A DNA stretch of 64,000 nt, taken from assembly GCA_964016885.1 (NCBI GenBank), contig OZ024757.1:31186001-31250000 (forward strand). The letters run 5' to 3'. Below, in pieces: positions 1-64,000 of the stretch. Every line of letters begins with the position of its first letter. Position 1 is the stretch's first letter. The notes under the pieces are model-generated. The model searched no databases. It had not been told where the DNA came from and saw only the letters and a program-made list of their open reading frames with translations. The position numbers and the translations under genes were made by a program. The DNA comes from Eledone cirrhosa. Its lineage: Eukaryota.

Positions 1-132
1 GTATCTCTATATATATGTGTGTGTATAAATATGTGTGTATATATATGTGTGTGTATATAAATATATATATATATAATATGTATGTTTCTGAAATATATAT
101 ATATATATATATACACACACAATATATATATA

Positions 133-224
<92 letters not shown>

Positions 225-264
225 ATATATATGTTTCTGCATATATGTAAAGTGTTACGATCAA

Positions 265-358
265 ATTTTAGTTTAGAACATTTGCTGACAATTGTTTCTT
301 CCAGAGGGAAGTCTGGAAACATCGGAGCATAGGGAATGTCAAAACATGTGACTAAAAT
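265..358 (+). ncRNA. Degenerate hammerhead-like fold in an old Penelope-like terminal fragment
   Basis: Stem I ATTTTAGT/ACTAAAAT encloses a long stem II and AAAA-CATG-TG, a decayed GAAA plus palindromic stem III. The CUGANGA core is decayed. Confidence 0.35.
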
Positions 359-429
359 CCTAGTCATTCAGAACATTTAGGATACATAAGTGTTGTTAGT
401 GTCATTGATATCATATGGAGAATCAGGAG

Positions 430-473
<44 letters not shown>

Positions 474-618
474 ATATTTGTTTGTGTACACACATACACA
501 CACACACACGTGTGTGTGTTTAAAAGGCTATAAACATTCAAACTTTGAATATATAAGCACTCATTACGTGTATGTGGTGTACAATTTTATTTTCATTTTG
601 TAAGTAGAAAAGTATTGG

Positions 619-657
619 TAACTTCGAAGTTTCGACATAGTCGGTTCATCAGGCTGC
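619..657 (-). ncRNA. Hammerhead ribozyme motif (core intact, stem I poor)
   Basis: Minus strand reads gcagc-CTGATGA-accGACtatGTC-GAAA-cttcgaag-TT. Stem III is palindromic (AACTTCGAAGTT). GAGTGCT motif lies downstream at 562-556. Confidence 0.6.
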
Positions 658-724
658 ATATCCATACCTCTTTGTATATGTATCCCCGCTTCTCTTTTTC
701 GAACCTTCTTTTTCCTGTAACTTT

Positions 725-935
725 ACTCCTTTTCGATGAAGGACTAACGTTCGATACATGGAGAAAGTGTTTTTGTTTGGGGGAAAAGGTAAAACTAATA
801 AGACTTTATGTAATCGTTCTCTGTATTTGTCTTCTTTTTAATCTTGAAATACATCCATTCTGTACCATTGTATGCAGTCTTCTGTCGCCGCCAAGCCAGA
901 TCTTTGAAACCTAAGGTAGCGCAATACATGTTTAC
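725..935 (+). mobile_element. Penelope-like terminal fragment with decayed minimal hammerhead
   Basis: CGATGAaggactaacgttcGATA matches the cores at 56610-56583 and 58561-58533. Downstream gtaaaactaataa and ctgtacc...tatgc are also shared with those copies. Confidence 0.5.
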
Positions 936-1409
936 GTATGTAAACAATAAATTAGCTCTCTTGTACTAGATAGACCACTGTTTTCTTTTATCCTACTCAC
1001 TGACATTTTTGTTACACCCTCACACTCACTCTCACGCAGATACTGACAGACAGACACCGACAGACAGACACGCATTTGTTTCTCTTCTGAAAACAAAGTA
1101 CACAAGTTCAATCCCATGTATTTCTATCGATCTACACGGGGAAATATTGATTTTTATTTTTTTTATTTCATTTAATTGTATTTTATTTTCGTTTTTTATT
1201 TTAATTCCTTTTTTCTTTCTTTTTTTTATTTTTCTTTTTTCTTTTTCTTTTTCTTTTTTTTGGGGGGACGGGGGGATGAAGGTTTTGGGGGAGGACGAAG
1301 GGGAATTATCTTTTTCTTAAAGGTAGTTGTTTCCTTGATCTTGTGTAAATCAATCACTTTAATGAAGTTGAAACTTCGATCCCTTCACTAAACTAAACTT
1401 TGGTATCCA

Positions 1410-2085
1410 ACACTGAGCTGTTGTTGTTGGTGTTGATGGTGGTGCTGTTGTGGTTGATGTTGTTGCGGTTGTGGTTGATGTTGGTGATGTTGTTGTTGTT
1501 GTGCTTGCTGTTGTTGTGCTTGCTGTTGTTGCTATTGGTTATTGCTGTTGCTGTTGCTGCTATTGGTTATTGTTGTTGCTGTTGCTGCTATTGTTGTTGT
1601 AGCTATTGTTGATGTTGTTGTGGTTGTTGTAGCTATTGTTGATGTTGTTGATGTGGTTGTTGTTGTGCTTGCTGTTGTTGCTATTGGTTATTGTTGTTGC
1701 TGTTGATGTTGTTGTGGTTGTTATAACTATTGTTGATGTTGTTGTTGTGGTTGTTGCTGTTGTTGCTGTAGTTGATGTTGCTGTTGTTGTAGTTGATGTT
1801 GATGTTGCTGTTGTTGATGTTATTGTAGCTATTGTTGATGTTGTTGTTGTTGTGCTTAATATTGTAGTTGTTGATGTTATTGATGATGTTGTTGCTCTTG
1901 TAGTTGTTGGTGTTGATGATGATGATGTTGCTGCTGCTGCTGTTCTTGTTTTTGTTGTTGTTGCGGTTGTTGTTGTTGTTGTTGTCGTCGTCGTTGTCGT
2001 TGTTGTTGTTGTTTCAGCCGTTGCTGTTGTTGTTCTTAATTATGTAGAGTGTTGTTGTTGTTGTTTCTGCTGCAGTTGTTGTTCT
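1410..2085. repeat. (GTT/GCT/GAT)n degenerate trinucleotide tract
   Basis: Direct inspection. Confidence 0.95.
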
Positions 2086-2204
2086 TGGATGTTTCGATTA
2101 TAAAATCGATAGCCATTTTTTTATAGAAAATGTTATCTGTCCAGCCACCAAACAGACCAACACTTTGACAAAATCATTTCCTTTGACCCTACACACCACC
2201 CCGC

Positions 2205-2562
2205 CTCGCTCTCTCTCCCCTCTCCCCCCTCTCTCCCTCCTTCTCCTCCTCTCTCTCCCTCCTTCTCCCCCTCTCTCTTCCTCTCTCTCTCCCTCCCTCT
2301 CTCTCCCCCTCCCTCTCTCTCCTCGCTTAATCTCGATCTCTCTTTATCTCTTCTATTCTCTCTCCCTATCTCTTTATCATACTCTCTCTTCTACTCTATC
2401 TCTTCTACTCCCCCTCTCTTTCTATCTTCTTCTCTCTCTATATATATATATCTTCTACAGACTCTCTCGATCTCTTCTACTCCTCCTCTCTCTTTATCAT
2501 ACTCTGTCTCTCTCTATTTATATCTCTCTATCTTGCCAACTCTTTCTTTCTTTATCATATTT

Positions 2563-2597
<35 letters not shown>

Positions 2598-2855
2598 CCT
2601 GCTCTCTCTCATTCTCCCTGCCACACACTCTCTCTTTCTCTCGTCAATTCTCTCTCTGTCTTTGTTTACCTCTCTATCCAACTCTCTCTCTCTCTAATTC
2701 TTTCTCTACCCAAATCTCTTCCTCTCCTACATGTCCCATCTCTCTCCCCCTCCCCTCACTCCCACTTCCCCATCCCATCTCCCTCCCTCCTCTCTCTCCC
2801 TCCCTCCTCTCTCCCCCGCCTCTCCCTCCTCTCCCCACATCTCCCCCTCTCTCAG
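2205..2855. repeat. (CT)n-rich polypyrimidine tract
   Basis: Direct inspection. Confidence 0.95.
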
Positions 2856-3259
2856 TGATTTAAATCAAAAGACTGTCAAACAAATGAGAAAATTTGTCGA
2901 TAGGAACTAAAAATCTTTGATGAGTCTTTTAAGTAACGAGAAAACAAATTGGTGGGTAGGGTGTGTGGTGGGCGGGGCGTGTGGTGGGTAGGGTGTGTGG
3001 TGAGTATGGTATGTGGTGGATAGGGTGGGGATAAGGAGCAGGGTGTCTTACAGTCACCAATATTAACTACTATATACATCAATATTAACTACTACAGCCA
3101 TTAATACTAACTACTTCATCCACCAATACGAACACCTATAATTATTACCACTACTACTACTACCACCACTACCACTGCTGCTGCTGCTACTACTACTGCT
3201 GCTTTTGCTACTACTACCATTATTGTTCTCACTATATATCAATTTCAGATAGTTTATCT

Positions 3260-3601
3260 ACTTCTTCTTCACCCACTTATTCCTGAGAGGGTCGTGGGGG
3301 AAAAGTCCTCAACCACTCCTTTCAGTGGGTCCTGTCAGAAGCAACCGTCTCCAACTGATACGGTTGGATCCCCAAGCATGATCAGCCAAGCTCATGGATG
3401 TTATCCAGCCATCTTGCTCGGGGTCTACCCTTGGGTCTCCTACCTGTTGGTTTTGCTCGTAAAAATCTGTCCAGCAATTCTTTCCTGAGACATTCTAACC
3501 ACATGCCCATAGTATCGGAGCTGTGATCTCTCAATTAGGCGAAGTCCCGGTTCTACCTGGAGTGACTCACTGATCTCCGAGCTACGCACTTTATCGAGTA
3601 A
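3260..3601 (-). mobile_element. RTE-clade LINE 3' fragment (decayed)
   Basis: Minus strand translates LLDKVRSSEISESLQVEPGLRLIERSQLRYYGHVVRM, then after a frameshift GRRPKGRPRARWLDNI...DR. This is the typical post-RT region of RTE elements. It ends in a short (GAA)n tail. Confidence 0.85.
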
Positions 3602-3605
3602 CATT

Positions 3606-3720
3606 AGTTCAAATCCCGCCGAGGTTAACTTTGCCTTTCATCCTCACGGGGTCGATAAAATAAAGTACCAGTAATGCACTGGGTAATTTCTGGCCTTGTG
3701 CCAATAGTAGAAACAATTAC
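3606..3720 (+). mobile_element. SINE family 1, 5'-truncated
   Basis: B box GTTCAAATCC and core gcctttcatcc...ggggtcgataaaataaagtaccag, shared with more than 20 copies in the window. Confidence 0.9.
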
Positions 3721-3726
3721 TCCATA

Positions 3727-3762
<36 letters not shown>

Positions 3763-3933
3763 TATTGGGCATCCATACTTCTCTAAGAATAAACATTTCT
3801 CTTTAGTATTATTCTCACTGAATGACAATTTCAAGTAGTTTATTATAACCACAATATATATACACACTGTTGGGCCTCCATACTTCCTTAACTATAACTA
3901 TTTAACAATTTCAAGTATGTTATAACCACAATA

Positions 3934-4140
3934 TTGGCAGTATCGGTAGAGGGTCGGACGCCTTGCTTTGCAACAAAGAGTTACGGCCCTTTATGATCTG
4001 AGTTCAAATCCCGCCGAGGTTAACCTTGCCTTTCATCCTTACGGAGTCGATGAAATAAAGTACCAGTCACGCATTGGGGTCGATTTAATCGACTTTCCCC
4101 TCCCACAAAATTGCTGGCCTTGTGCCTATACAAGAAACCA
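3934..4140 (+). mobile_element. SINE family 1 (tRNA-derived, Meta-domain-like core), near full length
   Basis: A box TGGCAGTATCGG, B box GTTCAAATCC and the conserved central core. The Meta-domain resemblance is from memory. Confidence 0.9.
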
Positions 4141-4291
4141 ATATATATATATACACATTATTGGGCATCCATACTTAACTATAAACATTTAACAATTTCA
4201 AGTATGTTATAACCACAATATATACACACTATTGGGCTTCCATACTTCCTTAACTATAAACATTCCTCTTTTTTTAATACTATTCTCATTG

Positions 4292-4375
4292 TATTAGGTC
4301 TTTAAGTATGAAATGTCCGATTCCATAATGTACTTTCAAATTCAAATCGGACATTTTATACTTAATAACCTGATA
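4292..4375. mobile_element. Tc1/mariner-type MITE
   Basis: About 31-bp TIRs (tattaggtctttaagtatgaaatgtccgatt / aatcggacattttatacttaataacctgata) with TA ends. They resemble mariner ITRs (TCAGGT...AAGTATGAAATGTC). Confidence 0.75.
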
Positions 4376-4399
4376 TAACAGTCTAGAAAAGAAATATTA

Positions 4400-4482
4400 T
4401 ATTTTGGGTCAAGTATGAAATTTGTAGAAATTTGTTTTTTTTCCTACAAATTTCTACAAATTTCATACTTGACTACCCAATA
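4400..4482. mobile_element. Second mariner-type MITE
   Basis: Inverted arms gtcaagtatgaaatttgtagaaatttgt / acaaatttctacaaatttcatacttgac. TA ends and the same AAGTATGAAAT core as its neighbour. Confidence 0.7.
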
Positions 4483-4668
4483 TTTAGCATGCAGGGTCCC
4501 TGGGAGAATCCATTTAAATAAAAGGGGCTCTTTGTAAGGGCAAAGCTTGTGAACCACTATATTAGAACCACTAAAATCTACCCCCCCCCCAACCACCCCC
4601 TAAAAAGCCTTGTTGCTATGCAACATTTATAATATGTATCTCTTTCCCTTCTATGTATATATATATAT

Positions 4669-4912
4669 ATATTGTTATACTTTGGGAGGGTCATGTTGCC
4701 AATAAGAAACACACGCACCAGTGGCTTTCACTTCAATTTATTATAATAAATTTATAAATTCCTAAATTTATAAATTTATTATAATAAATTGAAGTGAAAG
4801 CAACTGGTGCGTGTGTTTCTTATTGGCAACATGACCCTCCCAAAGTATAACAATATCGGTTTCAACACACGTTTTCAGATAGAGAATCTTGCTAAACAAA
4901 TTCAGAAACGAA
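4669..4912 (+). mobile_element. Asymmetric hairpin element inserted in (TA)n (Penelope-like terminus)
   Basis: 92-bp inverted arms (4669-4760 / 4765-4856) plus a ~56-nt unpaired tail. The 3' part is homologous to 28057-28138 (atgaccctccc..aagtataacaatatc..tttc.acacacg). Confidence 0.7.
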
Positions 4913-5219
4913 ATATATATATATAACTTTATTCTATTACATTAAATGATTTGGTTTTCTCCCCCTTAGGTCACTCAGGATATGACATATTGAATCCAAC
5001 GGGGTTACTGTACTTAAAAACCCAATAAATTTCTAAAGAAAGTAACCCCCAAAAACAAAAATAATAAAAAAAACAAAAAAAACCCTCTATTCTCTATTAT
5101 AATATATATAATAAAAAAAACTAATCTAATATATTTTAAAATTAAACTATTGCATATCGCCATTTTTTTTTCTCCGTATAAGCTGCATTCCTTGTTCAGT
5201 TCCAATATGTTTGTATGTT

Positions 5220-6720
5220 TTTGGTGGTAGTAGTAGTTGTAGTGGTGGTGGTGGTGGTGGGGGGGGGGGGGTTAGTAGTAGTTGTGGTGGTAGTAGTAGT
5301 TGTGGTGGTAGTAGTGGTGGTGGTGGTGGTGGTGGTGGTAGTTGTGGTGGTAGTAGTGGTAGTTGTAGTAGTGGTAGTTGTAGTGGTGGTGGGGGTAGTT
5401 GTGGTGGTGGTGGGGGTAGTAGTAGTTGTGATGGTGGTAGTAGTAGTTGTAGTAGTTGTGATGGTGGTAGTAGTAGTTGTGGTAGTAGTGGTGGTGGTCG
5501 TCGCAGTTGTGGTGGTGGTAGTGAAGGTAGTAGTAGTAGTTGTGGTGGTGTTAGTAGTAGTTATAGTAATAGTAGTTGTGGTGGTGGTGAAGGTAGTAGT
5601 TGTGGTGATGGTAATAGTAGTCGTAATAGTTGTGGTGGTGGTGGTACTAGAAGTGATAGTGGTAGTAGTGGTAGTAGTAGTTGTGGTGCTGGTGGTAGTA
5701 TTTGGTGGTGGTAGTAGTAGTGGTTGTAGTATTAGTAGTTGTGGTGGTTGTGATTGTAGTAGTAGTAGTGGTGGTGGTGGTGGTTTTAATAATAGTTGTT
5801 GCAATTGGAGTTATTGTAGTAGTAGTAGTAGTGGTGGTGGTAGTTGTAGTAGTAGTGGTAATAATAGTTGTTGGAGTTATTGTAGTAGTAGTGGTAGTAG
5901 TAGGAGGAGCAGGAAGTGATGGTGTTAATATTAGCAGTTGTTGCTGTAATTGTGGTAATCGTTGTTGTTGTTGTAGTTGTTGTTGCTGTTGTTGTTGCTG
6001 TTGTTGTTGTTGTTGTTGTTGGCTGTCGTTGCTGTTGTTGTTGTTGCTGCTGTTGTTGCTGCTGTCGTTGTTACTTGGCTGTTGTTGCTGTCGTTGTTGT
6101 TGCTGTTTTTGTTGCTGCTGTCGTTGTTGTTGCTGCTGTCGTTGTTGTTACTGTCGTTGTTGTTGTTATTGTCGTTGTTGTTACTGTTGTTGTTGTTGTT
6201 ACTTGGCTGTTGTTGCTGTCGTTGTTGTTGCTGTTTTTGTTGCTGCTGTCGTTGTTGTTGCTATTGTTGTTGTTGCTGTCGTTGTTGTTGCTATTGTTGT
6301 TGTTGCTGTCGTTGTTGTTGCTATTGTTGTTGTTACTTGGCTGTTGTTGCTGTTGTTGCTGTTGTCATTGTATGGACGTTGTTGTTGTTGTCGTTGTTGC
6401 TATGATTGTTGTTGTTGCTGTATGGTCGTTGTTGGTGTTGTCATCGTCGCTGCTGTTGCTGTCGTTGTTGTGCTGTTGTTGTTGTCATCGTCGCTGCTGT
6501 TGCTGTTGTTTTAGCTGTTGCTGTTGTCATTGTGTGGTTGTTGCTGTTGTCATTGTATATCGTTGCTGTTGTCATTGTATATCGTTGCTGTTGTTGCTGT
6601 TGTCATTGTATATCGTTGCTGCTGTTATTGTTGTTATCATTGTATGGTCGCTGCTGTTGTTGTTGTTGTCATTGTATGGTCGCTGCTGTGGTTGTTGCTA
6701 TGATTGTTGTTGTTGTATGT
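5220..6720. repeat. Compound (GGT/AGT)n then (GTT/GCT)n tract
   Basis: Direct inspection. Confidence 0.95.
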
Positions 6721-6879
6721 CATTGTATGTCCTCTTAGAATTCCTATTCCCGTACAAGTCACCAAGCGGATATCAAACCAACTGCAATATAAACCAACAT
6801 TTTAAAAGAAAAATATCAAAAGAAAACATTTATTTATGTAATATTATTGTTGCTGTTGTTATTGTTGTTACGATTGAGG

Positions 6880-7165
6880 GCGATTTTATCGATTTACCCG
6901 ACCCCAAAATTACTGGCCTTGTGCCTATATAAGAAACCATTATTAGGCGGTGGATTGGCAGTATCGGTAGAGGATCAGGCGCCATGCTTTACAGCAGAGA
7001 GTTACGTCCCTTTATGGTCAGTTCAAATCCCACCGAGGTTAACTTTGCCTTTCATCCTTACGGGAGTCGATAAAATAAAGTACCTGTAATGCACTGGTGT
7101 CGATTTAATCGACTTTCCCCTCCCCCAAATTACTGGCCTTGTGCCTATATAAGAAACCATTATTA
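6880..7165 (+). mobile_element. SINE family 1, tandem copies
   Basis: A 3' tail fragment followed by a full copy with A and B boxes starting at ~6946. Confidence 0.9.
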
Positions 7166-7512
7166 TTGATATTATTGTTGTTGTTGTTATTGTTGTTGTT
7201 ATTGTTGTTATTGTTGGTGTTATTGTTGTTATTGTTGTTGTTATTGATATTATTGTTGTTGTTATTGTTGGTGTTATTGTTGTTATTGTTGTTGTTATTG
7301 TTATTATTGTTGGTGTTATTGTTGTTATTGTTGTTGTTATTGTTATTATTGTTGGTGTTATTGTTGTTATTGTTGTTGTTATTATTGTTGGTGTTATTGT
7401 TGTTATACTTGATTATATTCTTGTTCTAAAATTAATTATTCGTTTCATTCATTTCATTCATTGGACAGCAACCAGGATGTTGGTCTATTCTATCACACAC
7501 ACAGACACACGC

Positions 7513-7610
<98 letters not shown>

Positions 7611-7921
7611 TTTTTTGCCTCGTTTGTTAACGTTCAAATCTCTGTTCCGAAATAGATTTCCAACTTGATTTTCGCCTTGTAAATAACTTCAGGGCAGTGT
7701 TTAAGAATCTTGTGAACCCATTGAACCAGTAGTATCGTCAGTAGGGGACGAAACCATGTTTATCCATATCGACAGCTGAAGATCAAGGATGTCTTGTTCT
7801 TTTACCCATTATGTATCGTCTGTACGCCATCATGACCCCTGTTTGTACATATCTGTGCTTATGTCAGATTTTAATTGTATTTGCTGACAATTTTGCTAGC
7901 CCCCCCCCCCCCCACACACAC

Positions 7922-7978
<57 letters not shown>

Positions 7979-8058
7979 CAACAGTGACATAAGTCTATGG
8001 ACTGAGTGCTCTCACTCTTGGATATTTGCACTTAACATTTACTTCAGTATATATATGT

Positions 8059-8260
8059 GATGTGTTGGTGTAAATGGTAGCACAGTGGTCTGGATAACCA
8101 AAGATGTGGGTTCGACTCCCATGTACGTCAATACTCATCTTTTCCCATTTATCTGAGGGTTCTAAACCCCATTATCAGGCTAAAATTTCTTTAGTCGAAA
8201 AATACGGTGAAAGCTATTCTATTTTCTAATTTCAAACCTGCTCACTGTTTCAAAACATAC
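8059..8260 (+). mobile_element. tRNA-headed SINE-like element (family 3)
   Basis: 8059-8130 folds as a cloverleaf (A box TGGTGTAAATGG, T loop TTCGACT, GGA at the anticodon position, short variable loop). The body recurs on the minus strand at 60485-60595. Confidence 0.7.
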
Positions 8261-8312
<52 letters not shown>

Positions 8313-8736
8313 GAATACACACACATATATATACATGCATATGTATATATATATTTATATAGATGAATAGACACACACACACACATAGATATATATACAT
8401 ATATATTTATATAGATGAATAGACACACACACACACATAGATATATATACATATATATTTATATAGATGAATAGACACACACACACACATAGATATACAT
8501 GCATACATATATATATATATATGTGTGGTTGTGTGTGTAATACTTGAGAGATCTAGAGTAAAGGAAATAAGGGGAGGGGGATGCACGTCTAGCAATATAT
8601 ACCTGTCTGCCTATATATAGGCCTATATATAGGCATGTGTGTATATGTGCTATTGTTACTGCAGTATATCATCAATGTCAATAAAATCTACTTTATTCAA
8701 TAAAACACAGATTTAATATATACATACAGATATATA

Positions 8737-8787
<51 letters not shown>

Positions 8788-8823
8788 CACGTGTGTGTAT
8801 GCGTGGAGAGTGAATGAGTGTAT

Positions 8824-8886
<63 letters not shown>

Positions 8887-9087
8887 TATATATACACACA
8901 CACATATACATTCATGTGTCTATATATACATATATATGTATGCGCATATGCATGTATATACTTACATATATACGCACATATAAATATATATACACCTATA
9001 TACACGTATACATATATGCATATATATATATATTATATATATATAAGTTTAAGCGATATATAATTGAATACATATATAAGCATATAT

Positions 9088-9119
<32 letters not shown>

Positions 9120-9225
9120 GTATATATGTATATATATATATATATGTGTGTGTACATATATATATATATATACATACATATATATATATATACATACATA
9201 TATATATATATATATATACATATAT

Positions 9226-9256
<31 letters not shown>

Positions 9257-9263
9257 CATATAT

Positions 9264-9306
<43 letters not shown>

Positions 9307-9351
9307 TATACATACATATATATATATATATATACATATATATACATATAT

Positions 9352-9382
<31 letters not shown>

Positions 9383-9405
9383 CATATATATACATACATA
9401 TATAT

Positions 9406-9448
<43 letters not shown>

Positions 9449-9501
9449 TATACATATATATATATATAGATATATATAGATATACATATATATATATACA
9501 T

Positions 9502-9545
<44 letters not shown>

Positions 9546-9547
9546 CA

Positions 9548-9578
<31 letters not shown>

Positions 9579-9580
9579 CA

Positions 9581-9611
<31 letters not shown>

Positions 9612-9617
9612 CATACA

Positions 9618-9648
<31 letters not shown>

Positions 9649-9815
9649 CATACAATATATATATACATACAATATATATATATATTTACATACATATACA
9701 TATATAATATATATATATATATATATACATACATATACATATATACACACACACAAGATATGAAGCCAGCCTATATAAGAGAGACTAGAGCAGTCAATAC
9801 AGGGTTGCTACAGTT

Positions 9816-9949
9816 TAATGCATCATAATCAATAGCCAGGAGGCAATTAGGCTACAATTTGTTTTGTGAAATTGTGCCACAGTTACAAATTGCACAGGTT
9901 CACAATACAATTTGTAGCCTAATCGGCCTTTCAGCTATTGACTGCATTA
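9816..9949. repeat. Diverged inverted repeat
   Basis: taatgca..tcaatagc..aggc.attaggctacaa.ttgt.ttgtgaa..tgtgc mirrored around a ~14-nt spacer. Confidence 0.65.
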
Positions 9950-9969
9950 TTACATATATACACACATAA

Positions 9970-10062
<93 letters not shown>

Positions 10063-10254
10063 TACGTACAAATATTTGTGTGCGTAGATGTATATTTATG
10101 TATATGTTTATATGTGAAGGCGTGTGGCTGAGTGGTTAGAGAATTGGATACGCCCTCGTCAGATAAAATACATGAATTGTTGTATGACATACCTCAACGG
10201 TCTTGATGGTTCAATTCCAGTATTGGCAGTTCAATGGTTCAATTCCAGTATTGG

Positions 10255-10359
<105 letters not shown>

Positions 10360-10444
10360 TGTTACTAGTTCATACCAATAAGACTATTACTTAACTTAGT
10401 ACTCTACACTTATGAAAAGTAGAATGTAAATATAATTATAAGAA

Positions 10445-10549
10445 TGTTTAGCCCTACGGTTAAGCTTATACCGTTTCAATAGCAAATGAGAAATTAATTT
10501 ATTATCGTTTGCTATCTTAACGGTAAAAGCTTAACCGTCGGGCAAAGAA
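10445..10549. repeat. MITE-like hairpin
   Basis: gccctacggttaagcttataccgtt / aacggtaaaagcttaaccgtcgggc, plus inner atagcaaa / tttgctat. Confidence 0.7.
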
Positions 10550-10653
10550 TCCACACACATACATAAACAAACACATATACAGACACACACAGACACTCAC
10601 ATATACACACAGAGTTATACTATGTTTCTACATATGTTTATTTACAGTATATA

Positions 10654-10942
10654 GTTACGTCCCTTTACGGCCTGAGTTTAAATCCAGCCGAGGTTAACTT
10701 TGCCTTTCATCCTTAAGGGGTCGATAAAATAAAGTACCAGTAATGTATTGGGTAATTGCTGGCATTGTGCCAAAAGTAGAAACAATTATTATCATATTAT
10801 TCGATGGTTTTCTGCCTATATAAGAAACCATTATTATTCGAGATCGATAAAATAAAGTACCAGTAATGCACTGCGGCCGTTTTAATCGAATTTCCCCTCC
10901 CGCAAAATTGCCGGCCTTGTGCCTAAACCAGAAACCATTACT
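10654..10942 (+). mobile_element. SINE family 1 cluster
   Basis: Core and tail repeats. Confidence 0.9.
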
Positions 10943-10967
10943 ACTACTACTACTACTACAACTACTA

Positions 10968-11660
10968 CTGGTTCGAGATAAACTCTACAGGCACGGAAGT
11001 ACTGTCAGACGGACCTGCCCGATATGCACGGCACGCACACTCGTCCAGTGTCCGTGCATTACTGACTTGTGGAGTTATGTCGAACAGCTGTTGTCGCGTG
11101 TTGAACGGATCCGGCTATCGGCCGAGTCCATAGTGAAGATCGAACCGCCGCCGCCTTTTGGCCAAGAAGAGCAGGCAATTTTCTTTTGTCTGGTGGCAGT
11201 AGCGAAAGAGGTTGTATGGTGGACCTGATTGAAAGGACTGAAGACAGACTCTTTTCTCTTCGACCAATCCCCCCATCAACATTTTCAAGTTTTACTTGGA
11301 AAGGAAGGTGAGGGTGGAGAGAGAAGTGCTCCCCCCCAGTACATTTGCTGAAAGGTGGGTGAACGTGGCGAGAATGGCCCGTGTGAGTGGGCCCCAACTC
11401 TGATCATACACCTGTAGGCTGGTGAATTTGAGGAGGAGAGGGGTACCCTTCCCGGGTTGCCCTCGAATCGTCGGGTCGTTCAGTATTGGTGGGGTACCTG
11501 GGTGGTCATCCCCCGTATTGGGGAATTTTCTTCTTGTATTTTTGATTGTTATTTTGTTATTGTTATTTATATTGTTTATATGTAAACCTCCACTGTCCTT
11601 GACTTTTGTATTGTCCCCTATATGTCGGCCCCTGTGGCCAATAAATTAAACTATTATTAT
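10968..11660 (+). mobile_element. L1/Tx1-like LINE 3' end (ORF2 C-terminus and 3' UTR)
   Basis: VRDKLYRHG..CPIC..LVQCP.ITDLWSYVEQLLSR resembles the L1/Tx1 ORF2 zinc-knuckle region with a deletion. Contains a stop and a frameshift. AATAAA and a (TAT)n tail follow. Confidence 0.8.
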
Positions 11661-11668
11661 TCGATCGC

Positions 11669-11951
11669 TTTGTGCCTATATAAGAAACCAAGTATCGGTA
11701 GAGGGTTGGACGCCATGCTTTCCAGCATAGTTACGTCCCTTTACAATCTGAGTTCAAATCCTTCCGAGGTTAACTTTGCCTTTCATCCTTACGGGGTCGA
11801 TAAAATAAAGTACCAGTAATGCACTGGGTAATTGCTGGCCTTGTGCCTAAAGTAGAAACAATTATTAAAAATAAAGTACCAGTAATGCACTGGTGTCATT
11901 TTAATCGCCCCCCTGTCCCCTCAAATTGCTGGCCTTGTGCATAAACCAGAA

Positions 11952-11955
<4 letters not shown>
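11669..11955 (+). mobile_element. SINE family 1 cluster
   Basis: Core and tail repeats. Confidence 0.9.
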
Positions 11956-12031
<76 letters not shown>

Positions 12032-12310
12032 CACTACTACTACAACTACTACTACTACTACTACTACCACTACTACTACTACTACCACTACTACTACTAC
12101 CACTACTACTACTACTACCACTACCACTGCTACTACTACTACCACTACTACTACTACTACTAATAGTAGTAATGGTTGTAGTAGTAGTGGTAGTAGTAGT
12201 AGTAGTTGTAGTAGTAGTGGTAGTAGTAATGGTTGTAGTAGTAGTGGTAGTAGTAGTAGTGGTAGTGGTAGTTGTAGTTGTAGTAGTAGTGGTAGTAGTG
12301 GTAGTTGTAT
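11955..12310. repeat. (CTA)n tract abutting its complement (TAG)n
   Basis: Strand switch at ~12162 (ctactactaatagtagt). Confidence 0.95.
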
Positions 12311-13002
12311 CTCAGGTCCTTCAGTGTGTCTCAAACATTATCGGAATTTCACTAGTTTCAAATTCGATCTGTTTTAAAACAGTGATATATTTCCTTTCGT
12401 CAGCTATCTCTCTCTCTTTCCCATCCCTCTCTTAACTCCCTCTCTCTCTCATCTCTCTCTCTCTCATCTCCCTCTCTCTTATCTTTCTCTCTCTTATCTC
12501 TCTCTTTCATCTCTCTCTCTCTTATCTCTCTCTTTCATCTCTCTCTCTCTCTCTCCCATCCCTCTCTTATCTCTCTCTCTCTCTCCCATCCCTCTCTTAT
12601 CTCTCTCTCTCTCCCATCCCTCTCTTATCTCTCTCTCTCTCTCCCATCCCTCTCTTATCTCTCTCTCTCTTCCATCCCTCTCTTATCTCTCCCACTCTCT
12701 CTTTCTCTCTCCTTATCGTTCTCTCTCTCCTCCATCTCTCGCTCTCTCTATTGCTTTCACTCTTACTCTCTCTCTCTTTCTGTCTATCTCGTTATATCTC
12801 TCTCTCTCTCGAATTCACCTTGCCCTATCGCTCTCTCTCTCTATATATATCGCTTTCTCTCTCCCTCTCAAATCCCTTTTTCTCCCACCTCTCTCTCACC
12901 CCCCCCCCATTCTCACCCTCTCTCTTTCCTGATTTATGTTCTACTCAGAGAAGTTGTCAGCTGACAAGATATTTATATCTTGCATTATCATCGACGGGGT
13001 CG

Positions 13003-13034
<32 letters not shown>

Positions 13035-13520
13035 GTTGTTGTTGTTGTTGTTGTTGTTGTTACTGCTGTTGCTAATTTTGCTGTTACTGCCATTACTGTT
13101 GTCATAGACTAAACATCGTTCTTCAGCTAACCGCTGGGAAATGACCGCAATATTTCACAATTTCGGCTTTTATGATCGGATTGCTCACCCCAGTACGAAA
13201 TGATCAGTCACAAAACACGGAAACATATGAATATATCTGTATATATTATATCTCTGAATAGAAACGTTTATTATATAGTGAATTTATTTGTACAGGCATA
13301 TGTATTATATATGTATTATATATATATTCTCTCTCTCTATATATATATGTGTATGTATGTATTATATATATATATGTATATATATATATATACCCAGAAG
13401 GTGAGGGGTATTGTTTGTATATTATGAGCAATGTGTACTATGTTCTTCATATTGTTCAATATGCTACACTATGAAAAACACACACACACACATATATATG
13501 TGTGTGTGTATATATGTTTC

Positions 13521-13557
<37 letters not shown>

Positions 13558-13686
13558 GTATATATATATGTATATGTGTGTATATATGTATATATATATG
13601 TGTATATATGTATATATATATGTGTATATATGTATGTATATATATATATATATGTATATATATGTATGTATATATATATATGTATG

Positions 13687-13717
<31 letters not shown>

Positions 13718-13720
13718 GTG

Positions 13721-13751
<31 letters not shown>

Positions 13752-14204
13752 GTGTGTATATATATATATATATATGTGTGTGTATATATATATATATATA
13801 TCAGTGTGTACACATTTATGGCTGGTCTTCAAACAGTTCAGATGCTAAGTACAAAGGATGAGACGAGAGAGAGAGGAGGGGGCTGAGTCAGAGAAGGGGG
13901 GGGGGGAGATAACTCTCCTACCTGAACAGCATGGAGCACCATAATACAATACCTTGAGAACTAAAATGAAATACACTATATATATGAATGAATGATATAT
14001 ACGTGTATATGATAAATATAATATATTCTATAGTATAATATATGATATTTATACTGCAATGTATTGTATATTGTTGTTGATCTCAGTGTGTTGTCTGTTA
14101 TTATGTCTGGTCATTGGTTCAACACGTCTATATACACATACACACATACATACATACATACATACATACATACATACATACATACATACATACATACATA
14201 CATA

Positions 14205-14515
14205 ATACATGGTGGCTGCCAACTCGTTTTCGAGTACTGCCACTACTTTATATCCATGTAGGAGAACCACTACCGATGCGCTGAACAAGTGACTTTTTAG
14301 TCCAGCCAGCGACTTGAAAACTCTGGTACAAACACTACACCTGTGACAATTATTGACACATAGTGCTGGGCCCATGGTACCATGTGATGAGAAGTGCAGA
14401 GAGATCTCCAGATATAAAGCAATGCCTGTGCCGTGAAGCTTTTATAGTGAGCAAAGGCACTGCACAAAGCCAGTCCCACTCTCTTAACCAAGATGATATT
14501 TACCAAAAAGAAGAA
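14205..14515 (-). mobile_element. RTE 3' end with C2H2 finger remnant
   Basis: CSVCTRVFKSLAGLKSHL matches the last finger of the 15437-17407 ORF. Terminal tggcagtactcgaaaacgagttggcagcca matches 17845-17875. (TATG)n tail. Confidence 0.8.
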
Positions 14516-14541
14516 CAATAATACATACATACATACATACA

Positions 14542-15208
14542 TTTAACATCAATGGTGATGTGGATAGGCTATACTTCTCACGCAAGGAAGGTGGCCGGGG
14601 TCTAAAATCAATATTAACAACATATGAGACCCGGATAGTAACACTGTAGGAACACCTTCAACAGAGGAAAAAGGTTGGCAACCATCTTGCCCAGGTTTAT
14701 GAGCATGAAAAAAAATATCATTAGAATAGCGACTGATCTGGAGGAGAGATATGGAATAAAGCCTGATATAAATCTCTCACCCAGAGAAATCGGAAGATCC
14801 TATTCAATGTTCAAACAAGATAAAAAAATTGACCAATTTACAGAAAAAGTTGTGCATGGATACTTGAGGCGTAAAACACAGACCATAGAGGGGATAAACC
14901 ACCCAAAGAGCCTGGCATGGAGTTCCGACAAGTTTATGACAGCTTGAGGGATATCTCTATGCCATACAGGAACAAGAACTCCCTACCAAATATCTGCTGC
15001 ACAAAAGAGGAGGGCCAGCAGCTGACAATAAATGTAGGCTATGTAAAACAAAGATCGAGGATGTAAGCCACATTGTTGCCAGCTGCGAAAGAATGTAATC
15101 TCACTACTACCTCCCCATGAGACACGATGGGATAGCTAGAACCATCTGGAACGCACTTCGGAAAACAAAATTAACAACGAACGAGGAGGAATATATTGAG
15201 ACGGTCAA
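14542..15208 (+). mobile_element. R4/Dong-like (RLE-bearing) non-LTR retrotransposon fragment, pseudogenised
   Basis: DVDRLYFSRKEGGRGL; EGYLYAIQEQELPTK; CRLC..IEDVSHIVASC (CCHC); RHDGIAR. Contains stops and frameshifts. Confidence 0.88.
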
Positions 15209-15368
15209 AAAAATATACTCGAAATTAAGAGAAAGAGATACACATAGATACATAGATATAATACATACATATATACATAATACATACATACATACATATA
15301 TAATACATACATACAGACATATATAATATATATATATATGTGTGTGTGTATGTATATATGTATGTATA

Positions 15369-15404
<36 letters not shown>

Positions 15405-15436
15405 TGTATGTATGTATGTATGTATGTATTATATAT

Positions 15437-17407
15437 GTGGAGGTTGCAGTGGCTATTTCGAAGCTGAACAGTGGAAGATCTCCAGGTATGGATGGCATAC
15501 ATGCTGAGCTCCTACAATATGGTGGTGAGAGACTCCTGCAACATCTTCACTCTCTGTTTGGAAGGATATGGGCTAATGAATCCGTGCCTGAGGACTGGAG
15601 AGATGCAGTAATGGTGGTCTTGTACAAGGGAAAGGGTAACAGGAATGATTGTGGGAACTACAGAGGTATATCATTGCTTTCTGTCGTGGGGAAAGTTTTA
15701 TGTAGGGTGCTTCTGGACCGTCTGCTGACACACATTGCAGATTGTGTCCTTCCTGAAAGTCAATCTGGTTTTCGTGTTGGACGCGGCACTACTGATATGA
15801 TCTTCTCAGCTAGACAGCTCCAGGAGAAGTGCATTGAACAGGGCTTGGATCTGTATCAGGTTTTTGTCGATCTGACAAAGGCTTTCGATACTGTCAACAG
15901 AGATGCATTATGGAAGGTTCTCCAGAAACTTGGTTGCCCTGATAAGTTCCTTGCTTTAGTTAGGTCTTTCCATGACGACATGAAGGCTTGGGTTAATGTC
16001 GGAGGTAACATGTCGGAGCCTATCTCAGTAAAAAATGGAGTGAAACAGGGGGATATTCCAGCACCGACCCTGTTTGCCATATACTTTGCAATGGTTTTCT
16101 GTATTGCATTCAGGAATTGCGAGCATGGTGTTTACATCCGATATCGAACCTCAGGCAGCATATTTAACATCAGGCGCTTTGCTGCGAAGACAAAAGTATT
16201 TACATCAGTCATAAGAGACCTCTTGTATGCAGATGATTGCGATCTTGTAGCGCACACAGAGAGTGATATGCAGCACATTTTGAATGTATTTTCTGACGCT
16301 TGCACTGCCCTGGGTTTGACTGTCAGTCTCAAGAAAACCGTCGTCATGTACCAACCTGCACCTGGTAGGCAGTACACTGAACCAAACATCTATGTGTATG
16401 GCAAACGACTTGGAGTGGTTGATCAGTTTGTCTACCTGGGAAGCACTGTCAATCGATACGGCAACCTTGACGGTGAAATCTCACTTAGGATTAGGAAAGC
16501 AAGTGATGCTTTCGGAAAGCTAGAAAGGCGACTCTGGGGTCGGCGAGACATATGCAGGAGGATAAAGGTAAAGGTGTACAGGGCATGTGTACTCTCTTGT
16601 CTTCTTTATGCCTGCGAGACCTGGGTCACATATCGACGCCACCTTAAGCAATTGGAGCGTTTCCATCAGATGTGTCTCAGACGGATACATGGCGTTCACT
16701 GGAGGGACCACATCAGTGATGTCGAGATTTTGGAAAGCTCTATGTGTGACAGTATAGAAGCTCTTGTGCTTAAGCAGCGACTCCGTTGGAGTGGTCACCT
16801 TGCCAGGATGAAGGATTCTAGAATACCAAAACAACTCTTCTATGGAGAGTTGGTTAAAGGAAAACGACCGCCACATAAACCAAAAAAGAGGTATAAGGAT
16901 TCCTTGAAAGCCTCTCTGAGAGACGCTAACATCTCTGCTGATACATGGGAAAATATTGCTGCTGATCGTAATAAATGGAGAAAGACTGTATATGAGGGAA
17001 AAGTTGCCTTTGAGGCATCTCGAATCGCACACGAGAAAGTAAAGCGGGACGTGAGGAAGGGTATTGCTGTTGCACTTCCAGACGGCGAGGGTCCTCCTAT
17101 ATTTCTGACATGCAGCGTCTGTGCGAGACTCTGCCTAAGCAAAGCTGGACTCGAAAGTCATCTTCGCAGTCATAAAGTAAGACCAGTGGTTGACTACCAG
17201 GCTGCTGTTGGAGATGCTACTCATCATGCTTGCCAAACATGTGGTAGAGAATGTAAATCAGCAGGAGGACTCAAGCGACATGCAAAAGTACACGAACTCC
17301 AACCACAGCCGACTATTCCCAGTAAATGTTTTGGTTGCCGACTCCGTGCAAGACATTTTAGATCATTGGCTGGGCTAAAAAGCCACATTCGATCGCAGCA
17401 CTGTTAG
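15437..17407 (+). CDS. RTE-clade LINE reverse transcriptase with three C-terminal C2H2 fingers (5'-truncated, no APE domain)
   Basis: Open frame of ~655 codons with SPGMDG, NYRGISLL, QSGFR, FVDLTKAFD, GVKQG, YADD, YLGS and RLRWSGH. Fingers CSVC..HLRSH, CQTC..HAKVH and mutated CRLR..HIRSQH. The ORF-track start at 15338 lies in microsatellite. Confidence 0.95.
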   Translation: MEVAVAISKLNSGRSPGMDGIHAELLQYGGERLLQHLHSLFGRIWANESVPEDWRDAVMVVLYKGKGNRNDCGNYRGISLLSVVGKVLCRVLLDRLLTHIADCVLPESQSGFRVGRGTTDMIFSARQLQEKCIEQGLDLYQVFVDLTKAFDTVNRDALWKVLQKLGCPDKFLALVRSFHDDMKAWVNVGGNMSEPISVKNGVKQGDIPAPTLFAIYFAMVFCIAFRNCEHGVYIRYRTSGSIFNIRRFAAKTKVFTSVIRDLLYADDCDLVAHTESDMQHILNVFSDACTALGLTVSLKKTVVMYQPAPGRQYTEPNIYVYGKRLGVVDQFVYLGSTVNRYGNLDGEISLRIRKASDAFGKLERRLWGRRDICRRIKVKVYRACVLSCLLYACETWVTYRRHLKQLERFHQMCLRRIHGVHWRDHISDVEILESSMCDSIEALVLKQRLRWSGHLARMKDSRIPKQLFYGELVKGKRPPHKPKKRYKDSLKASLRDANISADTWENIAADRNKWRKTVYEGKVAFEASRIAHEKVKRDVRKGIAVALPDGEGPPIFLTCSVCARLCLSKAGLESHLRSHKVRPVVDYQAAVGDATHHACQTCGRECKSAGGLKRHAKVHELQPQPTIPSKCFGCRLRARHFRSLAGLKSHIRSQHC

Positions 17408-17528
17408 TTGCTATCGTGTGTTTGTGTGTGTGTGTGTGTGTGTAGATATGCTTATGTGCGTGCGTGTGTGTGTATATATATATGAATATGTATATTATTA
17501 TTGTTGTTGTCGTTATTATTATTATTGC

Positions 17529-17565
<37 letters not shown>

Positions 17566-17687
17566 GTTATTAATGTATGTGTGTATATATGTGTGAGTGT
17601 ATGTGTATGTATGTGTGTGTGTATATATGTATGTATGTGTATGTATGTGTGTGTGTATATATATGTGTATATATATATATATGTATA

Positions 17688-17720
<33 letters not shown>

Positions 17721-17726
17721 CTTCCT

Positions 17727-17757
<31 letters not shown>

Positions 17758-17758
17758 A

Positions 17759-17817
<59 letters not shown>

Positions 17818-17833
17818 TTTTTTTTTTTTTTTT

Positions 17834-17910
17834 ATATTGTGCAATGGCCATACTCGATAACGAGGGGGCAGCCATCATCATGTATGTATGTATGTATGTA
17901 TGTATGTATG
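17834..17910 (+). mobile_element. 3' terminus of the RTE element with (TATG)n tail
   Basis: tggccatactcgataacgagggggcagcca is homologous to the terminus at 14245-14213. Confidence 0.75.
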
Positions 17911-17943
17911 TATATATATGTATGGTGGTATATATATATATAA

Positions 17944-17995
<52 letters not shown>

Positions 17996-18217
17996 GTATA
18001 TATATGTATATATATATGTATATATATATGTATATATATATGTATATATATGTATATATATATGTATATATATATGTATATATATATATGTATATATATA
18101 GATATAGATATATGTCTGTATATATATATGTATATATATATGTATATATATATATGTATATATATAGATATAGATATATGTCTATATATATGTCTATGTA
18201 TATATATATATATACAT

Positions 18218-18268
<51 letters not shown>

Positions 18269-18384
18269 CACACACATATATATATGTATATATATACATA
18301 ACACCAAAAATAATTCTCATCTTCTCAAGGTGGACTCGCATTCTCCACCGACTAATAGGACTTAGTAAGATTGTATCTCTTTTG

Positions 18385-18468
<84 letters not shown>

Positions 18469-18717
18469 CTCCCTCTCTCTTTATATATATATATATATAT
18501 ATATATAACCGCTTTTTTCTTTGATCTATTCTTCGGAAACTATATAATCTGGGCACTATATATATATATATATATATATATGTAAGTGTATGTATGTGTT
18601 GGTGTGAGTAGATTTATGCATGCATGTACATATTTATGTAGATGTGTGTTGAACCAATGAGCAACCAGACATATATAAAATATGTTGACTCCTCTTTCCC
18701 TACCTCTGTCCCCACAA

Positions 18718-20361
<1,644 letters not shown>

Positions 20362-20501
20362 GAGTTAAACAAGATTCAATGAGTACATCAAAGAATGAGT
20401 TTTACAGTAGATTGGAAGCACTCTACAGAAAAAAATATTTTCCACAGTTATTAATATTAAAATATAAATATTAATAAAATACCTGTTCTTTTGATCAATT
20501 A

Positions 20502-20555
20502 AATTTTATTATACATATTTCAGAGGTACAACAGTACGTCCTCATCAGACAAAAT
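20502..20555 (-). ncRNA. Type I hammerhead ribozyme motif
   Basis: attttgt-CTGATGA-ggacgtactgttgtacctct-GAAA-tatgta-TA-ataaaat. Same family as 47036-47111. GAGTGCT at 20423-20417. Confidence 0.75.
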
Positions 20556-21216
20556 ATAATGATACTTGACATACACTGAGATGTTAAATGGTTAAGATTT
20601 AATCAAGGTAGGGATTAACCTATGAGAAAACTCAACATTTATACCCTAATAATGAGAAAATACGAAAACGTAATAGATTCAATAGAGAGGGTATGAGTAA
20701 GAAAGAAGTTGCTTTAATGTAACAGTTATAGAGATTTTAAAATGTGGGATACTACAAATTAGGATTATAGAGGAATACATCTCTGGAGTTATAATTTTAT
20801 TACAGTTTATGAAAGCAACCGATAGATAATTAATTAAATAGAAGTAGAGATAAAAGGGGAGTAATTTTTGCAAAAAATTTTCTACATATGGACTTAGCGG
20901 TTAAATTTCAAAATATTTAATTTAGGTTATTTTAGGGTGAAGAATCAAAATTTTAGGTTTTAAAAGTTGATGGTTATTTATATTAATTTTATAAATTTTA
21001 TAAATTTTTAAAAGTGTTACATTTCTAAAATTCTGAATTTTATGAAAACAAAATTAAAGGATTTACTAAGCCCGCGAAAGAAAAATATACACTGTTGAAT
21101 ATTCCCTTAAATGTAATCTTTAACAAAATTACCTATAACAAGTGACAACATTTTCGGTATGTAAAATTTATGAAGTACTTACTATTACAAATATCGAAGA
21201 ATTTATTGTCAAGTAG

Positions 21217-21314
<98 letters not shown>

Positions 21315-21561
21315 CCGAGGTTGTGTGGTTACTGATAACGAGTGGTTAGAAAGTAAACGACACAAACAAGCGATAGACATTTTCTCTTCACCAGTTGTCT
21401 ACTACAGGTCACAGATGTTTCAGCGCATTATAGACAATACATCAATCCGTAGCGCGCCCATAGATTTTTATCTATCAAGAAGCTATGAGGGAAAGAAGCG
21501 AGAGCGAAGAAAGAAAAAAAGGAAAAACAAGTATATGAATTCGGAGACGAATTTATATACT

Positions 21562-21662
21562 TAGCATATCTGACGACCTTTCGATTACAGAGTCTGGTTC
21601 GATCTATAATAGGTCTTGCCTCGAGCTGATCGATAGTGAAACATATGTACTTAAATATGTTA
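21562..21662 (+). ncRNA. Hammerhead ribozyme motif with long stem II and a 5-nt insert after the cleavage site
   Basis: tagcatat-CTGACGA-(61 nt)-GAAA-catatg-TA-cttaa-atatgtta. GAGTGCT at 21727-21733. Confidence 0.65.
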
Positions 21663-21802
21663 TGATGCAACACTGAATCCTTGTTCCTTATCTTTACAAT
21701 ATTATACTCTGGCCTGCGCAAGCATAGAGTGCTCAACCGGCATACCGCCTACGCACCCATTTTTCATGCAACCATACAACTATATATATATATTTAATAA
21801 TA

Positions 21803-21989
21803 ATTGTTTCTCCTTTTGGCACAAGGCCAGCAATTATCCCATTGCATTACTGGTACTTTATTTTATCGACCCCGTAAGGATGAAAGACAAAGTTAACCTC
21901 GGCAGGATTTGAACTCAGGCCATAAAGGGTCATAACTATGCTGCGAAGCATGGCGTCCGACGCTCTACCATACTGCTAATCCACCGCCC
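21803..21989 (-). mobile_element. SINE family 1, full length
   Basis: Reverse complement of head, core and tail. Confidence 0.9.
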
Positions 21990-22552
21990 TATATATATAT
22001 ATTTATTTAATAATAATGATAATAATACTGAAACAAAGTCATCGGATATGACCGATGTATCTTTGATCGTTTTCCCATTCAATCAATGCTTTAATTAAGC
22101 CAGTATCATTAAGATACCGACCTGAAGGAACGCAGATTGCATACTAATATGTTAAGTAGGGATAACTTCTTGTGGGTAGAGAATTTGATTCTCTGGCCCT
22201 GGGCTAATGCATTAGTTTCTGTTTCTCTATCTGCTAGCGACAGTTCATATGGAACTGGCGGGCTCAGAAATTAGGTAATGCTGTTAAGCATTACGTAATC
22301 GACTATGAGCAGTTTCATCAGCGAGGAGATAGTCTCTTCGGAACAGGTCAACTTCGAGCCCACTATCTTGATGTGGAAATGCCATGACGTTTCGTCTCAC
22401 TTGTACTACATGGTCACCGACTCAAATGCCATTTCTCGTTCCAGACGTAGTGAGATAGTGATCTATTGATATAGTCTATTTCTGATATTATTATATAATA
22501 TGTTCTCTCATATATACATATATATATATACATATATTTACACACAGACACT

Positions 22553-22588
<36 letters not shown>

Positions 22589-22602
22589 CATACATACATA
22601 CA

Positions 22603-22633
<31 letters not shown>

Positions 22634-23269
22634 GTAAGCATATATACATATATATATATATATATACATATATATACACACAGACACACATATATATATA
22701 TATATATTAGAATACGAATTAACTTATGTAAGACTACATACGATGCTTTTGTTTGTGTATCTTTTTTTACATAAATTTTGTAGCTACATTCATTTATAGT
22801 CTATGAATTATGATTCTATTACAACCAGTAACCCCAGAATATTTTATGTGTTATACAAAGACAAATAATAAACATACTTTCAACGATGTTATCAACAATC
22901 GACTCATCAAACACAGCGAATGTATTTCTATCTTGATTTTTTTTATATGAAATAATATAAAAAGTATTTTTTTAAAAATGTATTCTTTAAAAATATAAAA
23001 TAAGCAATTCATTTTTACTTTAAATAAATGTTTGTTACTTTTAATATTTTGTTATCATTAATGTAAAATAATGTTTCGACTAACACAAAAAAAAAATTAT
23101 GATTGAAAATTGAATTTTGTATGAGGATAAAAATAGTTTCATCCTCGCCATGAAAATTAATGCAAGTTTTAAATTATGTTTTATTATAAATTATTTTATA
23201 TTTGTCTCTGCTATTTTGCAATTTACTCCAACATTTAGAAATGGGGTTACATTCTTGTGAAACTCAAAT

Positions 23270-23490
23270 TCAGCTTCAAAACCTCATTTAAATCCTCAAG
23301 TTCAAAAACCTCCAGTCCAAACCTATTTCAAAACCTCCAGTTCAACCCTTTCACTCCAAAACCTCCAGTTCGAAACCTCCAGTCCAAACCTTCTGTTTCC
23401 AAACCTTCTATTTCCAAACCTTCCAATCCAAAACCTCCAGTTTGAAACCTCCACTCCAAACCTTAAATTTCAGAACCTCCAGCCCATACC
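23270..23490. repeat. ~14-15-bp minisatellite (AAACCTCCAGTTC-like)
   Basis: About 14 diverged units. Duplicated at ~32700-32920. Confidence 0.85.
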
Positions 23491-23527
23491 TTTCAATCCT
23501 TCACGTGTATGTATGTTTATATGCGTG

Positions 23528-23563
<36 letters not shown>

Positions 23564-23629
23564 CAGGTATGTGTGTATATGTATCTGTGTGTTTTATGCA
23601 AGTGTGTGAACGTAATGTATGTGTGTATG

Positions 23630-23672
<43 letters not shown>

Positions 23673-23903
23673 ACGTGAGTCTACGATTGTAAATTCAGTT
23701 ATAAAATGTCTCCTGTAATCCAGGAACTTCTCTCCTCTCCACAACATTTCCCACAATCTATTGAAATGACGTCCCAGTGTTTACGAAAATTCACAAAATT
23801 TTAGGAAATATATCATTTTGTCAAATTTTCTAATTTCATTTAATTACTCTCTAAGAAATAATTATTCCTAGCTTTTCTTTATTTTTCTTCCTATCCACCT
23901 TTA

Positions 23904-23982
<79 letters not shown>

Positions 23983-25042
23983 TTCCCCCTCTCTCTCATT
24001 CTATCTATCTGCCAATCTTTCTTTCTGTCTCTAATTAAACAACGAGACAAAACTTTTCGTTAAATAACCGTAATTATTCTCCACCAAACATTCTAGACTG
24101 TTGGCACACACACACACACGCACATGCACATACACGCGCGCACACACGCATGCACATACATATATATATATATATATATATCTTTCTAATTCTGTGGTTT
24201 TTGAAATTACTAAATCGAAAGACATTCTATTAAATAAAAGACAAGAATTAATTAGCATGTAACCATAGAATTAGAAAGACATTCAAGCATTATAAATACA
24301 ACTAAACAAATAAAGGAAAAAAATATAAAAGAAGATATATATATGTGTGTGTGTGTGTATATATATATTTTTTTTGCTATTAGAATTAATCCATAGATTC
24401 AATGCTATATTTTATCCCTATAACTGTTTTAAATAATTAACTATTAATGAGCACTATATATTACACTATATTCAACACTCTAACAAAACTTTAACCTATT
24501 AAGAAAACCAGATTATTAATGAGATTTCTTATTCGAAAATAAAATTCCCTACAGGTAAAACTTCATTCTGACCACTCTAACACAATACAGTACTTACACA
24601 AATTTTGTTATTTTATTACTTATATATTTTTAAATCTAATTTTTACTTTTTTTTGGTTCCATCTATATTCCTCTCCTTGTTCTATTTTTAGAACAAATTA
24701 TTCCTCTTGAACAAAGAAACAACAAATATTTAGGATTGTTCTATACTATTCTACTGGATATAACACACTGATATCTGTACCCCTTTTCCTCCAACTTTAA
24801 TCTTCCTTGACTCTCCACACTTTTCTGAAATTTCTATACAATATGTCTAAATTCATTTACTCTCGCAATTTTCTTTTCTTAAAGGTCATTCGATACCTCA
24901 TCCCCTGACTGCTAATTTATTCATCTGCTACTACCAGCTTAATGATCTATATTGCCCCTTCCTATTTTTACTATTAGTCAATCTCAACCTTGTTCTTAAA
25001 AGGTTACTTATTCATACATGTGTTTATATTCTTCAATTAACA

Positions 25043-25188
25043 AAACTCATTATTTCTGAAGACGGCGGGTAGAGAAGACGTATGTATATTTTCTTACTTT
25101 GATAATTTGTAATATATTTTACATAGATCACTAATAGAATGAACATACGGGGAACTACCCCCAGAAACGATCGTAAAATAATGAGTTT
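25043..25188 (+). ncRNA. Type I hammerhead ribozyme with 101-nt stem II domain
   Basis: Perfect 13-bp stem I (aaactcattattt / aaataatgagttt), CTGAAGA at 25056-62, GAAA at 25164-67, palindromic stem III CGATCG, and a GUA cleavage triplet. Confidence 0.88.
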
Positions 25189-25371
25189 AACTATGAATTA
25201 GCCGTATTTTGTTTAATTTCATTGTTTTCACTATTTGTATTATTTTGACTCTGCTTCCAATGAATTATATCGTTGAAATTTTGTATTTTAAACTTTGCTT
25301 CACGACATCTACATACGGATTACATTGAGTTCTTCATACGGCTTGGACCCTACCATTAATTGGTAGATTTG

Positions 25372-25417
<46 letters not shown>

Positions 25418-25709
25418 ATACATTCACACACATATTTATATATGTATATATGTATATATAATATATATATATATAATATAATATATATATATATATATAT
25501 TTATATGATATATATATATATTTATATAATATATATATATATATATTTATATAATATATATATATATATTTATATAATATATATATATATTTATATAATA
25601 TATATATATATATATACATAATATATATATAATATATATATATATACATAATATATATATATATATATATAATACATACATATATATATATATATAATAC
25701 ATATATATA

Positions 25710-25748
<39 letters not shown>

Positions 25749-25914
25749 CATATATATATATTTATATATATATATATATATATAATACATATATATATAT
25801 TTATATATATATATATATATATAATACATATATATATATTTATATATATATATATATATATAATACATATATATATATTTATATATATATATATATATAT
25901 AATACATATATATA

Positions 25915-25955
<41 letters not shown>

Positions 25956-26008
25956 CATATATATATATTTATATATATATATATATATATATATAATACA
26001 TATATATA

Positions 26009-26049
<41 letters not shown>

Positions 26050-26090
26050 CATATATATATATATATATATATATAATACATATATATATA

Positions 26091-26127
<37 letters not shown>

Positions 26128-26178
26128 CATATATATATATTTATATATATATATATATATATAATACATATATATATA

Positions 26179-26272
<94 letters not shown>

Positions 26273-26476
26273 CATATATATATATTTATGTATATATATA
26301 TATATATATAATACATATATATATATTTATGTATATATATATATATATATAATACATATATATATATTTATGTATATATATATATATATAATACATATAT
26401 ATATATTTATATATATATAATATATATATTTATATATATATCTATTTATTTATATATATATCTATATATATATATA

Positions 26477-26508
<32 letters not shown>

Positions 26509-26838
26509 TTATATATAATATATTTATATATATATCTATATATATATAATATATATATATAATATATTTATATATATATCTCTATATATATATAATATAT
26601 ATATACAATATATTTATATATTTATATATATATATATATAATATATATATATAATATATTTATATATATACAATATATTTATATATAATATATATATACA
26701 ATATATTTATATATATATATTTATATATATATCTCTATATATATATAATATATATATTTATATATATATCTATATATATATATAATATATTTATATATAT
26801 ATATATATATAATATATATATATATAATATATATATAT

Positions 26839-26899
<61 letters not shown>

Positions 26900-27031
26900 A
26901 GCAAAAGTTCTATTTAAATTGTTGGGATACAACAAGCAAATATTTTTATAACTGATATAAAGCACTCAACAAGTATTTGGAGTAAACATACGATATTAAC
27001 AAATGGAAACTATATTTATAAAACCATATTT

Positions 27032-27094
27032 ATTTCATTATACATATTTCAAGGACACCAAGTTAAATTATGGTGTGCATCCACCAGACAAAAT
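27032..27094 (-). ncRNA. Degenerate hammerhead (core CTGGTGG)
   Basis: attttgt-CTGGTGG-atgcacacca..tggtgtcctt-GAAA-tatgtaTAatgaaat. Homologous to 20555-20502. GAGTGCT at 26966-26960. Confidence 0.6.
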
Positions 27095-27209
27095 ATAATA
27101 TAGATCAGTTTTTAATATCCAATACTAATAATAATATAAGTAAACTACTCCACTATCCGGGAGCTTCCAACAGTTGAAAATAGCCTAACTTGACTGTCAC
27201 CACATATTA

Positions 27210-27248
27210 TGAACCTGAAGATTGCGAAAGCATGAAAGTACTTGTTCA
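27210..27248 (+). ncRNA. Minimal type I hammerhead ribozyme (39 nt)
   Basis: tgaac-CTGAAGA-t tgc gaaa gca t-GAAA-gtac-TT-gttca. Palindromic stem III AGTACT. Confidence 0.85.
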
Positions 27249-27350
27249 ATTAACACTTTGAATTTAATATTCTATCATACTATTTCATTATAATACCATT
27301 ATAAATTTTAAATAAAACGAGTAAATCAGACAAAGTTGGAATTCCTCTTA

Positions 27351-27426
<76 letters not shown>

Positions 27427-27457
27427 TACATATATATATATATATATATGATACATA

Positions 27458-27502
<45 letters not shown>

Positions 27503-27505
27503 CAT

Positions 27506-27550
<45 letters not shown>

Positions 27551-27572
27551 CATATATATATATAATACATAT

Positions 27573-27606
<34 letters not shown>

Positions 27607-27847
27607 ATATATATAATATATATATATAATATATATAATATATATATATATAATACATATATATATAATACATATATATATATATATAATACATATATAT
27701 ATATATATAATACATATATATATATATATAATACATATATATATATATATATAATACATATATATATATATATAATACATATATATATATATATAATACA
27801 TATAGATATATATATAATACATATAGATATATATATAATACATATAG

Positions 27848-27886
<39 letters not shown>

Positions 27887-28138
27887 TAATTTATTCGGTC
27901 CTCAATGTTGCCATTGACTGACCAACGGTCAAAAATAATACAGATATTGAGGACCGAATAAATTAGATTACAGATATAAAAGACACAGAAGCGAAAAGTG
28001 AAAACCAACCAAACAGTGAGTGTGTTCTGTTATTAATTCTGGCAATATTACACAAATATGACCCTCCCCAAGTATAACAATATCTGTTTCGACACACGAT
28101 TTCATATCAAAAACCTCGCAAAACTAATTCATCGCCGT
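27887..28138 (+). mobile_element. Penelope-like terminal fragment with a short inverted 5' arm, inserted in (TA)n
   Basis: 20-bp inverted arms (27887-27906 / 27946-27965). 3' end homologous to 4830-4912. Duplicated at ~38507-38760. Confidence 0.65.
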
Positions 28139-28152
28139 TATATATATATATA

Positions 28153-28258
28153 ATCCCGCCGAGGTTGACTTTGCCTTTCATCCTTACGGGGTCGATAAAA
28201 TAAAATACCAGTAATGCACTGGATAATTGCTGGCCTTGTGCCTAAAGTAGAAACAGTT
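28153..28258 (+). mobile_element. SINE family 1, 5'-truncated
   Basis: Core and tail. Confidence 0.9.
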
Positions 28259-28449
28259 ATATATATATATATATATATAATACATATATATATATATATA
28301 ATACATATATATATATATATAATACATATATATATATATAATACATATATATATATATAATATATATATATATATAATACATATATATATATATATATAC
28401 ATATATGTATGTATATGTATATATATATATACATATATGTATGTATATG

Positions 28450-28480
<31 letters not shown>

Positions 28481-28537
28481 GTATGTATATGTATATATAT
28501 ATATATATACATATATGTATATATATATATATATACA

Positions 28538-28569
<32 letters not shown>

Positions 28570-28939
28570 AGTTTACATGTATAAAATACTATACATTTGT
28601 TTAACTTCTATTCAGTGTAGTTTCCTGTTCAATCCAAAGACATTACTATATTCCATGTACAGACACACTCACGCACACACACACATAGACACACTCACTC
28701 TCTCACACACTCACAGGCGCACATACACACACACAGACACACACACACATATAAAAGAAGTCATGTTCTTAAAAGAATCTTTCAAATAGTAAAGCAAACT
28801 ACGTTGAGTATCACGATAAATGTATTATTCTTGTTATTGTTGTTACTGTTGTTGTTGTTTTATGTATTGTTAGTACATTTTTTTTCAAGAAACTGCCTTT
28901 CTTAGTTTCCTGGTTGTCATGGTTGTATTATCACCCACA

Positions 28940-28991
<52 letters not shown>

Positions 28992-29593
28992 TAAATATAT
29001 ACATACCCACACACAGACATATATATCGCCCCCCCCCTGCCCCCCTTCTCTCTATCTATCTCTGTATATATATATACACATATATGTATTTATGTACTGT
29101 ATATATATGTATTTATGTATATATATGCATTTATGTATATATATATATATATATGTATTTATGTATATATATATGTATTTATGTATATATATATGTATTT
29201 ATGTATATATATATATGTATTTATGTATATATACGTATTTATGTATATATATATGTTTTTATGTATATATATATATATATATATACATAAAAACATATAT
29301 ATATACATAAATACGTATATATACATAAATACATATATATATATACATAAATACATATATATATACATAAATACATATATATATATACATAAATACATAT
29401 ATATACATAAATACATATATATATATACATAAATACATATATATATATGTATTTATGTATATATACGTATTTATGTATATATACGTATTTATGTATATAT
29501 ATATGTTTTTATGTATATATTATATATATATGTTTTATGTATATATATAAATATGTATTTATGGATATATACGTATTTATGTATAAATATATG

Positions 29594-29628
<35 letters not shown>

Positions 29629-29650
29629 GTTATGTATGTATATATTCATG

Positions 29651-29708
<58 letters not shown>

Positions 29709-30281
29709 AATTAATGAACAAAACTTCAGCAACAATAAAAGGAAATGCAATATAAAGATATAAAGGACTTGCTGTATACCGATGTATATAAAATGGCGAG
29801 GATTAGGTAAATCTTGTTTCATTTCGCTTCGCAGAAAATACAAATGTCATATTTATTTTTCCTAAATTCTTCGGTGATAATATTTCCAAACAATAAATAT
29901 TCTAATTCAATTAATTAATGATGAATATTAAAGATTTACTAAAAATCATTACTTATTTCATGAATAAGATACAAACCTGACATACGAGTATGGTTCTTAT
30001 ATAAAATTATGTTGGAAGATTTTAACTTAAATAGAAGCAGTATATTTAATTAATTAATGAAAAATTTTGAAGAATTTACCAAAATTATTGCATATTTCCT
30101 TAGTAAAATTGTAAACATGTCAAATAGTCCTACTATAAAATTGTTAGAATGTTTTAATTTAAGTAGGAATCTTTTAAATGTTTTGTTTTCATAGAACCAG
30201 AGCCTGTTTTGGCTGGGTTAGTATAAATAGGATTAACGAGAATTTCGGTAGACTGACTAACAAAATTATGGCCGTAATAGT

Positions 30282-30495
30282 GAAGGTGCGTGGCTGAGTG
30301 GTTAGAGAATTGGATTCGCAATCGTGAGGTTCTGAGTTCGATTCCCGGACCGGACGATGCGTTATGTCCTTGAGCAAGACACTTTATTTCTCGTTGCTCC
30401 TTCTACCTAGAGTTGCGACCGATAGATAGTATTAGCAATTGGAAAGAAAATGGAAACATTGTTTCCTCGGTCCGATTTGACGAAAGTCGATCGAC
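30282..30495 (+). mobile_element. SINE family 2 (tRNA-derived, CORE-like)
   Basis: A box TGGCTGAGTGG, B box GTTCGATTCC, and CORE-like tgtccttgagcaagacacttt. Copies at 40724-40938 (+) and 43259-43470 (-), with a head fragment at 10116-10152. Confidence 0.88.
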
Positions 30496-30514
30496 TGTCG
30501 ATAGTGGCCAAAAT

Positions 30515-30847
30515 AATTATTTCTACTTTAGGCAGAATGCCAGCAATTTGGGAGAGGGGAAAGTAGATCAAATTGACCCCATTGCGTTACAGGTACTATA
30601 TTTATCAACCCGTAAGGATGAAAGGCAAAGCTAACCTCGGAGGGATTTGATCTCAGAATCTAAAGGGCCGGAACTCTATGCTACGAAGCATAGTGTCCGA
30701 TGCTCTACTGATACTGCTAATCCACGGCCAAAATAATGATTTCTAGTATAGGCACGTGGACAGTCCATTGGGGGGGGGATTAAATCGACCCTAGTGAATT
30801 ACTGGTACTGGTACTTTATTTTATCGACTCCGTAAGGATGAAAGGCA
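30515..30847 (-). mobile_element. SINE family 1 tandem copies running into the gap
   Basis: Reverse-complement core. Confidence 0.9.
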
Positions 30848-31047
30848 NNNNNNNNNNNNNNNNNNNNNNNNNNNNNNNNNNNNNNNNNNNNNNNNNNNNN
30901 NNNNNNNNNNNNNNNNNNNNNNNNNNNNNNNNNNNNNNNNNNNNNNNNNNNNNNNNNNNNNNNNNNNNNNNNNNNNNNNNNNNNNNNNNNNNNNNNNNNN
31001 NNNNNNNNNNNNNNNNNNNNNNNNNNNNNNNNNNNNNNNNNNNNNNN
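30848..31047. other. Assembly gap (200 N)
   Basis: Run of N. Confidence 1.
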
Positions 31048-31923
31048 CTACGCACCCATTTTTTCATGCAACCATACAACTATATATATATATTTAATAA
31101 TAATTGTTTCTCCTTTTGGCACAAGGCCAGCAATTATCCCATTGCATTACTGGTACTTTATTTTATCGACCCCGTAAGGATGAAAGACAAAGTTAACCTC
31201 GGCAGGATTTGAACTCAGGCCATAAAGGGTCATAACTATGCTGCGAAGCATGGCGTCCGACGCTCTACCATACTGCTAATCCACCGCCCTATATATATAT
31301 ATTTATTTAATAATAATTGTTTCTACTTTTGGCACAAGGCCAGCAATTACCCAGTGCATTACTTATTTAATAATAATGATAATAATACTGAAACAAAGTC
31401 ATCGGATATGACCGATGTATCTTTGATCGTTTTCCCATTCAATCAATGCTTTAATTAAGCCAGTATCATTAAGATACCGACCTGAAGGAACGCAGATTGC
31501 ATACTAATATGTTAAGTAGGGATAACTTCTTGTGGGTAGAGAATTTGATTCTCTGGCCCTGGGCTAATGCATTAGTTTCTGTTTCTCTATCTGCTAGCGA
31601 CAGTTCATATGGAACTGGCGGGCTCAGAAATTAGGTAATGCTGTTAAGCATTACGTAATCGACTATGAGCAGTTTCATCAGCGAGGAGATAGTCTCTTCG
31701 GAACAGGTCAACTTCGAGCCCACTATCTTGATGTGGAAATGCCATGACGTTTCGTCTCACTTGTACTACATGGTCACCGACTCAAATGCCATTGCTCGTT
31801 CCAGACGTAGTGAGATAGTGATCTATTGATATAGTCTATTTCTGATATTATTATATAATATGTTCTCTCATATATACATATATATATATATACATATATT
31901 TACACACAGACACTAACATATAT

Positions 31924-31970
<47 letters not shown>

Positions 31971-32028
31971 CATACATCCATCCATACATACATCCATACA
32001 TACATACATACATACATACATACATACA

Positions 32029-32059
<31 letters not shown>

Positions 32060-32065
32060 GTAAGC

Positions 32066-32098
<33 letters not shown>

Positions 32099-33051
32099 TA
32101 TACACACAGACACACATATATATATATATATATTAGAATACGAATTAACTTATGTAAGACTACATACGATGCTTTTGTTTGTGTATCTTTTTTTACATAA
32201 ATTTTGTAGCTACATTCATTTATAGTCTATGAATTATGATTCTATTACAACCAGTAACCCCAGAATATTTTATGTGTTATACAAAGACAAATAATAAACA
32301 TACTTTCAACGATGTTATCAACAATCGACTCATCAAACACAGCGAATGTATTTCTATCTTGATTTTTTTTATATGAAATAATATAAAAAGTATTTTTTTA
32401 AAAATGTATTCTTTAAAAATATAAAATAAGCAATTCATTTTTACTTTAAATAAATGTTTGTTACTTTTAATATTTTGTTATCATTAATGTAAAATAATGT
32501 TTCGACTAACACAAAAAAAAAATTATGATTGAAAATTGAATTTTGTATGAGGATAAAAATAGTTTCATCCTCGCCATGAAAATTAATGCAAGTTTTAAAT
32601 TATGTTTTATTATAAATTATTTTATATTTGTCTCTGCTATTTTGCAATTTACTCCAACATTTAGAAATGGGGTTACATTCTTGTGAAACTCAAATTCAGC
32701 TTCAAAACCTCAAATTTAAATCCTCAAGTTCAAAAACCTCCAGTCCAAACCTATTTCAAAACCTCCAGTTCAACCCTTTCACTCCAAAACCTCCAGTTCG
32801 AAACCTCCAGTCCAAACCTTCTGTTTCCAAACCTTCTATTTCCAAACCTTCCAATCCCAAACCTCCAGTTTGAAACCTCCACTCCAAACCTTAAATTTCA
32901 GAACCTCCAGCCCATACCTTTCAATCCTTCACGTGTATGTATGTTTATATGCGTGTATATATATATATATGTGTGTGTGTGTGTGCAGGTATGTGTGTAT
33001 ATGTATCTGTGTGTTTTATGCAAGTGTGTGAACGTAATGTATGTGTGTATG

Positions 33052-33082
<31 letters not shown>

Positions 33083-33313
33083 ACGTGAGTCTACGATTGT
33101 AAATTCAGTTATAAAATGTCTCCTGTAATCCAGGAACTTCTCTCCTCTCCACAACATTTCCCACAATCTATTGAAATGACGTCCCAGTGTTTACGAAAAT
33201 TCACAAAATTTTAGGAAATATATCATTTTGTCAAATTTTCTAATTTCATTTAATTACTCTCTAAGAAATAATTATTCCTAGCTTTTCTTTATTTTTCTTC
33301 CTATCCACCTTTA

Positions 33314-33426
<113 letters not shown>

Positions 33427-34477
33427 TTCCCCTTCTCTCTTTCTATCTATCTGCCAATCTTTCTTTCTGTCTCTAATTAAACAACGAGACAAAACTTTTC
33501 GTTAAATAACCGTAATTATTCTCCACCAAACATTCTAGACTGTTGGCACACACACACACACGCACGCACACACACGCACATGCACATACACGCGCGCACA
33601 CACGCATGCACACACATATATATATATATATATCTTTCTAATTCTGTGGTTTTTGAAATTACTAAATCGAAAGACATTCTATTAAATAAAAGACAAGAAT
33701 TAATTAGCATGTAACCATAGAATTAGAAAGACATTCAAGCATTATAAATAAAGGAAAAAAATATAAAAGAAGATATATATATGTGTGTGTGTGTATATAT
33801 ATATTTTTTTTGCTATTAGAATTAATCCATAGATTCAATGCTATATTTTATCCCTATAACTGTTTTAAATAATTAACTATTAATGAGCACTATATATTAC
33901 ACTATATTCAACACTCTAACAAAATTTTAACCTATTAAGAAAACCAGATTATTAATGAGATTTCTTATTCGAAAATAAAATTCCCTACAGGTAAAACTTC
34001 ATTCTGACCACTCTAACACAATACAGTACTTACACAAATTTTGTTATTTTATTACTTATATATTTTTAAATCTAATTTTTACTTTTTTTTGGTTCCATCT
34101 ATATTCCTCTCCTTGTTCTATTTTTAGAACAAATTATTCCTCTTGAACAAAGAAACAACAAATATTTAGGATTGTTCTATACTATTCTACTGGATATAAC
34201 ACACTGATATATGTACCCTTTTCCTCCAACTTTAATCTTCCTTGACTCTCCACACTTTTCTGAAATTTCTATACAATATGTCTAAATTCATTTACTCTCG
34301 CAATTTTCTTTTCTTAAAGGTCATTCGATACCTCATCCCCTGACTGCTAATTTATTCATCTGCTACTACCAGCTTAATGATCTATATTGCCCCTTCCTAT
34401 TTTTACTATTAGTCAATCTCAACCTTGTTCTTAAAAGGTTACTTATTCATACATGTGTTTATATTCTTCAATTAACA

Positions 34478-34623
34478 AAACTCATTATTTCTGAAGGCGG
34501 CGGGTAGAGAAGACGTATGTATATTTTCTTACTTTGATAATTTGTAATATATTTTACATAGATCACTAATAGAATGAACATACGGGGAACTACCCCCAGA
34601 AACGATCGTAAAATAATGAGTTT
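34478..34623 (+). ncRNA. Duplicate hammerhead with core substitution CTGAAGA to CTGAAGG
   Basis: Matches 25043-25188 except for G at 34497. Confidence 0.8.
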
Positions 34624-34806
34624 AACTATGAATTAGCCGTATTTTGTTTAATTTCATTGTTTTCACTATTTGTATTATTTTGACTCTGCTTCCAATGAAT
34701 TATATCGTTGAAATTTTGTATTTTAAACTTTGCTTCACGACATCTACATACGGATTACATTGAGTTCTTCATACGGCTTGGACCCTACCATTAATTGGTA
34801 GATTTG

Positions 34807-34862
<56 letters not shown>

Positions 34863-35393
34863 ATACATTCACACACATATTTATATATGTATATATGTAT
34901 ATATAATATATATATATATAATATAATATATATATATATATATATTTATATGATATATATATATATTTATATAATATAATATATATATATATATATTTAT
35001 ATAATATATATATATATATATATTTATATAATATATATATATATTTATATAATATATATATATATATATACATAATATATATATAATATATATATATATA
35101 CATAATATATATATATATATATATAATACATATATATATAATATATATATATATATATACATAATATAAATATATATATACATAATATAAATATATATAT
35201 ATATACATAATATATATATATATATACATAATATATATATATAATATATATATACATAATATATATATAAATATAATACATAATATATATATATATATAT
35301 ATATACATAATATATAAATATATATAATACATATATATATATATATAAATACATAATATATATATACATAATATATATATATATATATATAAT

Positions 35394-35433
<40 letters not shown>

Positions 35434-35539
35434 CATATATATATATAATACATATATATATATATATAGTATATATATATATATATATAATACATATATA
35501 TATATATATAATACATACATATATATATATATATATATA

Positions 35540-35570
<31 letters not shown>

Positions 35571-35591
35571 ATACATATATATATATATATA

Positions 35592-35637
<46 letters not shown>

Positions 35638-35732
35638 CATATATATATATATATAGTATATATATATATATATATATATATAATACATATATATATATAT
35701 ATATATAATACATACATATATATATATATATA

Positions 35733-35763
<31 letters not shown>

Positions 35764-35896
35764 ATACATACATATATATATATATATAATACATATATAT
35801 ATATTTATATATATATATATATAATACATACATATATATATATATATAATACATATATATATATTTATATATATATATATATAATACATATATATA

Positions 35897-35945
<49 letters not shown>

Positions 35946-35996
35946 CATATATATATATTTATATATATATATATATATATATAATACATATATATA

Positions 35997-36035
<39 letters not shown>

Positions 36036-36045
36036 CATATATATA

Positions 36046-36080
<35 letters not shown>

Positions 36081-36090
36081 CATATATATA

Positions 36091-36125
<35 letters not shown>

Positions 36126-36307
36126 CATATATATATATTTATATATATATATATATATATATATAATACATATATATATATTTATATATATATATATATA
36201 TATATAATACATATATATATATTTATATATATATATATATATATATAATACATATATATATATATTTATATATATATATATATATATATATAATACATAT
36301 ATATATA

Positions 36308-36358
<51 letters not shown>

Positions 36359-36493
36359 CATATATATATATTTATATATATATAATATATATATCTATTT
36401 ATTTATATATGTATATATATATATTTATGTATATATATATATATATATATATAATACATATATATATATTTATATATATATAATATATATATC

Positions 36494-36534
<41 letters not shown>

Positions 36535-36538
36535 TATC

Positions 36539-36604
<66 letters not shown>

Positions 36605-36867
36605 ATATTATATATATATTATATATATATCTATATATATATATAATATATATATAAAATATATTTATATATATATAATATATATATATAATATATTTAT
36701 ATATATATCTCTATATATATATAATATATATATACAATATATTTATATATATATATATATAATATATATATACAATATATTTATATATATATATATATAA
36801 TATATATATATAATATATTTATATATATATTTATATATATATATATAATATATATATACAATATATT

Positions 36868-36900
<33 letters not shown>

Positions 36901-37474
36901 ATATATATATAATATATATATACAATATATTTATATATATATATATATAATATATATATACAATATATTTATATATATATATTTATATATATATCTCTAT
37001 ATATATATAATATATATATACAATATATATATAATATATATATACAATATATTTATATATATAATATATATATACAATATATTTATATATATAATATATA
37101 TATATAATATATTTATATATATATCTATATATATATATATATATATAATATATTTATATATATATATCTATATATATATAATATATATATACAATATATT
37201 TATATATATATATATATTATATATATATAATATATATATATAATATATTTATATATATATCTATATATATATATATATAATATATATATACAATATATTT
37301 ATATATATATATATTATATATATATAATATATATATATAATATATTTATATATATATATATATATATATAATATATTTATATATATATCTATATATATAT
37401 ATAATATATATATATAATATAGTTATATATATATATATATATAATATATATATATATAATATATATATATAATA

Positions 37475-37517
<43 letters not shown>

Positions 37518-37827
37518 AGCAAAAGTTCTATTTAAATTGTTGGGATACAACAAGCAAATATTTTTATAACTGATATAAAGCACTCAACAAGTATTTGGAG
37601 TAAACATACGATATTAACAAATGGAAACTATATTTATAAAACCATATTTATTTCATTATACATATTTCAAGGACACCAAGTTAAATTATGGTGTGCATCC
37701 ACCAGACAAAATATAATATAGATCAGTTTTTAATATCCAATACTAATAATAATATAAGTAAACAACTCCACTATCCGGGAGCTTCCAACAGTTGAAAATA
37801 GCCTAACTTGACTGTCACCACATATTA

Positions 37828-37866
37828 TGAACCTGAAGATTGCGAAAGCATGAAAGTACTTGTTCA
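37828..37866 (+). ncRNA. Duplicate of the minimal hammerhead at 27210-27248
   Basis: Identical sequence. Confidence 0.85.
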
Positions 37867-37968
37867 ATTAACACTTTGAATTTAATATTCTATCATACTA
37901 TTTCATTATAATACCATTATAAATTTTAAATAAAACGAGTAAATCAGACAAAGTTGGAATTCCTCTTA

Positions 37969-38089
<121 letters not shown>

Positions 38090-38114
38090 ACATATATATA
38101 TATATATATATATG

Positions 38115-38154
<40 letters not shown>

Positions 38155-38159
38155 CATAT

Positions 38160-38204
<45 letters not shown>

Positions 38205-38209
38205 CATAT

Positions 38210-38243
<34 letters not shown>

Positions 38244-38429
38244 ATACATATATATATAATACATATATATATATATAATATATATATATATAATATATAT
38301 ATATATATAATACATATATATATATATAATACATATATATATATATAATACATATATATATATATAATACATATATATATATATAATACATATATATATA
38401 TATAATACATATAGATATATAATACATAT

Positions 38430-38481
<52 letters not shown>

Positions 38482-38878
38482 CATATATATATATATATAA
38501 TATATATAATTTATTCGGTCCTCAATGTTGCCATTGACTGACCAACGGTCAAAAATAATACAGATATTGAGGACCGAATAAATTAGATTACAGATATAAA
38601 AGACACAGAAGCGAAAAGTGAAAACCAACCAAACAGTGAGTGTGTTCTGTTATTAATTCTGGCAATATTACACAAATATGACCCTCCCCAAGTATAACAA
38701 TATCTGTTTCGACACACGATTTCATATCAAAAACCTCGCAAAACTAATTCATCGCCGTTATATATATATATATAATCCCGCCGAGGTTGACTTTGCCTTT
38801 CATCCTTACGGGGTCGATAAAATAAAATACCAGTAATGCACTGGATAATTGCTGGCCTTGTGCCTAAAGTAGAAACAG

Positions 38879-38940
<62 letters not shown>

Positions 38941-38941
38941 T

Positions 38942-38975
<34 letters not shown>

Positions 38976-39543
38976 ATATATATATATATACATATATAAT
39001 ACATATATATATATATATATAATACATATATATATATATATATAATACATATATATATATATATATATAATATATATATATATAATACATATATATATAT
39101 ACATATATGTATATATATATGTATATATATATATATATATATATACATATATGTATATATATATATATATATAAGTTTACATGTATAAAATACTATACAT
39201 TTGTTTAACTTCTATTCAGTGTAGTTTCCTGTTCAATCCAAAGACATTACTATATTCCATGTACAGACACACTCACGCACACACACACATAGACTCACTC
39301 ACTCTCTCACACACTCACAGGCGCACATACACACACACAGACACACACACACATATAAAAGAAGTCATGTTCTTAAAAGAATCTTTCAAATAGTAAAGCA
39401 AACTACGTTGAGTATCACGATAAATGTATTATTCTTGTTATTGTTGTTACTGTTATTGTTGTTTTATGTATTGTGAGTACATTTTTTTTCAAGAAACTGC
39501 CTTTCTTAGTTTCCTGGTTGTCATGGTTGTATTATCACCCACA

Positions 39544-39591
<48 letters not shown>

Positions 39592-40723
39592 TAAATATAT
39601 ACATACCCACACACAGACATATATATCGCCCCGCCCTCCCCCCTTCTCTCTATCTATCTCTGTATATATATATATATATATACACATATATGTATTTATG
39701 TACTGTATATATATGTATTTATGTATATATATGCATTTATGTATATATATATATATATATGTATTTATGTATATATATATGTATTTATGTATATATGTAT
39801 TTATGTATATATATATGTATTTATGTATATATATGTATTTATGTATTTATGTATATATATGTATTTATGTATATATATATATATATATGTATTTAGGTAT
39901 ATATATATATATATGTATTTATATATATATATATGTATTTATGTATATGTATTTATGTATATATATATGTATTTATGTATATATATATATGTATTTATGT
40001 ATATATACGTATTTATTTATATATATATATGTTTTTATGTATATATATATATATGTGTATTTATGTATATATATATGTATTTATATATATATATATATAT
40101 TTTTATGTATGTATATATTCATGTATATATATGTGTGTGTGTGTGTATGAATTAATGAACAAAACTTCAGCAACAATAAAAGGAAATGCAATATAAAGAT
40201 ATAAAGGACTTGCTGTATACCGATGTATATAAAATGGCGGGGATTAGGTAAATCTTGTTTCATTTCGCTTCGCAGAAAATACAAATGTCATATTTATTTT
40301 TTCCTAAATTCTTCGGTGATAATATTTCCAAACAATAAATATTCTAATTCAATTAATTAATGAAGAATATTAAAGATTTACTAAAAATCATTACTTATTT
40401 CATGAATAAGATACAAACCTGACATACGAGTATGGTTCTTATATAAAATTATGTTGGAAGATTTTAACTTAAATAGAAGCAGTATATTTTAATTAATTAA
40501 TGAAAAATTTTGAAGAATTTACCAAAATTATTGCATATTTCCTTAGTAAAATTGTAACATGTCAAATAGTCCTACTATAAAATTGTTAGAATGTTTTAAT
40601 TTAAGTAGGAATCTTTTAAATGTTTTGTTTTCATAGAACCAGAGCCTGTTTTGGCTGGGTTAGTATAAATAGGATTAACGAGAATTTCGGTAGACTGACT
40701 AACAAAATTATGGCCGTAATAGT

Positions 40724-40938
40724 GAAGGTGCGTGGCTGAGTGGTTAGAGAATTGGATTCGCAATCGTGAGGTTCTGAGTTCGATTCCCGGACCGGACGAT
40801 GCGTTATGTCCTTGAGCAAGACACTTTATTTCTCGTTGCTCCTTCTACCTAGAGTTGCGACCGATAGATAGTATTAGCAATTGGAAAGAAAAATGGAAAC
40901 ATTGTTTCCTCGGTCCGATTTGACGAAAGTCGATCGAC
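40724..40938 (+). mobile_element. SINE family 2
   Basis: As for 30282-30495. Confidence 0.88.
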
Positions 40939-40957
40939 TGTCGATAGTGGCCAAAAT

Positions 40958-41385
40958 AATTATTTCTACTTTAGGCAGAATGCCAGCAATTTGGGAGAGG
41001 GGAAAGTAGATCAAATTGACCCCATTGCGTTACTGGTACTATATTTATCAACCCCGTAAGGATGAAAGGCAAAGCTAACCGCGGAGGGATTTGAACTCAG
41101 AATCTAAAGGGCCGGAACTCTATGCTACGAAGCATAGTGTCCGATGCTCTACTGATACTGCTAATCCACGGCCAAAATAATGATTTCTAGTATAGGCACG
41201 TGGACAGTCATTGGGGGGGGGGGGAGTGGATTAAATCGACCCTAGTGAATTACTGGTACTGGTACTTTATTTTATCGACTCCGTAAGGATGAAAGGCAGA
41301 GTTAACCTCGGCGATATTTGAACTCGGAACGTAAAGGTGCGTAACTCTATGCCGCGAAGCATGTTGTCCGACGCTCTACCCATCA
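40958..41385 (-). mobile_element. SINE family 1, two tandem copies
   Basis: Reverse-complement heads and cores. Confidence 0.9.
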
Positions 41386-41734
41386 GTGCATTGCTTCACT
41401 GGAATGCCTTCAGGGTTGGCGCTAACATGATTTCCAACTAAGCAGTCCTCTACGGGCGCATACCTTAGAGAAGCACATTGCTGAACCTTAAGGGGCCACA
41501 GTTTTATGTGAATTTGTATAATTAAAGCAGACCAGTAAATAAATCCTCCATTCTTCCATTCCTCCCTCCACCTCCACCACCACTACCAATAAGCCCCCCC
41601 CCCCCCCCCACACAATACCACCACAGCACCACTACCAATAACCCCCCTCTCCCCCCTCACACACAGAATACCACCACCACCAATACCACCACCAATACCA
41701 CGCCTCGGCTCTATTTCATAGGATTTTCTTAATG

Positions 41735-42285
41735 AAACCGGTGGAGCGTCAGACAGCATGCTTTGCCACATAGCGTTACGGCCCTTTATGATCTGAGTTC
41801 AAATCCCGTCGAGGTTAACTTTGCCTTTCATCCTTCCGGGGTTCAATAAAATAAAGTACCAGTAATGCACTGAGGTCGATTTAAACGATTTTCCCCTCTG
41901 CCCCAAAATTGCTGGCCTTGTGCCTATAGTAGAAATCCATTATTAGGTTAGTTTCAAATCCCGCCGAGGTTAACTTCGCTTTTCATCCTTACGGGGTCGA
42001 TAAAATAAAGTACCAGTAATGTACTGGGTAATTTGCTGGCCTTATGCCAAAGGTAAAAACAATTATTAGGCTAGTTTTGCCTTTCATCCTTACGTAGTCG
42101 ATAAAATGAAGTACCAGTAATGCACTGGGTACTTGCTGGCCTTGTGCCAAAGGTAAAAACAATTATTAGGCTAGTTTTGCCTTTCATCGTTAAAATGAAG
42201 TACCAGTAATGCACTGGGTCGATTTAATCGACTTTCCAGTCTGCCCCAAAATTGCTGGACTTGTGCCTATAGTAGAAATCGTTAT
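41735..42285 (+). mobile_element. SINE family 1 array (one full and three progressively truncated units)
   Basis: Repeated core and tail joined by attattaggctagttt. Confidence 0.9.
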
Positions 42286-42986
42286 AAATTGTCATATTTG
42301 CCTCAAGGGTTGACAAACGTTGATGGAAGGTAAAGTTAACATTGTGCCTCTTCTTTCTCTTTAAGAAAGTCATTATCATTACCTCTGAAACACTATTCGC
42401 CTGATGACATTTCCAGTGATTTCTCAATTAACAAGATACTTACTTTCTCCGTAGCACGTGATCACTTTGAAGGTCACCCCCGAGTAATCGTGGCGGAAAG
42501 GTCAAATGTGTTGTTTATAAAATCAGAAACTCACTTGTCATGGCGGCGCCGGCGGTGTTGGAAGTGGCGGCGGCGGTGGTGTTGGAAATGGCGGAGGTGG
42601 AGTTCTGTTTATGTGTATATGTGTGGGTGGGTGTCTGTGTGTATTTATTGATATTGTATCTCTTCTAATGACTGAATATAGGAAAGATTGCTTTGGTGAA
42701 GGTCACTTAGTTGATATATGATCGACCAACAGCAGGTCAAATGAAATGTTTCTCTCCCCTCTCCTTCTCTGCCCCCTCTCTCCCCTCTCTTCCCTCTCCC
42801 CATATCCCCCATATCCCCCTCCCTCTATCGCCCCTCTCCTCCCCCCTCTCTCTCTACACACACACATACATATATCCTGCTCAGTATCGTTCTCTTTTAT
42901 TGACTTTTCGCGTATATACACATATGTATGTATAAATATATATATATACATGCTTATATATATAATCCGAAGAGGGCTCGATAAGG

Positions 42987-43021
<35 letters not shown>

Positions 43022-43023
<2 letters not shown>

Positions 43024-43214
43024 CGAAGGAAATGTGGTAAGGAACCAGGTGGACCATAACGCACCAAAGTACTCAATACTTGAGGTAGTAGAGTGGGTAA
43101 TAGGAACCAGTAAGACCCCGACAGCTGAGCTCAAGCCGTTTCGACGGCTAATTCTGGACTAGTCCAGAATTAGCCGTCGAAACGGCTTGAGCTCAGCTGT
43201 CGGGGTCTTACTGG

Positions 43215-43217
<3 letters not shown>
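43022..43217. mobile_element. Element in (TA)n containing a perfect 114-bp spacerless palindrome
   Basis: Arms 43104-43160 / 43161-43217, centre GGACTAGTCC, with an ~80-nt unpaired tail. The tail end aacgaaggaa.tgtggtaa recurs at ~43485. Confidence 0.75.
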
Positions 43218-43256
<39 letters not shown>

Positions 43257-43258
43257 GG

Positions 43259-43470
43259 AACGATCGACTTTCATCAAATCGGACCGAGGGAACAATGTTT
43301 CCGTTGGTCTTTCCAATTGCTAATACTATCTATCGGTCGCAACTCCAGGTAGAAGGAGCAACGTGAAATAAAGTGTCTTGCTCAAGGACATAACGCATCG
43401 CCTGGTCCAGGAATCGAACTCACAACCTTACGATTGCGAATCCAATTCTCTAACCACTCAGCCACACGCT
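43259..43470 (-). mobile_element. SINE family 2
   Basis: Reverse complement of 40727-40937. Confidence 0.88.
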
Positions 43471-43502
43471 GTATATATATATATAACGAAGGAATTGTGG
43501 TA

Positions 43503-43768
43503 AATAAGATTTATAAAAGAGACTAAGAAAATAAACATTTAAAACAAACATAACAAATTCCCCAAAGGCGAGGAGACTCTAAGGGTCCCTCGTGTAGAAA
43601 TCCCACAAAAGTCACAGTGACCTTGTCACCTAGGGCAAAATGCCTTTTCCTAGTTTTTCTACTCCAATCTATAGGCGTATGCTGAAGGCAGATCCATTCA
43701 CATGGACCATGCTCGCCTCTCTCACCCACCTTTCAAGAAACTGGTCGGAAGGCAGCACTTCCCACGCC
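43503..43768 (-). mobile_element. L1/Tx1-like LINE extreme 3' end
   Basis: EVLPSDQFLERWVREASMVHVNG is homologous to EVLPPSTFAERWVNVARMARVSG at ~11323-11395. Confidence 0.75.
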
Positions 43769-43779
43769 AATAATAATAA

Positions 43780-44160
43780 TTGTTTTGTTTCTACGTTAGG
43801 CACAAGGCCAGCAAATACCCAGTGCATTACTGGTACTACTAATAATAATAATGTTTCTACTTTTGGCACAAGGCCAGCAAATACCCCAGTGCATTACTGG
43901 TACTTTATTTTATCGACCTCGTAAGGATGTAAGGCAAAGCTAACCTAATAATGGATTTCTAGTTTAGCACAAAGCCAGCAATTGGGAGAGAGGGAAAAAT
44001 CGATCAAATCGATCCCAGTGTATTACTGGTACTTTATTTTATCGACCTCGTAAGGATGAAAGGCAAAGATAACCTCGGCGGGATTTGAACTCAGAACGTA
44101 AAGAGCCATAACGCTATGCTGCAAAGCTTGGTGTCTGACGCTCTACCGATACTGCCAAGC
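43780..44160 (-). mobile_element. SINE family 1 array
   Basis: One full copy plus truncated units. Confidence 0.9.
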
Positions 44161-44167
44161 CATCAAT

Positions 44168-44376
44168 AGTACTATCTCGAAGAGCTTCCAAGGCTGGTTA
44201 AAGAACATTAGCCCCCCCCCCCCTTTTTTAACGCTCCAGAAGGTATACCTACTAGGAACAGCAAGGACCCTCTAATACGTCCTGAATATCTGAAGCTGCA
44301 GGTAGCAGCTTGATGTTCATTAGGGCAAATCTTCCGGTTAAATAACAACAAAGACTAAGATATCAAAGTAATAGTT
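44168..44376 (+). mobile_element. R4/Dong-like RLE element C-terminus and 3' UTR
   Basis: STISKSFQGWLKNI...LQKVYLLGTARTL*YVLNI* matches the LQKxxLLGTARILR terminus of RLE elements. Confidence 0.75.
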
Positions 44377-44389
44377 ATGGGACCCCCGC

Positions 44390-45145
44390 CACACCACGCC
44401 ACGCTCCACTATACCACACCACACTACGCCACGCCACCACACCACACTACGCCACGCCATCACACCACACTACGCCACGCCACCACACCACGCCACGCCA
44501 CACTACACCACACCAAACTACACTACTCTACACTACATCACACTACACCACACTACACCACACCACACCACACTACACTACACCACACCACACCACACCA
44601 CACCACACCACACCACACCACACCACACCACACCACACTATACCACACCACACTACACTACGCCACACTACACCACACCACACTACAACACATCACACCA
44701 CATCACACCACGCCCCACCATACTACACCACACCACACTACACCACACCACACCACACCACGCCCCACCACACCACGCCCCACCACACCACACTACAACT
44801 CACCACATTACACCACACCACACTACACCACATCACACCACACCACACCACACCACACCACCCACACCACACCACACCACACCACCCACACCACACCACG
44901 CCCCACCACACCACACCGCACTACACCCCACCCCACTACACCCCGCCCCCACCCACCCCACTACACCCCACCCCACCCCACCACACCACACTACAACTCA
45001 CCACACTACACCACACCCCACCACACCACACCACACTACAACTCACCACACTACAACTCACCACGCCACGCCACGCCCCACCACACCACGCCACGCGCCA
45101 CCACACCACGCCACGCTCCACCACACCACGCTCCACCACACCACA
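44390..45145. repeat. (CACCA/CACTA)n pentamer microsatellite
   Basis: Direct inspection. Confidence 0.95.
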
Positions 45146-45235
45146 TCAAAACTTAATGAAGTGTGTAATAGGCCCGTTTGAGCCCTTCGTTGAGATCATA
45201 CGTAAAACAAGTTTAATGTATGCTCAAGAATATAT

Positions 45236-46100
45236 GTACTACTACTACTACTACTACTACCAACACCCCCACTACTACCACCACCACCACCAAGACCACC
45301 AATACTACTATGACTACTGATACTATTACCATCACTATTACTAGTGCTACTACTACCAACACCTCCACCACTACTACTACTGTTACTGCTACCACAACCA
45401 CCACTACTACGACTACTAGTACTGATACAGCTACTACTACTACCACCACCACCACTAATGCTACTGCCACCACCACCACTACCCCCACCACTACCACTAC
45501 TTCTACCACCACCACTACCACTACTTCTACCACCACCACCACCACTACTATTACTACTACTACCACTACTACTACTACTACTACTGATACTTCTACCACC
45601 ACTACTACTACTACGAGGGTTACTACTAATACTACCGCCACCACTCTACTACTACTACTACCGCCACTACTACTACTACTACTACTACCACCACATCTAC
45701 TACTACTCCACCACCATTACTAATACTACGACTAATATGACTGATTCTACTACTACCACCACCACCACTACTACTACTACTACCACCACCACCACCACCA
45801 CTACTACTACTACCATCACCACCACCACCACCACTATTACCACCACCACTACCACTACTACTACCACCACCACCACTACCACCACCACCACTACTACCAC
45901 CACTACTACTACCACCACCACCACCACCACCACCACCACCACCACCACCACCACCACCACCACCACTACTACCACCACCACCACTACTACTACCATCACC
46001 ACCACCACCACCACCACTACTACTACTACTAACACCACCACCACCACCACCACTACTACTACTACTAACACCACCATCACCACCACCACTACCACTACTA
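45236..46100. repeat. (ACC/ACT)n tract
   Basis: Direct inspection. Confidence 0.95.
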
Positions 46101-46212
46101 CAGTGAACATCAGACAGTGATGGGGGTGTTAGTGTCCCACCTGGTTAATATAGTTTGTCTGTAATACAGTTTATATCATTTCCTCCAGATTGGTACATCA
46201 TAACATGTGTGA

Positions 46213-46247
<35 letters not shown>

Positions 46248-46272
46248 ATATAATATATGCATAAATATACAG

Positions 46273-46355
<83 letters not shown>

Positions 46356-46512
46356 GAATGAAACAAAATTTCATTTCTCACTCTTAGTACGGCAGTTTTC
46401 GGTGTGCCCAGCCGACTAATCAGACTCGATATGCAAATTAGGCTGCTCAGCCGTTAATATGCATAAGGAAAGTATATACTTTCAGACGTTCAAACATCTG
46501 GCAGGAAGGTAT

Positions 46513-46555
46513 ACGATGCTGACGATAGCTAATAAGCTTGAAACTAGTACATCGT
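46513..46555 (+). ncRNA. Intact minimal type I hammerhead ribozyme
   Basis: acgatg-CTGACGA-t agct aata agct t-GAAA-ctag-TA-catcgt. Stem I extends as cagga / tcctg past a bulge. GUA triplet. Confidence 0.9.
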
Positions 46556-46680
46556 TCCTGTGTGGTGTTGAACAAAGAGGTGACGTGGTTGCCTAAACAC
46601 TGTACGGCGTAATTCGGGCTGTTTGTTTGTTTACAAACAAACAAACCGAGCATTATAATAAGTGTTCGGTAAACCGATAC

Positions 46681-46725
<45 letters not shown>

Positions 46726-46872
46726 CATGGATGTATATATATACATACTACTGTACGTCTGTATATATATATGTATGTACGTATACATACATACATACTT
46801 ACATTTATATATATATATATATATATTTATATAGTGCAAATTTATACGGGAACAAAACAGAGAGGCAGACAC

Positions 46873-47121
46873 GTACTCAAAATATATGTTTTATTATATA
46901 TATTTCAGAGGGACTGTGGTGTTTTTTTCAGTACGTCCTCATCAGATAAAATATATAAATTGATGTATGTCATACCTCAACTGTGTTGATGGTTCAATTT
47001 CAGTCTTGGCAGTTGAGGTACGACATACATCAATTTATATATTTTATCTGATGAGGACGTACTGAAAAAAAACACCACAGTACCTCTGAAATATATATAA
47101 TAAAATATATATTTTGAGTAC
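46873..47121. mobile_element. Hairpin element with one hammerhead per arm
   Basis: About 111-bp arms (46873-46983 / 47010-47121). Plus-strand HHR 47036-47111 has a 12-bp stem I, CTGATGA at 47048-54 and GAAA at 47088-91. Mirror HHR at 46957-46883. Confidence 0.85.
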
Positions 47122-47357
47122 TTGAAAGTCTCCATTTATTAAAATATTTACGTGAATGTCTCCATTTATTAATATTTTGAATTAATATATATATATATAA
47201 GTAATATAATATAATATATACATAAATATACAGATTATATATAAATATATATATCTTATATATATATATATATATATATATAGATATATATATAATCTAA
47301 TATATACATAAATATACAGATTATATATAAATATATATATGTTATATATATATATAT

Positions 47358-47885
47358 ATAAAGTTAAATAAAAGTCAAATGATTAAAATTTAGCTTCGTT
47401 TATTACTGCTATATATATTTCAGTGACAGCCATCTTTGGCTGTGACCTCTTCAGGCAGTTTGAATTAGTATGGTATAGACAAGTACATATGTTGTTTAGG
47501 TGTATGATATTGTCAATACTCTGATATGCCCAGTTCCTTGTTGGGTTGTTAATTCACTGGGGAACTGGAGTCATATGAATTAACAAGTGAATTAACAACC
47601 CAACAAGGAACTGGGCATATCAGAGTATTGACAATATCATACACCTAAACAACATATGTACTTGTCTATACCATACTAATTCAAACTGCCTGAAGAGGTC
47701 ACAGCCAAAGTTGGCTGTCACTGAAATATATATAGCAGTAATAAACGAAGTTAAATTTTAATCATTTGACTTTTATTTAACTTTATTTTACACTACTCCG
47801 GAGTAACCAAACCAACCTGCGCACTTCGTCGAGTGCTCCAGCCTGCATACTGAGGTGTTGGTATACAACCAACATAAACTCAAAA

Positions 47886-47888
<3 letters not shown>
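47358..47888 (+). mobile_element. Long asymmetric hairpin element with one hammerhead per arm
   Basis: 201-bp arms (47358-47558 / 47586-47786, two mismatches seen) and a ~100-nt tail. HHR 47685-47739 reads actgc-CTGAAGA-stem II-GAAA-tatata-TA-gcagt, then AATAAA. Mirror at 47459-47405. GAGTGCT at 47831-37. (TA)n on both sides. Confidence 0.9.
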
Positions 47889-47926
<38 letters not shown>

Positions 47927-48076
47927 TATTAATAATGAGTTCAAAACTCAGGCAGTCCTTTACAATGAAATAGCTCAAAGAAAGAAGTATTTCAATCTAG
48001 CTAACTTAGTCATTTACAATACAAACACGGATATGTTGGTATTTGTGTTTATCAAATATATTAATTTATATTAACT

Positions 48077-48118
<42 letters not shown>

Positions 48119-48549
48119 CTAATATATATATATATATATAATCTAATATATATATATATATATATATAATCTAATATATATATATATATATATATAATCT
48201 AATATATATATATATATATATATAATCTAATATATATATATATATATATATAATCTAATATATATATATATATATATATAATCTAATATATACATATATA
48301 TATATATATATAATCTAATATATACATAAATATACAGATTATATATAACAAATAAATATGGTTTTATAAATATAGTTTCCATTTATTAATATCGTAAATA
48401 TGTTATATATATACAGATTATATACATATATATGTTATATATATATATATATTATATACATATATATAATATAATATATACATAAATATACAGATTATAT
48501 ATATATATATATAATATAATATATACATAATTATAAAGTTTATATTATG

Positions 48550-48589
<40 letters not shown>

Positions 48590-48688
48590 ATATATACATA
48601 AATATACAGATTATATATAAATATATATAAATATATGTTACATATATATATATATTTATATATAATCTGTATATTTATGTATATATTA

Positions 48689-48762
<74 letters not shown>

Positions 48763-49216
48763 TATTCTAAGACCGTTTTTTATGAGGATATCTTCCAACG
48801 CCCACATGTTCAGCCCTACACATCTCTAATCTTACACACTAGTTGAATTTCTTTTATATAAATTCAGAAATACCTTATTTCATTATATTTTTTTTCCCGC
48901 CTGCCAACTCGCAGCATTAATCGGACATATCAGCGGAAAACCTATTCATATATATGAACACAAACTCACTCTGTATTGTGTGTATATATGTATGTGTGTA
49001 TGTATGTATGTATATATGTATTTATGTATATATGTATGTATGTATGTAAGTATGTATATGTATGTATGTATGTGTATGTATGTATGTATGTATGTATGTA
49101 TGTATGTATGTATATATATGTATGTATGTATGTATATGTATGTATGTATATATATATATATATATATGTATATGTATGTATGTATATATATATATATATG
49201 TATGTATGTATATATA

Positions 49217-49252
<36 letters not shown>

Positions 49253-49381
49253 TGTATGTATATGTATGTATGTATGGATATGTATGTATGTATATATATA
49301 TATATATGTATGTATGTATGTATTATATTATATATAGATGTTATAGATCGATATGTTTGATATAGATGACAAATATATGTG

Positions 49382-49412
<31 letters not shown>

Positions 49413-49609
49413 GTGTGTGTATAAATATGTATGTATGTGTGTGTGTATATATATGTATATAAACATGTATGTATGTGTGTGTATATGTATATAAATATGT
49501 ATGTATGTGTGTATATATATATATATATATAAATATGTATGTATCTGTGTATATATATATATATAAATATGTAGGAATGTGTGTATATATATATATATGT
49601 ATGTGTATA

Positions 49610-49645
<36 letters not shown>

Positions 49646-50208
49646 TGTATGTATATGTATGTATGTGTTTATATATATATATGTATGTATGTGTTTATAT
49701 ATATATGTATGTTTGTATATATATACATATGTATGTGCGTGTATATATATATATAAATATGTATGTGTGTGTATATATATATATATGTATAAATATGTAT
49801 GTGTGTATGTATATATATATATATAAATATGTATGTGTGTATATATATATATATATATAAATATGTATGTGTGTATGTATATATATATATATAAATATGT
49901 ATGTGTGTATATATATATATATATAAATATGTATGTGTGTGTGTATATATATATATATATATAAATATGTATGTGTGTATGTATATATATATATAAATAT
50001 GTATGTGTGTGTGTGTATATATATATAAATATGTATGTGTGTGTGTGTGTATATATATATATCAATATGTATGTGTGTGTGTGTGTATATATATGTATAT
50101 TTGTATATATATGTATGTGTGTGTATATATATGTATATTTGTATATATATATGTATGTATGTGTGTGTATATATATACGTATGTTTGTATATTTATATAT
50201 GTGTGTGC

Positions 50209-50239
<31 letters not shown>

Positions 50240-50713
50240 CGCACACACACACACACACACATTATCTGTGAATAATATTTGTGTGGGGGGAGATGATTGC
50301 ATTTGTGTAAGTGCACTACGTACGTATTTGTGTGTGTGTGTGTGTGTGTGTCAGACTAATACAGATACAAACTCACAGATACAAGCACACACAACCAGAA
50401 ACAAAACACTCAGGCACACACACATATATATACAGACAGACACACACAAAAGCACAACATACACTCAGACACACACACACACACACACATAGACGCAGAC
50501 ACACAAACATGCTGACATTGATTCATTGTCACACACACACACAGAATCAGAATCAGAAACACACACACATACATACACACATTATCAGAAACACACAGAC
50601 ACATACATACACACATGCACACACATAAACACACACACACGCATAAACACACACACACGCATACACACACACACACACACACACGCACACACACACACAC
50701 GCACACACACACG

Positions 50714-50835
<122 letters not shown>

Positions 50836-50925
50836 ATCTGGTGCAATCTATAAAGCAGTATTTATTTAGTAGATGTGTCATTTGATAGCAGATATTTGCT
50901 CATCACACACGAAATACATATAAAA

Positions 50926-50939
<14 letters not shown>

Positions 50940-50959
<20 letters not shown>

Positions 50960-51650
50960 CAAGAACAAATATATAATATATACACTGATAATAGAATGTA
51001 TATATAACACACATATATACAAGAACAAATATATAATATATATACAGACAATAGAATGTATATATAACACACATATATACAAGAACAAATATATAATATA
51101 TATACAGACAATAGAATGTATATATAACACACATATATACAAGAACAAATATATAATATATATACAGACAATAGAATGTATATATAACACTCATATATAC
51201 AAGAACAAATATATAATATATATAACACACATATATACAAGAACAAATATATAATATATATACAGACAATAGAATGTATATATAACACACATATATACAA
51301 GAACAAATATATAATATATACACTGACAATAGAATGTATATATAACACACATATATACAAGAACAAATATATAATATATATAGCACACATATATACAAGA
51401 ACAAATATATAATATATATATACAGACAATAGAATGTATATATAACACTCATATATACAAGAACAAATATATAATATATATACAAACAATAGAATGTATA
51501 TATAACACACATATATACAAGAATAAATATATAATATATATACACAATAGAATGTATATATAACACATATATATACAAGAACAAATATATAATATATATA
51601 CAGACAAAAGAATGTATATAATATATATATACAGACAAAAGAATGTATAT
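50940..51650. repeat. 60-bp minisatellite, about 12 units
   Basis: Unit acatatatacaagaacaaatatataatatatatacagacaatagaatgtatatataacac. Some units are internally deleted. Confidence 0.95.
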
Positions 51651-51690
51651 TATATACACACTTAGAAGAGAATGTATATATATATATATT

Positions 51691-51721
<31 letters not shown>

Positions 51722-51777
51722 GCGGACAAGAAAATTCAAAAGCAAACTTACAAACACCAACAACCACAATAAGAATA

Positions 51778-52355
51778 ATTGTTTCTACTTTAGGCACAAG
51801 GCCAGCAATTAGCCAGTGCATTACTGGTACTTTATTTTGTCGACCCCGTAAGGATGAAAGGCAAAGTCAACCTCGGCGTGATTTGAACTCAGAATGGCAA
51901 GGGCCGTAACTCTATGCGTCAAAGCATGGCGTCCGACCCTCTACAGATACTGCCAATCCACCAAGGATAATAATAATTGTTTCTACTTTAGGCACAAGGC
52001 CAGCAATTACCCAGTGCATTACTGGTACTTTATTTTATCGACCCCGTAAGGATGAAAGGCAAAGTCAACCTCGGCGGGATTTGAACTCATACCGTAAAGG
52101 GACGTAACTATGCTGGAAAGCATGGCGTCCGACCCTCTACCGATACTGCCAATCCAATAATGATTTGTAGTATAAACACAAGGCCAGTAATAATAGGGCG
52201 GGGGGGGGGAAGTCGATTAAATCGACCCCAGTACGTTACTGGTACTTTATTTTATCGACCCCGTAAGGATGAAAGGCAAAGTTAACCTCGGCGGGATTTG
52301 AAATCAGATCATAAAGGGCCATAACTCTATGCTGCAAAACATGGCGTCCGACTTT
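51778..52355 (-). mobile_element. SINE family 1, three tandem copies
   Basis: Reverse-complement heads and cores. Confidence 0.92.
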
Positions 52356-52602
52356 CTAAGAAGAAGAAGAAGAAGAAGAATGAGAAACAGAAGCCGAGGA
52401 AGAAGAAGGATAAGAAGACGAGGAAGAAGGAGAAGAAGAAGAAGAAGAAGAAGAAGAAGGTGGAGGAGAAGGTGGAGGAGAAGAATGATAATGGTTTCTT
52501 TTATTTGCCAGAAGGGCGCCGAAAGAGGGGACTTCACAAAGGCAAATTGCATAAAGTATGGAGGGTTTGTATAGAAATCAGATGAGGTGAAAGAAAAATT
52601 TC

Positions 52603-52636
<34 letters not shown>

Positions 52637-52771
52637 ATATATGTATATATATATATGTGTATATGTATATATATATATATTTATATATGTGTATATATGT
52701 GTATATGTGTATTTGTGTATATATGTATGTATATATATAAACATATATATAACAATATATATATACATATA

Positions 52772-52830
<59 letters not shown>

Positions 52831-53052
52831 GATGATGATTGTAATGATAACAAATAATCTTAAAAAAAGCTACAGTTGCCAAGAAAGACATATGGAATCA
52901 TTGATGTGATATTATTGGCAGAATAAATGTTGCTTCCTTCCTTCCATATTTATTATTTACTTATTTTATAAATACAATTTCATCTATTTTATTCTATTTT
53001 TTTTTAAAAACATGTATTATATTTATATATGTATTTATATTTATATACATGC

Positions 53053-53087
<35 letters not shown>

Positions 53088-53160
53088 GTGTGTGTGTGTG
53101 AATATATATATATACAACACACACACACATATATATGTATATATATATATATATATATAA

Positions 53161-53231
<71 letters not shown>

Positions 53232-53308
53232 TTATATTTATATATGTATTATATTTATATATGTATTATATTTATATATGTATTATATTTATATACATGT
53301 ATATATAT

Positions 53309-53355
<47 letters not shown>

Positions 53356-53407
53356 AATATATATATATACAACACACACACAAATATATGTATATATATA
53401 TATATAA

Positions 53408-53446
<39 letters not shown>

Positions 53447-53525
53447 TTATATTTATATATATATTATATTTATATATGTATTATATTTATATATGTATTA
53501 TATTTATATATGTATATATATTTAT

Positions 53526-53568
<43 letters not shown>

Positions 53569-53625
53569 AATATATATATATACAACACACACACACATAT
53601 ATATGTATATACAAATATATATAAG

Positions 53626-53658
<33 letters not shown>

Positions 53659-53832
53659 TTATGTATCTAAATATCGTCATCATCATTTTAAGGAAAAGCG
53701 GACGTAAAATGATGATTATGAGGATATGTATATACATAAATGTGTGTGTGTATATATATATATGTGTTATATATATATATATGTATATACATCTGTATAT
53801 GTATTCATATATGTATATATGGATATATGTGC

Positions 53833-53869
<37 letters not shown>

Positions 53870-54216
53870 TATTTAGCTTTTTGATGTTGATATTTTTCAG
53901 CTATATATTCACTTAATATACACACATCCTCTATATTTATTTATTTAATCATTATTCCTATTAACTATATTATTATTATTATCATTATTGTCATTATTAT
54001 TTACAATATTGTTGTTGTTTGTGTTGTAGTTGTTTGTTTGTGTTGTTTGTGTTGTTGTTGTTGTTGTTGTATTTCTAAGGCGGTATATATATATTTTTTT
54101 TACAGTTTGATACAGGATAATGATATTATTAAGAAAACCTGTCTATCCGAAAATTCATCATGGCGTCGCTCTCTTTCTCTCTATATATATATATATCTCC
54201 CTCTCTCTCTTTCTTT

Positions 54217-54882
54217 CTCACTCACTCACTCACTCACTCACTCACTCACTCACTCACTCACTCACTCACTCACTCACTCACTCACTCACTCACTCACTCA
54301 CTCTATCTCCCCCTCTCTCACTTTATGTCTGTCTTACTCACTCACTCACTCACTCTCCCCCTCTCTCTCTCTTTATGTCTGTCTCACTCACTCTAATTCC
54401 CCCTCACTCACTCTATCTGTCTTACTCACTCACTCACTCACTCACTCTATCTCTCTCACTTTCTGTCTGTCTTACTCACTCACTCACTCTATCTCCCCCT
54501 CTCTCACTTTATGTCTGTCTTACTCACTCACTCACTCTATCTCCCCCTCTCTCACTTTATGTCTGTCTTACTCACTCACTCACTCTAACCTCCCCTCTCA
54601 CTTTATGTCTGTCTTACTCACTCACTCTATCTCCCCCTCTCTCTATCTTTATGTCTGTCTCACTCACTCACTCTATCTCCCCCTCTCAATTTATGTCTGT
54701 CTTACTCCTTCACTCTCTCACCCTATCTCCCCCCTCTCTCTATGTCTGTCTTATTCCTTCACTCTCTCACTCTATCTCCCCCCTTTCTCTCTATGTCTGT
54801 CTTACTCCTTCACTCTCTCACTATCTCCCCCCCCTCTCTCTATGTCTCTCTTACTCCTTCACTCTCTCACTCTATCTCCCTC
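54217..54882. repeat. (TCAC)n grading into a ~45-bp higher-order repeat
   Basis: Unit ctctatctccccctctctcactttatgtctgtcttactcactca. Confidence 0.9.
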
Positions 54883-55545
54883 AGCTAATAGGAATTTGAA
54901 TTTTTTTTTTACCTTTGCAATTTTCGCGTACATCCGTGTTTATTTATGTGTGTGCATTGATGCACGTGTATGCACTGTTGCATGTATGTGCACTTATGTG
55001 TGTGCATTTATTGTATGTGTGAGCATCTATGCGTGTATATGTATATATATATAAATATTTGTATATATATATGAATATTTGTATATGTATATATATATAT
55101 ATGAATATTTGTATATGTATATATATATAAATATTTGTATATGTATATATATATAAATATTTGTATATGTATATATATATAAATATTTGTATATGTATAT
55201 ATATATAAATATTTGTATATGTATATATATATAAATATTTGTATATGTATATATATATAAATATTTGTATATGTATATATATATATATTTGTATGTATAT
55301 ATATATATATATTTGTATGTATATATATATATATATTTGTATATATATATATATATATTTGTATATATATATATATATATATATGTATATACATATATAT
55401 ATATTTGTACATATATATATATATATATATGTATATACATATATATATATTTGTACATATATATATATATTTGTATATATATATTTGTAAATATATATTT
55501 CTATGTATATTTGTATATATATATATATGTATATATATAGATGAG

Positions 55546-55592
55546 ATTCTACAGGACTAGAACTGTTTCATTCATTAGAAATCATCAGGAAT
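55546..55592 (-). ncRNA. Isolated hammerhead motif in (TA)n
   Basis: attc-CTGATGA-t ttc taat gaa t-GAAA-cagttctag-TC-ctgta-gaat. Confidence 0.6.
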
Positions 55593-55662
55593 ATATATAT
55601 ATTTGTATATATATATATTTGTTATTTGTATGTATATTTGTATATATATATTTGTGTGTGTG

Positions 55663-55701
<39 letters not shown>

Positions 55702-55945
55702 TATATATGTATATATATTTGTATATATATATATTTGTATGTGTATGTATATATATTTGTATATATATATATATATTTGTATGTGTGTGTATATATATAT
55801 ATATACATATATATACGTGTGTGTGTATATATATATAACTGTGTGTGTGTATGTATATATATATTTGTATGTGTATATATATATATATATATTTGTATAT
55901 GTGTGTATATATATGTATATATTTGTATGTGTGTATATATATATA

Positions 55946-55984
<39 letters not shown>

Positions 55985-56113
55985 ATATGTGTATATATAT
56001 ATATATTTGTATATGTGTATATATATATATATTTGTATATGTGTATATATATATATTTGTATATGTGTATATATATATATTTGTATATGTGTATATATAT
56101 ATATATTTGTATA

Positions 56114-56150
<37 letters not shown>

Positions 56151-56273
56151 ATATATATATATATATATATATTTGTATATTTGTACATATGTATTTATAT
56201 CTGTATATATATATATATATTTGTATATATATATATATATATATATTTGTATATTTGTACATATGTATTTATA

Positions 56274-56318
<45 letters not shown>

Positions 56319-56387
56319 ATATATATATATATATTTGTATATTTGTACATATGTATTTATATATGTATACATATGTATATATATTTG

Positions 56388-56418
<31 letters not shown>

Positions 56419-56499
56419 ACAGACACACACACATACACACAGACACATATATATGTGTGTCTGTGCGTATGTGTGTGTCAGTATATGTATGGAAAAGAC

Positions 56500-56635
56500 A
56501 AACAATTAACAAAGCCAAAGACACAGTACAGTGAAGAAATATATTATTAGTTTTACTCTTGGTGTCGTAAGAAAAGAGTCTTAACGTTTCTGACACTGGC
56601 CCTTCATCAGAAAATAGAATGAGAGATTAAAATAG
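56500..56635 (-). mobile_element. Penelope-like terminus with minimal hammerhead lacking stem III
   Basis: CTGATGA-agggccagtgtca-GAAA-cgtt (56610-56583). Palindromic AACGTT. Confidence 0.7.
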
Positions 56636-56637
56636 AA

Positions 56638-56798
56638 TAATTGTTTCTACTTTTTGCACAAGGCCAGCAATTATCTCAGTGCATTACTGGTACTTTATTT
56701 TATCGACCCTGTAAGGATGAAAGGCAAAGTTAACCTCGGCGTGATTTGAACTCAGAATGGCAAGGGCGGTAACTCTAATCGTCAAAGCATGGCGTTCG
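56638..56798 (-). mobile_element. SINE family 1
   Basis: Reverse-complement core. Confidence 0.9.
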
Positions 56799-57122
56799 AG
56801 GAGAGTGAGCTGTGGCAGAAAGGGAAAAAAACCTTTCTTAGAAGAAAAACATGTCAAATTTAGGTCGCCATCTTTTGAAAAACTGTTGAGCGCTCGTATA
56901 TAAGTTCAGTGGTATTTTAAAAGGCGGTGATCGAAGGCGTTTGTTTACAGTGTGTGTGTGTGCGCGCACGCGTGTGTGTTTGTTGTTCTTGTATGTACGA
57001 AGTCAAGAGGATATGTGTGTGTATATATAAGTTTAAGAGTGCGTGTGTGTGCGCGAGCGCATGTGTATATTTGTGTGTGGAGTTGTTGATTGTACAAAGC
57101 TGTGGGGATACGTGTGATATTT

Positions 57123-57158
<36 letters not shown>

Positions 57159-57347
57159 GTGTCTGTATCTGTGTGTGTGTCTTACTCCCTCTCTATGTGT
57201 GTATGTGTATGTATATGTGTATGTGTATATGTGTGTATGTATGTATTATGACAGTTATCTAAGATAGTGGAGTTTTCTCTTCCGTTGCTTCTTCCGGTCT
57301 TTTTTAGTATATCTGAGTAAACTTAAAACCATTAATATAGACATTAT

Positions 57348-57410
<63 letters not shown>

Positions 57411-57494
57411 CTAAACTATTAGTTGGTTATAATGATATTTGATTTGACATATAAATACAATATTACTATAGTTTGGTATATTGGTATCATATGT

Positions 57495-57594
<100 letters not shown>

Positions 57595-57595
57595 A

Positions 57596-57626
<31 letters not shown>

Positions 57627-57627
57627 A

Positions 57628-57658
<31 letters not shown>

Positions 57659-57739
57659 AACATATATATATATATATATATAAACATACATATATATATA
57701 TATATATATAAACATACATATATATATATATATATATAA

Positions 57740-57785
<46 letters not shown>

Positions 57786-57835
57786 GTATGTATATATATA
57801 TAAACATACATATATATATATATACATATATATAA

Positions 57836-57884
<49 letters not shown>

Positions 57885-57907
57885 CACACACATATATATA
57901 TATATAT

Positions 57908-58247
57908 AAGAAAGTACATTTCTCTTTTAAATGTCCCACACGGGTAAAAATATAAGGAAAACAAATTGAAAATGCAACTGGAGATTTTTAAGAATATTTA
58001 TTTACTTTACCGATTTCACAGTTCTTATGATAATCAAAAGTAAAATTAAGATGGTGGTTTTGTGTTTCTGATGTGGGTTTCGCATCGATAGAAACACAAA
58101 CCTCGATCTTAATTTTACTTTTGGTTATCATAAGAATTGTGATACCGTTAGAGTAAATAAATATTCTTAAAAATCTCCAGTTGCATTTTCAATTTGTTTT
58201 CCTTATATTTTTACCCGTGTGGGACATTTAAAAAAGAAATGTACTTT

Positions 58248-58250
<3 letters not shown>
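57908..58250. mobile_element. 343-bp fully palindromic element flanked by (TA)n
   Basis: Arms begin aagaaagtacatttct and end agaaatgtactttctt. Central loop at ~58076-58080. Each arm holds a decayed hammerhead (tttactt-TTGATTA-..-GAAA-tcgg-TA-aagtaaa). Confidence 0.8.
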
Positions 58251-58289
<39 letters not shown>

Positions 58290-58346
58290 TATATATATAT
58301 ATATACTCAATGTACACGGTAGTTGAGAATGTTGGTATTTCACTTT

Positions 58347-58426
<80 letters not shown>

Positions 58427-58444
58427 GAGTGTGTGTGTGTGTGT

Positions 58445-58600
58445 AAAAGGTAAACAGAAATAACAGCATAATCGGTACAGTATATGGAAGAAATTTAATA
58501 GTTTCACTCTTGAAATACCAGGAAGAGGGTCTTAACGTTTCGGACGCTAGTCCTTCACCAGCAGAAAGAATAAGACACTAGAACGATTGAAGGGACGGAT
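58445..58600 (-). mobile_element. Penelope-like terminus with hammerhead core variant CTGGTGA
   Basis: CTGGTGA-a ggac tagc gtcc-GAAA-cgtt (58561-58533). Homologous to 56635-56500. Confidence 0.7.
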
Positions 58601-58787
58601 ATATATATACACATATAAGGGATAACAAAATATCGTTATAGGTAATCCAGTTAGAGGTTGTGAATACTTCTTATTATGGATAGTTTTAGCGTACGGCGTT
58701 GTTTAACTCAACAAGAGGTTTACTTAGGTGGCGAGTTTATGATTTCACTTGTGTTCCTGTGTAAGTTTATCTTGGAGTAATAACATT

Positions 58788-58847
58788 GAAAGAGTGAAGA
58801 GTAACATAGTCAACAGTACTGTTGACCATGTTATTCTTCACTCTTTC
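58788..58847. repeat. 60-bp near-perfect spacerless palindrome
   Basis: gaaagagtgaagagtaacatagtcaacagt|actgttgaccatgttattcttcactctttc. Confidence 0.85.
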
Positions 58848-59075
58848 TCTTTCTCTTTCTCTCTCTATATATATATTTATTTATTTAGGTTTGTTGGTTC
58901 ACCACTGGATAGAACTGGTCATTCTATATCGTCAACCTTGATGTAATATTAGGGAGAGGACTCGACATAATGCAACTCACCCGTCTTGGTTTGTGTAGTT
59001 GTTGGTGCGAGTACGGAGTTAATTATTATAAAATAACAGGAGGCTGGACTGATGTAATTCCTTAAAAGGTTTATT

Positions 59076-59133
59076 ATACTATGGTCATTTCAATTACCGG
59101 GTTCAGTATAAATCCGGTGACATCATCAGGTAT
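59076..59133 (-). ncRNA. Type I hammerhead ribozyme motif followed by AATAAA
   Basis: atac-CTGATGA-..accgg..ccggt..-GAAA-tgacca-TA-gtat-AATAAA. The tail to ~58880 carries GTCGAGTCCTC and AACCAACAAAC. Confidence 0.75.
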
Positions 59134-59560
59134 TCGAAATATAACAAAGCAATATAATAGACAAAATCCATGGGGCTGAAAATCAGAGACATGAGGGCGA
59201 CCGAACATTTAGCAGCTTCTACCCCGGTCGGCCGCCCTCAAGTGGTATATATATAATGTACAATATAGTTGGGTGTACAGTAGGTATTTCATTTGATATA
59301 TACATAAATAAGACCGTTATTGCTCCAATCAGTCTTCTAATCGTCAGCAAACACCCTAAACTGAACACCAGACGCTACCCACGACTTCTGCCAAACCAAA
59401 CCCTGCTCAACCTCCAAATACGGCAAATGCGGATATCCCATCCTCCAAGAATCGGCATACGTAACAGGACCTCAACAGCCACCTGATTGGGAAGGAAATG
59501 TTTACCAATGTACACTATGTACTCTATATTTGGGCATGTCGGTTTGCATTTGATATATTC

Positions 59561-59601
<41 letters not shown>

Positions 59602-59616
59602 TAGGTATTACATTTG

Positions 59617-59647
<31 letters not shown>

Positions 59648-60024
59648 TATAGTAGGTATTTCATTTGATATATATATATATGTACATATATGTATATATA
59701 TATATATATATGATGTATATGTGTATATATATAAATATGATGTATATGTGTATATATATATATATGATCTATAGGTATATAAATATATATATGTATATAA
59801 ATATGTATAAATATATATATATATGGTATACATATACGATATATATAAATATGATGTATATGTATATATGTATATATATTATATATATATATATGATATA
59901 TATATATATATGATATATAAATATATATGATATATAAATATATATATATATATGATATATATATATATATGATATATATATATATGATATATATATATAT
60001 ATGATATATAAATATATATATGTA

Positions 60025-60067
<43 letters not shown>

Positions 60068-60429
60068 TAAATATGATATATATGTATATGTATATATATA
60101 TGATGTATATGTATATATATATATATATGATGTATATATATATATATGATGTATATGTATATATATGATATATATATATAAATATGATGTATATGTATAT
60201 ATATATGTATATATATATATATATATATGATATATATATATATAAATATGATGTATATGTATATATATATATATGATATATATATATATAAATATGATGT
60301 ATATGTATATATATATATATATAAATATGATGTATATATATATATATATATATGATTTGTATATGTATATATATCTATATGATTTGTATATGTATATATA
60401 TATGATTTATATATATATATATATATATG

Positions 60430-60470
<41 letters not shown>

Positions 60471-60484
60471 GATATGATATATAT

Positions 60485-60595
60485 ATATATATTATTAGAA
60501 ATGTAAGCTATCGCTGTATTTTGACTAAAGAAATTAAAGAAATTATTTAGCCTGATAGTGGGGTTAAGAACCCTCGGAGAAATGGAAAAAGATAT
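60485..60595 (-). mobile_element. Body of the family 3 tRNA-headed element
   Basis: gagggttct.aacccca.tatcaggctaaa..ttctttagtc is shared with 8155-8197. Confidence 0.7.
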
Positions 60596-60596
60596 G

Positions 60597-60664
<68 letters not shown>

Positions 60665-60743
60665 GTGATGTGTATATATATATATATATGATATATATAT
60701 ATATATGTAAATAGGATGTATATATATATAAATAGAACGTATG

Positions 60744-60794
<51 letters not shown>

Positions 60795-60938
60795 TGTATA
60801 TATATATATATATATATATGATATATATATATGTAAATAGGATGTATATATATATATATATAAATATGATGTGTATATATATATATATATGATATATATA
60901 TATATATGTAAATAGGATGCACATATATATAAATAGGT

Positions 60939-61020
<82 letters not shown>

Positions 61021-61374
61021 TATATATATATACACATATATATATATATATATAAGTATACGAAACTAGTCGAAGAGAATCGGCCTAAAGATATTTGTTT
61101 GTATTCATACCATATGTCTACTATACACACATACATACATACACACATACATACATACACACACACACACATACATATAGACACACATACATACATATAG
61201 ACACACATACACACACACACATATATATATATATACACAATCTTACATGAGGTATATATTTAAACATTTGTGTGACTGATGTTTCAATGTCAGTTATCCG
61301 ACATTCTGAACAGATATGTATATATGATACTTGGTAGAGTCCCTCGGGCGTCCTTGTTACACAGCACCGCCCCG

Positions 61375-63050
61375 CCGCCACCACCATCATCACCATCACC
61401 ACCATCACCACCACCACCATCACCACCACCACCATCATCATCATCACCATCACCACCACCACCGCCATCACCACCACCATCATCATCATCATCACCATCA
61501 CCACCACCACCGCCATCACCACCGCCATCACCATCATCACCACCATCACCACCACCGCCATCATCACCACCATCACCACCACCACCACCATCACCATCAT
61601 CACCACCATCACTATCATCACCATCAGCACGACCACCACCATCATCGTCAATATCACCGTCAGAAACATGTCATCGCCACCATCATCATCAGAAACGTCT
61701 GTCATCGACATCACCATCACCACCACCACCACCACCCCCATTACCATCACCATCGTCGCCATCACCATCATCACCATCATCGCCATCACCATCACCGCCA
61801 TCGCCATCACCGCCATCGCCATCACCAACATCACCACCACCATACCTACCATCACCACCACCATCACCATCATCCCCACCACCATCATCATCATCATGGT
61901 GATGATGGCAGCAACGATAATGATGGTGGGGGCGATGAGGGTGATAGCGGCGATGGTAGTGATGATGGTGGTGATGGTGATGATGGGAGTGATGGTGGTG
62001 GCAACGATAGAGATGTTTCTGATACTGATGATGATGGTGGCAATGGCGATGATGGTGATGGTGGTGGTGGTGGTGGTGGTGATGGTGGTGATGGCGGTGA
62101 TGGCGATGACAATGGGAGGGGGTGATAGTGGGTGTTAGGGCCGGGGTGATGAAGATGATGATGATGATAATCCTGACGATGATGACCATGGTCATGATGG
62201 TGATGGTGATGGTGATAAAGGTGATGGTGATGGTGGTTCTATTAGCCTCCAGCCTTTGTTCGTTATCTATTTTCACATGTCCACCACCCACTACATACCA
62301 TTCACCACCACCACCACCATTACCTTCATTAGCACTAACACCCCCACCACCACCAGCACCGCCATTAACACCACCACCACCAACAACACCACCACCATTA
62401 ACACCACCACCATTAACGCCACCACCATTAACACCAACACCACCAGCACCAACATCACCACCACCACCACAACTAACACTACCACCATTACTCACACTAC
62501 CACCATTACTAACACAATCAACCGCCACCACCATTAACACCACCAACACCACCATTAACACCACCACCACCACCGCCGCCATCACCAACGCCACCATTAA
62601 CACCACCACCACTACCACCGCTACCACTACCACCAACACCACCACCAACACCACTACCACCAACACCACCACCACCACCACCACCACCACCAACACCACC
62701 AACACCACCACCACCATTAACACCAACACCACCAGCACCAACATCACCACCACCACCACAACTAACACTACCACCATTACTAACACAGTCAACCGCCACC
62801 ACCATTAACACAACCAACACCACCATTAACACCACCACCACCATTAACACCACCACCACCACTATCATTGCCAACACCACCATCACCAACACCACCATTA
62901 ACACCACCGCCATCACCAACACCACCACCACTACCACCACCAACAACAACACCACTACCACCAACAACACCACTACCACCACCACCACCACCACCAACAC
63001 CACCACCACCACCAACACCACCACCAACACCACCACCACTACTTCCACTA
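61375..63050. repeat. (CAC/CAT)n, then (GAT/GGT)n, then (CAC/AAC)n tracts
   Basis: Strand switches at ~61896 and ~62240-62280. Confidence 0.95.
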
Positions 63051-63218
63051 AATATAATTTCTGGCAGTTCTTTTTTAATGGTAAACGAACTCTGTCTAAA
63101 TACGTCAATGACTTCTGTTGAACAGCACACACCTACACACACACACACATATATATATATAGATATATAGATATATAGAGATATACATACATATACACAC
63201 ACATACAGATGCATACGC

Positions 63219-63252
<34 letters not shown>

Positions 63253-63444
63253 ATATACAGGCGCATACAGATACATACACATAGATATACATGCATATAA
63301 ATACACGCATATACATACACACACATACACATACACACACACATATATATATAAATATACACATACACGTACATACAGATACACACAGGCATATACATAC
63401 ACACGCACGTATATACATACACACACACGTACACGCGTATACAT

Positions 63445-63499
<55 letters not shown>

Positions 63500-63787
63500 A
63501 GTACGCGCTTGATAGACTAACTTCTAGCACACACCCTCATACACCCAAATACAAGCCAGCATACCCGCCCCCTACAAACACACACAAGTGTGGGTCGGGA
63601 CACATATATATATATATATATATACATACGTATCATGTGTGTGAGTGTGTTTGTCTGTGTGTGTGTATATATATATATATATGTATATATATGTGTGTGT
63701 GGAGGTATTGGATGAAGAGAAAGAAAGTATTTATATATCAAAGTGTGTAGATATATGCGAGCATATATATATATATATATATGTGTA

Positions 63788-63819
<32 letters not shown>

Positions 63820-63883
63820 CAAACACACATATATATATAAATATATATATGTGTTTGTATATATATATATATATATATATATA

Positions 63884-63965
<82 letters not shown>

Positions 63966-64000
63966 TATTTACAAACACACATATATATATAAATATATAT

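What the first reader, a model, noticed from the sequence alone, without database searches (positions are those of the whole stretch)
47358..47888. 201-bp-arm hairpin carrying a hammerhead and poly(A) signal on each strand
Seen: near-perfect inverted arms with a 27-nt spacer, each with an intact HHR immediately followed by AATAAA pointing outward. Only the right arm continues ~100 nt to the true 3' end. (TA)n lies on both sides. Known: Penelope insertions can carry inverted terminal repeats with an unpaired tail. Inference: this is a young insertion. Transcription from either direction meets a ribozyme, and read-through past both arms would refold into long dsRNA that sequesters it (a possible ADAR or Dicer substrate).
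Basis: partly seen in the sequence, partly recalled or inferred. Interest (0 to 1): 0.75.

Follow-up and report, generated by a model that had tools for sequence, protein, structure and literature searches.

The report
Back-to-back Penelope copies, two start sites
This hairpin is one of hundreds of short back-to-back insertions of a Penelope-type jumping gene into TA repeats, and every pair that could be classified joins one short-ended arm to one long-ended arm, which likely records the element's enzyme copying the front of its RNA from both sides of a DNA cut; the predicted self-cutting RNA in each arm would be masked in any read-through transcript.

Summary
The hairpin is real: 201-bp arms with 2 mismatches, a minimal type I hammerhead motif and AATAAA on each strand, in (TA)n. 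It is a head-to-head pair of 5'-truncated end copies of a Hydra-clade Penelope-like element; copies with the full RT-endonuclease reading frame exist in the genome. This layout is published. Three first-reader details fail: the 27-nt 'spacer' is left-arm continuation plus templated filler, the 100-nt extension is 5' leader rather than a true 3' end, and inserted ends lack poly(A). The family shows strict rules. Every classifiable pair joins a short end to a long end about 100 nt further on (32 of 32 junction-selected loci). Each end lies 5-6 nt before a related RNA motif. About 64% of arms stop at one 5' position that longer-than-unit copies read through. 22 of 99 long ends carry extra (CT)n. 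Best model: both target strands are primed at two motif-marked RNA sites, and copying runs off the transcript start. Ribozyme activity, expression and ADAR/Dicer action are untested. The scan reported the same layout, twin motifs and run-off before on other DNA, in this genome and others.

The parts
47358..47581 (-). Left arm: element copy starting at the short site (element position q201, q1 = 47586) and running to q-16..q-22; inner end ambiguous between 47575 and 47581
47576..47585 (+). Junction: 6-nt microhomology (47576-47581) plus 4-nt filler (47582-47585), together a copy of right-arm bases q3-q12; L096 uses the same microhomology without filler
47571..47578 (.). 8-bp palindrome at the family's 5' stop (q-19..q-12); 377 genomic loci fold exactly here; inferred transcript start
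47586..47888 (+). Right arm: element copy q1-q303, starting at the long site
47685..47739 (+). Minimal type I hammerhead motif: stem I 47685-47689 with 47735-47739, CUGAAGA 47690-47696, stem II 47697-47722, GAAA 47723-47726, palindromic stem III; predicted cut 47734/47735
47405..47459 (-). Mirror hammerhead motif in the left arm; predicted cut 47410/47409
47740..47745 (+). AATAAA directly after stem I; conserved; role (poly(A) signal or loop-1 contact) unresolved
47399..47404 (-). Mirror AATAAA in the left arm
47787..47888 (+). Unpaired tail: 5' leader sequence between the short and long start sites, 54 nt upstream of the ATG in full-length copies
47795..47839 (+). First of two related motifs (ACUCC ... 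GUCGAGUGCUCC), starting 5 nt past the short site; its twin lies 6 nt past the long site and is absent from this insertion
47185..47357 (.). Left (TA)n-rich target flank; no target-site duplication resolvable
47889..47925 (.). Right (TA)n target flank

Best explanation
The hairpin is a single head-to-head insertion of two 5'-truncated end copies of a Hydra-clade Penelope-like retroelement in a (TA)n tract, likely made when the element's RT-endonuclease cut both target strands and primed one cDNA from each. Shown: the identity of the parent element, the two fixed outer ends about 100 nt apart, their strict short-plus-long pairing, a related motif 5-6 nt past each end, and a sharp 5' stop. Inferred steps: (1) a protein dimer binds the two motifs in the RNA's 5' leader and starts one cDNA at each site (about 0.75); (2) both sites are usually on one RNA, or on RNAs from one donor (about 0.6); (3) the cDNAs run off the RNA's 5' end at q-15..-19, the probable transcription start, and are joined by microhomology, often at the 8-bp palindrome there (about 0.6); (4) longer and full-length copies come from a template with no such end, a ribozyme-made circle or a tandem read-through (about 0.5). 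This copy lacks the upstream promoter region, the second motif and the reading frame, so it is probably a dead end. Its ribozyme motif would be masked in read-through RNA.
For: Parent: L069 has inverted arm, direct pLTR, RT frame with RWK, DKT and YRDD, CxCX5C linker, C-terminal endonuclease-like region with CxxC and CxH and no CCHH cysteine pair; unit 4125 bp. These match the Hydra definition (PMC8557442 section 11). Pairing: 32 of 32 classifiable loci among 40 chosen only by the central junction are short+long, none short+short or long+long; 64 of 64 insertions in query-selected samples; 10 of 10 classifiable pairs in a second family. In 4 of those 64 pairs (L032, L035, L055, L097) the long arm lies wholly in the tail, so neither arm can be a copy of the other. 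Motifs: ACUC..GAGU at the short site and GCUC..GAGC at the long site; 221 pattern matches in held sequence against 4 in one shuffle. 5' stop: exact 26-nt patterns fall from 4004 (q-14..11) to 1431 (q-27..-2), then 1276 (q-45..-20); 14 of 29 short arms and 7 of 22 long arms end in q-19..-15; 0 of 11 second-pass 5' pLTRs that reach it stop there (Fisher p=1.9e-5). A second family also has a fixed 5' stop. Partner arms differ by 1.7 bases on average against 7.4 for random arm pairs. In vitro precedent: a Penelope protein cuts and extends both strands, starts at two internal sites that bound the tail, is predicted to be a dimer, and uses uncleaved RNA (PMC11167929).
Against: No RNA data: the transcript start, the circle and ribozyme cleavage are all inferred. 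About 6 of 80 pairs differ at several linked shared alleles (32 of 124 differences on shared alleles against 12.8 expected), and L144 and L145 share arm-specific variants, so at least some pairs used two templates or were later converted. PMC11167929 saw no difference in start site between strands, whereas the rule here needs asymmetry. The element's own RT and endonuclease pieces give no Pfam or PDB hit; a homologue hits RVT_1 only below the cut-off. The second-pass sample is small (20 of 53 loci). Pattern counts use different 26-mers and are affected by divergence. This locus's own junction was not bridged in any public run laid.
Confidence: 0.7

Rival explanations
1. Same two start sites, but each protein subunit always carries its own RNA molecule, so the two arms come from two transcripts.
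For: L010, L011, L026, L144, L145 and L151 differ between arms at 2-4 alleles shared with other copies; L144 and L145, with unrelated flanks, share long-arm and short-arm variants.
Against: 22 of 57 pairs are identical and 37 of 57 differ at one site or none, including older subfamilies (L123, L130). Two equal RNAs give no obvious reason for never seeing short+short or long+long.
Confidence: 0.15
2. One cDNA snaps back on itself at the palindrome and copies itself; the endonuclease then trims the product, leaving the tail on one side (self-priming as proposed in PMC3846280; endonuclease resolution as in PMC8557442).
For: 377 loci fold exactly at the 8-bp palindrome; most partner arms are near-identical.
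Against: 4 of 64 pairs have non-overlapping arms, and either arm can reach far further upstream than its partner. Arms also stop at this position when joined to plain (TA)n or to a partner elsewhere. 48 of the 50 junctions listed are symmetric, but 2 carry different subfamily alleles 3 nt from the fold.
Confidence: 0.08
3. The 5' stop is a retrovirus-like strong stop: the cDNA jumps from the transcript start to the repeated 3' pLTR of the same RNA, which ends at the AATAAA signal, and no circle is needed. This replaces step 4 only.
For: Geometry fits a U3-R-U5 layout: stop at q-17, AATAAA at q155-160, start sites downstream; about 36% of arms continue past the stop. D. virilis Penelope starts transcription inside the pLTR (PMC2377424, passages).
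Against: A full-length cDNA would meet the same RNA end again, yet 0 of 11 stop there.
Confidence: 0.15
4. The locus is a functional regulatory hairpin: a two-way terminator or a source of dsRNA for ADAR or Dicer.
For: If transcribed, the arms fold into a 201-bp duplex of -366 kcal/mol. A. vaga Penelope copies give small RNAs (PMC3846280, passages).
Against: It is one young copy among at least hundreds of like hairpins. The layout is explained by insertion mechanics. No A-to-G scar between arms. No host exon recognised in the window.
Confidence: 0.05
5. The hairpin is a fold-back chimera of sequencing or assembly.
For: No contig in X1, X2 or X6 covers base 47582 (the tool says a hole proves nothing).
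Against: The arms differ at 2 sites and end at the family's two fixed sites; the junction has templated filler. The family's fold junction appears as loose ends in 6 contigs of X1 and 4 of X2, and opposite-strand joints appear in raw short reads of X21.
Confidence: 0.01

Closest known systems
Hydra clade of C-terminal EN+ Penelope-like elements (Craig et al. 2021, PMC8557442; section 11, passages and supplement rows read)
   Same: RWK, DKT, CxCX5C linker, no CCHH, CxxC and CxH, hammerhead motif, (TA)n targets.
   Different: Unit is 4.1 kb, against 'generally <3 kb'. Hydra-1_Obim is 2507 bp and its listed hammerhead differs in sequence, so this is another family. No tree was built.
Inverted pLTR insertion with one-sided 30-40 bp tail (PMC8557442 Fig. 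2 legend; PMC3846280 passages)
   Same: Inverted 5'-truncated copy joined head to head; tail on one side; palindrome or microhomology at the junction.
   Different: Tail is 98-102 nt. A strict short+long rule, a motif past each end, a fixed 5' stop and (CT)n additions did not appear in the passages I read or in searches.
PAc Poseidon in vitro system (Frangieh et al. 2024, PMC11167929; parts 1-2 of 4 read)
   Same: Two internal start sites bounding the tail, both strands cut and extended, AT-rich targets, uncleaved RNA as template, predicted dimer.
   Different: There the sites lie inside the reading frame and show no strand difference; here they lie in the 5' leader, about 100 nt apart, and are always used one each.
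Minimal PLE hammerheads (Cervera and de la Pena 2014, PMC4209133; parts 1-2 of 4 read)
   Same: Type I, short palindromic helix III, long helix II. The paper already notes dual motifs 100-700 bp apart on opposite strands and proposes circular templates.
   Different: 10.1-11.1 is G-U in young copies (G-C in older ones); no extra base between 9 and 10.1 in my fold. Activity untested.
L1 twin priming (recalled, not read)
   Same: Both target strands prime on the RNA; the cDNAs join by microhomology, giving an inversion.
   Different: In L1 the second site is variable and the arms do not overlap; here both sites are fixed and the arms usually copy the same stretch twice.

Membership tests
Hydra-clade PLE (parent element) | RWK motif and DKG changed to DKT in the RT | tested here: met
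   L069 frame; RW[KR] in 99 and DKT in 97 of 103 homologues of 650 aa or more
Hydra-clade PLE (parent element) | CxCX5C linker; CCHH motif absent; CxxC and CxH near the C-terminus | tested here: met
   CxCX5C in 98 of 103 homologues, CCHH-type cysteine pair in 1 of 103
Hydra-clade PLE (parent element) | RT followed by a C-terminal GIY-YIG endonuclease | tested here: inconclusive
   Motifs read by eye; no Pfam or PDB hit for the element's own pieces; homologue P0096 hits RVT_1 at E=4.4e-5, below cut-off
Hydra-clade PLE (parent element) | Hammerhead in the pLTR and insertion into (TA)n | tested here: met
   151 of 159 outer ends go into TA
Hydra-clade PLE (parent element) | Length generally under 3 kb (typical, not diagnostic) | tested here: not met
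   Hammerhead-to-hammerhead unit 4125 bp
Hydra-clade PLE (parent element) | Placement in the Hydra clade on an RT tree | not tested
   No reference Hydra proteins were fetched
PLE inverted insertion with tail | Inverted 5'-truncated copy joined head to head, extension on one side | tested here: met
   extension is 98-102 nt, not 30-40
PLE inverted insertion with tail | Target-site duplication (optional) | tested here: inconclusive
   Both flanks are (TA)n
Minimal type I hammerhead | CUGANGA and GAAA core, NUH, stems I and II with covariation | tested here: met
   (three families, six sequences)
Minimal type I hammerhead | Short self-complementary helix III | tested here: met
   Three different palindromes across families in held loci
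Minimal type I hammerhead | Match to an Rfam hammerhead model | tested here: not met
Minimal type I hammerhead | Self-cleavage after AUA | not testable with these tools
   No RNA holder listed
Non-LTR retrozyme | Non-coding tandem units, each with a hammerhead | tested here: not met
   Arms are pieces of a coding 4.1-kb element and are inverted, not tandem; definition from bioRxiv 2026.07.22.740005 part 1
MITE or fold-back DNA transposon | Terminal inverted repeats flush at both ends and a fixed internal length (recalled) | tested here: not met
   Ends always unequal, inner ends variable
Poly(A) signal | Poly(A) added shortly downstream of AATAAA | not testable with these tools
   No RNA; inserted ends lie 45 and 143 nt downstream and 1 of 159 has an A-run

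The most novel reading that the evidence does not exclude
A Hydra-clade RT-endonuclease dimer reads twin RNA motifs as two start signals, one per target strand. The linear mRNA gives run-off hairpins like this one, while a hammerhead-made RNA circle gives the longer-than-unit copies that rebuild the promoter. At the long site the RT first copies a 2-4 nt template repeatedly, writing (CT)n into the TA tract in a telomerase-like way. This would account for the inverted repeats, the tail, pLTR regeneration and the ribozyme's role in one cycle.
Probability: 0.3. Interest if true: 0.78.

Novelty: new member of a known kind. Interest (0 to 1): 0.45.

Why it matters
The locus itself is an ordinary dead-end product. 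[quoted passage not shown] The fixed ends, twin motifs, 5' stop and (CT)n additions give base-level predictions for an in vitro assay of the kind already built for PAc. Penelope RTs are the sister group of telomerase RTs (PMC8557442), so reiterative copying at initiation would be of wider interest if confirmed.

Tried and rejected
(1) I first read the two arm differences (q126, q166) as markers of two source lineages. Rejected: q166T is in 18 of 105 long arms and 0 of 106 short arms, but in 0 of 108 arms from samples not chosen with a query carrying it, so the query selected independent mutations. (2) Pile-up of 5' ends at the ribozyme cut (q150): only L086 and L195 end there; no hot spot. (3) (CT)n as a pre-existing compound target: rejected, since partner short ends, where found (23 of 27 loci), sit in TA-rich sequence without (GA)n. 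(4) No RNA holder listed, so nothing on expression. X16 laid 0 reads. (5) The locus junction and an empty site could not be tested: TA flanks are skipped and RAD reads break near the junction. (6) Rfam found no hammerhead; miRNA hits reflect only the long duplex. (7) Pfam and PDB searches of the element's frames were blank; the Atlas gave no result. (8) The sigma-70 scan does not apply to an animal genome. (9) PMC5785218 (hammerhead dimers) is not held. (10) Literature searches found no paper on twin priming, strong stop or reiterative starts in Penelope elements; subscription journals and bioRxiv supplements were not visible. (11) A findings search for the (CT)n stutter returned nothing.

Full report
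Coordinates. q numbers count along the element; q1 is window 47586, and q0 is the base before it. 'Short end' is q198-208 and 'long end' is q294-303.

Observation. The motif is a type I hammerhead with a 5-bp stem I, a 10-bp stem II with one C-C mismatch, and a 2-bp stem III over a palindrome. Closing stem III within one molecule costs 3.4 kcal/mol. The window holds two other families with the same core and different stems (46945/47048 and 20548); across the three, 7 of 13 pairs change on both sides and 77 of 78 cells pair. I wrote that structure from these sequences and only three lineages are independent, so it is support, not proof. Among held loci the stem III 8-mer varies but stays self-complementary, as expected for dimer-type motifs (PMC4209133, parts 1-2 read; PMC6765202, passages). 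Rfam does not detect it.

What it belongs to. The right arm finds 425 candidates in the genome, 40 scored; one 26-nt pattern has 4004 exact matches. Walking upstream reaches a long 3' UTR and a reading frame. L069 shows the whole layout: (TA)n, inverted long arm, direct pLTR from q-89, leader through q303, ATG at q357, RT, linker, endonuclease-like region, 3' UTR, short end, (TA)n; the unit is 4125 bp. The frame carries RWK, DKT, YRDD, CxCX5C, CxxC and CxH and lacks the CCHH cysteines, which is the published Hydra definition. A homologue search gave 1376 hits among 7998 candidates; of 120 listed, 103 are 650 aa or longer and 97-102 of them share each of these motifs. Library support for the RT and endonuclease labels is weak. 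The L069 copy is frameshifted; I saw no intact frame among the 16 long loci fetched.

Corrections. The 'spacer' is left-arm continuation plus filler copied from q3-q12 of the right arm. The left arm's true inner end lies between q-16 and q-22. The tail is 5' leader: 53 loci continue past q303 towards the ATG, and read depth on that side is about 1,000-2,000 against 300,000-500,000 in the tail in run X1 (summed contig depth, not copy number). Of 30 copies picked with an upstream query, 18 end short and 12 long. Of 159 outer ends, 151 go into TA, 2 into the reading frame, 1 into an A-run and 5 into other sequence. AATAAA is conserved (3 differences in 378 bases, against 3.0-4.7% in control stretches) and recurs after stem I in several families. 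It could end transcription at the 3' pLTR or serve as a loop-1 contact; use at the 5' pLTR would remove both start sites.

Rule 1, unequal ends. I listed the exact fold junction (377 loci, control 0) and fetched 40 of the 50 places shown. In 32 both ends could be classified, and all 32 are short+long; 8 had one arm cut or deleted. Under independent 50:50 choice this is 2e-10. In query-selected loci, after dropping 25 duplicates or re-fetches, 64 of 64 insertions are short+long; a 65th row is L069's internal pLTR. The neighbouring family gives 10 of 10 classifiable pairs among 22 loci; the window's own copy could not be classified. In 4 of 64 pairs the long arm lies wholly within the tail, so the arms share no sequence and neither is a copy of the other. 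This favours two priming events over snap-back.

Rule 2, twin motifs. The pattern has 221 matches in held sequence, spread over several families but dominated by this one, against 4 in one base shuffle; 19 of 20 junction loci keep the second motif's core. The long-site motif folds as a short hairpin; the short-site fold is less clear-cut. Since the second motif lies beyond the long end, only leader-to-frame RNA carries both. This insertion has only the first.

Rule 3, the 5' stop. Exact-pattern counts fall 64% between q-14 and q-27 and only 11% further to q-45. Among arms chosen on q99-205, 14 of 29 short arms and 7 of 22 partners end in q-19..-15. Among 20 of the 53 copies that span the leader-frame junction, 9 start downstream of it, 11 pass it, and none stops there (p=1.9e-5). 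The stop is therefore unlikely to be a barrier in the sequence itself and more likely an RNA end. The second family has its own fixed stop. A transcription start inside the pLTR has precedent in D. virilis (PMC2377424, passages). That the stop is a start site remains inference.

Rule 4, (CT)n at the long end. 22 of 99 long ends have two or more CT units between the element's terminal TCT and the (TA)n tract, and 5 more have an ATCT extension, of which some may be simple continuation. None of about 102 short ends does (the p of 6e-10 used 27). Partner flanks show no (GA)n. Reiterative copying at initiation is the simplest reading; later slippage may lengthen the runs. Repeat addition at the start of copying is, from memory, known in some LINEs.

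One RNA or two. Of 57 pairs with 180 or more shared sites, 22 are identical and 37 differ at one site or none; the mean is 1.7 against 7.4 for random arms. Against a single template, 32 of 124 differences fall on shared alleles where 12.8 are expected, clustered in about six pairs, and L144 and L145 share arm-specific variants. Both routes may occur.

In a + strand read-through transcript the right-arm motif pairs with the left arm with probability 0.99997 as soon as it is complete; the - strand is symmetric. The hairpin would be a long dsRNA if transcribed, but no RNA run was listed and I recognised no host exon in the window. Both arms of family members cross the predicted cut unchanged, so their templates were uncut or re-ligated, in line with PMC11167929.

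Artefact. Unequal fixed ends, two arm differences and a templated junction are not expected of a fold-back chimera. The family's fold junction and both TA-joined ends appear in public short-read data, including a second organism label. This locus's own junction was not bridged.

Verdict. A new Hydra-type family member showing a published insertion layout. The value lies in the family-level rules, several of which other notes of this scan also report; I tested them here on this family. Interest 0.45.

Noticed in passing
window 46870-47186: A second head-to-head hammerhead hairpin of an unrelated family, under 200 bp from the finding; 1468 candidates in the genome; same short+long rule (10 of 10), fixed 5' stop and tail motif. 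The left arm here ends early and the right arm has a 30-bp duplication.
   Followed up: partly
window 20400-20560 (-): Third hammerhead family, single long-type arm ending in (TA)n, with the tail motif at 20426.
   Followed up: partly
window 26970 and 37588 (-): Two identical copies of the tail motif from a further family, within what looks like a larger duplication of about 10 kb (roughly 22900-30400 and 32300-40800).
   Followed up: no
long ends of L005, L033, L091, L105, L131, L137, L141 and others: (CT)n runs of up to about 20 units between element end and (TA)n, only at long ends; a possible source of the genome's compound TA/GA microsatellites.
   Followed up: partly
L144 and L145: Two insertions with unrelated flanks share three long-arm variants and one short-arm variant.
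   Followed up: partly
window 15443-17404 (+): Uninterrupted 654-aa LINE-type RT frame (RVT_1 E=3.8e-31) with C-terminal C2H2-like fingers below cut-off.
   Followed up: partly
window 8059-8130 (+): tRNA-like match at 47 bits, possibly a pseudogene or SINE head.
   Followed up: no
L045 (oriented 176-680), L031, L061, L070: [quoted passage not shown]
   Followed up: no
runs X4, X5, X7-X11: The family's words are held by runs under seven other organism labels at shares 0.26-0.51; only X4 was laid, and it shows both TA-joined ends.
   Followed up: partly
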